DNA of 64,000 bases from Eledone cirrhosa. Taxonomy: Eukaryota. The stretch spans positions 123,628,001 through 123,692,000 of the forward strand of contig OZ024745.1 of NCBI GenBank assembly GCA_964016885.1. The letters are read 5' to 3'. Shown in pieces: positions 1 to 64,000 of this stretch. The notes under the pieces are model-generated. The model did not search any database. It was not told the origin of the DNA and saw only the letters and a program-made list of their open reading frames with translations. A program made the position numbers and the translations under genes. Within the stretch, counting starts at the first letter, position 1; every line of letters starts with the position of its first letter.

Positions 1-519
1 TTATTGATGGATCTAAGAATGAGGACTCAATATCGAAGTAAAGTTTAGATATTTATTATGGCGAAGTGGTGAGCTTTGTTAGTCTAGTGTTTCACCTGTG
101 CATTCTCACAATCATCAGACATGACTAAATTTTCAATAACAAAGACAGTGTACTATGTCCATATCTTCTGTATTTCTCTTAGTTCATTCTTTATTTTATT
201 TTCCTGGTCGATAAAATAAAGTACCAGTAATGCACTTGGGTTATTGCTGGCCTTGTGCCAAAAGCAGAACAATTATTATTTTCTGTAGAAAGCGAGAAAG
301 AAATTATGTACATGAATAAAAAAGCCCAGTAAAATCTAGTGTACATAAAAATCTCATTTGAAATGTTTAATAGTATAAATTTACATATATATGTATACAA
401 GTATATAATACAATAGAGAAACAAACACAGATATATACATATATGTGTTCAAATCACATGTATATATGAATTCACATATATATGTATACATGTATATGCA
501 TATGTATGTATATATGGAT

Positions 520-710
520 TTGTGGATGTATAAGTATGTATCTTTCTGTATTTTTGAATCTCTCTGGTGAATGTATAAGTATATATCTTTCTGTATTCTT
601 AAATCCCTCTGGGGCATGTATATGTATGCAAAGATATGCATCTTTAAATCCCTCTGGTGCCTGTATATGTATGTATTTATCTATCTGCATTTTAAAATCC
701 CTCCGGTGGA
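520..710. repeat. Diverged minisatellite, ~45-bp unit, ~4 copies
   Basis: Recurring ATGTATA(A/T)GTAT...TTT(G/A)AATC(C/T)CTCTGG units. Confidence 0.7.
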
Positions 711-869
711 TGCCAACAAAAGTTCAACTAACGTATAAACCAACTCTTTGTTCTCCTAATGGTTGTTCTCTAAATCTTGCCAGATTGGATATATGAATCA
801 CATTTAATGATGGTGAACGACATCCTTGATGTGATGTAGGTTTTGTTCTTTGCCTGTGAATCTCTAAGG

Positions 870-1193
870 CAGCGTTTCTCAACCTTTTGGAACCCTTGAC
901 ATAGGTTTCATGTCTCAGGGAACCCCTACATAAAAATTATTATATACCATTATTAATATCTATCTCTTATATTGACCTAGTTTTAAATAATATAAGAGGT
1001 TGAAGCCTTTCTTAAAATAAACAAGGATTTTCCGACAATATGCCGTAAATGCATAGTAAAATTACGAATATAAAATTAAACAAAAATTACTTTTAAGAAA
1101 AACATTAGTTTATTTATCACTGGTTCTCGCGTAACCCCTAGCGACCTCTTGCGGAATCCTAGGGTTCCGGGGAACACCGGTTGAGAAACGCTG
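870..1193. mobile_element. hAT (Charlie-like) MITE, 324 bp
   Basis: 15-bp TIRs CAGCGTTTCTCAACC / GGTTGAGAAACGCTG; perfect 8-bp TSD CTCTAAGG at 862-869 and 1194-1201. Confidence 0.92.
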
Positions 1194-2502
1194 CTCTAAG
1201 GTGTTCTGACTTTGAGGTGTGTGCAAGAGACATCCTCAGCAACTTTGTTTCAACTACCTTCGCTTAGTCACTAGTAAAGAAAATATTCTGCTTATGATAG
1301 AGTAGAACAGGCTGAGCACTAACCAAGATTTCTTAGGCTGGGGTTGTTGTGAGGCAGTAATGAGGTTGTTTAAGATAAGTTGTAGGCTGCAGTGGGTTGG
1401 TAAAGAATGAATTTAGAAATAAGAGAAGCAACAATGTATTTGCTAATGATATGGATGGATGAGACAATTTAGAATGGATATCATATTTTCCTTTAGATTA
1501 GAGATCTTCATAGAAAAACATGAAGGTCAGGACTGGTACAACTTCTCTGGAGCATACTGCGTGAACATAATATAAGGAATGAGAGCACATATTGCTTTGA
1601 AAGTACATTTCTTTTTAAAATTGTACAGCAAAATATCCTTTTACACTCAGATATATCTATCAATTATCAACTAAATATATATATATAATACTAATTTTCT
1701 CCAAAAGCCTGTATGAACATCTTACGTAGACTGTTTTCTAATTTCGATCAATGATTAAATGGAGGCCAAAAATGTGTGTGTGTACATATGTCTCTGTGTG
1801 TGTACTTTTGTATATGTGTCTGTGTCTATATATGTGTGTATATAAATCAACATAGCATTAGAAACTTTCTAGACCATATTCTCAATGATTCTTTTTTTTC
1901 ATGATTTATTTTTAATATTTTTCTACAGATTATTTACCATATTTTCGTAAAATGGTATGTGATGCACAAGGAAATTAAGTATGTCGAATACCATGATCTA
2001 AAAGTTTTCTCATCTCCTAAGAGAATTTCTTTGAATGCTTCTTAAATACCAGTAGCTTGGTTTCTTTGTTAATGATCTTTCATTATAAAAACATCTTATT
2101 AGAGTCATATATTTCCATGACCTATGATCAACTTGCTTCAATTAGTATATTATAGACATAACTTAATTTTTGCCTGTATATCAGTCTTTCAATTAACTCA
2201 TCTGTTTGTACTACATAAATAACTACACATTTAATTCCGCAGCTCGCTATACTGGGGAATGATTTAGTCTTCATTGCTGTATAGCTTTGTGATAAACTTT
2301 TTTCTCTGGGGTACACTCACTTTTGAAGTTCTTTAACATATCATCTGAAGTATGTCATGAGAATAAAAAATAATAAGTTGATGTCTTTCAGTGAGAGTTT
2401 AAAATATCAGATGAATTTAACCCTTCTAATATCAAACCATCTGAAAGCACAGTTGCTTCTATAAAGAAGGGTTTGTTTTAAAATGTTTATATTTGTATTT
2501 AA

Positions 2503-2709
2503 CCCTTTAGCATTTAAACCGTCTATATCCAGCCAGAGTTCTCTCACCTCTTTCTATTCAAACTAGCTGTAACCGGCTGCCCATACTGATGTTAAGGCAT
2601 TTTTCTCAAAATGTATAATATCAAAATCTCGTAGATTTGATATTGTGTGAGGTAAAGCCTTTACCATGAAAATACAATAGTATATATAGAGTAATGTATA
2701 GCTAAAGGA
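2503..2709. mobile_element. piggyBac-like MITE family A (~210 bp)
   Basis: TTAA|CCCTTTAGCATTTA ... GCTAAAGGA|TTAA; about 11 related copies in window. Confidence 0.85.
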
Positions 2710-2721
2710 TTAAACATTCAT

Positions 2722-3040
2722 TCATCATCATCATCATCGTCATCATTTAATGTCCATTTTCCCATACTAGCATGGGTTAAATGAGTTGTCCAATTGTGAG
2801 ACAGGTTAGATCAGATGACCATGTCTTGCTCACACAGTATTGTTTCTGGCTTGGTTTTTATGGCTCGATGCCCTTCCTAATGTCAACTACATTTACGCTT
2901 TGGACTGGGTGTATTTGTCATGGCCCCAAAACATATACTTTACAGCGTGAACTGAGTACCTTTTGTCTTGACACAAAAATAACACTTTACAGTATGGGCA
3001 GGGGGCTTTTGACATGTTACCTTACTGGGGTAGATGGGGA
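2722..3040 (-). mobile_element. Non-autonomous RTE-derived element with (GAT)n tail
   Basis: Reverse of ...TTAGGAAGGGCATC...AACCCATGCTAGTATGGGAAAATGGACATTAAATGATGACGATGATG. Confidence 0.7.
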
Positions 3041-3699
3041 GACTAAACACTAGATATTTAATGAAAGTTATTTTACTATGAATTCTTGATTATTTTGAAA
3101 ATAATTGAATATCATAGACAATGTTTTTCATTAGAAATATGGTTATGAAAGGGTTAATTCTAGAAGCTATTTTGTATCAACTTTGATTCTCTGTTCTACC
3201 CAACTGTTTTTCATCCACTGCTAAGTGAAGCTTCTGTAACAACACTAGTTTGAGGCCTACATGTTTATATTGGTTAAGTATGTGTTGGATATGGTGGACA
3301 TTTGATCTGAGAATGCAAAGAACCAGAAAAATACCACTGACATTCTAACAGTAGAGTTAATCCACTGCCTTGCATTGCTTCTCTATTAACCCCAAAAGAA
3401 TGAAATGTAAAATTGACCATAGTGTGTTTGAACTCAAAGCATAGGGAACCAGAACAAATACAGCAAGGCCTTCTAGCTAAAATGCTAATGACAGTGCTAG
3501 TTCAGTACCTATTACATTACTAGAGCCAAATATCTACCTGTAGACTTCCTAGTCTGTGTATGTATCTCATACATAATTTACATAACCCCGCTACATAGTC
3601 AATTTCATAATAGCTTTGACAGACAGGCAGTGATTAAACTATTTTCTCTCAGCTCATATGTAAATGTCAGATTAATCATATCACTATAATGACACACAT

Positions 3700-4080
3700 A
3701 AATACATATTTATGTATGCAAACACATATTCAAACACACACAAACACATGCCTTTGCACACAAGCACATACCTACACAGCCGCACACACACCTTTGCACA
3801 CAAGCACATACCTACACACCCGCACACACACAAACACACACCTTTGCACACAAGCACATACCTACACAGCCGCACACACACAAACACATGCCTTTGCACA
3901 CAAGCACATACCTACACAGCTGCACACACACCTTTGCACACAAGCACATACCTACACACCCGCACACACACAAACACACACCTTTGCACACAAGCACATA
4001 CCTACACACCTGCACACACAAACACATACCTACACACTGACAAACATTTACCTCCACACAAATACACACCTACACACAAG
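3700..4080. repeat. CA-rich minisatellite, 40-50-bp unit, ~6-7 copies
   Basis: Repeated CCTTTGCACACAAGCACATACCTACACA(G/C)C(C/T)GCACACACA. Confidence 0.9.
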
Positions 4081-4157
4081 CAGTCTGTCACACAGCACAG
4101 ACAGCTCTTTATAACCCAACACATAAACAGTCTGTCACTATACCCAAACAAACACAA

Positions 4158-4510
4158 TTCATTGAAGGCCCCATTCGGTCACGAATGACCATGGATTTGT
4201 ACCTAGAAAGTTTCCCTCTGAGGCACAAGCCACACGAGCCAGGGCAAGGTTTGTTTTGTGGAAGACCAGTAGTTGCCCATGCATACCAGTCTCCCCTCTC
4301 CATGCCACCGATGTTGTCCAAGGGAAAAGCAATGACCGATACAGCTTGACACCAGTGACGTCACAACTCATTTCTACAGCTGAGTAAACTGGAGCAGCGT
4401 GAAATAAAGTGCCAAGCTCTAGGATACAACGCATCACCCGGTCTGAGAATCGAACTCACAACCTGTCAATTGCAAGCCCAATGCTCTAACCACTAAGCCA
4501 TGTGCCTTCA
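4158..4510 (-). mobile_element. tRNA-derived SINE with CORE-like body and a non-RTE 3' part
   Basis: Minus strand: A box TGGCTTAGTGG, B box GTTCGATTC, then CACTTTATTTCACGCTGCTCCAGTTTACTCAGCTGTAGAAATGAG shared with 10014-10349; 3' half differs. Confidence 0.8.
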
Positions 4511-4962
4511 CACACAGTTCATTATCACTCTACAAAATAGATAGATGATTACCTTGTCAAAAACCTATTTTTAAACTGAGTTAAAACTTCACAAACAGCC
4601 AAATAAATGCCCAATAATACAACTAATGTTTTGTGCCAATTTTGGTTGGTAAAGAGGAGGTTAGTGCTGCAGGCCCAATAAGAGGTTTTACCATATTTAT
4701 CATGGTGTCTTTTTTGAGGCAAAGTTTTGCAGCTGGATGCTTTTCCTGTCAACCTTTTTTGTCACCTCTTACAATGTATAGATGTATATGGTGTACCTAT
4801 GATTGACTGGATAAATGCCCAGCACTAAGAGCTATATAAGGCTTGTTTTCTCACACATAAATGTATATCATCTCTCTCTCTCTCTCTCACACAATTTCTG
4901 TACTTTATGCCTAACTATTATTTAGTATCATTTGCATGTGCATTCAGTGAGCACATTTAATA

Positions 4963-5187
<225 letters not shown>

Positions 5188-5769
5188 TAGAAGCATATTA
5201 AAATTTATGTCAGTTTAAAAAGTGTATCTTGTTTCAACATGAAAATAATTTATTGCTCTAAACTTTTGTGTTTGCTGCTGTTGTCATTGGTGACATTGTT
5301 ACAGTTGTTGATGTTGTCATTGTTGGCTGTTGTTGCTGTATTACATAGATAGGCATGATATGGATACATCATCATCATCATCATCATCGTCGTTTAACGT
5401 CCATCTTCCACGCTTGCATGGAAAATGGGAATCAACTTTCTTTGATTTTGCTAAGAGCTCCAATTTGCATTTGGAAGTAAATGCAAATAGGAGAAGGGTA
5501 TACAGTATACAGAAGTGTTTCAGCCATAATCTCATGGGGGCAATGTGAACGTTTCTAACTTGAGAAATAACTCAACATTTCTAAATTGAAGAAATGACTA
5601 CTATTTCTGAACATGTAAGAACAAACAAGGGTTATCTCCCACTCTAATTATAAGTTCTAATTTTCATTTGCATACGCAGTACATAAAAAAAACTGATAGA
5701 TTGATACAGTACATGTGTGCTGGCATGCATAGATTGATGTTTGAGTGTGCAAATGCACATACAAGTGTA

Positions 5770-5814
5770 TGTGTTTGTGTGTGTGTAGATACATACACAT
5801 TTGTTTGTTCATAC

Positions 5815-5856
<42 letters not shown>

Positions 5857-5892
5857 GTGTGTGTAGATACATACACATTTGTTTGTTCATAC

Positions 5893-5932
<40 letters not shown>

Positions 5933-5968
5933 GTGTGTGTAGATACATACACATTTGTTTGTTCATAC

Positions 5969-6020
<52 letters not shown>

Positions 6021-6202
6021 GTGTGTGTAGATACATATACATTTGTTTGTTCATACGTGTGTATATATATATATATATGCATGTATATTTGTGTGTGTGT
6101 AGATACATATACATTTGTTTGTTCATACGTGTGTGTATATATATATATATATGCATGTATATTTGTGTGTGTGTAGATACATATACATTTGTTTGTTCAT
6201 AC

Positions 6203-6233
<31 letters not shown>

Positions 6234-6353
6234 CATGTATATTTGTGTGTGTGTAGATACATATTCATTTGTTTGTTCATACGTGTGTGTATATATATAT
6301 ACATGTATATTTGTGTGTGTGTAGATACATATTCATTTGTTTGTTCATACATG

Positions 6354-6409
<56 letters not shown>

Positions 6410-6592
6410 CATGTATATTTGTGTGTGTGTAGATACATATTCATTTGTTTGTTCATACGTGTGTATATATATATGCATGTATATTTGTGTTTGTGTAGAT
6501 ACATATTCATTTGTTTGTTCATACGTGTGTATATATATATATGCATGTATATTTGTGTTTGTGTAGATACATATTAATTTGTTTGTTCATAC

Positions 6593-6632
<40 letters not shown>

Positions 6633-6640
6633 ATTTGTGT
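5770..6640. repeat. Minisatellite, ~12 copies of a ~45-bp core separated by variable (TA)n
   Basis: Core ATTTGTGTGTGTGTAGATACATA(C/T)(A/T)CATTTGTTTGTTCATACGTGT repeated. Confidence 0.95.
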
Positions 6641-7464
6641 ATGTGTGCACATCCTCGTGGGCCTGTATCTTTGTGTGTATCTTGTATTTTTGTGTATGTG
6701 TGCATGTATGCACATCTGCTTGTATGTACACTTGTGTGGAAGCAAGTCTATATATATACATCTCTATATAGGTGTGTACTTCAGTGTATGTGTGTGTATA
6801 ATGTATACAGTCTTTCTATTTCACTAACAATTTTATTTTGATGTTTTAACTGGAGAAAAAATATTTTATATATATATATATATCTTGTCTTTTTTATCTC
6901 CTTTATTTCTCCTTTCCTCTAAACTTCATTTACTTAAATAAAGCGAATATTTGTAATTTTGCCTGGGTGACTTGTTTAGTGTTTTTAATGGTCATCAATA
7001 TAATTCTATATATGTGTTTGTTCATATAGAGTAATTCTTTGAAATAATAACTTAATTTTCTCTCAACAGTGGAATTCAATTTGTAATAAATAATTTGGTT
7101 ACATTGTTGATGGTTTGAAGCTCTGATCTTTTCTCCATTTCTCATGTTTTTTTATTTTTCCTCAACTGTTTGTTAGAATTTATTGGAAATTTTTCGCCCT
7201 TTAGAAACTACACACATAATTTCTGATAGTTGATAAGACCAGCCCAGTATCACACACATATACTCACTAACATCGAAGCCAATGAGGAACCACTAAATGG
7301 TCGTTTGATCTGTTAGAAATAGCAGCTGCTTGTTTCTCATGTATTACACCCTGCCATCTTAAAATACTGAAGGACTGACTTAGTGTTTAATTTTATTGCA
7401 GATGATACCCATCTTAAAAAAAAGATACATATATTGAATGCCTTTGATTATTGGCCTCCAACTG

Positions 7465-7675
7465 GGGTGGTAGATTGGTAGAGTATCATACAACATCCTT
7501 TGTGGCATATAGTTATGTATTTTTACATTCAGAGTTCAAATCCTGCCAAGATTAGCTTTGCTTTTCATTCTTAAGGGGTTGATAAATAAAGTAACAGTAA
7601 CGTACTGGAGTTGATTTAATCAACTTTCCCCTTTCTCCAAATTGTTAACCTTGTGCCTAAATCAGAAGCCATCAT
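7465..7675 (+). mobile_element. Decayed tRNA-derived SINE (GGGGTCGATAAAATAAAGTACC family)
   Basis: GAGTTCAAATCC B box then CTTTGCTTTTCATTC..GGGGTTGATAAATAAAGTA; related copies near 200-280, 3320-3500, 7970-8100, 8485-8590, 21375-21545, 37755-37930, 38870-39075. Confidence 0.7.
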
Positions 7676-9237
7676 TGGCCTACTCACTCATTGTTGATTT
7701 GGTGTTAAACAACAACCTGAAAATGTTGCATATCATTAAAGTATTTTGTTTATTAATTTTATAATTTTGTCATTAATTTTACCTTTGTTTCTTTGTTTCT
7801 AATGTAGTTTGAACTTGTCTTAGAGATCTTACTCATATTTTACTGTAGACCTTACACTTAATTCTAGTTTAGATCAGTGAACTGTAATCATGATTATTAT
7901 CATGAAAGGATTGGGTACTTGTGCTTTGAATATTAAATATTAAAATTATTAGATGAAGTATACTGACAAAGATGTTAGAATGACAGAGAGAATGCTTTGC
8001 AATATTCATTCTGCCTCTATAGTCTCTTAGTTCAAATCCTTCTACGACCAACTTTTCCTTGCATCCTTTTGAGATCAATACCATATTTATCCATTATTGA
8101 TGTTGGTTTTTCCCTCTATTTCTCTCTTAAAAGAACCTACTATTTTCTAATTTAAAGAGGGGTGGTTTTGCTGAAGTTAAAGGCCTATGTATGAATGGAT
8201 AGCATGGAGAATGATATATGTGTTGGGCGCGCCCCCCCCCCCCCCCCACACACACACACAAAAAAAAGATTGTCTTCTTCATCATTTCTGAGGTGAGAAA
8301 AAAACGATAGATGTTAGGAAATGTAGTGACATTAAATTCTTAGACACTGAACTTCACCAAAGATATAATAAAAGACTGAGATAAATAGTTCAAATCATTG
8401 CAACATAAAAAGGTAGATGTTAAAATGCTGATGTGTTTCTATTATCAATTAATCAGAAAAACCCTTATGTATTATTGACCGAAGATGCAGAGCGGATTGA
8501 CAGAGTAGCAGACAAAAATAACTTGGATATTTAGTTAGGCCTTTTTACATTCTGAGTTCAAATCCTACTATTGCTGTCTTTATCTTTTACTCTTAGCCGT
8601 TTTATTACCATGTTTTAAATGAAAGACACTTTGCTGTTAATTTTCAAATCAAGAATTTAGAGGGATTCACTAAACCTTTCACAGGTTTCTACATAGAATT
8701 ATAAGTTTTTAGAAACAAAACCAGGTTTTGTTTTAGGTGTTTTGGTATCAAAAAGTATGTTTTACTAAAATAAAGTGCACATTTTCATGTATTCTATTTT
8801 ATATATTCCACATATTCTAAGATTTCATAATTCCTTCCAACCAACTATAATGCATCACAGAACAGGCATGCACACACATTCTCCAAATGTTCCAAAATTG
8901 CACACTTATATTTCAAATTTTCTAGATACTCTACTAAAGCACAGCAATTTCTTGCAATCATATTACTTAGAATTCTGCTTTAGAGAATGTTTTCCAGTGT
9001 TTAGGTATAGTGATTTATAGTTTGTTTTTATACACTTATATCAATGTATTATATTCTTATATAAATTCGGTAGTACATGATTGTTAGCATCAAAGGCTGC
9101 AAATTGTAACAAAAATGGTGTTTAAGTGAACAATTGTTAAGCAGAAACAAAATAAAGTTCACACTTTTACTACAAGTATGTCAAACTTTACATCATATGA
9201 TTATAATTAACATTTTATGTACATAGCACTTTGGCTG

Positions 9238-9283
<46 letters not shown>

Positions 9284-9385
9284 GAAGAAGAATAGTAATA
9301 ATAAATAGAGGTAGAATGAATACCTGCCAAAGAAGAAGAAGAAGAATAGTAATAATAAATAAAGGTAGAATGAATACCTGCCAAA
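9238..9385. repeat. (AAT)n plus ~56-bp tandem duplication
   Basis: AAGAAGAAGAATAGTAATAATAAATA(G/A)AGGTAGAATGAATACCTGCCAAA occurs twice. Confidence 0.9.
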
Positions 9386-10013
9386 ACCGTAATCAATTCG
9401 TGAAAGATTTCATGTCATTCCATTTTTCTGTAATTTGCCATTTTAGTTGTATGTTCATTTGTTTATGCACGTGTATAGTTCATTTGTTGCTTTATTATTA
9501 TTATTATTATTATTATTGTTGTTGTTGTCGTCATCTTCTTTTTCTTCTTTTTCTTCTTCTTTCTTCTTTCTTCTTTCTTCTTCTTGTGGAGTGTACACAT
9601 ATGTTACCTCGTATTATTCAATCTTGAAAAATGGCATTTTAGTTTAATAATTTGACATGTCATAATATATAGAAATAAACATGTAATATTGAAATTGACA
9701 CATTTTAAAAAGTTGAAACAAAACAATACAAAACAGAACACATAAAATAAAAGGAAAGAATAAAGCTAAAGGGAAAATTTCTGCTAAGAAATCCCTCAGT
9801 GTTTTGTTTCTGGTATCTGTAACAGTATAGTTGTGGTGTGCCACAAAGAAAGAACTTCTGAAAATAAATGTTTTCATGAACTTCCATAATTATACATGTC
9901 TTTATACATTCATGTGTGAATATTAAACAAACAAATAAACAAAACAAACAAACAGTACATGCACATAAATATATACTCCCTGCATACTATCTCTTTATTC
10001 TTGTCTCATGCTT

Positions 10014-10349
10014 ATCATCATCATCATCATTTTATGTCCGCTTTTCCCTGCTTGCAAGGGTGGGACAGGAACTGATTCTGGCTTGATTTCTACAGCTGGA
10101 TGCCCTTCCTAACACCAACCTCATTTACAGTGTGGGCTGGGTGCTTTTTTGTCATGGCGCCTACACGACCACTTTGCAGTGGAATGATAGGGACCCCAGT
10201 CCTTATCATCTCATTTCTACAGCTGAGTAAACTGGAATGTGAAATAAAGTGTCTTGCTCAAGGAAACAACACATCACCCGGTCTGAGAATTGAACTCACA
10301 ACCTTTCGATTGCAAGGCCAATGCTCTAACCACTAAGCCATGTGCCTCC
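10014..10349 (-). mobile_element. Full-length tRNA/CORE-like SINE with RTE-derived 3' part and (GAT)n tail
   Basis: Head GGAGGCACATGGCTTAGTGG...GTTCAATTC; tail CCCTTGCAAGCAGGGAAAAGCGGACATAAAATGATGATG matches RTE 3' ends at 17018, 35058, 61999. Confidence 0.9.
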
Positions 10350-11276
10350 ATACATACAAATTCTCTCTAATGGACACACACTTCATTTTTATCACACATG
10401 CACTCTCTATCACCTCACATTCTCTCTCTTCTCTCACATACCATTATTTAAAATGAATTTTTTTATTCCTTTATTTTTTGTCCCCTAAGAAGCAAATTTT
10501 CTTTTTTCTTTTTTTTCTTATTTTTTTCTCTTTAAAGAAGATATTTTGATCAATTTTCCTTCCCACTTATCATCTTTTATCATCAAACTATTATAAAACT
10601 GTTACGTTGTTCTTTTTAATACTTCACCCCCCCCCCCACACACACACCCAGCATTTGAATCTGAAAATTTATTTTTTCTCCTGATATGTTGTAGTGTTAT
10701 AAAACACAGGAGGGAATATGGTACTAAAATAAGGAAGGAAAGGAAGTCTTTATAAATACATAAATGAAACATCTCATGCAATGTACATAAAATTTCATTA
10801 TGAAGATGTTGGTTTACGGTATATCCTCCATTCAAGGTGATATTACACAAATTTGTAGCTAGATTTATAATGTCTTACTTAGCTGGCAATAAATAGGAAG
10901 GTTAACAGAACAGTATCTGCTGGAATGCATTGGAAAATAGAGAACTATTCACCTGGGTTATAATAGAGAAAGGCTTAAGGGGAGAGTGACAAACAAATCC
11001 TCAGTATGTAGTAAAACAAAATGATCCTTTATTGGAGTGGTTGCAGCTGATGTTAGTTTGGCACAGTGATCACATTAATAACTGAGTATGAGGGAAAGTA
11101 TACCATATGTGGGCCAAAACATTCCTAACATTCCTTGGTGGCATAAACCCCTTTGTTACCATAAACCCCTTTGTTACCATATTTCTAATGTGATACTGCT
11201 TATGATTTTCAAATAATTTTGAAAATAGCAAAGAATGTTTAGGGATTTAGTATAAAACTAACTTTCACATTATTAA

Positions 11277-11499
11277 CCCTTTAGCATTTATATTACTCTA
11301 TATTTACTATTTTATTTTCATGGTAAACACTTTATCTTACATTATATCTCACATAATATCAAATCTACGGATTTCAATATTATTTATTTTGAGAACAATA
11401 CCTTAACATCAGGAAGAGCAGCTGGTTACAGCTGCTTTGAACAGAAAAAGGTGAGAGAATTCTGGCCAGATATGGCCGGTTTGAATAGTAAATAATGGG
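11277..11499. mobile_element. piggyBac-like MITE family A inserted into a family B MITE
   Basis: TTAA on both sides; splits the family B motif CATTA|TTAA|GCTGATGTTTG. Confidence 0.85.
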
Positions 11500-12650
11500 T
11501 TAAGCTGATGTTTGCAGCATAAGTTTTTATATAAATATAAACACTTCAAAACACATTTCTGCCTTGCAAAACTGAACTATAATAGCTACTTATACTCTGT
11601 CATCTTATATTCTCTAATTCAAAGAAGTTAACTCCACAAAAACTTTAGATGTGAACAAAATAATACACTTTAGCTTTTAGATTTTTGCTGAAAGAACTCT
11701 TAGCCAACAAAGATCCCCCCTAGAGCCCTCTAAATTCCAGTGGTTACCATATAAATTCGTAAGTTGCAGTTGTTTACTAGGAAAAAAAAAGAAATGGGTG
11801 CCAAGAACTGTATGCAACTTATCTTTTGATCCTCACCCTGGGCTTGAAACTTGCAGGGACAAACAAACACTCACACACTCACTCATGCACAATGACAAAT
11901 GATGGAGAATGTAGGGTGGGTTGATCATACAACTATTCAATCTATATGAATATTAGCATTGTAAACAAATATGTGTTGATCTGCTCAAAACAACCATGCC
12001 TGCAGCAATGCATGCTCTCATGGATTTATATGTACATACTTTCCACATTTGATAATCATACACACAGTTCTTCATTAACCGGCTGTTATCCTAATGCCTG
12101 ATGCTTAATACTGCATATATTGTTTGTCAATGAAGAGTGGAAATTTAAAAGCACTGCTTAATATGTTTGTTCCGGGTATAGAATATAGCTATTTTATTCA
12201 TGGTTCCAGGACATTGCTAAATTGTATTAGCAATGATTGGCATTATTTCATTTTTTTTTTAACACACAACTGCAAGTGAAATTGCAAACAATATTTTCAA
12301 TAAGTATCATGCAACTTATATACTTATCAAAGCTTAAAGTATAATATTATAAACACAACCTATTTATCTTGTATATATTGCTGTGATTTGTAGACAAGTA
12401 TATACAGTATACAAGTATATATATAGAGGGCAACAAATTGGCAAAGTCAGTAAAACCTCAGATAGAGTACTTCAATTGAAATTTAAATGTATTGTTGATA
12501 TAACTATACATTAGTTAAACATACATAAAAAGAAAGCAGTATTGGAAAGAACTATAAATGCCATAAATGAGAGAAAAAGGAGGGAAGAGCAAGGACTACA
12601 AGACAAATGAAGGAAGAAAGAAAATGTTAGTTTTGATGAAAAATGAATTA

Positions 12651-13124
12651 CCATATATACTCGAATGTAAGCCGAGGAATATGTGACCAAAAAGTCGATG
12701 GTAAAATGTTGGGAAGTCGGCTTATACTTACCGTCTAACCAGGCATGTCAAACATACAGCCCTTTACAAGCACACCTGCGGCCCATACAAAGGTTTTTGC
12801 AGCGCGAGCATGTTTTATCTTTGTAGTATAAAATAGAAAAAATGTTTTGTAATGCAATTAGTTGTAATGTGTGGCCCTCAGATAACACATAAGTGACTCA
12901 TGTGACCCTCAGACAACACATATGTGACCCATGTGGCCCTCAGACAACACATATGTGAGTCATGTGGCCCTCGGAGGAACCTCAGTTTGACATGCCTGGT
13001 CTAAACAATATGTTGATTAGCTGTCTTGGCTTATAAATGGGGGTTTGTATTTTTACTCATTTCTCAGGCATAATATATGGGGGACGGCTTATATTCAGAT
13101 TGGCTTATATTCGAGTATATGTGG
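12651..13124. mobile_element. Tc1/mariner-type MITE with TA TSD
   Basis: TIRs CCATATATACTCGAATGTAAGCC / GGCTTATATTCGAGTATATGTGG, flanked by TA. Confidence 0.85.
12740..12998. mobile_element. hAT MITE nested in the mariner-type MITE
   Basis: 14-bp TIRs CAGGCATGTCAAAC / GTTTGACATGCCTG; imperfect TSD GTCTAAC / GTCTAAAC; internal ~31-bp tandem repeat. Confidence 0.88.
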
Positions 13125-14317
13125 TATATAGCTTCAAATATACCTTTATGTTACCTTACACAGACTATATCAGTGAATAGTGTATTGCTTCTCATTTCTA
13201 ACTGGTTCTATTCATAAAAATTTATAATCTTTCACAGCTTTGTCATGCTTAAGCATTACCCAATGCTGTATATATTGCCAACCAATCGTGAGTGACAATT
13301 TAAAAGTCCAAGTTGATATGTTTGTTCTAGACAAAGATCATAGATATTTATAGTTCCATGATTCTACAAAATGATATTGCCAATCATTGGAACTATTTCG
13401 GTATTTTATTTCTATTATAATAAATGCAATTGCAAGAAAAGTTGCAGGAAGAATTTTATAATCTAATGAAGTATTCTATTGACAATATTTAAGTTGAATC
13501 TGAATCACATTTGTTGCACTTTCTTATTAATAAGACATTAGAATTTTATCTACAAGCGTTCAAGAATTGATAAACTTGTAATAAAAAAAACCCCAAACAA
13601 AAACAATCATTAAATAAATATGAAACCACTGAAATCTGTTTAAGTTTTATTAAAAAAAAAAATGTTTGTGCCAGCACATTCTATTATTGTTAATCTCTCT
13701 TTCCTTCTTTCTTTTACTTCCATTCTTTTTCTCTCTTTCTTTTACTTTCTTCCTCTGTTTTTCTCTATTTTTCTCTTTCTTTATTTCTATTAGCCAAAAC
13801 AAGTATAATAATTTATTTATTACCTACTTGACAGATATCCATAAGAGGTTGTAGCTTTGCTTCAAGCATTGTGGAAAGAAGAAACAGCAATATTTTACAG
13901 AGCTACAGCAATGTAAATAGGGCATGAAATGTTAAAAATAATGATAAAACAGTTATTGGATTGTTGTTATGGAAATATGTTATTAGTCGTTGATATATTT
14001 TGGTAGATAATTCCCCTTTTCAAAAGAAAGGTTAAAGAAAATGAGTTAAAGCAAAAGGGACCATGTTGTATGGAGGAATGTAGATTTTTAATTTGTTTAT
14101 TATTTCTTTTTCTTTGTTGTTGTTGTGGTGGTGGAATTTGGTAGATTAAACTTGCAGAAGTCTGTTGTATATATGGATAGATGGATGGTCCTGTAACTCC
14201 TGATAGAGTCATAGGGTATTGATATACAGTGTTTTGGGGCATTTTAAGCCTGGCCTGAGTACATCAGATTTCTTTCAGAGAAAGATGGAAAATGAGAAGA
14301 GATATAGAGGAAGAATC

Positions 14318-14465
14318 AACCCCAGTACTAGACTGGTACTTTTTTTAATCAACCCCGAAAGGATGAATGGCAAAGTTGACCTCGACAGGATTTGAACTCA
14401 GAGAGCAGAAACGAATACCATAAAGTATTCTATCTGACATTCTAACGACTCTGCCAATTTGCCAT
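14318..14465 (-). mobile_element. tRNA-derived SINE (GGGGTCGATAAA family)
   Basis: Reverse of GGCAGAGTCGTTAG...GAGTTCAAATCCTGTCGAGGTCAACTTTGCCATTCATCCTTTCGGGGTTG. Confidence 0.8.
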
Positions 14466-14489
14466 GTGTCGTATATATATCATCATTTA

Positions 14490-14990
14490 ACCTCTACGTA
14501 ATTAGCATAAGTGACCTACTAGGTGGGTTGAGGGCCCACATTTCTCTTCTTCCAGTCCATTCTTACTACAGATTACAGAATTTAAAATCATCTTCCCCCA
14601 CTACTGATTGTATTAAATAGGTAAGAAAAACTGTCAACAACCTCTAGGGAGTCTCCTGGGTAAATCAGGCAATCTATTATGCATGTACTCTTGGTGTTTG
14701 CATTTCTTATGCATTTGCTACAATCAATATATCTTCTCCATTAACCTGCCTTACATCATTTGTGCATACATGGATTTTACTGTGGGCACGTTATGGAATT
14801 TCTGCCCACTCCTTTTCGACATTTTGAACAAGGTCTCTTCTTTGATAGTATAAGATTCCTGTTTTTTTTCCTACTCATCAGTGCTTTAGTTTTCACTAGG
14901 CTTAATTTTAGGCCTTTCAATTCAAAGATTTGACTAGAGTTTGATCAACTTGAGTAGAGGCCATCTAATTGGTGTCTTGTGTTAAGAGAA
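14490..14990 (-). pseudogene. Highly decayed RTE ORF fragment
   Basis: Minus translation KRPCSKCRKGVGRNSITC parallels WPCSICRKGTGINSIKC of the 28.2-kb copy. Confidence 0.65.
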
Positions 14991-15823
14991 GGTATAACAT
15001 TACATAGATTTTGATTAATATCTTACTCATTCCTTTGTTCATTATTATTGATACGCAAATTTTCTTCATGTATGATTTTCTATATTAATTAAGCTAGAAT
15101 TCTTCACAGTACATTTGAAACTTTGCAAAAGAAACTACCCAAATTTTAATTAATTTTACGTATCTGAGCGAACCATGGATTTATTTTGAATTATGTCTCT
15201 TTCAAACCAATGTAAGATCCATTATAAATAGGTGGATGGGTGTGTGGGATTGTGTTGACATCTTGCTTTAATATTCCAACTTGCTCATTTCTATGACTTT
15301 ACTCTGTTTACTTCCTTCCATCTTAAGAATAACTATGAGAGCTAACTTCACTGTATATATTCCAGCAAGTTTAATATTTCAATAGTGTTCATTAGTCTTA
15401 TAAGACTGCTCCTGTTTATGTCCATTATTTGACATCCTTTGTTCCCCTTTCACCTCCCTCTTCTCTCTTTCCACCTCTCCCACTCATTCTCTATTTTTCA
15501 CTTTGATATCCATTTTCCATATAATGGCACAGCATAATAGTAATTTTCCTTAAAGACATGTTAAAAATGTATGTGTATACACACACACACACACATGAAC
15601 ACACACACACGCACATGAACACACACACACATGCATGCTAATGCCTACATACGCATCTATACACACATGTGTGTTCCCATGTGTGTGGACTGTTGTGCAG
15701 TATACGTTATTAGTTGATATCCTAGAAATAGATGTTAATGATTTCATTTATGCATGCCTTAACAGTACATGATAAAACATGATAGTAATTGTTGATAGGC
15801 GTTTTATATTTGTCATATTTTGC

Positions 15824-15882
<59 letters not shown>

Positions 15883-15970
15883 TGTGTGTGTGTGTGCATG
15901 TGTGTGTGTATGTATATGGTATAGTTCAAGTATAAATGAGAAAATGAGACAAACAAAGATGTAGAAAGAA

Positions 15971-16087
15971 AGTAGTATTAGGTTCACGCTTGGGAATGAA
16001 GTAAAAAAAGTAGTATTAGGTTCACGCTTGGGAATGAAGTAAAAAAAGTAGTATTAGGTTCACGCTTGGGAATGAAGTAAAAAAAAA
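15971..16087. repeat. 38-bp tandem repeat x3
   Basis: AGTAGTATTAGGTTCACGCTTGGGAATGAAGTAAAAAA at 15971, 16009, 16047. Confidence 0.95.
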
Positions 16088-16259
16088 GGGAGGTAAATAA
16101 ATGTCTCAACGTATCGGACATTAGTCTTTCATCAGGAAAGAGCAAAGTTCAAAGAGAGAGGAGGTTGAAAAAACAGAAGTTGGAAGGTTGGAGTGAGTGA
16201 GCAAGAGAGAAAGAAAGAGCGAGAAACTTTTCTTTTGAAGATGAGCAAGGAGGGCAGTC

Positions 16260-16518
16260 TAAAGTCTGTCTCTAGCCCAGAGGTTCATGTGGCGTTTCTG
16301 TGGCGTTAAGCAACTGAGAATACAAGACTTCCCCTGGACAGGATACCAGTCAATCACAAGGTTACCCCCAGCCATTACTACATTCTTTTTTAGTTGAGTA
16401 TACTACAGTAACACAAAATGAAGTGTTTTGCTCAAGAACACAACGCACAACCCAGTTCAGGAATCAAATCCAGCACCCTTGTAAGTCCAACACCCTTACC
16501 ACTAGGCCATGCACCTCT
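16260..16518 (-). mobile_element. tRNA/CORE-like SINE with GGGGGTAACCT...CCTGTCCAGGGG 3' body
   Basis: Head GCATGGCCTAGTGG; GTTGTGTTCTTGAGCAAAACACTTCATTT; related copy at ~53800-54020. Confidence 0.7.
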
Positions 16519-16757
16519 ACAGTGCAGGCATGTTGTTATATTTTAAGAGGGTCATACGCCTCCAAAGTGCAGTCATGTACCTCCACAGTGCAGGCAGGTA
16601 GTTATACTTTGACATGGTCATACGTCTTCATAGTGCAGGCATGTAAATATAATTTAAGAGGGTCATACGCCTCTACAGTGCAGGCATGTAGTTATATTTT
16701 GAGAGGGTCATGTACCTCCACAGTGCAGGCATGTAGTTATACTTTGAGAGAGCCATG
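16514..16757. repeat. ~45-bp minisatellite, ~5 copies, seeded at the SINE 5' end
   Basis: Repeated CCTC(T/C)ACAGTGCAGGCATGTAGTTATA..TTGAGAGGGTCAT. Confidence 0.85.
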
Positions 16758-17017
16758 CTGCCAATAAAAACATATTAACCATTTGAATTTCACTTAAGTT
16801 TATTATTAGTTTAGTGACCATATAGATGTTTAATTGTAATTGTCATGTTAATCAACAATGCAATGATGAACAGATTAATTACTCAACTTATAATAAACTA
16901 AAGTGAAACATGAACTAGTGCTTATGCTTTTATTAGTAGCATGACCCTTGTAAAGTCCAACTATATTTGTTTCAACTTATAATTTCCCATCATATGTGTG
17001 TGTGTGTGTGTGTGTGT

Positions 17018-17395
17018 ATCATCATCATCATTTTACATCCGCTTTTCCCTGCTTGCAAGGGCGGGATGGGTCCTATTCAGCACAGCATCTCTCCACTTGT
17101 CCCAGTCCTTTGTCATCTTCACTGTGAGCTTCAGCGATCTGAGGTCTATCCTCACCACCTCCGCCCATGTTTTTCCTGGTTTTCCTCTACTACGTACATC
17201 TTCCTTCAACTGGCATTTCTTGGCACTTCTTCACCCATCAGTCATCCTCTATGCGCATCACATGCCCATACTATTGCAGTCTCCTCTCCCGCATACTAGA
17301 ATCTTTCCCTATCAGTCACAGTTTCTCGCTCAACACATCCATGCTTGGTCGTTCACGCACATTGACATTGCACATACAACGGAGAATGTTTCCCT
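17018..17395 (-). mobile_element. 5'-truncated RTE LINE 3' end
   Basis: Minus translation ILRCMCNVNVRERPSMDVLSEKL matches the 28.6-kb copy; (GAT)n tail. Confidence 0.9.
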
Positions 17396-17396
17396 C

Positions 17397-17432
<36 letters not shown>

Positions 17433-17520
17433 GTATATATATATATATATGTATATTGTTCGTACTGCCTCTGTTTTGTTCCCTTTCAATTTTTTACTAT
17501 ATATATATATATATATATAT

Positions 17521-17677
17521 GTAAATGTGGTTGGTGTTAGGAAGGGCATCCAACTGTAGAAAACCTGCCAGACAGTCCTATGCGAGCAAGACAATCACTC
17601 TTGCCTCAAGTGGGACTACCCCCGTCCAAACCCATGCAAGCGTGGAACACGGACGTTAAACGTTGATGATGATGATG

Positions 17678-17678
<1 letters not shown>
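17521..17678 (+). mobile_element. Non-autonomous RTE-derived short element
   Basis: GGTTGGTGTTAGGAAGGGCATCC...AACCCATGCAAGCGTGGAACACGGACGTTAAACG(TGA)n; near-identical to 52393-52551. Confidence 0.85.
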
Positions 17679-17708
<30 letters not shown>

Positions 17709-17969
17709 TATAAAGAAAAAGGGATGAAATCGAAAATGCAACTGAAGTCTTATTTTTTTAAAAAATATATATATTTATTTGGTTCCTTTACCGGTTTCGC
17801 AGTTCTTCTGCTTTTCAAAAGGTGAGAAAAACCACAGACCCTCCATCTCAACTCACCTTTTGAAAAGCAGAAGAACTGCGAAACCGGTAAAGGAACCAAA
17901 TAAATATATATATTTAAAAAAAAAATAAGACTTCAGTTGCATTTTCGATTTCATCCCTTTTTCTTTATA
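17709..17969. repeat. ~118-bp near-perfect inverted repeat with 25-bp spacer (Penelope-like inverted end), between (TA)n tracts
   Basis: Arms 17709-17826 and 17852-17969 are reverse complements. Confidence 0.95.
17856..17893 (+). ncRNA. Minimal type I hammerhead ribozyme motif, U3-A8 variant (mirror copy on - strand at 17785-17822)
   Basis: CCUU-UUGAAAA-GCAG(AAGAA)CUGC-GAAA-CCGG-UA|AAGG: stems I and II pair, palindromic ACCGGU stem III, GUA triplet. Confidence 0.7.
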
Positions 17970-18024
17970 CTTCCACTCGTGTAGGACACCTCGGTTATTT
18001 TTCATTTTGTAAAAAAAACCTCAC

Positions 18025-18124
<100 letters not shown>

Positions 18125-18425
18125 GTTGAAACAAAATGAAAACGAAATTTCATTTCTCACTCTTAGTATGGCACTTACTTAAATGTAAGTATGCATGTAT
18201 ACGTACATACATATATGTATACAGACGTACAGTAGCATGCACATATATATATATATATATACATATATACATACATATGCATACAGGTACACATACATAT
18301 ATGCACGTATCAGTTTAGCGGCGCTAACGTCGCTTTGTTCGTTTGTAAACAAACTGAACAGCCTGAATTTATGCCATACGGTGTTAAGGCAACCACGTCA
18401 CCTTTTTGTTCAACACTGACACAGG

Positions 18426-18470
18426 AACGATGTACTAGTTTCAAGCTTGTTAGCTATCATCAGCACCGTT
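18426..18470 (-). ncRNA. Type I hammerhead ribozyme, unit 1
   Basis: AACGGUG-CUGAUGA-U-AGCU(AACA)AGCU-U-GAAA-CUAG-UA|CAUCGUU; 7-bp stem I, palindromic ACUAGU stem III; stem I extends over 18408-18494. Confidence 0.82.
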
Positions 18471-18543
18471 TACCCATCTGCCAGATAGTTGAACGTTCGA
18501 AAGTATATACTTTCCTTATGAAAATTAACGGCTGAGCAGCCTA

Positions 18544-18551
18544 ATTTGCAT
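18544..18551 (-). promoter_or_regulatory. Octamer motif ATGCAAAT upstream of the HHR (recurs every 468 bp)
   Basis: Perfect octamer, also kept at 29386-29393 and 55870-55877 at similar distance from CUGAUGA; function inferred. Confidence 0.45.
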
Positions 18552-18893
18552 ATTGAGTGAGTTAAATCGGTCAGGCATACCGAAAACGATAAATTGAAAC
18601 AAAATGAAAACGAAATTTCATTTCTCACTCTTAGTATGGCACTTACTTAAATGTAAGTATGCATGTATACGTACATACATATATGTATACAGACGTACAG
18701 TAGCATGCACATATATATATATATATATACATATATACATACATATGCATACAGGTACACATACATATATGCACGTATCAGTTTAGCGGCGCTAACGTCG
18801 CTTTGTTCGTTTGTAAACAAACTGAACAGCCTGAATTTATGCCATACGGTGTTAAGGCAACCACGTCACCTTTTTGTTCAACACTGACACAGG

Positions 18894-18938
18894 AACGATG
18901 TACTAGTTTCAAGCTTGTTAGCTATCATCAGCACCGTT
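18894..18938 (-). ncRNA. Type I hammerhead ribozyme, unit 2
   Basis: Same sequence as 18426-18470. Confidence 0.82.
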
Positions 18939-19361
18939 TACCCATCTGCCAGATAGTTGAACGTTCGAAAGTATATACTTTCCTTATGAAAATTAACGGC
19001 TGAGCAGCCTAATTTGCATATTGAGTGAGTTAAATCGGTCAGGCATACCGAAAACGATAAATTGAAACAAAATGAAAACGAAATTTCATTTCTCACTCTT
19101 AGTATGGCACTTACTTAAATGTAAGTATGCATGTATACGTACATACATATATGTATACAGACGTACAGTAGCATGCACATATATATATATATATATACAT
19201 ATATACATACATATGCATACAGGTACACATACATATATGCACGTATCAGTTTAGCGGCGCTAACGTCGCTTTGTTCGTTTGTAAACAAACTGAACAGCCT
19301 GAATTTATGCCATACGGTGTTAAGGCAACCACGTCACCTTTTTGTTCAACACTGACACAGG

Positions 19362-19406
19362 AACGATGTACTAGTTTCAAGCTTGTTAGCTATCATCAGC
19401 ACCGTT
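19362..19406 (-). ncRNA. Type I hammerhead ribozyme, unit 3
   Basis: Same sequence as 18426-18470. Confidence 0.82.
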
Positions 19407-19829
19407 TACCCATCTGCCAGATAGTTGAACGTTCGAAAGTATATACTTTCCTTATGAAAATTAACGGCTGAGCAGCCTAATTTGCATATTGAGTGAGTTA
19501 AATCGGTCAGGCATACCGAAAACGATAAATTGAAACAAAATGAAAACGAAATTTCATTTCTCACTCTTAGTATGGCACTTACTTAAATGTAAGTATGCAT
19601 GTATACGTACATACATATATGTATACAGACGTACAGTAGCATGCACATATATATATATATATATACATATATACATACATATGCATACAGGTACACATAC
19701 ATATATGCACGTATCAGTTTAGCGGCGCTAACGTCGCTTTGTTCGTTTGTAAACAAACTGAACAGCCTGAATTTATGCCATACGGTGTTAAGGCAACCAC
19801 GTCACCTTTTTGTTCAACACTGACACAGG

Positions 19830-19874
19830 AACGATGTACTAGTTTCAAGCTTGTTAGCTATCATCAGCACCGTT
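19830..19874 (-). ncRNA. Type I hammerhead ribozyme, unit 4
   Basis: Same sequence as 18426-18470. Confidence 0.82.
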
Positions 19875-20297
19875 TACCCATCTGCCAGATAGTTGAACGT
19901 TCGAAAGTATATACTTTCCTTATGAAAATTAACGGCTGAGCAGCCTAATTTGCATATTGAGTGAGTTAAATCGGTCAGGCATACCGAAAACGATAAATTG
20001 AAACAAAATGAAAACGAAATTTCATTTCTCACTCTTAGTATGGCACTTACTTAAATGTAAGTATGCATGTATACGTACATACATATATGTATACAGACGT
20101 ACAGTAGCATGCACATATATATATATATATATACATATATACATACATATGCATACAGGTACACATACATATATGCACGTATCAGTTTAGCGGCGCTAAC
20201 GTCGCTTTGTTCGTTTGTAAACAAACTGAACAGCCTGAATTTATGCCATACGGTGTTAAGGCAACCACGTCACCTTTTTGTTCAACACTGACACAGG

Positions 20298-20342
20298 AAC
20301 GATGTACTAGTTTCAAGCTTGTTAGCTATCATCAGCACCGTT
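20298..20342 (-). ncRNA. Type I hammerhead ribozyme, unit 5 (partial unit)
   Basis: Same sequence as 18426-18470; the array ends at the edge of the extended stem I. Confidence 0.82.
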
Positions 20343-20367
20343 TACCCATCTGCCAGATAGTTGAACG

Positions 20368-20532
<165 letters not shown>

Positions 20533-21548
20533 TTTCATCTGTATTTGGTGTTACATTCGTATGCGTGCAGGTACAGGCGTTGCGTGGGTTCTGTATGTGC
20601 GTGCGGGGTTTGAAATAATACCGTTTTTTCCTAACGCCAACTTTTCACAATCTAGAAATAAGAAACAAAACAGAACAAAACCCTCAGAGATTAATAACTT
20701 TAGTGTAGTAGCATTAGATGTTATAAAATGATAAAATAATATTAAAGAAATAAGAATTTAATTCATCTAATGATAGTGTATCCTCTCTTACAAAAAATAC
20801 CACGAGTATTTTTTAATTGAATTTACTGGGTCAATAAACTGGTATGTTTGTCCGTTATATGATATTTGTCAATATGTTTAAAACAAAACACATATATATT
20901 TTGTAAGTTATGCTTAAAATATTTTGGAAGAATGTCCTTTGTGAAGAGATGTTTTAAGTGATCACTTTTGTAGCTCATTGAAACCTGTTATTAATGGAGT
21001 CCTGAACATATTTACAATCCATGTCAATTTTCTGTATAGTTCTGAAATATTAATGTTTTTTTTATTGAATGGATGTTTGTATTTCACATGCTAATTAAAG
21101 TTAATTGTCTGTGGAGTGGTGACCTTTATGTGGTTTTATCAAACTGTTTTGTATTATGGAAACATATAATAGATTAAAGTGCAATCCATTTATAAAAAGA
21201 ATATATATTTGAGGTCTGTAATGAAATGTTTGGTATGTCATGAAATTAAAGGATTAATAAGAACTAATAAAAATTAAAATGCTAAGAATAAATGTGTGAA
21301 AATCATTGCTCTAGGTATTGCCCTTTTATGCTAGGCTTTGTAACTATACACTTTAGATCAACTAATTATTTCTAACATTAGCACAAGTCCAGCAATTCAG
21401 GGAAAAGGCAAGGCCGATTTTATCAATCCCAGAAGGATAAAAGTCAAAGTTGACCTCAGCGCGATTTGAATTCAGAATGTAAAGATGAATAAATACTGAT
21501 ACATATGTGTCCAACACTAAAGTACCTCTGCTATTTCACTACCCTTAA

Positions 21549-21763
21549 CCCTTTAGCATTTACATTACTCTATATATACTATAGTATCTATTGTATTTTA
21601 ACAGGAAGGCTTTATCTCACATAATATCCAATCTATGAAATTTTGATAGTATTTATTTTGAGAACAATACCGTAACATTAGTATGAGTGGCTGCTTATGG
21701 CTGGTTTGAACAGAAAGAGGTGAAAGAATTCTGGCCAGCTATGGCCAGTTTAAATGCTAAGGG
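21549..21763. mobile_element. piggyBac-like MITE family A
   Basis: TTAA|CCCTTTAGCATTTA ... TAAATGCTAAGGG|TTAA. Confidence 0.9.
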
Positions 21764-22121
21764 TTAAGATCAACTAATAAACAGACATGCATACTGAGGT
21801 GTTTGCATAAACTGTTAGCAGCCAAATATCTTTTAAATCATACTATCATTTCAAAATAGAAATAAAATATTTGATATTGAAGTCCTAACTACAGTGACTA
21901 AAAATATAGGTTGGAAATTTCATCACTGGAATACCATTGATACTGAGTCTGCTCAATCACAACTGATCTGGGATAAACAACATTAAACTCATACATAAAT
22001 ATGAATTAATAGATGTTCATGATTTAACCCTTTAACATTTAAACTGGCTGTATCCGGCCAGAATTCTTACACCTCTTTCTGTTGAAACCGGACATCACTG
22101 GCCCCTTCATACCTACTTTAA

Positions 22122-22691
22122 CCCTTTAGCATTTACATTATTTTATATTTTATATTGTATTTTCACAGTAAAAGCTTTATCTCATCATCATCATTATCAT
22201 TTAATTTTACGTCCGCTTTTCTCTGCTTGCAAGGGTGGGATGGGAACTGATTCTGGCTTGATTTCTACAGCTGGATGCCCTTCCTAACACCAACCTCATT
22301 TACAGTGAGTGCTGGGTGCTCTTTTTTCCGTGGCGCCTACACGTCCACTTTACAGTGGAATGATAGGGACCCCAGTCCCTATCATCTCATTTTTACAGCT
22401 GAGTAAACTGGAGCAATGTGAAATAAAGTGTCTTGCTCAAGGAAACAACACATCACCCAGTCTGAGAATTGAACTCACAACCTTTCGATTGCAAGGCCAC
22501 TAAGCCATGTGCCTCCATATAACATCAAATCTCATATAACATTTCATATAACATCAAATCTACGAGATTTTGATGTTATCTATTTTGAGAGCAATACCTT
22601 AAAGTAGTTATGAGCGGCCAGATATGGCCAGTTTGAACAGAAAGAGGTGAGATAGTTCTGGCCGGATATGGCTGGTTTAAATGCTAAAGGG
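22122..22691. mobile_element. piggyBac-like MITE family A, inner copy in opposite orientation
   Basis: TTAA at 22118-22121 and 22692-22695; CCCTTTAGCATTTA / TAAATGCTAAAGGG TIRs. Confidence 0.88.
22183..22516 (-). mobile_element. tRNA/CORE-like RTE-tail SINE inside the inner MITE
   Basis: Closely matches 10014-10349. Confidence 0.9.
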
Positions 22692-23732
22692 TTAAGGTAT
22701 TGTTCTCAAAATAAATAATATCAAAATTTTATAGATTTGATATTATATGAGATAAAGCCTTTACCACAAAAATATAATAGTAAATATAGAATAATGTAAA
22801 TGCTAAAGTGTTAATGTTAATTTCTATTGATTTCTGACATTGGCATAAGGTCACCATATTGAAGTGTTATTTTGTTATAAAACCTGTAAGGATAAAAGGT
22901 AAAAAGTTAACTTGGTAGGATTGGAACTGAGAATGCCAAACTATATAATGTAAAACGTTGGCACAAAATCACACATTCTCTAGCATGAATATATGTTTTT
23001 AATGTTTACTGCTTTAATACAATAAATAAAGGAAATCTCAGCATTTTACGCAAATATGTTGTGATCCCAATGGACAAAATGGCAAATGCATTATCTCAGA
23101 GAATGAGAAGAGTGATATGCTGAAACAGCCAGCCCTTTTGTGAGGTTCATTCTTACTGATGCACAACTCCATTGTGATCTAAGACAGTAAGGAAGTTGTA
23201 TATAATGTATGAAGTGTGTAGACAGTGGTATATAATGTATGTAGTGTGTAGATAGCAGTATATCATGTGCCATGTGTAGATAGCAGTATATACAGCGTTG
23301 TGTGTGTAGACAGCAGTATATATATATTGTATAAACTATGTAGATATAGAATTTTAGTAATGATTATTGCTTACTAAATTGATAGTATTCAACAAATTAT
23401 AATCATTCATTTTGGAACATTGAAAATTCTTCATTTCATCACTCTCCTGAAATTAATTTATTCAAAATCAATTAAACAAAATCAATATTTGTGATTATTT
23501 AATGTACAGTCGAAACAGAAAACACTATTATTTTAAAATAACTGCTTATTATTTTTCATATTTAAAAACATTGATTGTACAGTTGCTAAATCTCTTTAGA
23601 AATCAATATAACTGTTGTAGAGCTATTTGTTGATAAAGTTCGATATAAAGAACAACATGAATAAATAACTCTATGTTTAGTTTGGTTTATTGGCGAAATG
23701 AAGCATTGGAAACAACAAGATTTCTTATTCAA

Positions 23733-23952
23733 CCCTTTAGCATTTAAACTGGCAATATCTGGCCAGAATTCGTTTACGTCTTTCTGTTCAAATCGGCTGT
23801 AACTAGCCACTCATACTGATGTTAAGGTATTGTTATCAAAATAAATAATATCAAATCTTGTAGATTCTATATTATGTGAGATAATTATGTGAGGTAAAGC
23901 TTTTACCGTGAAAATATAATAGTATATATAGATTAATGTAAATGCTAAAGGG
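23733..23952. mobile_element. piggyBac-like MITE family A
   Basis: CCCTTTAGCATTTA ... TAAATGCTAAAGGG|TTAA. Confidence 0.9.
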
Positions 23953-24166
23953 TTAAGTTAAAAATGTTTCTGACCAGTCATGAATATACTTTATACCAGT
24001 TTGAATGCTCCATACACTCTTTATCTTATGTTATACATAGTTGAACATTCTTTTAAACATTGTATTATTCTTAACATCATTTTCAGACAAACACAGTGTA
24101 TCATTGAAATCACAGGCATAGTCCTTCTGACTGGTTCCAGATATTCCTTCTAGCAATTTTATTTAG

Positions 24167-24364
24167 CCCTTTAGCATTTGCATTACTCTATATTTACTAT
24201 TATAGTTTCATGGTCAAGTCTTTATCTCACATTATATGGATTCTATGATGTTTTGATGTTATTTATTTTAAAAATAATACATTAACATCAGTATGAGTAG
24301 CTGGTTTGCACAGAAAGAGGTGAGAGAACACTGGCCGGATACGGCCGGTTTAAATACCAACGAG
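24167..24364. mobile_element. piggyBac-like MITE family A (diverged), abutting a family B copy at ~24369-24547
   Basis: CCCTTTAGCATTTG start, family A body; family B end GGTATCAAAAGGG at 24534-24546. Confidence 0.8.
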
Positions 24365-24986
24365 TTAAGTCTGTTAGTATATTTCTAATGCATGTGATTT
24401 TCAAACATAGTCACAAATTTGAAGGGATTTTAGTTTTGGGATATAACAAAACATTCTTAGATAAAATTGTTGGAAGATTTTAAAACAAGAATCTTTTGTG
24501 TCATAAAACCAAAGGCAGTTTAGATATCAAATTGGTATCAAAAGGGTTGATATTTGATTGGAACTATGAAAACATCTGAAGCTATACTTTGTCATTGCTG
24601 GCTGATAAGGTCATAATTTAGTTAAGTACCTACATTAAAATGAGACTGTATTAGCATTAACCTGTGTGATAATTACTAGGAGAAGTTTGAACATAATTTA
24701 CACATTAATGCAACAGTATTGAAGTCTGTAAGTAATAAATTCCATATTTCTTAGTTTACATACTTATCTAATTAATATATGCATGTTATCATGTATTTAG
24801 TAATATTTATCTGTGTACACCTATTTATATTGTTATTACCAGAGATTTTATGGAATTTGTCCTTCCTTTTCTACCCCTTCTATCTAAGTTGTGAAACATG
24901 TTCATGTAAATAATACAAATGATACTAAAGTTAACATTAATATAGTTAAACCACGTAACTATAATCCCATATCAGAGACTCTTTGT

Positions 24987-25157
24987 CAGGCATGTCAAAC
25001 CCGAGGACCACATTGGTCACATATGTTGTCTGAGAGCCTACACAACTAATTGCATACATTACAACTAATTTTACGAAGATAAAACATGCTTGCGCTGTAA
25101 AAACCTTTGTGTGGGCCGGAGGTGTGCTTGTAAAGGGCCACATGCTTGATATGCCTG
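24987..25157. mobile_element. hAT MITE, same family as 12740-12998, opposite orientation
   Basis: CAGGCATGTCAAAC / GCTTGATATGCCTG TIRs; TSD CTCTTTGT / CTCTATGT. Confidence 0.88.
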
Positions 25158-25269
25158 CTCTATGTGGTTCTTCTCTCTGACAACCAAATCGTTCCCAAAC
25201 TATATCTTATTAAAAAAAAGAGAAATAGTATGGCCTGGATGTATTTTACTAGAGTCAGTAGGCACCTCT

Positions 25270-25588
25270 TAACCCAATATACACTCCACCCCACACCCCT
25301 ACTCCATCCTCCCACTTCCGTCCACTGTAAAGTGGTCATGTAGGTGACATGACAAAAAGCGCCCAGTCCACACTGTAAAGTGATCATGTAGGAGACACAG
25401 TATAAAGGCTCCCAGTCCACACCGTAAATGTGGTTGGTGTTAGGAAGAGCATCCATTCGTAGAAAACCTGCCAAAAACAGTTCTTTTTGAGCGAGACTCT
25501 GTCACCCGACCAATCTTGCCTCGAGTGGGACAAACTCTTCCAACCCATGCTAGCATGGAAGATGGACATTAAACGATGACGATGATGA
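25270..25588 (+). mobile_element. Non-autonomous RTE-derived element
   Basis: Repeated CACTGTAAAGTGGTCATGTAGG units, GGTTGGTGTTAGGAAG, AACCCATGCTAGCATGGAAGATGGACATTAAACGATG tail. Confidence 0.75.
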
Positions 25589-26069
25589 GGTCATGTTAGT
25601 GAGGTTCTCTGGCAAAACTAGAAATATTACTTTACTCTGTACTAGTTTTTATTCAGAGTTATGCGTTGTCTGTATTGTGGTTTGCACAGTCCACTTGAGC
25701 TTCTTTCATTCCCTTATATGTGTATATCCTTCGGTGCTGTATATTAGTTAAAGCTGTACTCAATGCTGAGAAAACCTATAAACCAGTGTGTTGGAATAAA
25801 AATACTATTTTATAATATTTAATTCTTAACGGTTGCATATTTGTTTGTGCATTCATGCAGCCACACACACTTGTCATTCACATTGTAAAAAATGCAGTGA
25901 ACCAGCAATTGGTCTATTGGAAACCCATAACCGATGGTGCGCTTTTGATTGTAATAGGCATGATAGAACTCCCTTTCCCAGGCAATTGTCCCTACATAAA
26001 TTCCTTTCTAATATATATATATATGAATATATATATATATATATGTCAAATATATAAGAAGCTTAGAGA

Positions 26070-26186
26070 AAATATTTATTAAAGTAACAGATTAAAGTTT
26101 AAGCAAAGAATTGCTGCTTTCACCCTTAATGGGATCTTCTGAAGATTCTTTGCTTAAACTTTAATCTGTTATTTTAATAAATATTT
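26070..26186. repeat. 42-bp-arm inverted repeat
   Basis: 26070-26111 pairs with 26145-26186; sequence related to 58935-58995. Confidence 0.88.
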
Positions 26187-28945
26187 GGATCAATAAGACA
26201 ATAGAGGTAGTTCGATTTAATAATACAATGATTAAGCTTAGATTAGTTGTAGGCAGGAGACTACTGACAATCATCTCTGCCTATGCTCCCCCAAGCGGGC
26301 CTAGGTAAAGAAGAGGAAGACTGCTTTTACGAGCAACTTTTACAAACAACCGCAATGACAGAGGACGGAGACATCGTTATGCTAGCAGGGGACTTCAATG
26401 GTCATGTTGGTCAGGATGGTTACACTGGGGAACATGGTGGGCACGGTTATGGCTCAAGAAATGAAGAAGGAGTGAGACTTCTTGAATTTTGTGATGCAAG
26501 TACACTAACCATTTGCAACACTAACTTCCAGAAACCTGCCAACCACCTAATAACCTACAAATCAGGCGAGCACATAAGCCAGATTGACTTCTTACTAATT
26601 AGGCAACAGGACAGGCAGATGGTGTCAAATACCAAGGCATACTCTGGGGAAGAATGTACCCCACAGCATAGGTTAGTCGTTAGTGATATCTCAGTAAGCA
26701 AGAGATGGAATGAGACATACAGGAAGGTGTGGAGAAGAAAGGTCTGGAAGCTAAAAGACCTTTCACTAAAATACAAAATTAGAAAAGCCCTTCAAGACGT
26801 GTATGACGAAAAAGAAGACGATTTAGAGTCATATGACATAGATAATAACTGGAATTTCTTACGTGACAACTTACTTCAGGCTACTGATGAAACTTGTGGC
26901 TGGAGCAGAGCTCCAACCAGACAGAGAGTGACCTGGTGGTGGAACAGCACGGTAGATAGGGCCATTAGAGACAAAAGACTAGCATGGACGGCTTGGAAAA
27001 AGGGTGGGAGTAGGGAAGGATATACAGCCGCTAAGAGAGAAGCTAGATGTCAGGTGTATTTAGCACGCACGGAGGCTGAGAGTAGGAGGTTTGCCAATGT
27101 TCTGCGACAGGAAGATCAGAGACGTGTGGTGTTCCACATTGCAAGGCAGTGTAGCAATGCAAATCAGGATGTTGTTGGAGATAAATGTGTCCGGGATGAT
27201 GCCGGTGTACTTAGTGTCACGAATGATCAGAAAAAGGAGGCCTGGAAATGTCATTGTGAGAGACTGATGACTGTGGAGAACGAATGGGAGAGAGAGAAAT
27301 TACCCTCAGTACATCTGACAGAGGGACCAGCTATTGAGATTGACGAATATAGAGGGGTCCAAGAGGCGATTAAGGAAATGAAAAATGGTAAGGCTGCTGG
27401 ACCATCGGGGATAGTTGCTGAGATGCTGAAGGCATCAGGAGACGTAGGCACTAAACTGGTTGCACGCATCATCAATCAGGCTATATATGGTGGTGTCATA
27501 CCCAAAGACTGGTGCAGCAGTATTCTCATAGATTGCTACAAAGGTAAAGGGGATGCTCTGGAGAGGAGCAATTATAGGGGTATAAAACTGATGGATTAGG
27601 TTATGAAAGTGGCAGAAAGGATATTAGCACAACTAATTAGAGAAAGGGTCAAACTAGATGAGATGCAGTTTGGTTTTGTGCCTGGGAAAAGTACAACAGA
27701 TGCCCTCTTCTTGGTGAGACAAATTACCATAGAGGTTCTTAGAGAAGAATAAGCCACTATACTTAGCCTGTGTTGACCTAGAGAAGGCCTTTGATAGGGT
27801 ACCCCGATCTGTCATCTGGTGGTCCCTAAGGAAACTAGGTGTTGAGGAATGGCTTGTGAGGATAGTGCAAACTTTGTACAGAGGTGCTGTCAGTAAAGTC
27901 AGGGAGGAATTCCAGATACAAGTAGGAGTACATCAGGGTTCGGTCCTCAGCCCGCTCTTGTTCATTATAGTCCTCCAAGCCATAACAGAGGAGTTTAAGA
28001 CTGGCTGTCCAGTGGAACTTCTCTATGCTGACGATCTCGTTCTTATGGTAGAATCAGTAGAGGAGCTAGAGAATAAATTCTGGCTATGAAAACAGCAGTT
28101 GGAATAAAGAGGACTGAGAGTGAACCTAGCTAAGACGAAAGTGTTGATGAGTAGAAAAGAGGACAACACACTGATTCCATCAAGGAAATGGCCATGTTCG
28201 ATATGCAGAAAAGGAACTGGCATAAATTCTATAAAATGCACACAATGTAGATCCTGGGTACACAAGAGATGTAGTGGGATAGCAGGCAAACTAAGAGGTA
28301 GGGAGAAATACGTATGCAGTAGATGTACAGGGAAATTAGGCAGTAGAAGTCGCATTGATAGACACATTTTTCAAATGCAGGCGGGTGCTATAGAAGTGGT
28401 CGATTGCTTCTGGTACCTAGGAGATCAGATTAGCATGGGAGGGGGGTGTTCTGAGGCCATAGTATCTCAAATAAGGACAGGTTGGAAGAAGTTTAGGGAG
28501 CTGCTTCCTCTGCTGGCGAAGAAGGGTTTCTCCCTGCATACGAAAAGGCCGGTTATATGATGCCTGTGTGACGAGCATGATGCTGCAGGGTAGTGAGACA
28601 TGGGCAGCAACTGCAGAGGATATGCTACAGCTGGAGAGAAATGAGGCAAGCATACTCCGTAGGAGGTGCAATGTCAATGTGCGTGAACGACCCAGCATGG
28701 ATGTGTTGAGTGAGAAACTGTGTCTGAGAGGGATAGAGAGTAGTGTGCGAGAGAGGAGATTGTGGTGGTATGGACATGTGAGGCGCATGGAGGATGATCG
28801 ATGGGTGTAAAAGTGAGGAAATGCCAGTTGAAGGAAGACATGATAGAAGTAGACCACGCAAAACATGGACGGTGGTGGTGAGAACAGACCTCAGATCGCT
28901 AAAGCTCACGTTGGAGATGACGAAGGACCGTGACAAGTGGACAGA
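26187..28945 (+). pseudogene. RTE-clade LINE ORF (APE endonuclease + reverse transcriptase), truncated at both ends, inactivated
   Basis: GDFNGHVG, QIDF, PQHRLV (APE); KAAGPSG, NYRGIKL, GVHQGSVLSPLLF, YADD at 28024, FWYLG, RRLWWYGHV; stops at 27597, 28088, 28808 plus frameshifts. Confidence 0.95.
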
Positions 28946-29278
28946 AATAGCCGTCGAAACAGCTTAAGCTCTGCCATCGGGGTCTTGAACATTTTCCTAT
29001 ATATATACACACATACATACATATCCTATTCAACCACCATCCAAATTCATTTATTTTTATCAAATCTATGCTCTTCTCTTTTTCTGGTATTAATTTCCAT
29101 AGCCATCTCTTCTTCACATTACAATCCTAACAGATAGCACATAGTTTATGAATCTGCCATTCACAAAAACCTTTTATTGAATCAAGTGCATGTAATAGTA
29201 GCAAAAGAAAAATATCATATAATATAATACAATATATATATATATAAGTATGTATACGTACATACATATATGTATAGA

Positions 29279-29722
29279 CGTATACATACTTATATTTAAG
29301 TATCAGCCGTACTAAGAGTGAGAAATGAAATTTCATTTTTTCCATTTATCGTTTTCGGTACGCCCGACCAACTAACTCACTCGATATGCAAATTAGGCTG
29401 CTCAGCCATTAATATGCATAAGGAAAGTATATACGTTCAAATGTTCAATCAACTGACAGATATACGGTGCTGATGACAGCTAATAAGCTAGAAACTAGTT
29501 CATCGCTCCTTTGTCAGTGTTGAACAAAATGGCAACGATGGTTGCCGAACACTGTACGGCTTAATTCGGGCTGTTTGTTTACAAACAAACCGATCATTAT
29601 AATAAATGTTCGGTAAACCCATACGCACATATATATGTGTGCATATATGTATGTACGTATACATACTTATATTTAAGTATCAGCCATACTAAGAGTGAGA
29701 AATGAAATTTCATTTTTTCCAA
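29279..29722 (+). mobile_element. Diverged ~1.2-mer (377-bp period) relative of the 468-bp HHR repeat
   Basis: Colinear with the reverse complement of the array unit; ~66-bp terminal direct repeat 29279-29344 / 29656-29721; followed by (TA)n. Confidence 0.88.
29465..29505 (+). ncRNA. Type I hammerhead ribozyme
   Basis: CGGUG-CUGAUGA-C-AGCU(AAUA)AGCU-A-GAAA-CUAG-UU|CAUCG; extended stem CUGACAGA/UUUGUCAG and GUUCAA/UUGAAC. Confidence 0.8.
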
Positions 29723-32589
29723 TATATATATAATTTCTAGAAAATTAATTTTCTACCTTCAGATTAATTCAGTAATATTGCTTTGCTAAGGGATACATAA
29801 ATGGTCTGTTTTTCAAAAAAGACCTTTCAGGCATTGTAGTTAAACACAATGAAATTTAAATATTTATTTAACTCCTATAACATCTATTCTCATGTGTTTC
29901 TATAGATGAGAATATAATTGCAAAGTTTGGATACTTGTATATAAAGTATATATGTCTCTGTGTATGTCATCCTTATCTTCATTTAATGTCTGTTTTAAAT
30001 GATCACACACCGCGTGCACAGACATTTGAATGTGTTAATTTTTCTATTAACTACTCAGCTACAAAGTTGAAGTGTTTACTATTTTCAAGTAGAAAGTTTG
30101 TTGCTAGTAAAGTTAATAAGTATTGCCTGTAGTCACAATATATTGTTGTCTAACTCTTGTCTTGTACCAAAATTAATCTGGAATTTTTCTTGACATACAG
30201 ATTTTAAATACATACAATAAGTTCTTTTTTTTTATAATTTGGTAGTCTTATGTGTTGAGGCAACATCTATAACCTTTTTAATCTATGCCCCTCTGTTAGA
30301 TGCTAGAAGTTAATCCTTTTGATACCAAACTGCCTGAAACCACCCATGATTGTACAATACACAGCTGTTTCTTTTAAAATATTTATATCTTTTTGAAACC
30401 TTCTATCATAATTTCGAATTTCATTCACAAGACATTGTAAAACCAGCTCAGAAAGGTGTCCTATGGTTGTATAAACTTCCTGATTCTTTCAGTCAGTGAA
30501 ATGATCAGTGGCAAAGATAGAGAACTACCAGTTCATTATTTTAAAATCCATATCAACAGAGACATTCCTTTGTAACCCTAGACATTACAATGTTATATTT
30601 ATAGATCACTTCATCTAACTGTGAAGGTGTCTGGCCTAGTGGTTGTTTTACTTATAATCACATGTTTGTGCATTAAATTCCAATAGCTAGCACCATCTTG
30701 CATCGAAGAACAAGAAACCTCATTTCATGCTGTTCTAGCCCACTCAGCTGGGGATGGGGGGGGGGAGGGGAGTATCAGCAGCAGCTAGATGTTATCCCTT
30801 TCTTAGACAAGTCGCCTGCTCAGGGCAAAATTCTTATACTCTGTCGTTCAACAGCAAAAAATCTGGGATATGCCTTGGCTTAGGAATCACATTAACTCTT
30901 TTCTTTCCCTATTTCTAAAGAAAGACACTGCCTATGATTTTCAATTAATTTTGAAAATAATTAGGAATTTGGTAGGATTTAATAATATAAAATCAATTTT
31001 CTCTTATATGTCTAGTGTTTAGAATACACCTCAACAAAAGGTCTATACATGAAATTATGAAAGGTTTTAAAACAAATAGTTTTCTACAAAAGAAATAACA
31101 TCCCTATAACTGTAGTTTTAAAAGGACCTGTAGAAGGAACATGATGATGATGATGATATTGCTGAGCTGTAGTTTGAAACCATTCTTGAAAATATGGAAT
31201 AGTCCCTGATACTTTCCCAGGGAAAATTTTTCATTTTCATCTCACATCATTATTTCTGTTGTAAAATATTAAGGATGCTGTTTCAAATATTAAAATTGTT
31301 CCTCTTACAACATCAACTCTTTTTTTGTTGTGTTGTTGCTGTTGTTATTATTATTATTATTATTAATGATAAAAATAATAATATTTTGCTGGTTTCATTC
31401 CTCATATTAAATTTGATAATGGCTTGCAGAAATAAACTGGATAAAAAAAAAGTTTGTTATAAATAGCAAAAAGGATATTTTGCATAAAAACACATTGACA
31501 GCATATCATTTTCATTTTATTTTTTTCAAAAATGTTCATAAAAAATTTCCTTTGAATAAATATTTTTTCTATTCCTTCTCTGATTCTATTGTTCCACTTT
31601 TATTTTCCCTACCACTTATATATCATGTAAGCATTTAAAAACTATTTGTGCTGGAAACAGATTTTGTGGAACATATATATATATATTTTGAAATTTAGCA
31701 AATATTCTCAGTGCATCTCTTATAACAGCATTCTTTTTAAACTTTATATTTCAACTGGATGGGGTGGATAGTGATAAAGGGATAAAATAATATTGATATT
31801 GTGATGACAAAAAAAAGACAAAAGAGTGTACAAAAATAAAAATGTTAGTTAAATGGAGATGAAGGAGTTGGAGTTTATTAAAATAGAGTGGAGAAACAAA
31901 ATCGAACACAATAATACATAAAATATATATAAAATAGCTGAGGTTTAGTTTTGTTTCAAGATAAAATAGAATTGATGAGTATTTCCTGTGGTAATATTTC
32001 AGTTTAATGGAGCAACTTCCTGCTGCAATTTATGACTGTTCCTCTTTTAAAGTTAAAATACAATAAAACGAAATGGAAAGATCTACCAATGGTAGTGGCC
32101 ATGTCTATTGTACATTGTTATTTTCTTTGCAATTGAAAATTGAAATGTAGCAAAAACATATTTTTAAAATTATTTTAAGAATTAGCTAAATTATTTAACA
32201 AAAAAAAAAGGTGAAAATAAATAAAAAGAAAATACAATTTAAAATTGAGTTGTTTTTAATAAATCACAAACTGGAAGTTAATTTCATTCTTGAGCTGTGT
32301 ATGGATATATGGGTTTTTCTCTATTTCTCACAACTTTTATCCCTCTTTTCTCTTATCTGTATATTTCTCTTTAAGTCCCTCCCTTTCTGTTCATGTGATA
32401 TATGCATGTGTATTAAATCTGGAGGTACCTCTAATGAAATTACAGCACTTAGAGTAAGAATGTGCTGGAAGGATTTCAAAATACTATTATCATTGTTGAT
32501 AAGAAACTTCTGCAATAATCTGCGTGCATGAAACATAACATGTGGTATAGTATGGGACTGAAAGGTGGTTCTTGATTGTAGAAAAATGA

Positions 32590-32897
32590 GCTTACTAATA
32601 ATTTTGTGTGGAAACCACCCCCTGCATATTCGCAGAATCGTAAATATCCTCCACAATTTTTTTTTATGGCTTTTTTCTTGGCATTATATATATTTTTAAC
32701 ACTAAATTATTAATAACAATATACTGTATTTGCTGGCCTATTGGACTTCGCATAAGAGGTTCCCTCTTTTTTTATTATATTTTACGTTATAGTTTGACGT
32801 TTATAGGCATTTTTATGGACCACGTCCAATGTTTGCGGTTTTTCACTCTTTGTGAGTGCTCTACGAATATAACCCCTGTGAATACTGAGGAACTACT
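32590..32897. mobile_element. Partial copy of the 40252-40612 MITE
   Basis: Colinear similarity (CTGCATATTCG..GAATC.TAAATATC; ATGGACCAC.TCCAAT; ACCCCT.TGAATAC). Confidence 0.8.
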
Positions 32898-33056
32898 ACT
32901 TTTAATTTGGGCCTCAGAATAGCTTCCACAATTTAATTGTCAAGTTTTACTACCATGCAACTTAAACTCGCATTTTTATATAATCTTTGATTCTTGTACT
33001 GCTAATAGTTTGATCCCTAGAAAAAGAGCAAAACAAAGACCAACAGAGCAGTTTAA

Positions 33057-33274
33057 CCCTTTAGCATTTACATTACTTTATATTGACTATTATATTTTTG
33101 TGGTAAAGGCTTTACCTCCCATAATTATCTCACACAATATCAAATCTATGAGCTTTTGATATTTATTTTGAGAACAGTACCTTAACATCAGTATGAGCAC
33201 CCAGTTATGGCTGGTTTAAGCAGAAAGAGGTGAGAGAATACTGGCCGGATACAACCGGTTTAAATGCTAATGGG
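33057..33274. mobile_element. piggyBac-like MITE family A
   Basis: TTAA|CCCTTTAGCATTTA ... TAAATGCTAATGGG. Confidence 0.88.
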
Positions 33275-33469
33275 TTGAACCAAATGTTAAATATATTTAT
33301 CATGTGGTATTGTATTTAGGCTCCTTCTTACCAGCAGCAGTAAACTCTGGACACTGTTCTCTGTCTGTATCAGTTTTCGTACATCCGCCTACATTACTAA
33401 TGAGATCTAGATTGCAAGGACTTTCTACTACTTCCTGTGAAACTTCTGAACATCTGAAACAGTTTCTCT

Positions 33470-34200
33470 TGAGTATCCTTATTGTTGACTACTTCTGTGC
33501 ATCTACCACACACAAAGTCTACTCTTGTAGTTAGTTTCCACTGGGTACACTCTATGGAATTGCTACCACTCTTTACACTGCAGGCCCTTGATTCGAGATT
33601 TTGGTTCCATATCTGTAACTTCTTTTTTAGTTCTATTATTTTCCATATAAGGGCTACATCATCAGCATATAGGAGCTCCCACAGTCAACCAGTCTTGAAT
33701 TCCTCTATTATGTCCCGGAGTGGACTGATGACTATACCTTGGTGGGCCCCCACCTGCGCATTAAACTCATTGCTGTACACATTACCAACTCGTACCTTGC
33801 TGGTTGCACTTCCTGACGTAGCCAGTACAACTCTTCCAAGCCATTTTTCTATCATAACTTCCTAAGCAACTGATAAATTACAAGGCATGGGATTCTGTCA
33901 GAGGCCATGAATGCAAGATATAGGGGCTTATTCTTAGCATAATGCACCTCATGCAACTATCTAACTAGGAAGATGGCACCCATAGTGCCTCTATTGGACA
34001 CAAAATCTGATTACTTATGTTCCTAATTAGTTATGCAGTAATCCTTTCTGTGACCATCATAACTTGTTCCAACGGTTTCATATCTAAGTAATTTGCTCTC
34101 TCTAGTCCATCTCCTTTGAAGAAGTTGACAATGCTGCTGCTACATGAGTCATTGAGTATGACACCTTCCTGACTACCTGATTAACTGTGTGTGTGACTTA
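33470..34200 (-). pseudogene. Decayed RTE reverse transcriptase fragment
   Basis: Minus translation EEFKTG*LWELLYADDVAL near 33650-33705; parallels the 27.4-28.2 kb region. Confidence 0.8.
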
Positions 34201-35057
34201 CAGAAATAGTTAAATTCTCAACTTACAGCTAGGTGTAAACGTTTGAATATTTATACAGTAAAGGAAAAGAGCAAAATAGAGGAAAACAGAGCTGATACAT
34301 CTGTTGAATATTCAATATTTTTTTCATTATCATGGAGAACTACTTTGTGTATGTTATGTCAGGTTATATCATGTACTGGGACATGAGATACGAGATAAGT
34401 TGTCTTTATATTTTTTTTTCTCATTGCTTTATTTTATCATATATTAATATTTAAGAGAAATTTCCCTATAGAAATAATATTTTTGTGTTATGTTGCTATG
34501 ATACAGATATTTGAAAGTATATAACTTAACTGTGATATAAGAAATAAGTTGTTTGTTTATGTATTTTCTTTTTCTCATTGATTTCTTTAATCATAGATTA
34601 ATAAGTATATTGAGAAGGGGAGGCATGAAGTGCAGGGCGAGGAACCATTTCTATTAATCAAAATTGCTACAGAAATGATGAAAGTCACCGAATGCATGAT
34701 AGGGAGTGAAAAGAACCAAATGATAATAAGAGTTTGATCTGAGGTCAATCTTGGATGAGTCGAGATACAAAAACATCTTGTCTATGATATTTGTTTACTT
34801 TTAGCTGAAGCCTATCGAAGACTTCATCAGCAGACAACGGCATAATTTCTTACATCGAACCACAAACGTTCCATTCTTGGCAACAACTACCTGAACACTC
34901 CTCTAGCTATATTATACTCTATCTACTATACCAGAGGTTCTCAAAGTGGCCGCTTACCTCCGTCCCGGCAGGGGTTGAGAAGGCCCAGGGGCCACTGGGA
35001 CCTAAGAGTGCAGTAGACATAATATAATAGTATATTAACTATCAAATAATACATATA

Positions 35058-35422
35058 TCATCATCATCATCATTTTACATCCGCTTTTCCCTGCTTGCAA
35101 GCGTGGGACAGATCCTATTCTCTCCACTTGTCACGGTCCTTCATCATCTCTTTCGTGAGCTTCAGCAATCTGAGGTCCGTTCTCACCAACTCCACCCATG
35201 ATTTTCGTGGTCTTCCTCTACTGAATCTTCCTTCTACTGGGATTTCTTGGCACTTCTTTACTCAGTGGTCATCGTCCATGTGCATCCCATGTCCATACCA
35301 TTGCAGTCTTCTCTTCTGCACATTACAACTTATCCCTCTTATACACAGTTTCTCTCTCAACTCGTTTATGCTTGACATTTCACATCCAACGGAGCATGCT
35401 TGCTTCATTTCTCTCTAGCCAT
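35058..35422 (-). mobile_element. 5'-truncated RTE LINE 3' end
   Basis: LERNEASMLRWM on minus strand; (GAT)n tail with CAAGCAGGGAAAAGCGGATGTAAAA. Confidence 0.88.
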
Positions 35423-35599
35423 TGCATATATAAAGCAGACATAAAATGATGATGATGATATATATATAGTAAAATAAAATAAAAAAATAAAGGATAAAGG
35501 TGATAACACAGAACTGAGACCTCTGGCGTTAAGCAGTAATACAGAAGACCCAACTCCCCACGGGTACAAGCCGAAGCATATAGACAGTTTGTCAACACC

Positions 35600-35876
35600 C
35601 ACCTCCCACTGTAAACTGGTTGCATAGGTGTCACTACAAAAAGTCACCTAGTTCACACTTTAAATTGGTCTTGTAGGCGCCACTGTAAAAAGACACCCAG
35701 TACTTACTATAAATGAGGCTGGTGTTAGGAAGGGCATCCAGCTGTAGAAATCAAGCCAAAATCAGTTCTGTGTGAGCAAGACATGGTCACCTCACCTGGC
35801 ATTGTCCACAACAGGACAACCCGTCTGACCCATGCTAGCGTGGAAGAATGGACGTAAAACGGTGATGATGATGATG
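35600..35876 (+). mobile_element. Non-autonomous RTE-derived element
   Basis: GGTGTTAGGAAGGGCATCCAGCTGTAGAAATC...CCCATGCTAGCGTGGAAGAATGGACGTAAAACGGTGATGATG. Confidence 0.8.
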
Positions 35877-36055
35877 TCTTAGTCTTAGATTCTTCCGTGC
35901 CGTTTGGCGCATCGATCAATGAGTGCTCACCAGCGGTCACGATCAGCGACAACTTTTTCGAGACCGTGCCAGGTGATGTTGGCTGCCATCAGGTCCTTCC
36001 GGAACGTTCATTGCAAGGTGATCCTTGGGCAACCCCACCTCCGTTTACTGCCAGT
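35877..36055 (-). mobile_element. 3' end of a second RTE-like LINE lineage with (CTAAGA)n tail
   Basis: Minus translation GSKRRWGCPRITLQ*TFRKDLMAANITWHGLEKVVADRDRW*ALIDRCAKRHGRI* followed by CTAAGACTAAGAC. Confidence 0.7.
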
Positions 36056-36981
36056 AATGATGATAGTAGTATATATTATATTATTTATGATATATAAATT
36101 AACAATTTTATTTATATATTATATATAATTTGCTTGTAGGCAGGTCTTTCTGGAAATAAGGTTGGGGTGTGGCGAGGGTATCACATGGCCATGAGGGGGG
36201 GGGGGCAGTGGCTCCAAAAGAAAGAGAACCTCTGTATTATACTTTCATTATAATGACTTCCAACACTAATCATATGGTGTAGATGATAGAAGCTAAATCT
36301 GTTATATCGAGAAAGCTATTTGAGTAGATTCTGTATTTTATTTCATGTTTAATCCTCTTACTGACTGCTCTATCGTATCTAGTTCATCTGATGTCCAGTC
36401 CCCTGTTGATAAATGTTTACAATCCAATCTAATCCAGTCTCACTTCTGTTCTGTTGAGGAAACCCCTTCCTGATTGACCTCCACTGCTTTCTGTTTGGTT
36501 TTGGTCATGTCAAGGGTGTAACCATACTCACTCCACTTGGCTAATTGCAGGTTGACAAAGCTATTTAACCCATAGTTGTTGTGGATGGCTGTTGACATAT
36601 ACAACAAATTTGAGGACTGGCATTTTTGAGATTTTCTTATTTACTTTGATTACATTTAAAAATAATTTTCATAACTTTAACATAGTAAATATATTAATTT
36701 AAAATAAAACTGCATGCATCCTTCCATTTTCGTATTATGCTCTTGTCCTGAGGTTGTATTTGTTAATTGTTACTACTTGGGGTTCATTCTTCATAAGACA
36801 GTTATTAAAAAGCCAGAGCATTTTCTCCATAGATTATAATTATTAATTGCCAAACCTAAAAGCCTCTTGTTCACATGTTATAATCATTGCATTAGAAAAT
36901 AATCTAAAACGATTACAATAATCATTTTAGTATTCTCTGTGTAATTAAATGTTTCTTTCTGTAGTTATGGTGTTGATTGTG

Positions 36982-37130
36982 GACTCCAGCATAGCTAAGT
37001 GGTTAAGGTGTCTGATGTTCAATCATGAGGTCCTGGGTTTGGTCCCACAGCAATTATCTTAACCATGATTTTGTTTCAACCCAAGACTTATGAGTGAAAT
37101 TTGGTAGATGAAAACTGCATGGAAGCCTAT
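36982..37130 (+). mobile_element. Decayed tRNA-derived SINE (GAAAACTG..TGGAAGCC tail family)
   Basis: TAGCTAAGTGGTTAAG head; minus copies near 43405-43552 and 46630-46770. Confidence 0.55.
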
Positions 37131-39351
37131 CAGATTTGTCCCTGTAATTCAAAGATCTAACCTTGTTACATAGTGTATGATGTTGATTTATCACGACAAT
37201 TACATTAAAGGTACACATGTCTATTGAAGGATTAGCCACATAGTTGGCATTCAGTTGAACAAATAACTGAATGCTGATTATCAAAACCAATGAACTGTCC
37301 AGGACTCTCTCTCTTTCATCATCACCATCGTTTAATGTCCATCTTCCATCCATATATATATAAAAGGTAAACAGAAATAACAACACAAGCGGTACAGTAT
37401 ATGGAAGGAATATATTAGGTTAACGCTTGAAATAGCAGGAAAAGGGTCTTAACGTTCTTGACGCTAATCCTTCATCAGAAGAAAGAATAAGAAATTAGTA
37501 GATTAAAGGGGCAGGCAGGGTGGAATTGGAAAAAATGTCTTTAGATATAAAGAACAGGTCCATTCATGTTGCCATCTCTTGGAAAACTGTTGATGCTGGC
37601 ATTTTGTGCATGATATACTTTTTTAGAAAAGTGGATGATGGAGTGTCTACCTGAAATGAAAAAAGAACAGTTTCCTTATATATATATTGCTTTTCTCTTA
37701 AACTCTGTTTCTTTTTCAGTCTAAACTAGATATAATTTTATACCTTCTTTACTAAGGGCAGTGGATTGACAAACTCATTAGAGTCTCAGTTAAATGCTTA
37801 ATAGTATGAGTTCTATTTCTTTATGTTTGCAGTTCTAATCTTGCTAAGGTCTAATTTTCCTTTCATAAGGTTGATGGAATAAAGTAGCCATCAAGTACAT
37901 TGTCTGCCTCATGCCAATTTTAGAAATCATTGAAGCATCTTTACTATTGAATACATTTTACTACATGTATAACTCTAAAGTTCAGTTCTTATTTGAGTCT
38001 CAGCTGTCTGTACTTGTGGCTGACAATTCTTATCAGACAAATCCTCATGGTTTATTCTAGATGTAGAATGGTATTACTATATATGTTCAATAAAGATGAA
38101 AGCTGTGATCAAGTTGCAGAATTATCTGGGAAATACAGTGATAAACTTAACACTTGTATGCTATTATAGACCTAACATCTCCAACATTACTTTCATTGTA
38201 ATGTAATAAAGTTTAAAAAGGTTTTCTGATTGATTTTATTGATTAATCTAGATCTGTCAGACCTGGTGCATATAGGTTCCTCCCTATTATTTGATAACAT
38301 TTGTGTCTTCTGCCTCACTGATTTCTTCAATTTTTGCCAGACCCATTAAATTGTTAGATGAAGTTATTTACTACTTCTCTACCAACAGATTTAGGTCAGT
38401 CAACAAAATGGACAAAGTAGCTTAGTAAAAATTCTTTCATAAATAAATATAAATGGTGCTAGATGAAGCAACTAAGCTGAAACATTGAAGTCAATACCAC
38501 ATTTCTACTTAGCAAATACATTTCTACATGGTACCCACCAGTGTTGAGTGCTCATTTCAGACAAGAAGGATCAGTTAACCCTGTCTTGCTCGTACATTCC
38601 ATATTTTTTGCATGGTTTCTATGGCTGGATACCCTTTCTAACTTTAGTCTATGTACAGGATATATTTTCTTTTGCCACCAGGACTATCACTTTAAAGAGT
38701 GTAGTGGGTGCATTTTATTGTAGACCCAATGCTAGAGTATTTGCCATGTCTTTGGCAAGACCAAAGGCTTCTCTTGACCCAATGTTGTTGTGGTTCAAAT
38801 TGAGAGTTAGAGCAAATAACAATTATCAAGCTCTGGACAAGAGTTTATAACTGTAAAACTCAAGGAATTCACCAGAATCACTGGAGTCTCAAACAAAATA
38901 CTTTACATTATTTGTTCCTGCTCACTATATTCTGGGTTCAAATCCTGCACATGGCAAACTTCACCTTTCATCCTTCCAAGATCAATAAAATAAATTACCA
39001 GTCAAGTAATTGGTTGATGCAATTGACTATTTGCTTTCCTTAAAATTACTGGCTTTGTTGCTATGTTAGAACCTATTTATTGTGAAATTATGAAGTTTAT
39101 ATGGATCCTTGAGAAACCTGGTCACCACCACCACAACTGGAGTCTGCCAGCCTCCACTGATTGGATAATTCTTTTCCTATTCAAGGGTGAAAACTTCTAA
39201 TCTGGGACACCACTTGCTGTGATATGTTCTTTGGCTCCAAACTTTCCACATCAGCCACAATCCCGAGAACTGCTGCCTATAATGCAGAGGAGCAGAATAT
39301 AGCCAAGTACCATGACTTGGCTGTGTTTATATAAAGTTAAGTTTAAATTAG

Positions 39352-39480
39352 TGAAGGCACAGGATTTAGTGGTGAGAGAATTGGATTCACAATTGTAAGG
39401 TTGCGAGTTTAATTCCCGGACCAGGCGATGCACTATGTCTTTGAGCAAGATACTATATATCATGTTGCCCTTTCTGTCAG
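39352..39480 (+). mobile_element. tRNA/CORE-like SINE 5' fragment
   Basis: TGAAGGCACAGGATTTAGTGG...GAGTTTAATTCC...TTGAGCAAGATAC. Confidence 0.65.
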
Positions 39481-39880
39481 GAGTAAGCAATGGAAATACC
39501 AATGGAAACATAGTTTCCTTTGTCCAATTTGATGAGCTCCACCCCACTCAATAACAAAATGAGGTCTAGGATCTTGTTGATTGATAAAGAAAATATTGGC
39601 AATAATGAAGAAAATCTAAAATATTTCAGTGCACACTAATTTGTTATATCCTGTACCAACTTGTAAAGTATTCTAAGATTTTTATTTGCTGCATTTTCTG
39701 TGACTGTAAGAATACAATAAAGTAGGTGCCCTGTTTATTTTATAGTTTTTAGAGTGGCTGCTGAAAAAATGGGCATCCACTTGTAAAAATAACTGTTCCA
39801 AATAAAAACAAACTATCCCACCCACACTAGTCCAGTAAACACATTTAAATAGTCAGAGCAAAAGAGTTTATCACAATTAA

Positions 39881-40096
39881 CCTTTTAGCATTTACATTAC
39901 TCTATATTTACTATTGTATTTTCATGGTAAAGGCTTTATCTCACATAATTATCTCACAATATCGAATCTATGAGATTTTGATATTTACTTTGAGAACAAT
40001 ACCTTAATATCAGTATGAGTAACAAGTTACAACCAGTTTGAACAGAAAGAGGTGACAGAATTCTGGCTGGGTACAGCCGGTTTAAATGCTAAAAGG
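39881..40096. mobile_element. piggyBac-like MITE family A
   Basis: TTAA|CCTTTTAGCATTTA ... TAAATGCTAAAAGG|TTAA. Confidence 0.9.
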
Positions 40097-40251
40097 TTAA
40101 ATAGTGAGGGCAAAAAAATATGACATTTATTGGAAGCTTCAGATTTATAGCAGATAAAAAAATATTATTGTAATATTTATACATTAATTTTCTTAATGCA
40201 TTAACTCAAAGCATAAAGTAACATTGCAAAGAACATATATATATATATACA

Positions 40252-40612
40252 CAGTGTCCTCCCTGATTTTGAGATCCCGGTTATTCGTGGAATTTTCCTT
40301 AGAACCTAACTAATAATTATTTGTAGAAACCACTGCATATTCGTGGAATCATAAATATCTTCCTCAATTTTTTATGGCTTTTTTTTGTAGCAATATATAT
40401 ATTTTTTAATGCTAAATTATTAATAACAATATATCATATTTGCCCAGTCTATTGGATACCTCTTTGCATAAGACGCTCCCCTTTTTTTTTATAGTTTATA
40501 TTATATTTCGATGTTTATAGGCATCTTTTTATGGACCACATCCAATATTCATGGTTTTTCACTCTTTTTCACTCTAGGAATGTTACCCCTATGAATACCA
40601 GGGGGTCAACTG
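40252..40612. mobile_element. Tigger/pogo-like MITE
   Basis: CAGT start; GGGGGTCAACTG|TA end; second copy at 32.6-32.9 kb. Confidence 0.7.
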
Positions 40613-42606
40613 TATATACTTGTAAAAAATATTCAATTTGAAATTCTGCTTGTTATTGATGTGTTGCCTAACTTAGCCCTGACCTGACCAAACAGTTGTA
40701 TGACATAAATGAGGCCAGTAGAACAAGGAAGCCTTTATAAGGTTATATAGCCTGAAAAACATTTCTGGCAAATACTTTTCAAATGCTATCTTATCATTTT
40801 TAAAAATAGTTAAATATGCGGGATAAAATATTGTGGAACTTGAAATTGAATGGAAGTTTCGTTTGGGATCTAAGATTTGGTATATACAAAACACTGCTTG
40901 GAGAACATAAATTGAAGGCAAAAACCTGGAGCACAAGAATAGTGGAAAAGTGTTCTGAAAACAGAAGTTATTTGCATTCTTGACATATATAGCAATTTTA
41001 TAAAGAATCCTGCCTGTAGGCAAAATCATAAGAGGTATATTCTGATAAAGAGACAATAATCTCTGAAATACATAAAAGATAATTTCTCATGTTTTTCTCC
41101 TTAAAAGCGGGAATAATCAAATGTGTGTTGCTACGTTCTTCTTTTCCCAGCAAGGCTTCTAATTAAAAAAAAAAAAAAACTGTACTTATATGTATATTAT
41201 ATTCTTTTGATAATTTAATGCATTATTTTTACATCACCAAGGGAATGAATATCATGCAAATTATTTTTCTTTACATACATAATGATGCTCTAAAGAACTA
41301 CTTGGTAGACAGAAGAAAAAGGGTAGTTATCTTCAAATGAGGAGCCAATCGTCTCTGAAATGCATAAAGATAAGCTTATGTTGTCTGTGTACAGAGGGAG
41401 TAGTAGAAAGGGTCTTTACACTTCCTTCTCTTCAAAAGAAATTATATTTTCATGATAGAGGATAATATTACAAGTTTGTTAAAATATGATACATATTGCA
41501 ATCATTATTTAGGAGAACCATAAAGCTGTTCTTTTATAATATCATGTCAGATAAATGTTAATTATAATTATTTGTCTTGTCTGACACAAGAATTTCTTCT
41601 TAATCATTTCTGAAAAGAATTAATAGGTCAATATTATAGGATTCCAATAAACTAGTAAGCCACCAAATAACTCATCAATGATACACTTTAAGCCGACAAT
41701 GTACTCTGGCCTTTGTCTTGCTTTTAGAACTTGACAGGCTTAATAGGGTTAAATTGTACTGTTTGGCTAGCTTGCCACAAACTTTCCCAATGTTTTCCAC
41801 AATGTTCTGGAAATTAGAAACTTTATTATGGTGTGATGGTGTTTGTAGGGATAAAGGATACTCTGAATAAATCATTCATTGTGAAACTTAGTGGAAGATA
41901 TTTTATTGATTTCTCACTTTGATGGATATGAATTTTCATATCCATCACAAGTAAATATCAGTTTTTATCACGATGATATTTGTAAGAGGAACATTCACCT
42001 TTGCGTTGACATTGTACCATGATAGCATATATTTGAACTTCTCTTCTCTGGTTTTTCTGGTTTATATTACAAGAACGTTCTTGAATTATTTACTTCAAGC
42101 CTTTGTTAGGGTGCCAAGTAACTGATTAGAGTTCCATTATTTTCTTTAGTAATTAATTAAGAATGAGTTTGTAGAAATCAGATTGAAAATAAAGGCAATT
42201 ATTGAACACTGATAAAAGTTGCTAGATTTTCAAGGAAAGTTGTTGCAATGATAAAAGTGTAAGGATGGGTTTGATGTCACTTTAATTTCTTACATAGTCT
42301 AGATCATTAAGCAGGCACATGTAATCCAAATGATTAGAGAAAGAGTTCCAGTATTACCAACATTTTTGTAGAGGGATGAAACTTAAATAGCTCTTCCAAT
42401 TTATGGATTAGGAACAAAGTGGAACTTATTCAATCTACAGAACCATTTTTGTTGTCAAACAAAGATTTCCAGAGCTCCAACCCCATTTCAGTTGCTTGTA
42501 TCCAGGATCCTATTCTTTCAATCATTACCCAAGATCATAACCATAGATAAAGCTTGGCACGAATAATGAATTGAAGATAGCAAGTTTGGTTTTTACACTT
42601 CCTTAA

Positions 42607-42813
42607 CTCTTGAGCCTAAAACTGGCCATATCTGGCCAAAATTATCTCACCTCTCTCTGTTCAAACCAGGTGTAACTGGCCACTTGTACTGATGTTAAAG
42701 TGTTGTTTTGAAAATAAATAATATCAAAATCTCATAGATTCTATATTATGTGAGGTAAAGGCTTTACCACGAAAATACAATAGTACATACAGAGTAATAT
42801 AAATGCTAAAGGG
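42607..42813. mobile_element. piggyBac-like MITE family A followed by family B sequence
   Basis: Flanking TTAAs; TAAATGCTAAAGGG right end. Confidence 0.85.
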
Positions 42814-45800
42814 TTAAACTGCCCCTGGTTTTATGATACAAAGATGTTTGTTTTAAAATGTTTATATTTATCCAAAATCCTTCCATCATAAATTTATGTA
42901 AGAAGCTTTGATAAATTATATTCCAAACACTAGATTAATGAGAAAGTTAGAATGATTTTCATAAGAAATATAATAATTGTTTCTACTTTAGGCACAAGGC
43001 CAGCAATTACCCAGTGCATTACTGGTACTTTATTTTACTGATTTCTTTATTGATAATAATGAAAGCATCAAGGGAAATTATGCATAAATTGTTTCCTAAG
43101 GTGACATAATGACAATTAAATTTAACACAATAGTTAGATTTAGAAACCTATAGACAAGGAGATAACAATCTTCTGTTTTCATATGAAAAACTGATTATAT
43201 ATATATGACATTGGGTAGGATTGTTCTTTTATCAATTTAGTGGCTTCATTTATTTCACCTGTAGCATTGACTTGTATGGTATTTAATTAATCATGATGAC
43301 TCCAGTATTTCGTTTTGTTATTAGGTATTTAATCATTATATTTATAAAATGAATAAGTCTCCCCTTTCATGTAAAGGGATGCACACACAAACACACACAC
43401 ACATGACAGGCTTCCACACAGTCTATGTCTTCCAGTTTCCATTGATAAGGCATTTGGCAAACCAAGAGGACACTTGCTCATGATGCTTTACTGTGTAATC
43501 AAACCAGGATCCATATGGTTGAAAGGTAAACCTTTTAACCAGACAGCAATGCTTTTCTTTGTATCTGTTAGGTTTGTGTTATAAATGCAATAGACCTACA
43601 GTAATTGCAGAGGAGGTGGATGATTCTGGCTTGTAAGATTAATGTTAACTCAAAAGTAATTTGAATGTAAAATAGTTAGGAAAAATACCGGTATTGAAAC
43701 TTTGGTTAATGTACTTAATACATCAACCTCATTGAGTGCATACATAGAGAGAACAGATGATAGACTTTATGTGAAAAATGTTCAATGAATTATATCACAA
43801 ATTTGATAAGGTAGATGAAGAAAGACTTGATGGGTGAATGAAAATGTAGTTATACCTAAAAATGGAACAAAGACTAAGATGAGAGATGACATATTTCTGG
43901 CCTTTGCAGCTCATGCCACATTAGAAGTAGAAGGCATTAAATCAATGATGAAAACAAACTTCCTTGCTTAGATTAAGTGTTAACATCTATTAATGGAAAC
44001 CAACTTGTCTTATATTGAATATGTTCTTTTCAATATAGTTATTCTCCTCCCAACACAGTGACTGTTTCACTAGCAATATCTGCATGCTTATTGAAATAAT
44101 TTCCTATTTTATTAAGCTAACATTTGACCTGTTTTAAATGTAGACCAAACTATTTATCTTTAATTTTCACCCACCTTTTCATTTATAGTTGCAGTGACCT
44201 AATCTTATTATTTCGAAACTCGTCATTATTATATATAAGTAGAATTATATTATAGTGTGGTTAAAAAGTCTCCAATAGTTGGGCAGTAAAGAATGTGACT
44301 GGTTATTTGAGTGTATTGTTTCATAAAATTGGTTTTAGAATTGGATTTATTTTGATATCTCTTCATATATCTCACAGACTACTGTATATCCTATTCACCC
44401 CTGTTTTCACATAAAGAGAGGAACAGACACATTCATCACATCATGCATGTCTATAGTGATTTGGTTTGGCAAATATTGATTGAATATTGTGTAAGCTGAC
44501 CATAGACCATAGTTATTTTATTTTGCCATTCAAAGCTCATTTTGTGTTTGTTGAGCTAAACTCAACAAAGGGATATATTAATAAACAATATTCTCATCAT
44601 TTGCTACATGAAAGGAATGTCATTTTTGTTTTTGCACTCACCTTGATGTTCATTTTTTTCATGATTAGATAATGCACATTTTTTTGTGTGTCCATATGAT
44701 GTCTATCATTAGATGACTGACTTTATTATCAGCCTTTTTGAAAATAAAATGAAAGTAAAAGTAAAACATTCGTGTACATTCTCTATACTTTCTAAGTCTA
44801 TAAAGTTTTCTCTCCTGATAGAATATTAAAAAAAAAAAAGGAACAACAGCTAAATCTAAAACAAAAATAAACTGGCTTTTATCAGTGATATTTTATGTGT
44901 TAAATCTCTAAAATGGACGATAGATTGATCTGATGTCACTTTTATCAAGCTATTTATTTCATACTAAGAACAATAGAATAACATTTTTGTTCGATTATAT
45001 ATAAGGAATACATTACCAGTGAATATGTGTTGTGTGTGACTGAGAATGTGTTACTGCATACATTCTTGCACACACACTAAAAGAATAAATAAAAAAACCT
45101 TTAAAAAAAACTAACATGGCATGGGTATAAAAAAAAGTTGCATGGCCTTGTCAAAGCCATCATGTTGGAGGCATTTGCAGCAGAGAGGATGATAGGCTAG
45201 GCTGATAGAAAGAAATGGTGATAGGGTAATAGCAAAGACTGGATTGGCATGAAATTCACTACCTCTTAAAAGGAAAGGAATATAAAATTCCATTCTGTTG
45301 TTGTTTGTTGTAACAGTTTCCCCAATTATTTTTTTAGGACTTGGCCATCCCTTTTTTAGAGAATGTTTTTCATCAGAACACCTTCACATTGTAAAGTTGA
45401 TGTAAAATGATAGATTTTAATTTATCAAAAGTTTTATTTACTAGAATTTTTTCCATACACTGATGCATATGGGTATTTGTGTGTGTATATATGTGTGTGT
45501 GTGCATATGCATATATTTATATGTATGAGTATATAAATATAAACGTGCAAACACAGACAAACTTACAGAAATACACACCGACAGACATACATTCACACAT
45601 ACACACATTCATTCACAAAAACACACACACACATTTACACAAACATACACATAGTATAGTTTTCTCACCATCCCTTGCACAAATACATTCACGCATTCAG
45701 CAGGCGTAAAGAGAAAGGAGTCGTATGACTACTCCTCTCTCTTTCCGTGTTGTGACAGAATCGCAGAAATTTATATATAGAAGCATTTATTGTATAATTA

Positions 45801-46463
45801 CAGTTGACAGTTTTATGAGCAACTAGTAATTTGTATTTTTCGTTCCTTTCCTCCTCCTTCACATCTTGCTTTCAAACAATCCCTTTTAGTGCTCCTACTG
45901 AGTTTCCCAACTCCCCAAAGGGGAGGCAACACCCACTTTGGGAATCATTGCTCTAGCACATGATAATGATGTCATACATTTGTATGAGGAATAGGAAAAG
46001 AAACGTGAGTAGCTTACTTGGAAAATTCTTCTTTATTAGTGCTATTTATTCCAGTAAATCAGCATGTGGGGGAAATTTCTATAAAAGTCAAATGTGACTG
46101 CTAGCAATAGACCTCTTTTTTGATGAAAAATCTTACTTGTTGTTGAAGAAATGTTTTATTCATTTTATAATTTTACATGTTTTATCATTTTATTGTGACC
46201 TAGTGGTTATTGTGACCACATGATCATAAGGTTGTTGGTTCAATTCCTGGATCAGCAAACATTGTGTTCTTGAGCAAGACGCTTAATTTCACACCACTTC
46301 ATGATAGGACTGTTTATCAAAATAAAATCTCATCTGTAAGATTAATTATCATGAGACCTACCCCAATAATTTCTTCCTTATACACACACACATATGTGTG
46401 TGTGTTAAGTATTTCTGCAGAAAAGGTAAAGGAAAAAAGAGTGCTCTATGTATAGTACAGAGC

Positions 46464-46549
46464 TATAATTATTTCATCTGATGAACAGGCCGGACGTTTC
46501 TGTAAAGAGAGTCTAGTTTCTTGAAACGTTTGGTAATGGAATAATTATA
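46464..46549 (+). ncRNA. Type I hammerhead-like motif with long stem II
   Basis: UAUAAUUAUUUCAU-CUGAUGA-[imperfect hairpin, GUAA loop]-GAAA-C(GUUUG)G-UA|AUGGAAUAAUUAUA; 14-bp stem I. Confidence 0.62.
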
Positions 46550-47149
46550 TTGTGTTGTTTATTATGTAAATATATATATATACACATACATATATATATA
46601 TATATATATACACACACATATGCACATCACTGCCTCCCTTATAGCTTCCATATTTCAAATATAACTTTCAGATATAACTCAGTGGAAAATACTTGCTTAA
46701 GGTTCCACACAGTGAGAGTGAACCTACAACCATATGTTTCCTAAGAAAACAACTTAACCATACAGCCATATCTCTACCAATCATGTTTAACACCACACTT
46801 CTCTCATTTTTCTTATTTAGCATATATCACCTGTTCTCACATAATAAGCAAATCTGAAAGTTGTCTTTGCATAAGTCATTCCTGAATGATTCCAAAACCC
46901 AGCTGCTTTTTATAGCGCATCTTATATCTCTTGGGCATTTCTATGAACGATGAAGACGTTAATTGTTGATGAATTATTCTTAATGGCTATCACACTTATC
47001 TTACAAGATGTATGCCATAGTTTTCAATTTATAGAATTATTATCTTCATCTTGTGTTTGCAGGTGGAATCATACAAAGTGAATAAGTTCCTTTTTAACCA
47101 ATATTCCTACCACACTATATATCATTAGAAATGTATATTGTTTGCTTAT

Positions 47150-47275
47150 TATTTTACTACTACTACTATTTACTACCACTACCACCACCAGAAATACCAG
47201 CAATACTATTACTACTACCACTACCACTAATACAAGCACTACTACTGCTGCTGTTACTACTACTACTACTACTCC
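47150..47275. repeat. Degenerate (ACT/ACC)n microsatellite
   Basis: Direct reading. Confidence 0.9.
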
Positions 47276-47445
47276 ATATTATTAATTTGATTGAATCCCC
47301 CATATACTTCTGATCATAAGTTAGTACTGATATGATAACATCTCCCCATATCTTTCATTGATATTTTTCTTAGCTCAGTAAGATCTGTCTCCATATTAAC
47401 CATGATACTGTCAGGAAATGTTGAAATATGCCTATTCTTACTTAA

Positions 47446-47684
47446 TCCTTTCATTACATATTTCTAATTAACCTATGATTTTCAAATAATTTTAAAAATA
47501 CCCAATAATTTGGAGGGATTCAGTAATGTAACTAACATTTTTATTATTAAGCTGATGTTTGGAGCATAACTTAACCAATAGTCTTTCATAAAATAATGAG
47601 GGAAGGTTTTTAGATAGATATAACTACTTTAAAATAGAATGTTGTATCGTAAAAAACTATTCAGGCAGCTTTGTATTGAAAGGG
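47446..47684. mobile_element. piggyBac-like MITE family B, uninterrupted
   Basis: TTAA|TCCTTTCA ... TGAAAGGG|TTAA; contains the empty site TATTAAGCTGATGTTTG. Confidence 0.75.
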
Positions 47685-48109
47685 TTAATTAATATAGCAA
47701 GCAATAAATAAAAGAAAACATAGATGTTTTACTAAAACATTCCAAATTGTCTTGAAAATGAATTGAAATACAATGACAGTGTATCCTTGTTAGAGATATG
47801 GATCACAGAAGTGTTGATTATTATTCAAGTTTTCACTCAGTTCTAATTAAAATTCTTTTGCCTTCTAATGAATAGAAACATGTACTTGATTATATCGTGC
47901 CTCTGTTGTATGTGATTGATAATCAGGATATTAAAAGGTTTTATGTGTGTGTTAACCTGTAAATGTGTGTGTTAACCTGTAAATGTTGAGGTTGTGCATG
48001 AACCAGATCAATATTAGTAGCCAGGGAAGGGCTTAAGCCATGACAACTGCTCCTTGTAAATTGAAACAAAAGAAATTCTTAAAATTTCATCAACCAAAAA
48101 GAAAAAAAA

Positions 48110-48920
48110 GGAAAGGTGAAATTTGAACACATAGTGACATAGTGTACAGAGCCAGATTAGATACTGCAAAGCATCTTGTCTGACACTTGGACAGTCCTGT
48201 TAATCTGCTGCTCTTGTACTTTATTCATTAAACCCAAAAGAATAAAAGGTAGAGTTGAGCTTAGCTGCATTTGAACACAGCATACTACAATGAGCCAGAA
48301 AAAATACCCAGGCATTTAATCTGATGCTCTCATGTCTCTGCTAATTCACTACCTAGTTTCAAATACCACATCAGTTTGCTGTCAAACTTTTGTTGCTGCT
48401 TGCTCAACTATTTTGTCCCTTCTTTAGCACACCTCTATGTTGATATATTGAAACAATAACCATTGTTTGATTTGATAAGAAACTCTGCTATTATTTACCC
48501 CCAATAAATGAGATAGATTGGCAGTATCAGTAGATCATTTGACATAATGCTTTGCAATATTTAGTTATGACTTTCTAAGTTTTGAATTCAAATCAACTTC
48601 TTCCATCTTTCCTATGTTGATAATATAAAGTACCAGTTATGTATAATTGGCTTTACCCACCTCCTACAAATTGATGGCCTTATGCTTAAATTAGAAACCA
48701 TAAAGGGCAGTGGATTGGCAATATGGATGGAGTTTCAGACATGTTTTATGGCATATAGTTATGCTCCTTTACATTCTGAGTTCAAACCCTTCTGTTGTTA
48801 ACTTTTCCTTTCACCTTTTCTGATAAAAAAAATAAAGTACATAACTAGTATAGTGGTTGATTTAATTTGACTTTTCCCTCATCTAAATTTACTTGCTTTG
48901 TGCCTAAAGTATAAATCAAT
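48110..48920. mobile_element. Cluster of four decayed tRNA SINEs (two on -, two on +)
   Basis: TTTGAAC(A/T)C on minus copies; GATTGGCA...GA(G/A)TTCAAA...ATAAAGTAC on plus copies. Confidence 0.6.
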
Positions 48921-49376
48921 ATTTACCCTCATACCTTTGTTAAAAATATTTGTTAAGACATTCACTGTTCAGACAAGTGTATCCAGCTTATACTTTTCTT
49001 TTAATATGTAGTTAGCACTAAAGAAGTTGTTTCTTTGACAAAACAAAAGAATCTGCTCTACTCTCTACATTGCTTTCATTTGTTTGCTTCCAATTTTACA
49101 GAATGTATTGTGGCACCAACATTATTTAATCCCATTAATATAGCATAATTTATATAGCATAATGTTTCTTTAAACCAAGGAAATCATACAAAAGAGTAAT
49201 ACAAGCTAACCAACTTCAAAGTTTGTTTTACGCAACATTAAACTGTTTTTATTTCTTTAACATCATTTTAATGAGACAAACTCTTTCATTTAATTTAGAA
49301 ACTAATGAAGAATCTGATAATATTTAGTAAAAATAACAAGCTCTTTTCATTATTAAGCTTGTATGTTGTACACATA

Positions 49377-50030
49377 CTGTATGTATTTGAATATAAGCCG
49401 AGGAATGTATGACCAAAAAATTGACGGTAAAATAGAGGATGGTGTCAGCTTATATTTCAGGTTGATATTTTGACGATTTCACCAACTTCAAGTTCTATGT
49501 AAATAGGGTGCAAAAATATCTGGAGTGATTATTTCACAATGAAACAGTTTTTCCACATTCCCTATAATATCAAGAATTTTATTTATGGATTTCCTTGACA
49601 ACCTTCCCACAAAGTTATATTATTTGAACTTTTTAATACATGAATATCCCTACACATAAACGCGTACAAGCTCACACACGTATGCATTAACACACATGCA
49701 CCAACTGTTGTTTTACGTAATTATACCTTTTCTTTCAAGCTTTTGTTTTATTTTGCTCGCTCCCTCTCTTTTTCTTGCTCTGCATCTCTCCTCCTCTCTA
49801 TACTTGCTGTCTGTCCATCCCCCTAATAAAGATATTACATAGTGGATTTGTGAAACAAAAACGATACTCTAAATGTCACTTAAAACATTTTAAATATCAA
49901 AATATTAACACTTCATAAATATTTTCTATACTCAGGAGAATTTCAAAACAGCCCCGTAATGTGTTGGTTAGCTGCCTCGCCTTATAAAAAGAGTTTTAAT
50001 TTCTGCTCATTTCTCAGACATAAAATATAT
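49377..50030. mobile_element. Longer relative of the 12651-13124 mariner-type MITE, right TIR missing
   Basis: GAATATAAGCCGAGGAAT..TGACCAAAAA left end and TTAGCTG..T.G..TTATAAA...CTCATTTCTCAG subterminal block shared. Confidence 0.7.
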
Positions 50031-50540
50031 ACAGTAATTTTACAAATAAATTTTTGAATGAAATTATGGTAAATAGTTTTAGTGTAACTGTATAATTGAA
50101 GCACATGCAGTTCCAGACAGGTAACTAAAACTCTAGCAATACAAGTAATCTCTTCTCTCTTCCTCAATGTATTTTCCTATACTCTTCTCCTCTTAAGAAT
50201 ACCTCAAAGTCACAGCTATTCTGATTACAAATTATTTTGAAATTGTTTAATAGCTTAACTGGATTATTTTCTTGCTAATTTTCCTATTACTGAAGGAAAA
50301 GAAAAATGATGATAAACAGCAAAAATTAATTTCAACTATCCCAATAGATTGTATCGTTTTTCTTTGAAAAACAAAAACAAATAAAGCTGAAAAAATATAT
50401 TTAAAAACAGCATCATTTCTGTTTAGAAAGTACTACACCATCTTCACACATTATAGTAATAATCTTGTTTGCGTGACAGTAACACCATTCAAGTCTCAAG
50501 AAGAACCGAACTTTCTAACTTTTCATTTAATAAGAAATTG

Positions 50541-50880
<340 letters not shown>

Positions 50881-51419
50881 GATGATGCCTCCATGTCTGA
50901 GTTGCTGTTTGCTCATAGTTTTCGTAAAAGTTACTAGTCTTCTTCATCCAATTTTCCCTTCCATTAACTCTACTCCAGCTTTTCCATTATTTTTCAAGAA
51001 GATGGCAAATTAAAATTTCCCCACAGTTTTTCATTGATATTTTTTTTTATCAACCCAGCAAGTCATGTCTCCAAATTTATGAAGGATGCTGTGAGATGTT
51101 GAGACATATCTCCTTCTTTCTTAATAGAATACTTACATCTTGAATGCTTATAATGTAATGTGTGAACAGTAAAATAAAGAATTAGGATCTATTATGTCTT
51201 CTTTGGTATTTATATTGTCTAAATTTTGTAGACTTCCCAAAATGTTCACCTGTCTGGCATATTTAATGTGTATTGCGAACACAAATTATATACCGATGTC
51301 CATATATACATTCGTGCCTATATATGTATGTGCATATATAGCTATTTATATGTGTGAGTACAAGTATGTATGTATGAATATGTGTATGTATGTACGTACG
51401 TATGTGTATATGCATATGC

Positions 51420-51533
51420 GTGTAATTATAAAAGTAAATATACATCTGTATGAATATGTGTGTGTTTGTGTGTGTATGTACGTATGTTTATATATATGCG
51501 TGTAATTGTAAAAGTAAATAAACATCTGTATGA

Positions 51534-51580
<47 letters not shown>

Positions 51581-51660
51581 TGTAAAAGTAAATATACATC
51601 TGTATGAATATGTGTGTGTGTGTGTATGTATGTTTATATGTATATGTGTGTAATTACACA
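51420..51660. repeat. Minisatellite with core GTGTAATT(A/G)TAAAAGTAAATATACATCTGTATGAAT; another unit resumes at 52562
   Basis: Three full cores before and one after the RTE insertion. Confidence 0.85.
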
Positions 51661-51674
51661 CATATACATATAAA

Positions 51675-52161
51675 CATCAGAGAGCTTATACCACTATTAG
51701 CCGCTAGAGGGTTCTCCCTAAAAATGAAAGGCAGGTTATACGATGCCTGCATACGAACAGCAATGCTGCATGGCAGTGAGACCTGGGCATTGTGTGCAGA
51801 GGATATATGCAGACTAGAGAGGAACGAAGCTTGCATGCTCCGCTGGATATGCAATAGTAATATACGTGAACGGCAAAGCATAAACGAACTAAGGAAAAAA
51901 TTAGAAATAAGAGGGATCAGATGTTGTTTACTCGAGAGAAGGCTACGTTGGTACGGTCACGTGATGCACATGAAAGACGACAGCTGTATAACAAAGTGCA
52001 GGGCAATAAAGATAGACGGTAGCCACGGAGTAGGCAGACCCAGAAAAACCTGGGACGACATGATAAATTCCGACCTCACACGCTTACACCTCTCCAAGAC
52101 AATGTCACTGGACCGAGACCTTTGGCGGTACTCAGTAATAGAGAAGACCCGCCTTACCTAA
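51675..52161 (+). pseudogene. RTE ORF C-terminal fragment (distinct subfamily), stop-free
   Basis: RELIPLL...GRLYDACIRTAMLHGSETW...RRLRWYGHV...GRPRKTW...DRDLWR. Confidence 0.9.
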
Positions 52162-52551
52162 ATACAAAGTAAAAACCTACTACAGTCAGTAGGCATCTCT
52201 ATCAAAACACACCCCCGTCCCACCACCTCCACCCCATCCACACCGCCCCTTTCAATGTAAAGTTATGTTGGTCCCACAACATCCAGGCCGAAACAAATGA
52301 GATCGTGTAGGTGTCACGACAAAAAAACACACAGTCCACGCTGTAAATGTGGCCGTGTAGGCAACACGGTAAAAACCTCCCAGCCCCACACTGTAAATGT
52401 GGTTGGTGTTAGGAAGGGCATCCAACTGTAGAAAACCTGCCAGACAGTCCTATGCGAGCAAGACAACCACTCTTGCCTCAAGTGGGAAAACCCCCGTCCA
52501 AACCCATGCAAGCGTGGAACACGGACGCTAAACCCGATGATGATGATGATG
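52162..52551 (+). mobile_element. RTE-derived non-coding module with (GAT)n tail fused to the ORF fragment
   Basis: GGTTGGTGTTAGGAAGGGCATCC motif then AACCCATGCAAGCGTGGAACACGGACG...(GAT)n. Confidence 0.85.
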
Positions 52552-52661
52552 ACACACACACAAAAGTAAATATACATCTGTATGAATATGTGTGTGTGTG
52601 TGCCTATGTATATATGTTTCTGTGTATGCATGTAAGTATAAATGTAAATGTACATGTGTGC

Positions 52662-52726
<65 letters not shown>

Positions 52727-53514
52727 TGGGAAATCATAAACAAAACGGAATAAACCTCAACATGTGCACCTATGCTGTTTCCAGTGTATATATGTATGTA
52801 TGTGTGTGCATGCGTGTGTGCATATACACGCACGCACACACGCGCACATATACATATATACATATATTTTTTAATGTTTAGTCATAAACAATACTACTGT
52901 TCCTAATTTCATTAACACTTTACATTATTCTCAATCTCATCTACTGATTGATGTGATGGTAGTGGACTGTTGCCGCTGTTTATCTTTCTTTTTGTTCTTT
53001 GGGGTGTATTTTTTCTTCTTCTTTTTTGCATTAGCTTGCAGAGGATCATTAAAATGATGCTTTAACTGCAGAAGTCAGAATTGCCAGATTTTAAATTATT
53101 TAAGCCTTTCGATTATATTCACCTAAACCCGCTTAAAATTTGATGATATAAATATATATTATAATTCTAAAATGGCCACCATCATCACCATCATATACCA
53201 ATTTCTATGTTAATATGGATTACATGGTTTGTTCTGTTCTGAGATAAAATATAGCTGAATAACAAAGTCTTGCTTGTATGTCACATATTTCCACATGGTT
53301 TTTACAGCTGAATGCCTTCCCTAATGCGAACCATTTAGCATATTAAAATTAAAATCTTCCAACATAATTTTATATGAGAACATTTTGTAATGCTGCAAAT
53401 ACCTTCTGATAGTTAAGAATCCTGGGGAATTCTTCATCGATTAAAATTGTGTATTCATTAGATTTGTTGACAGAAAAACATTAATGAATAACTCTTATTT
53501 ACCTTCATTGAGTG

Positions 53515-53650
53515 TTTGTATCTACATGTGTGTTGTATCTACATGTACAATTTTGGTTTGTATCTACATGTGTGTTGTATCTACATGTTAAATTTTGGTT
53601 TGTATCTACATGTGTGTTGTATCTACATGTAAAATTTTGGTTTGTATCTT
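53515..53650. repeat. 42-bp tandem repeat x3
   Basis: TTTGTATCTACATGTGTGTTGTATCTACATGT..AATTTTGG. Confidence 0.93.
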
Positions 53651-54650
53651 GCTTATATCAACATGTTCCTAGCAGATCGATTTTTTGTGGATTTCTCTAT
53701 ATGTTGATACTTTTATCATTTAATATTTGTCAAGTCCCTACTTTTGTTAGTTCAATTAGGGACCAGGGACTAAGATGTTCCAGATAAGTTAATTTAAAGT
53801 CTAAAGTCTGTTTCAAGCTTGGAGGCTTGTCAGACCTGTGCTTTTCATGGTTTTGTGGCATAAAGCAACTGAGAGGACCCCCCCCCCCCCTGAACAGGAC
53901 ACCAGTCCCTCACAGGGTTATACCCCTAGCTACTGCTGGTACTCATTTTCAGCTGGAGCAACATGAAATGAAGTGTTTTGCCCAAGAACGCAACACGCAA
54001 CCAAGCCCAGGATTTGAACTTATATTTTTCTTCAAAGTATTCAGAAGATAAGGGAAAAGTGAAATATAAATTACTTCAGATCATTTGGCTCAGATCTGGT
54101 TTGGATATATAAATGGAGTTTCAAGACAGTTTTGTGATGATATAAAGATTTTAAATGATGAAAAACCCAAACAATATGTATAAAGAATAAAATGTAGTGT
54201 TTTATTCAAAATTTTCAGTCGTGAAAGACTATCTCTGTCACTGATAGTTTCACCACTGACCTTGGTAGGAAAAACCTACAAAGGATTTTGCTTCAAGCAA
54301 AGCTTGTTTGACGATTAATCAACACTAAAACATTTCTGTAATATATTTGGTCTCTACCTTGCAATTTCTGAAATCTCTCACTTAGAAGAAAATAAAACAC
54401 ATATAATCTGTTCCTTCCACTTCTAACAGCTTTTAGAATGAGTTTAATTAAAGCTTATGTCTTTTAAAACTTTGACCGTTTACCAAAACTAAATCGCTCC
54501 TGGCTTGAAAAAGTGAAACAGATCTTATATTTACTCATGAACAGATTTTAAGACTGACATTTTGAAACACTGTATGTAAATATGCTGCCCCATCACTCCA
54601 GGAGTGACAGGTTCATACATATGCACATATATATATACATATATATATAT

Positions 54651-54846
54651 GGAGGCACATGGCACATTGCTCCAGTTTACTTAGATGTAGAAATGAGAGG
54701 CACCACGGTAAAAAAGCACCCAGCACTCACTGTAAATTAGGTTGGTGTTAGGAAGGGCATCCATCTGTAGAAATCAAGCCAGAATCAGTTCCCGTCCCAA
54801 GCTTGCAAGCAGGGAAAAGCAGACGTAAAAGGATGATGATGATGAT
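54651..54846 (+). mobile_element. Internally deleted copy of the RTE-tail SINE
   Basis: GGAGGCACATGGC joined to ACATTGCTCCAG; intact 3' tail. Confidence 0.85.
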
Positions 54847-55762
54847 ATAAATATATATATACGTTTTGCCAGATTAGTATATCTATCATGTTGATCTTAT
54901 GCTTGTACATGCACCTGTTTGTTATTAGCTGATGCATATTTTGAATTTTAGACAAACAAAACCTGAATATATTTTTCTATGTATGTATATATATTTGCAT
55001 GTACATATGTGTATATGTGTTTATTTGGAAACTGTATATAGTTTTTTTTTTGTATGTGATTGATGGAGTATATTTTCAAACTGCAGTAGCAAAGAGGTGC
55101 ATATCACTGAGAAGTGACTATTCATACAAGTACATTTCTTTAATGTAAATATTCAGAAGAGAAGTGCCTATATATATAAGTGCATTTCTTTAATGTTCAT
55201 ATTGCTGTTAGCAGCTATGTTAAAAAAGAAAGAATATATATATTGTTAAAGTAACAATCCTGTTGATTGCAACTGCAGGAGTTGTGACATCAGTTTGAAT
55301 AATACCTTGTTAAGTTTTGCAATCCCTCTTGGTCACATCTAATATTCTATTTGTATTTAAAAATTTATTTTTCTATTTTAATGCTTTAGGAATTTGGTTT
55401 TCTTTACCTCAGCTTTTAACTTCTACTAACATTCTTTAAAAAAGTTTTGTTTCATGCTGTTTTATGCAGTTCCACAATTATAATTGCATTATATTTATTT
55501 TATTTTCAAAAAACTTTTTACACTTTTCTTCTTTCTTAAACTAAACCTTTTTCATCTTCTTTCATCTCTGAATTATTTTCATATCTTATTTATTTAAATT
55601 TCTTGGAAATAGAAAAAAAATAAGAAAAAAAAACATTTTCTGTGAGTTACTGAATCAAATCTCGGCTTCTCTTGTTTGCATACCCACTCACGTCTATACC
55701 AATAAACTTTGTGTAGAATAATATACGATATAGTTTCAAATCTAAGTAATATATATATATAT

Positions 55763-56137
55763 AAAAGAAAATGTTCGCTCTACATGGCTGAATACAATAA
55801 ATGTAATCTGGGTTTTTTGAATATTAATAATAACATTCCATTCGTTTGCAAATAAGCCAGTTTGGTAATATGCAAATCAGGGTGATCAGTCACTGTGTAT
55901 TTTTGAAAATAGCATATATTTTCACTAGCTCTGACAGTTTGGCAGGTGAACAGTGAGCTGTACTGATGAAGGGTGATACCCAGAAACATTAGTGTCTGCA
56001 GTTCTGTTCACATGTGAACACAAGAGCAAGAATGAAGGGTTCATTCTACTGACATGGCTATAAAATTGAGGCTTGTTTGCAAAATTGCAAATGAATCGAA
56101 TGTTATTAATATTCGAAAAACTCAGATTACATTTATT
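55763..56137 (+). mobile_element. Short HHR-bearing element with inverted copy of its 3' end, between (TA)n tracts
   Basis: 55796-55858 is the reverse complement of 56070-56137; octamer at 55870; HHR at 55946-56011. Confidence 0.75.
55946..56011 (+). ncRNA. Type I hammerhead ribozyme
   Basis: GUGAACA(GU)GAGCUGUA-CUGAUGA-A-GGGU(GAU)ACCC-A-GAAA-CA(UUAG)UG-UC|UGCAGUUC-UGUUCAC; 15-bp bulged stem I, GUC triplet. Confidence 0.82.
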
Positions 56138-56880
56138 ATATATATATAATGTACGGGATAACAAATTATCGTTATAGGTAATCCAGTTAGACGTTATGAG
56201 TACTCCGTATTGTGGATAGTTTTAACGTACAGCGTTGTTTGACTCAATAAGTGGTTAGGTGGCGAGTTCTCGGGAATTCCTATGCAGGTTAATCTTGGAG
56301 TAATAATAATGAAAGAGTGAAGAATAACATGGTCAACAGTACAAAAGGAGTTTTATTTACAGTATTAACAATTGTTTCATTGATTAGGGTGTCTAAAAAT
56401 TGCTAATCACTTGAAGTTGTGTCACTCAATTTAAAATACATGTATGCCTAATCAAATCATTGGAATAATTGATTAAAATTATACACGCCATTTGTAATAT
56501 ACTAGGAAAATTCAAATCACAACATCAGTAATAAAGAAAGAAAAAGGAAAAGAGAGAGAGAAAAAGAAAAAAGAAAAAAATAATAAATAAATAATAATAA
56601 ATAAATTAGAATGAAGATGATAAAAATAAGTAAAAAAAGTGAACATAATATGATTATTGAAAATAGTTGTGGTGGTTAAAGTTATATTGGTGTGTAAATA
56701 TAAAGATGTGATGGTATAAATATGAAAATATTAACTATATACACATATGTATTAGTTTAAATTACAGAGGGCTATATTATGAAGAAATAATACAGTGATA
56801 AATAAAGGATAAATTAATAAATTGGAAGTAAGTGAGAGGTGAAGAGAACATGATAGGATATAATGGAAGAGGTGACATAC

Positions 56881-56950
56881 TTTTAGGGAAAGAGAGTGAA
56901 ATCATTTTAGGGAAAGAGAGTGAAATAATTTTAGGGAAAGCGCGTGAAAT
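56881..56950. repeat. 24-bp tandem repeat x3
   Basis: TTTTAGGGAAAG(A/C)G(A/C)GTGAAAT. Confidence 0.9.
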
Positions 56951-57052
56951 AAAGAAAGGTTAGGAGGTTATGGTGTTGATTCAGTGATTAGTTGATCTAT
57001 TGACAGTTAATAATAATGGGTTATTATAATAGACTCTAAGTGGTTTAGTTTG

Positions 57053-57276
57053 AATTATGGGATTGCTGGATCGAATCATGTTGGTTTGACATTTACGAAT
57101 TTAGTAGCTGCTTTATGCCTACAGAAAATTGACCGTTCTATTTTGCTGTTAAGCAGCATTTTGTCATACTTTAAAATATGGAGCAATATAGAACGGTCAA
57201 TTTTCTGTAGGCATAAAGCTGCTACTAATTTCACAAATTTCAAACCAACATGATTTGATCCAACAATCCCATAATT
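57053..57276. repeat. ~95-bp-arm inverted repeat
   Basis: 57053-57147 pairs with 57182-57276 with a few mismatches. Confidence 0.92.
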
Positions 57277-57289
57277 ATTATATTATTAT

Positions 57290-58890
57290 AAAGAGGGCCC
57301 CTGAGACCAGTAAGACAACCTCTCTAGTGCTCGTGGCACGAATAAAAGCACTCAGTCCATGCTGTAAAGTGGTGCTGGTGTTAGGAAGGGCATCCAACCA
57401 GTATATATACTACTGTTAAACACAATGAACGCAACAAATGAAATTTGTAACAACTGCGTAAACAGCAATAACACTAACCATGTTAGGTCTGTGCACGGTA
57501 GTGAGGCCATGTGTGAGAACCCCACGACTGTCATCAAGCAATCGCACAACAGGAAAAAGAACGAGACATCGCATCTCAAAGTTGCCACACTTAATGTTGG
57601 CACTCTAGCAGGTAGATCTGTGAGATTGCAGAGATGTTGGAGAGAAGGCAGGTGGATGTGTGCTGTGTGGAAGAGGTGAGATGGAGAGGTGCCTCTGCAA
57701 GACTAATCACAGGCAAACATCGTAGTTATAAGCATTTCTGGGTGGGTAATGATGATGGATTAGGTGGGGTGGGCATATTACTGGCTGAGAGATGGATCGA
57801 TAAGACAATAGAGGTAGTTAGAGTTAGTAATAAAATAATTAAGCTTAGATTAGTTGCAGGCAATCATCTCTGCCTATGCTCCCGAGGCAGGCATAGGTAA
57901 AGAAGAGAAAGACTGCTTTTACGAGAAACTTTTACAAACAGCCTCAATGACAGAGGACAGAGACATGATTATGCTAGTAGGGGACATCAAGGGACATGTT
58001 GGACGGCTCCAGGATGGATACACTGGGGTACATGGTGGGCTCAAGAAATGAAGAAGGAGTGAGGCTTCTTGAATTTTGTGATGCAAATACACTAACCATT
58101 TGCAACACTAACTTCCAGAGGCCTACCAACCATCTAATAACCTACAAATCGGGCGAGCACAGAAGCCAGATTGACTTCCTGCTAGTTAGACAGCGAGACA
58201 GACAGATGGTGTCAAATACTAAGGCATACCCCGAGGAAGAATGTGCCCCACAGCATAGGTTAGTCATTAGTGATATCTCAGTAAGCATGAGAAAGAATGA
58301 GACATACAGGAAGGTGTGGAAAAGAAAGGTCTGGAAGCTAAAAGACCTTTCATTAAAATATAAATTTGACATAGATGATAACTGGTATTTCTTGTGTGAC
58401 AACTTACTGCAGGCTACTGAAGAAACTTGTGGTTGGGGCAGAGCTTCAACCAGACAGAGAGTGACCTGGTGGTGGAGCAGCACGGTTGCTAGGGCCATTA
58501 GAGACAAAAGACTGGAATGGAAGGCTTGGAAAAATGGTGGGATTAGGGAAGGATACACAGTCACTAAGAGAGAAGCTAGACGTCAGGTGTACTTAGCACG
58601 CAGGGAGGCTGAGAGCCGGAGGTTTGCCAATGTTCTGCGATGGGAAGATCAGAGACGTGCGGTATTCCGCATTGCAAAGCAGTGTGTCAGTGTAACTCAG
58701 GATGTTGTTGGAGATAAGTGTGTCCGAAATGATGCCGGTGTACTTAGTGTCACGAATGATGAAAAAGAGCAGACCTGGAAATGTCACTATGAGAGACTGA
58801 TGAATGTGGAGAACGAACGGGAGAGAGATAAATTACCCCCAGTAGACCTGACAGAGGGACCAACTATTGAGATTGACGAATATAGGGGAG
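57290..58890 (+). pseudogene. 5' portion of an RTE LINE (5' UTR + APE endonuclease), frameshifted and 3'-truncated
   Basis: LKVATLNVGTL, DVCCVEEVRW, GGVGILL, SAYAP, GDIKGHVG, QIDF, PQHRLV; closely similar to 26187-27350. Confidence 0.93.
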
Positions 58891-58995
58891 ATGTATATAT
58901 ATATATATATATATGTTTATATATAGTAATAATAATAAAATTGAAGAAAGCAGCGATTCTTTGCTTAAACTTTATTCTGTTATTTTAATAAATAT

Positions 58996-59067
<72 letters not shown>

Positions 59068-59165
59068 TTATATATATATATATATGTGTGTTTATATATA
59101 TATATATGTGTGTGTGTTTATATATATATATATATATGTGTGTTTATATATATATATATGTGTGT

Positions 59166-59205
<40 letters not shown>

Positions 59206-59212
59206 CTGTGTT

Positions 59213-59243
<31 letters not shown>

Positions 59244-59244
59244 T

Positions 59245-59275
<31 letters not shown>

Positions 59276-59350
59276 TTATATATATATATATATATATATG
59301 TGTCTGTGTTTATATATATATATATATATATGTGTGTTTATATATATATA
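58996..59350. repeat. (TA)n punctuated by TGTGTGTT (higher-order microsatellite)
   Basis: Direct reading. Confidence 0.95.
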
Positions 59351-59537
59351 CTAACGGCAGTAACCAGCATTGTCTGGGTAGGTAAAATAATATCTGCTTG
59401 GATGAAAAGGGTGTTGATCTTAGCGACTGCGAGCTTCTTGAAAATCGGTCGTAAGGTGTAGCAAAAGGCAAAATGTTGAGTAAAATCAGGACAACCCGTC
59501 TAACCCATGCTAGCGTGGAAGAACAGACGTAAAACGG

Positions 59538-59568
<31 letters not shown>

Positions 59569-59582
59569 ATATATGTGTGTGT

Positions 59583-59623
<41 letters not shown>

Positions 59624-59652
59624 TATGTGTGTTGTTATTCATTTCCTTCATT

Positions 59653-59977
59653 TCATTTTACGTCCACTTTTTCCCTGCTTGCAAGGGTGGGATGGGAACT
59701 GATTCTGGCTTGATTTCTACAGCTGGATGCCCTTCCTAACACCAACCTCATTTACAGTGAGTGCTGGGTGCTCTTTTGCCATCACACTTCCACGACCACT
59801 TTGCAGTGGATTGATATGGACCCCAGTCCCTATCATCTCATTTCTACAGCTGAGTAAACTGGAGCAATGTGAAATAAAATGTCTTGCTCAAGGAAACAAC
59901 ACATCACCCGGTCTGAGAATTGAACTCACAACCTTTCGATTGCAAGGCTAGCTCTAACCACTAAGCCATGTGCCTCC
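59653..59977 (-). mobile_element. tRNA/CORE-like RTE-tail SINE
   Basis: Closely matches 10014-10349. Confidence 0.9.
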
Positions 59978-59978
59978 A

Positions 59979-60014
<36 letters not shown>

Positions 60015-60059
60015 GAGGTCATGTCCCCAATGGCTGAGCCCCTGCTATTTCAACAGCTA

Positions 60060-60367
60060 GATTCAACTATCTTGAAATGGCCAGAGCTCAGCCATCAGGG
60101 TCCCAAATGTTTTCATATTACCCACTCTACTACCCCAAGTATTGAATGCTCTGGTGAGTAATGGTCTAACTGGTTTTTACTGCATCCATTCTGATTTATA
60201 TATACATACATATTTATACATACATACATACATATCAGAAAGGGTGTGGTAAAGTACCAGGTGGACCATAACCAACCAGAGTACTCGATACTTGGGGTAG
60301 TAGAGTGGGTAATATAAAAATATTCAGGACCCCGACAACTGAGCTCCGGCCGTTTCGACAGCTAGAT
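60060..60367. repeat. Diverged ~130-bp-arm inverted repeat with microsatellite spacer
   Basis: ATATTACCCACTCTACTACCCCAAGTAT / ATACTTGGGGTAGTAGAGTGGGTAATAT and flanks; related fragment at 28946-29000. Confidence 0.85.
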
Positions 60368-60370
60368 CCG

Positions 60371-60438
<68 letters not shown>

Positions 60439-60515
60439 GTTAGGTTTGTAAAAACAGTTACAGGTGGTGCTGTAATATACAAATACAGTTTGTACATATG
60501 CTGCAACACTGACTT

Positions 60516-60560
<45 letters not shown>

Positions 60561-60667
60561 CATCATCGTTTAACGTCCATCTTCCACGCTAACATGGGTT
60601 AGACTGTTTCGTTCAACTTGGTGTGGGAGTAGTCGGGAGACCATGTCTTGCTCGTATATATATGTAT

Positions 60668-60764
60668 TCATTTTATTAAGACTAAATAGTGAGTCTTTTT
60701 ACTCTGTTTATCACTGGTGAAACTCCAGACAAACAAGACTCACTGTTTAGCCTTGATAAAATGA
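60668..60764. repeat. ~30-bp-arm inverted repeat
   Basis: TCATTTTATTAAGACTAAATAGTGAGTCTT / AAGACTCACTGTTTAGCCTTGATAAAATGA. Confidence 0.8.
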
Positions 60765-61998
60765 CTATTAAAACTCTACTTCGGTATTGAGTACTCTTTC
60801 CTCTCAACTGTCAACCACATGTTGGTGTTGATAAACTGACATCTCATATTATCATTAATGCTAGCAGATTTTATATGAAAAGATTTTAATTGAAAAATGA
60901 ATATTTCTGTATTGGTCATCTGAGGTTGTTTCATATTAAAATGGTAAAAAAAAAAATGCCCTGGTATGTATGTTCATGTTCCAGCACTAGGATTGAACTG
61001 CTAAACTTGTTGATACATGCAGTAAACGAGCTCAAAAGCCAATTAATTCAGTCTACAATCAGTATCTTGCTTAATTTAAAACCTTGAATTTATCAAAGAA
61101 GATAAACTCCCAAATTAAATTCGCTGTTCATATTCTCTTTCATTATTTATAAGGTGCCAAGTAACTTTGTTTAAATCCCAGACTTTCCTCATCATCTTAA
61201 TTTGTTTTAAAACATTTTGATTGATATCTTCATTGAAATAAGACATTTTGTCATGATTGAACAAGACACTAACTAAGGTATCAGGAAGAAAACTAACAAA
61301 GATGAAAGTTGACAGCTTGGAAATTAAGCCATTAATATATAACTTTAGGTTTTGACTGATATTATATCAAATAATTAGCACCCTCAGAGAAGTCAGGCTT
61401 ATGTTTCCTAATATAATGTCTAATTTAGTTTCTTTTAACAAAATTTATATTACTGTGGATACTTTTATAGGTCTTCACATCTTTCACAACCTCTTATCTT
61501 AAAAATTATTTGATTAACTAGTGTACCTGTATCGGCAAAAACAATAGCATTTTTATTAATTATAGATGATGGCTTATTTTGCCAAAAGAACAATAACAAA
61601 AGCAGGTGCAACTATTGATAAATTACTTACATAAAGTGTTCAAACTTTATATCTAATAGTAAAATATCTTTCTTTGATCTCAGCCAAAGGACCAAGATCA
61701 ATAATGTGTAAATGTGATAGTGCATGCCATCTGTTGAAAATATCTCTCAATGATATATAACAACATAAACACTGGTTCCATGAAAAATGTCAGCTTTTTT
61801 AATCACATTTTTTACTGACCCACTAAATGATTTAATGATAGCTATAGGAATTTAGTTTCAAATGAAAGTAGTATATTTACGAAAATATTCTGATAGTTTT
61901 GCCTCTATGATAAAATGTCCCTAGTACACTGTAACAGATGCAGTTACTTGATAAAATGTGCCTAGTACACTCTGTAAATGTATTGTGTTGGTAACACC

Positions 61999-62255
61999 CA
62001 TCATCATCATCATCATGCGTCTGCTTTTCCCTGCTTGCAAGGGTGGGACGGGTCCTATTAAGCACGGCATCTCTCTGTTCGCCACGGTCCTTTGTCATCT
62101 CCTCCATGAGCTTCAGCAATCTGATGTCTGCTCTCACCACCTCCGCCCATGTTTTTTGTGGTCTTCCTCGGCTGCGTCTTCCTTCTACTGGCATTTCTTG
62201 GCACTTCTTTACCCAGAGGTCATCCTCCATGCACATCACATACCCATACCAATGC
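61999..62255 (-). mobile_element. 5'-truncated RTE LINE 3' end inserted into an older RTE-derived element
   Basis: MEDDLWVKKCQEMPVEGRRSRGRPQKTWAEVVRAD on minus strand; (GAT)n tail. Confidence 0.9.
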
Positions 62256-62964
62256 AGTACATTCTAAAAGTGTTTGGCATTAGGAAGCACATCCAGCTAT
62301 AGTATCCACCCTAAAAATGGCACATATGAGTAAGATGTGGCTGCACAACTCATCTAGTTTGTGATTACGATAACCCGATCAAACCATGCTAGCATGGAAA
62401 ACAAACATAAAATGACGATGTTAGTTGGAAATTAGGTTGTTTATTTATTTGACTAATATGCTAAAAGAATTCAAAAGTAATGTGGTATTTTGTTTCTGTT
62501 TCTACACTGCAATGTACACTACTGTTAGTATAAACTCTCCTATAAGAACACATACATTTCAAAATGTTACTTGCATTTTAATAAAGGAAATAACAATTGT
62601 ATTCCAGCTGCAACTATCCAGTTATTATATCATTTAATATTTTTGCATTATATATAATTTAATATAACATTAAAATCATTTATTTCATTTACAAATGCTA
62701 TAAAAACATTTCGTTTCTTTTTATATTTTATATAAAAATATTTCCTATTATATTGGTTTATTGATATGCCTTTGAATTATTTTATAGTATTTTTGTATAT
62801 AAATATACATGTTCTTGTAACTCTGTATATATACAGACTAACTTATACAGCAAGGTACTTCAGCATTTGACCATCAAAGATTTGGCTTTACATTTTACTT
62901 CCTTGGTTGTATCAATAAAATAGAATATAGCTGAAGAGAAATATTTACATGTAATTATTATTAC

Positions 62965-63450
62965 TATTGGATTGGCAGAGCATCAGACACCATGCTTTGG
63001 CTCTTTATGTTCTGAGTTCAAATCCCGCTGAGGTTAACTTTCTCTTCTGTCCTTACGGGGGTCAAGAACATAAAGTACCAGTAATGTACTGGGATAATTG
63101 TTGGCCTTGTGCCAAAAGTAGAAACAATTATTGTTACAGCGTCGGATACCATGTTTTGTGATATAGAGTTACGTCCGTTTGGGTTCTAAGTTCAAATCCC
63201 ACCTAGTCATTAAAATAAAGTACCATTACTGCTCTTGGGTCGATGTAATCGACTTTCCCTTCTCTCCAAATTGTTGGACTTCTGCCTACTTCAAAAATGA
63301 TCGGTGGATTCACAGTGTCGGTCGAGCATCAGACACCATGCTTTGCAGCATAGAGTTATGGCTCTTTATGTTCTGAGTTCAAATCCCGCTGAGGTTAACT
63401 TTGCCTTTCATCCTTACAGGGTCGATAAAATAAAGCAGCAGTAATGCATT
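62965..63450 (+). mobile_element. Head-to-tail cluster of ~3 tRNA SINE units
   Basis: GAGCATCAGACACCATGCTTTG and TTCTGAGTTCAAATCCCGCTGAGGTTAACTTT occur twice; GGTCGATAAAATAAAG. Confidence 0.8.
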
Positions 63451-63924
63451 GGACATATTTTGGTCACTGGACATATTTTGTTCATTTGTTGAATAGGATG
63501 ACTTAAAGCTTCTTTATATTGAATGCTCAGAGTGTAGAGAATGCGTAGTAGCGAAATAAATATAATAAAGCAAAATGTGATTTTTAAAAAAAAGATCATT
63601 ATAACAAATTGGCTTACCTGAGGTATTTTTCTTGACTCATTTTATTTTTCTTTATTTACTAAGCTAATGTTGGGCTGTAGCTTTGATTGCAAGTGTTCAT
63701 AAGTTGCTGTTTTTGTTTTTGCTATAGATAGTGCAAGGCAATCAGGCACAGCACTAGAGCTGTAGGAAGATTTGAATTAATTACCGTATTCCTTTCAATC
63801 ATAGAATTTTGCTGTTTGTATCCAGTTTGGAATACATACACTGTATCCCTGCCTCTCATAAGAGGTAATTAAAACTGCTGGCACCAGATGAGCCTAGGCT
63901 ATCAGTTCATGAATATTGCTTTAC

Positions 63925-64000
63925 CCCTTTAGCATTTACATTACTCTATATTTGCTATTGTATTTTCACAGTAAAGGCTTTATGTTACATAATTATCTCA
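63925..64000. mobile_element. piggyBac-like MITE family A, cut by window edge
   Basis: CCCTTTAGCATTTACATTACTCTATA start. Confidence 0.85.

What the first reader, a model, noticed from the sequence alone, without database searches (positions are those of the whole stretch)
29279..29722. Diverged sister subfamily (377-bp period) preserves the ribozyme fold and the same 3' endpoint
Seen: opposite orientation to the array, ~1.2 units long. Core, AGCU/AGCU stem II and the ACUAGU palindrome are kept. Changes fall in the loop (AACA to AAUA), at N17 (GUA to GUU) and as a G-U to A-U swap in the outer stem (CUGGCA to CUGACA against UGUCAG). Both subfamilies end after ...GAGTGAGAAATGAAATTTC...TTYCAA and run into (TA)n, while their 5' ends differ. 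Inference: selection on RNA structure, and reverse transcription primed from a fixed 3' end at (TA)n targets.
Basis: partly seen in the sequence, partly recalled or inferred. Interest (0 to 1): 0.72.

Follow-up and report, generated by a model that had tools for sequence, protein, structure and literature searches.

The report
Hammerhead retrozyme copy in TA repeat
This is one slightly decayed copy of a small non-coding repeat, present about 25,000 times in this animal genome, that carries a hammerhead ribozyme motif predicted to cut its own RNA and was likely written into a TA repeat by the enzymes of a Penelope-type jumping gene; the kind is known, so it is an instructive but ordinary example.

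Summary
Window 29242-29722 is a 5'-truncated insertion of a hammerhead-bearing repeat, related (about 77-86% by region) to the 468-bp array at 18126-20375 on the other strand. The ribozyme core, helix II and the ACUAGU palindrome are kept. Between three subfamily representatives 0 of 9 core, 4 of 52 paired (all still pairing) and 12 of 28 unpaired positions differ.

The family is large: 24,899 exact ribozyme motifs and 26,824 tail motifs in the genome. In a positional sample, 18 of 18 terminal tails run into (TA)n at one place. There is also a second fixed endpoint about 50 bases upstream. Head-to-head insertions use one of each, as does a co-resident RT plus GIY-YIG Penelope-like element. The finding's own copy is such a two-armed insertion. 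A sense-strand A>G excess points to an RNA intermediate.

It is a new member of the known animal non-LTR retrozymes, and this scan had already found the same families elsewhere in this genome. Self-cleavage, circles and the mobilising enzyme remain untested; no RNA run was available.

The parts
29232..29245 (.). left flank: short (TA)n run into which the left arm ends
   Evidence: sequence; alignment shows the left arm turning into TA repeats here
29242..29272 (-). short inverted left arm (31 bases) of the same element, ending at the upstream fixed endpoint ('site 1', ...CATACTTATAT|(TA)n)
   Evidence: 35-base palindrome with no spacer (I2); reverse complement matches the internal unit over 31 bases and then runs into TA repeats
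29262..29347 (+). partial first unit of the right arm (profile positions about 340-422: TA-rich part, tail with first copy of the anchor at 29316-29334)
   Evidence: (D1)
29350..29722 (+). one full unit (profile 1-420); lacks about 41 bases of the variable TA-rich part and 4 bases of loop 1, hence 377 bp
   Evidence: nhmmer with a profile of 28 units, score 396 bits
29443..29525 (+). type-I hammerhead motif: helix I in three segments (29443-29449/29519-29525, 29453-29458/29512-29517, 29464-29469/29501-29506 with an A.C mismatch at 29506), core CUGAUGA 29470-29476, helix II AGCU/AGCU 29478-29489 flanked by C.A (29477, 29490), GAA 29491-29493, helix III palindrome ACUAGU 29494-29499, U17 29500; predicted cleavage between 29500 and 29501
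   Evidence: sequence; weak Rfam HH9 match 22.3 bits, E 0.001, below the gathering score 52; fold z -4.46; pair counts
29384..29432 (+). conserved ATGCAAAT octamer-like word and GTATATAC TATA-like word upstream of the ribozyme; possible internal promoter (inferred only)
   Evidence: sequence, kept in both subfamilies
29673..29722 (+). about 50-base 'tail' between the two fixed 3' endpoints; holds the anchor GAGTGAGAAATGAAATTTC (29693-29711) and a perfect 16-base palindrome AAATGAAATTTCATTT
   Evidence: (I8)
29723..29733 (.). right flank: short (TA)n run after the downstream fixed endpoint ('site 2')
   Evidence: sequence
18126..20375 (-). the comparison array: 4.8 identical 468-bp units of a sister subfamily with five hammerhead motifs, 5' end at profile position about 85, 3' end at site 2
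18031..18124 (.). (AT)47 at the 3' side of the array
20368..20532 (.). (TA)82 at the 5' side of the array

Best explanation
Window 29242-29722 is a two-armed, 5'-truncated insertion of a non-coding tandem-repeat element with one hammerhead-ribozyme motif, of the animal 'non-LTR retrozyme' kind, and it was likely copied from RNA into a (TA)n microsatellite by the reverse transcriptase and GIY-YIG endonuclease of a Penelope-like element. Shown: the element's anatomy, its copy number, the ribozyme core and helices kept across subfamilies, two fixed 3' endpoints at TA repeats, scattered 5' ends, head-to-head arms, the same geometry in a co-resident coding Penelope-like element, and a strand-asymmetric A>G excess. 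Inferred: arrays are transcribed (each unit carries an octamer-like and a TATA-like word). The hammerheads, whose helix III is one base pair plus a palindromic loop, would pair two by two and cut the multimer into units. The units would be closed into circles by a host ligase. The endonuclease would cut a (TA)n target, and each 3' DNA end would prime on a U/A-rich site of the RNA (...CUUAUAU or ...CAUUUAU). Copying round a circle or along a multimer would give a partial unit followed by whole units. This particular copy has a single ribozyme with a mismatch in helix I, so it is probably a dead end.
For: Ribozyme: all core residues are present (CUGAUGA, GAA, A15.1, U16.1, H17), with a 6-bp proximal helix I, a 4-bp helix II and a 1-bp helix III with palindromic loop. 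That is the architecture described for metazoan type-I hammerheads (PMC4209133, passages read). 24,899 exact motifs in the genome, reversed control 0. Constraint: 0/9 core, 4/52 paired (all still pairing) and 12/28 unpaired positions vary among three representatives; 90.5% of 1623 pair cells are standard pairs. Insertion: 18/18 terminal tails end in TA repeats at one place. Of 51 arms in 31 merged loci, 22 end at site 2, 16 at site 1, 12 elsewhere and 1 at a locus edge. Of 16 head-to-head pairs, 7 are site 1 plus site 2 and none uses the same site twice. Partner: 10,595 first-look GIY-YIG candidates, 150 of 150 scored over the Pfam cut-off. ORFs carry RVT_1 then GIY-YIG. A hammerhead of like build (U.U at the base of helix II, A-GUAC-U helix III) lies in their 3' region and occurs 5,579 times. 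Of 30 such copies, 13 have a short 3' end, 14 a long one about 45-50 bases further and 3 something else, mostly into TA repeats; 3 of 5 head-to-head pairs are short plus long (tallied by eye). RNA intermediate: A>G 76 against T>C 42 (p 0.002), with G>A 112 against C>T 108, over 117 copies. Two inverted arms share 17 derived sites, 12 of them A>G. Literature: tails at one end only, inverted 5'-truncated copies, partial tandems and (TA)n bias are described for Penelope-like elements (PMC8557442, passages). Retrozymes are proposed to be their passengers (PMC7229834 Results and Discussion; preprint 10.64898/2026.07.22.740005 Results and Discussion).
Against: No activity or RNA evidence: no RNA run held the sequence. 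Rfam does not call the motif (0 hits at gathering; 22.3 bits against 52). The 10.1-11.1 pair is C.A or U.U in 56 of 58 distinct copies rather than the usual G-C. The hammerhead fold is not the predicted minimum-energy fold (-21.9 against -29.1 kcal/mol). Neither the 3' nor the 5' ends of insertions fall at the predicted cleavage site (profile 154/155), so cut linear units are not the template. A circle is not distinguished from an uncut multimer. No coding element sharing this repeat's sequence was found in the 20 Penelope-like loci examined, so the partner is inferred from geometry only. The loci were chosen by exact tail or ribozyme words, which biases end counts towards site 2.
Confidence: 0.85

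Rival explanations
1. The hammerhead motif is conserved but self-cleavage plays no part in copying. The template is an uncut read-through transcript of an array, and the motif is kept for another reason (for example recognition by the reverse transcriptase) or simply rides along.
For: Insertion ends never coincide with the predicted cleavage site. Both fixed 3' endpoints lie 220-270 bases downstream of it. The base of helix II is mismatched. Penelope-like clades without hammerheads proliferate well, and the authors raise the idea that hammerheads merely parasitise these elements (PMC8557442, passage read).
Against: Substitutions between subfamilies avoid exactly the catalytic core and keep all helices. 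The variable positions are N7, loop 2 and H17, where the motif allows any or several bases, plus the 10.1/11.1 position, which is usually G-C. An axolotl retrozyme hammerhead with a U.U at the base of helix II does cleave, better as a dimer (PMC7229834, Results read).
Confidence: 0.1
2. A SINE-like passenger of a LINE (non-Penelope) reverse transcriptase that uses TA-repeat tails.
For: A degraded LINE-like ORF lies 350 bases upstream of the copy (26268-27599, weak Exo_endo_phos_2 match). Fixed 3' ends and 5' truncation are also typical of LINE-driven copying.
Against: Head-to-head arms with a roughly 50-base tail at only one end, and the same two-endpoint geometry in the RT plus GIY-YIG elements of this genome, fit Penelope-like elements. 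TA repeats lie on both sides of many insertions, so they are the target and not a tail.
Confidence: 0.04
3. Ordinary satellite DNA spread by unequal crossing-over and segmental duplication; the hammerhead-like motif is a coincidence.
For: Tandem arrangement; Rfam gives no match at gathering level.
Against: Tens of thousands of dispersed copies on many contigs, with defined ends and scattered truncation points. A strand-asymmetric A>G excess. The reversed control patterns occur 0 times.
Confidence: 0.01

Closest known systems
Metazoan non-LTR retrozymes (Cervera and de la Pena 2020, PMC7229834; Li, Clavereau and Pollet 2026 preprint, 10.64898/2026.07.22.740005)
   Same: Non-coding tandem repeats of about 170-450 bp, each with a type-I hammerhead. 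No LTR. G+C below 50% (about 38% here, from the base counts). Thousands of dispersed copies. Coexistence with Penelope-like elements.
   Different: Expression as linear and circular RNA is not shown here. The sections I read do not describe fixed 3' endpoints at (TA)n, two alternative endpoints, or editing-like A>G scars. The sequence family is specific to this genome.
Newt satellite 2 and axolotl HHR_Amex1 / HHR_Amex2 hammerheads (described in PMC7229834)
   Same: Helix III of one base pair capped by a palindromic tetraloop (Amex1 type), and a mismatch at the base of helix II (U.U in Amex2 and in the array type here). Both are expected to work as dimers.
   Different: The copy in the finding has C.A instead of U.U at that position and U instead of A at position 17. 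No sequence relation was tested.
Penelope-like elements and their pseudo-LTR hammerheads (Cervera and de la Pena 2014, PMC4209133; Craig et al. 2021, PMC8557442)
   Same: 5' truncation, partial tandems, an adjacent inverted 5'-truncated copy, a short tail at one end only, TA-microsatellite targets, and a hammerhead near the 3' end.
   Different: This repeat encodes no RT or endonuclease. It shares no detectable sequence with the 20 coding loci examined. Its tail is about 50 bases rather than the 30-40 quoted.
Plant LTR retrozymes (Cervera et al. 2016, PMC4918200; seen only in the search listing)
   Same: Non-autonomous elements with hammerheads, proposed to spread through circular RNA.
   Different: The plant elements have LTRs, type-III hammerheads and Gypsy-type partners (as summarised in PMC7229834).

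Membership tests
Hammerhead ribozyme, type I | Conserved core C3 U4 G5 A6 N7 G8 A9, G12 A13 A14, A15.1-U16.1, H17 (numbering recalled; consistent with PMC4209133 passages) | tested here: met
   CUGAUGA ... GAA A..U U at 29470-29500; 0 of 9 core positions vary among three subfamily representatives
Hammerhead ribozyme, type I | Three helices around the core, helix I open (type I topology) | tested here: met
   28 proposed pairs, 90.5% of 1623 cells standard pairs against 22-43% when partners are slid. The structure was derived from these sequences, which favours it.
Hammerhead ribozyme, type I | G10.1-C11.1 pair at the base of helix II (highly conserved, not absolute) | tested here: not met
   C.A in this copy, U.U in the array; 56 of 58 distinct copies have no standard pair there
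Hammerhead ribozyme, type I | Score above the Rfam gathering threshold of a hammerhead model | tested here: not met
   0 matches at gathering; HH9 22.3 bits against 52
Hammerhead ribozyme, type I | Site-specific self-cleavage | not testable with these tools
   needs transcription of monomer and dimer constructs
Animal non-LTR retrozyme | Short non-coding tandem repeats, each unit with a type-I hammerhead, without LTR, in many dispersed copies | tested here: met
   no ORF of 130 aa or more over 28891-33472. This copy has 1.27 units and one motif; the array has five.
Animal non-LTR retrozyme | Transcribed and processed to unit-length linear and circular RNA | not testable with these tools
   no RNA holder listed
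Animal non-LTR retrozyme | Coexistence with autonomous Penelope-like elements | tested here: met
Penelope-like insertion signature | 5' truncation, partial tandems, adjacent inverted 5'-truncated copy | tested here: met
   in this copy
Penelope-like insertion signature | [quoted passage not shown] | tested here: met
   7 of 16 head-to-head pairs are site 1 plus site 2, none same-site, 9 involve other ends or a locus edge. This copy: left arm site 1, right arm site 2.
Penelope-like insertion signature | Microsatellite (TA)n target | tested here: met
   18/18 terminal tails; 16 of 22 site-2 ends and all 16 site-1 ends (the latter by definition) are followed by TA-rich sequence; TA repeats on both sides of the array
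Penelope-like element (autonomous) | ORF with reverse transcriptase and GIY-YIG endonuclease | tested here: not met
   no such ORF in the unit; it is therefore a passenger, not a member

The most novel reading that the evidence does not exclude
This repeat and a coding Penelope-like element of the same genome share an unusual insertion geometry: TA-repeat targets, two fixed start sites about 50 bases apart, and one of each in head-to-head insertions. Two opposed arms also carry the same editing-like A>G changes. Together these would be the first sequence-level demonstration that Penelope enzymes copy retrozyme RNA, priming from both ends of one DNA break on a single RNA molecule, probably a circle.
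Probability: 0.5. Interest if true: 0.7.

Novelty: new member of a known kind. Interest (0 to 1): 0.42.

Why it matters
How animal retrozymes move is still open; the two papers read here propose Penelope-like elements as drivers but call the mechanism unresolved. This genome offers tens of thousands of young copies with sharply defined ends. That makes the start sites of reverse transcription, the target and the one-molecule origin of two-armed insertions readable from DNA alone. It also names a concrete pair (this repeat and the RT/GIY-YIG element with a hammerhead of like build) for a mobilisation assay. For the window itself the finding is annotation: a dead, single-ribozyme copy in an intergenic TA repeat.

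Tried and rejected
Rfam at gathering level found nothing in the window. In E-value mode the many microRNA-like hits (mir-297 and others) fall on TA/TG-rich low-complexity sequence far below their thresholds, and I disregard them.

RNA evidence: no RNA holder was listed for the array unit. Laying 29345-29615 gave only contigs, which cannot show RNA ends. X1 held thousands of family contigs, X5 held eight, and X4 and X6 held none, which is no proof of absence.

Partner by sequence: blastn of both units against 12 GIY-YIG loci gave only TA-rich low-complexity matches. Eight longer loci had other hammerhead-like motifs but not this repeat. A DNA search with the 3' region of the coding element returned nothing, not even itself, so it is uninformative; a pattern search replaced it.

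Thermodynamic folding does not return the hammerhead fold as the minimum, and homodimer folding is uninformative because the region is largely self-complementary.

Per-block conservation over 119 copies is nearly flat (0.86-0.98) and biased by how the loci were chosen, so I did not use it.

I looked for a cluster of 5' ends at the cleavage site and found none: 2 of about 45 ends lie within 8 bases (by eye).

R-scape was not available; the count of structure pairs was used instead.

A literature search for retrozymes with microsatellite or target-primed insertion, and one for hammerheads in cephalopods, gave no paper describing this family. I did not establish the organism.

Full report
WHAT IS THERE. 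The stretch named in the finding is a real repeat. A 101-base segment at 29244-29344 recurs at 29621-29721, 377 bases on. I built a profile from 28 full units taken from elsewhere in the genome. It places one full unit at 29350-29722 and a partial unit at 29251-29347, both on the + strand. It also places 4.8 units at 18135-20375 on the - strand. That second block is the 468-bp array, whose units are 100% alike.

The two elements are related but distinct. By region, they are 89% identical in the first 92 positions, 86% over the ribozyme, 66% in the middle part and 80% in the tail. Both are flanked by TA repeats. The array has (TA)82 and (AT)47. The sister copy has short runs at 29232-29245 and 29723-29733.

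THE RIBOZYME MOTIF. At 29443-29525 the + strand reads GUUCAAU..CUGACA..ACGGUG CUGAUGA C AGCU AAUA AGCU A GAA ACUAGU U|CAUCGC..UGUCAG.GUUGAAC. This has every conserved hammerhead residue:
- a six-pair proximal helix I, continued by two outer helices;
- a four-pair helix II;
- a helix III that is only A-U closing the palindromic loop CUAG.

Cervera and de la Pena (PMC4209133, passages read) describe exactly this build for most metazoan type-I hammerheads. They say such motifs cut poorly alone and well as dimers.

Rfam does not call the motif. There are no hits at gathering level. In a small search, HH9 scores 22.3 bits against a threshold of 52, with E 0.001. The region folds better than all 200 shuffles (z -4.46; -3.41 for the array copy). 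The hammerhead fold itself is 7 kcal/mol above the predicted minimum. That is uninformative for a motif relying on tertiary contacts or dimerisation.

Window copy against array type shows:
- 0 of 9 core positions changed;
- 4 of 52 paired positions changed;
- 13 of 28 unpaired positions changed.

The unpaired changes include the positions flanking helix II (U.U in the array, C.A here) and a four-base deletion in loop 1. Of the four paired changes, two keep the pair (C-G to U.G, G.U to A-U). One is an alignment artefact of the deletion. One, C at 29506, breaks A-U 2.6-1.6. That C is private to this copy: nearly all family contigs of run X1 read T there.

IS THE RNA STRUCTURE UNDER SELECTION? 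Decayed copies say little, so I compared subfamilies. I sampled 202 motif hits in 90 loci, which gave 81 distinct sequences. Of these, 58 had both outer strands and 23 were dropped as truncated or too diverged. At least three ribozyme types occur. They differ at N7 (U or C), loop 2 (AAUA or AACA), 10.1/11.1 (C.A or U.U), N17 (U or A) and loop 1.

Among three copies that I chose as typical of these types, 0 of 9 core, 4 of 52 paired (all four still pairing) and 12 of 28 unpaired positions vary (Fisher p about 1e-4).

True covariation is thin. Only pair 2.3-1.3 changes on both sides: G.U 42, U.G 8, A-U 2, C-G 1, unpaired 5 of 58. This drives the excess over shuffles (12 cells against 5.1; 0 of 500 shuffles reach it). 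The tool warns that related sequences can produce such an excess without structure, and this is probably one inherited event. The helices were also defined on these same sequences.

The ribozyme region as a whole is no better conserved than its surroundings. The signal lies in where the changes fall. I read this as real but modest evidence for selection on a working hammerhead in the founder copies.

THE FAMILY. The 19-base tail word occurs 26,824 times in the 3.0-Gb genome, and a 33-base degenerate ribozyme pattern 24,899 times. Reversed controls give 0. Of the first 100 ribozyme matches listed, only 1 is of the sister type, so intact copies of that type are a minority. Copies resembling the sister unit are 84-94% identical to it, so it belongs to an older layer. 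Its 377-bp period is private; others of its type have 405-431 bp.

ENDS. In the 30 loci returned for the first 10 Mb of contig 1, chosen only by the tail word, there are 33 distinct tails. Fifteen continue into the next unit (...TTATCGTTTTCGG). Eighteen are terminal, and all 18 pass into TA repeats within a few bases of the same point.

I then placed the unit profile on 31 merged loci (102 kb; chosen by exact tail or ribozyme word, which favours tail-bearing ends). This gave 51 arms:
- 22 end at this point ('site 2', profile position 414 or later);
- 16 end about 50 bases upstream at ...CATACTTATAT, directly into TA repeats with no tail following ('site 1');
- 12 end elsewhere;
- 1 runs off a locus.

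5' ends are scattered from profile position 1 to 351, with no cluster at the predicted cleavage site (154/155).

Sixteen arm pairs lie head to head. Seven combine site 1 with site 2, none uses one site twice, and the other nine involve other ends or a locus edge.

The copy in the finding is itself of this kind. The reverse complement of 29242-29272 matches the internal unit for 31 bases and then turns into TA repeats exactly at site 1. The long right arm ends at site 2.

TA repeats often lie on both sides, so they are the target and not merely a tail.

WHO COPIES IT. The genome is rich in Penelope-like elements. There are 10,595 first-look GIY-YIG candidates, and 150 of 150 scored pass the Pfam cut-off. 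Long ORFs carry RVT_1 followed by GIY-YIG.

One such family has, about 400 bases after its stop codon, a hammerhead of the same build: GAAC CUGAAGA U UGC GAAA GCA U GAA AGUACU U|GUUC. It has U.U at the base of helix II and a one-pair helix III with palindromic loop (my reading of the sequence). This motif occurs 5,579 times.

I examined 30 of its copies by eye:
- 13 end at ...TTATTAATATA;
- 14 end about 45-50 bases further on;
- 3 end otherwise.

Most run into TA repeats. Of 5 head-to-head pairs, 3 are short plus long and none is same-type.

Craig et al. (PMC8557442, passages read) describe 5' truncation, partial tandems, an adjacent inverted truncated copy, a 30-40-bp tail often at one end only, and TA-microsatellite bias as hallmarks of these elements. 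The repeat therefore carries the footprint of the Penelope machinery. I found no coding element sharing its sequence in the 20 loci I looked at, so the link is by geometry only.

AN RNA INTERMEDIATE. Two head-to-head arms at contig 1, 4.53 Mb, carry 25 and 21 derived changes. Seventeen of these sit at the same positions, and 12 of those are A>G on each arm's own sense strand.

In the other 117 copies, A>G outnumbers T>C by 76 to 42 (p 0.002). G>A and C>T are equal (112 and 108), and A and T are equally frequent. DNA mutation should be strand-symmetric. The excess fits adenosine deamination of the sense RNA before reverse transcription. The shared sites show that both arms came from one molecule, or one arm from the other.

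MECHANISM: SHOWN AND INFERRED. Shown:
- the anatomy and the numbers;
- the constraint pattern;
- the two endpoints and the TA targets;
- the arm geometry and its match to a coding Penelope-like element;
- the A>G asymmetry.

Inferred:
- transcription, perhaps from the conserved ATGCAAAT and GTATATAC words upstream of the ribozyme;
- dimer-dependent self-cleavage and ligation to circles;
- priming of both 3' ends of a cut TA repeat on the U/A-rich sites, each offering a few bases of complementarity;
- copying round a circle.

The 4.8 identical units of the array fit a circle, but also a very young multimer copy. Because no end falls at the cleavage site, cut linear units are not the template. 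This copy has one ribozyme and a broken pair, so it can hardly produce unit-length RNA.

COMPARISON AND NOVELTY. The element fits the animal non-LTR retrozymes of Cervera and de la Pena (PMC7229834; Results parts 1-2 and Discussion read) and of Li, Clavereau and Pollet (preprint; Results part 1 of 2 and Discussion read). Its hammerhead fits the amphibian types, one of which also has a U.U at the base of helix II and cleaves mainly as a dimer. It fails two soft hammerhead criteria (G10.1-C11.1 and the Rfam threshold), and activity is untested.

The sections read propose Penelope-like elements as drivers. They do not describe fixed endpoints at TA repeats. Searches for such a description found none, though supplements were not seen.

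The same families (units of 467/468 and 422 bases) had already been reported by this scan on other DNA of this genome, with the same reading. Verdict: a new member of a known kind.

Noticed in passing
G000 contig 1, 4530122-4533140 (loci L044, merged): Two head-to-head arms share 17 derived changes at the same unit positions, 12 of them A>G on each arm's sense strand. This looks like a hyperedited RNA copied into both arms.
   Followed up: yes
loci L076, L077, L080 and L111-L140: A coding Penelope-like family (RVT_1 plus GIY-YIG) has its own small hammerhead (5,579 exact copies), two alternative 3' ends about 45-50 bases apart, and TA, CT or TATC repeats beyond them.
   Followed up: partly
L003, L018, L031, L036/L083, L082, L112 (next to TA repeats): Another repeat, beginning or ending with a word like AACGAAGGAAATGTGGTAAGGAACCAG, abuts the same TA repeats as the retrozyme ends in several loci. 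It is possibly a further TA-targeting element.
   Followed up: no
unit profile positions about 218-242 (window 29573-29590, GTTTGTTTACAAAC): Eight of about 45 arm 5' ends fall at this internal palindrome, including one pair with both arms starting at position 222. Other junctions sit at ACTAGT or TACGTA. Junctions of opposed arms may form by pairing at palindromes.
   Followed up: partly
window 29384-29393 and 29424-29432; same in each array unit: An octamer-like ATGCAAAT and a TATA-like GTATATAC lie 85 and 45 bases upstream of the ribozyme core and are kept in both subfamilies. The array's 5' end lies just after the TATA-like word. Possible internal promoter.
   Followed up: no
window 26268-27599 and 28108-28560: A degraded LINE-like ORF (weak endonuclease-reverse transcriptase match) and a PHD-finger ORF lie just upstream of the copy.
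   Followed up: no
window 18126-18700 (array unit): Its 31-base words are held at shares of 0.34-0.98 by public runs filed under 15 coded organisms plus one wastewater metagenome, in 15 studies. None is on record as RNA. The relatedness of these organisms is unknown.
   Followed up: partly
window 18199-18310 and repeats; 29238-29299: mir-297, mir-466 and mir-1277-like Rfam hits far below threshold on the TA/TG-rich part of each unit; low-complexity artefacts.
   Followed up: no

Follow-up and report, generated by a model that had tools for sequence, protein, structure and literature searches.

A candidate internal snRNA-type promoter in Penelope-like tandem hammerhead retrozymes of Eledone cirrhosa

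Hammerhead ribozymes of dispersed repeats in Eledone cirrhosa are preceded by a block consisting of an octamer box, a YCAG core and a TATA-like box, a feature that is real and non-random. The block is very probably a genuine snRNA-type promoter, whichever polymerase class it belongs to. In the reading that we favour, to which we assign a probability of about 0.55, it would act as an internal snRNA-type promoter, likely of the RNA polymerase II (Pol II) class, from which transcription reads through to the ribozyme of the next unit in Penelope-like tandem retrozymes. The window referred to below is a stretch of 64,000 nt of contig OZ024745.1 (positions 123,628,001 to 123,692,000), part of an AT-rich genome of 3.0 Gb.

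The octamers of the window cassettes lie at 55870 and 29386 on the plus strand and at 18544, 19012, 19480 and 19948 on the minus strand (features in Table 1). An initial annotation had placed them 93 nt (55870), 84 nt (29386) and 88 nt (tandem array) before the hammerhead; these distances, taken to the C3-A9 core, are confirmed, and the succession of a middle block and a TATA-like box after the octamer reads as claimed. The window holds 16 octamers against 8.2 expected, a total reached in none of 100 shuffles, and 6 of the 16 belong to ribozyme cassettes. What had been described as three diverged elements is indeed a recurrent block, but in two families only, the array and the copy at 29386 being subfamilies of family B. 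At the array, the block was found for four of the five ribozymes, the fifth unit being cut just past its TATA. The predicted start of the family B copy at 29.4 kb is at about 29458, and one in the array is predicted at 19883 on the minus strand.

Table 1. Features of the ribozyme cassettes in the window, and loci of the host promoters
Feature	Positions or loci	Strand	Details
(TA)7 target microsatellite, left junction of family A insertion	55750..55763		
Inverted 5'-truncated second copy, family A 3' end including tail (Penelope-like inversion)	55764..55858	-	
Octamer box (T-octamer-N-A-G)	55869..55880	+	identical to host U6/U6atac/MRP proximal box
YCAG core	55886..55890	+	matches host U1/U2/U4 proximal element
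TATA-like box	55915..55918	+	YCAG +29 nt, octamer start +45 nt
Predicted transcription start	55942..55945	+	C/A at 55943/55944, from host spacing
Family A type I hammerhead, extended helix I	55948..56012	+	core 55963-55969, GAAA 55983-55986, GUC triplet 55994-55996
Conserved 3' double-hairpin region	56068..56141	+	TA run at end (right junction)
T6 run ending preceding partial family B unit, upstream of promoter block	29336..29341	+	
Family B candidate promoter block	29385..29433	+	octamer box 29385-29396, YCAG 29402-29406, TATA 29428-29433
Family B minimal type I hammerhead, outer limits approximate	29452..29515	+	core 29470-29476, GUU triplet 29498-29500, palindromic helix III
Family B 3' hairpins, internal microsatellite, tail, T6 run	29516..29722	+	T6 run 29713-29718, TA junction at end
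Family B tandem array, 4.8 units x 468 bp	18126..20368	-	100% match, TA runs both sides, five hammerhead cores (GUA triplet)
Host Pol III promoters	L061, L062, L063, L101, L227		
Host Pol II promoters	L076-L078, L091-L096, L107, L108, L115		

The elements are two related high-copy families (A and B) of non-coding, TA-inserting, Penelope-like retrozymes. First-look searches returned 3329 and 3072 candidates respectively, 40 of each being scored, and these figures are not copy numbers. Units of both families share the order octamer box, YCAG, TATA, extended helix I with type I hammerhead, 3' hairpins, tail, T-run, next unit. The families are homologous, and the 3' hairpins, tail and T-run are conserved in both besides the block, so the earlier statement that the blocks were conserved while the rest had diverged stands for the former and not for the latter. 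In full-length family A copies the octamer-YCAG module is triplicated as 33-nt monomers, and the octamer box of the 55.9-kb copy, a truncated solo, is the last of the three. Tandem organisation is seen in the 468-bp array, in copies of more than one unit in families A, B, C and D, and in family G (families beyond A and B are introduced below).

The ribozymes have the C3-A9 core, GAAA, NUH triplet and three helices of a type I hammerhead, with helix I open. Family A has a GUC triplet with helices I-III, and family B has GUA or GUU with a minimal helix III. The GUU triplet occurs in most displayed copies of the 29.4-kb subfamily, while the array subfamily has GUA. Scanning 856 kb of genome sequence for the helices gave 108 hammerhead contexts, against 0 when the sequence was reversed. 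Covariation support consists of helix readings made family by family. Rfam hammerhead models gave no match in the whole window or for family A; family B matched HH9 (18.5 bits, E 0.019, below the gathering threshold of 52). The only Rfam matches over the whole window were to miRNAs, and these were rejected as microsatellite-driven and below cut-off. Window positions 46478-46540 hold a core-like word with a distant GAAA and no promoter block, a putative hammerhead only, its helices being unconfirmed.

Insertions terminate in TA repeats, either within the unit at a T/A-rich site or at its T-run, and an inverted truncated copy is often attached. An inverted 5'-truncated copy, a 3' tail at some ends and a microsatellite target are marks also ascribed to Penelope-like elements, with their TA targets, in the available part of PMC8557442, and the pLTRs of Penelope, Neptune and Naiad described there are alike in tandem and inverted truncated copies, a partial 3' tail, TA targets and a promoter inside the repeat. 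Unlike in Penelope-like elements, no reverse transcriptase frame was found beside the cassettes. More generally, the window, 120 loci and ten 10-kb stretches yielded no element-linked reading frame, the frames present being those of other repeats. Given the tandem units, the hammerhead, the insertion anatomy and the lack of a reading frame, the elements therefore qualify as non-LTR retrozymes on the testable criteria. They resemble the metazoan non-LTR retrozymes covered by PMC7229834, bioRxiv 10.64898/2026.07.22.740005 and the available part of PMC7761336 in their tandem non-coding type I hammerhead units, thousands of dispersed copies and Penelope-like insertion anatomy.

No autonomous Penelope-like partner with this cassette was found among the loci examined. 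Penelope-like frames nested in the same TA-rich sites are candidate mobilising partners (L021:1-1116, minus; L009; L018; L002:886-1500, minus). These frames are putatively Naiad-like and GIY-YIG-like, and L021 has no Pfam match. The hammerhead family adjoining the GIY-YIG-like frame (L002) lacks the promoter block.

The conservation of the block was assessed with a genome pattern (octamer box plus core) designed to avoid the canonical A and B cores, which gave 130 matches against 0 for the reversed pattern. The octamer alone (no N-A-G) plus core gave 224 against 5, although the reversed control underestimates chance, about 22 of the 100 matches listed from the 224 being unrelated by eye. Positional enrichment of the octamer upstream of hammerheads, proposed as a check in the initial annotation, is borne out by these counts and by its retention in nine families. 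In addition to A and B, the pattern search revealed groups C, D, E (with many divergent copies), F, H and I, and G was met incidentally; H and I are each represented by one decayed copy, the helices of which are unconfirmed. The octamer and N-A-G were part of the query (the box was queried for six of the nine families), and only other positions count as evidence: T13 is present in 9/9 families, YCA at offset 16 in 8/9, and TATA at 42-45 in 8/9. Identity across the nine families is 0.50 and 0.45 in the block, compared with 0.27-0.32 in the spacers. In one family B subfamily the A-G is changed and the octamer kept.

Plain common descent of related, functionless repeats would account for the homology of the families, and also for octamers that decay like their flanks within families (0.05 versus 0.027 changes per site in A, 0.014 versus 0.029 in B), no selection on individual copies being seen. 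Because individual copies appear to decay neutrally, constraint would act on the source lineages. Common descent sits poorly with conservation that is blockwise, the spacers being at background. Likewise, no family defined by a broken octamer was found among the 100 listed of 214 non-octamer variant matches, which are mostly point changes in known families, and descent alone does not predict the match to host genes described below. This explanation was already disfavoured, and we regard it as very improbable. Among 14 incidental hammerhead contexts, which form seven clusters, three clusters are octamer families, two belong to a sister group (see below) and two have nothing similar. Outside the genome, a metagenome scan gave no cassette among at least 117 matches; two passed a loose helix test, neither of them with a TATA.

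The block might instead act in RNA, or bind the mobilising Penelope-like protein, its likeness to host promoters being a coincidence. Dyad symmetry around the block in B, D and G (10-12 of 14 matches; shuffled 99th percentile 9) is consistent with such a role, as is the C/A start word, which also forms part of the extended helix I. However, no consensus RNA fold or hairpin of the block was found across the nine families, the octamer is invariant while its would-be partner strand varies, and three separate spacings match host promoters, which makes a role of this kind distinctly improbable.

Host snRNA-type promoters were sampled from matches to U6 (27 of 48), U6atac (6 of 15), MRP (1 of 1), U1 (10 of 42), U2 (17 of 48) and U4 (8 of 42). 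After exclusion, as probable pseudogenes, of 14 U6 and 5 U6atac matches that lacked the proximal box and had microsatellite or unrelated flanks, and with tandem duplicates counted once, five Pol III promoters (U6, U6atac, MRP) and eleven Pol II promoters (U1/U2/U4) were retained. All five Pol III promoters have an octamer box at -76 to -78 (three perfect, two 7/8), a TATA at -30 and a T/G start, and the box is in no case followed by YCA. In all eleven Pol II promoters AATTA is followed after 32-34 nt by a YCAR at -56 to -58, and the YCAR after another 23-29 nt by a TATA-like box; the start is Y/A. None of the eleven has an octamer at the Pol III position, and in one a 7/8 word lies farther upstream. 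Both classes thus have their TATA-like box near -30, and Pol II genes share an A-rich 3' box that ends in CAGA. A pyrimidine-rich, non-octamer distal word near -260 is common to many genes of the two classes; a vertebrate-style distal octamer was rejected, the host distal element being this different word. No description of this promoter layout was found for the lineage, subscription papers and supplements aside. The U6-type and U1-type layouts of the host are defined as a by-product, and provide candidate U6 promoters useful for guide-RNA expression.

Compared with these promoters, the block is a hybrid. The proximal octamer box is present in all element families as in the host Pol III class, and its flanks presumably fit the POU2F consensus. 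The spacing from octamer to TATA is 42-47 in the elements and 46-48 in the five host Pol III promoters (p=0.007), and that from YCA to TATA is 26-31 nt in the elements and 23-29 nt in the eleven host U1/U2/U4 promoters (p=0.10, no difference), p-values that overstate independence, the families sharing ancestry and not being independent witnesses. At TATA+28 to +31, 25/28 element rows have Y/A and 4/28 have Y/G. Because chance alone would, on a rough estimate, give Y/A in one of two rows, and because the rows are related to each other, this figure counts as supporting evidence only. The elements mostly lack two further features of the Pol II class: AATTA occurs 32-34 nt before YCAR in 1/20 element rows versus 11/11 host promoters, and near matches to the distal element occur in 3/20 rows, none of them near -260.

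As read from these motifs, the elements join a U6-like, Pol III-class octamer box to a U1-like, Pol II-class core. The middle block, which was to be compared with the host proximal element, matches that of U1/U2/U4 in sequence and in TATA spacing. The suggested likeness to U6-type promoters holds for the octamer box, which is that of host U6/U6atac/MRP and likewise proximal, but does not extend to the core geometry and start base, which are Pol II-like. The proposed compact internal promoter-ribozyme cassette is supported by both sequence tests, with the qualification that unit-length RNA could arise from tandem copies only, the 55.9-kb copy being solo. According to the available part of PMC1761439, the choice of polymerase in insects depends on small differences in the proximal element, and the polymerase of a hybrid is therefore not callable from sequence alone.

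Transcription from a U6-type (type 3) Pol III promoter would yield an RNA of 250-350 nt from the ribozyme foot to the T-run, and templates that carry the promoter would come from occasional leaky read-through, as in the schistosome Sm-alpha precedent (PMC6765202 and PMC2220036, in the available parts). It would explain why the 12-nt box equals that of host U6, U6atac and MRP and is accompanied by a TATA, and why a conserved T-run closes the unit, with many insertions ending there; no T4 occurs in A, B or F within 150 nt past the predicted start. On the other hand, the octamer-TATA distance falls 3-4 nt below that in all five host Pol III promoters, themselves without YCA, the start words look like Y/A, T4 runs follow shortly after the start in several C and E copies, and the T5-T6 runs in tail and promoter would have to be read through for the promoter to be copied. 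We consider Pol III transcription rather unlikely. Group H (L193, G000:C2:279133804-279133916, minus), with TATA at the U6 spacing of 47, a T/G start and no YCAG, is the family closest to it, and this single decayed copy is possibly a Pol III-driven retrozyme branch or the ancestral state.

Under the favoured Pol II reading, a POU factor would bind the octamer, and SNAPc and TBP the YCAG and TATA. The start of transcription would lie about 30 nt past the TATA and 10-26 nt ahead of the core, and the polymerase would continue across the tail, the T-run and the promoter of the following unit. A promoter-bearing unit-length RNA would then be excised by two ribozymes and would circularise; the authors of PMC7229834 proposed, in their Discussion, a retrozyme life cycle with a unit-length circle. 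Copying of the circle into TA repeats would fall to a Penelope-like reverse transcriptase, and the promoter would be conserved across families because every new multimer inherits it.

The ends of insertions bear on this mechanism. Among 30 family A copies chosen by their 3' part only (one being the window copy and two the arms of one insertion), 21 reach 5' of the cleavage site, with 16 continuing beyond the predicted start, 12 beyond the octamer and 5 beyond the T-run. The copied template would therefore contain the promoter and the T5-T6 runs, and such a template fits Pol II read-through with a unit-length circle better than a Pol III transcript ending at the T-run. A peak of 5' ends at the cleavage site or the predicted start, expected for a linear template, was not seen in these 30 copies; 9/30 of the 5' ends cluster at +35 to +59, adjoining the query start. 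Several findings stand against the Pol II reading: the octamer box is found in 5/5 host Pol III promoters and, at that position, in 0/11 Pol II promoters, many insertions end at the T-run, a 3'-box-like word in family A could stop snRNA-type Pol II, and multi-unit copies could also arise at the DNA level. The family A word in question, at 56111-56125, resembles the host Pol II 3' box, lies near the usual 3' insertion end and is not evident in family B. Contigs from two sequencing runs are informative on presence only.

A dual promoter, from which Pol III would produce short RNAs terminated at the T-run and Pol II the read-through RNAs by which the element spreads, would be in keeping with the combination of a Pol III-class box and a Pol II-class core, with the two classes of insertion 3' ends and with templates longer than one unit. 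However, priming at T/A-rich sites of a circular template explains both classes of 3' end, and we judge a dual promoter improbable.

A sister group of retrozymes without the octamer shares the 3' region of the octamer families and keeps the YCAG, a TATA 26-27 nt later and Y/A at +29 or +30. In place of the octamer it has a different, conserved GC-rich box. Its loci include L015:177-1416 (a 310-bp tandem) and L356:3252-3581, with relatives in L002, L019, L033, L037, L201, L025 and L215. A word equal to the host distal element lies just 3' of the cleavage site, at about -257 from the next predicted start in L015. Its role as a distal element is only suggestive, as the word also takes part in helix I pairing and is variable in L002 and L033.

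A wider reading, which we advance tentatively and at somewhat less than even odds, is that the whole retrozyme radiation runs on a chimeric snRNA promoter drawn from two host classes, in which the YCAG-TATA Pol II-type core is kept while the upstream activator box is swapped or multiplied. The swaps, held with the same reserve, would be the U6 octamer box in nine families and the different box in the sister group, and the multiplication the three 33-nt monomers of family A. If so, animal retrozymes would be self-transcribing parasites of the snRNA machinery, with a promoter evolution resembling LINE-1 monomer turnover. This would also reveal an undescribed grammar of host snRNA promoters, in which spacing and a proximal octamer, rather than the presence of a TATA, separate the polymerases.

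Animal retrozymes show high expression in all tissues tested (PMC7229834), and the available part of a review states that metazoan retrozymes seem to harbour no promoters and rely on read-through (PMC7761336). Metazoan non-LTR retrozymes have been described without an element promoter, whereas the Eledone elements keep a promoter-like block across families. No element promoter is described in the main text of PMC7229834 or of bioRxiv 10.64898/2026.07.22.740005, and in the whole text of the latter "promoter", "octamer" and "snRNA" occur 0 times; the available part of PMC13282606 mentions neither hammerhead nor promoter. No report of this block was found in the literature, aside from subscription papers and supplements; those of the retrozyme papers may list such sequences.

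The closest known systems are newt satellite 2 and Sm-alpha. Newt satellite 2 (Coats, Zhang and Epstein 1994), known to us via the citing passage of PMC2220036, is likewise a tandem repeat with a hammerhead, and its internal snRNA-type promoter has been attributed to Pol II. The block described here, from what is presumed to be a different phylum, differs in being compact (~50 nt), with a TATA-like box and the octamer at the host Pol III position, and the unit is ~470 bp compared with roughly 330 bp in the newt. Schistosoma Sm-alpha (PMC6765202 and PMC2220036, in the available parts) is alike in having a promoter followed by a hammerhead in tandem units, the upstream unit transcribing the next. 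It was reported as a SINE-like Pol III unit, whereas the block here copies upstream elements of snRNA genes. A candidate element promoter matched piece by piece to host snRNA genes, with a predicted start base, makes the promoter question for retrozymes testable. If the favoured reading is true, these repeats switch themselves on and do not rely on neighbouring genes, which would generalise the lone newt result and explain the strong tissue-wide expression.

Other repeats of the window were recorded in passing. Positions 26268-28560 and 57981-58988 are two broken endonuclease-reverse transcriptase LINE copies, with a chance octamer inside the reading frame. The octamer at 27157, which is followed 107 nt downstream by a core-like word, was rejected as a cassette, as it lies inside the LINE reading frame, and the repeat carrying it recurs among the chance rows of the genome search with octamer and core. 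A dispersed repeat of ~260 bp has several window copies (11273-11532, 21545-21801, 33053-33311, 39877-40133 and 63921-64000). Elsewhere in the genome, L361 (G000:C1:118076000-118085999) is a 10-kb nest with eleven octamer boxes from families B and G.
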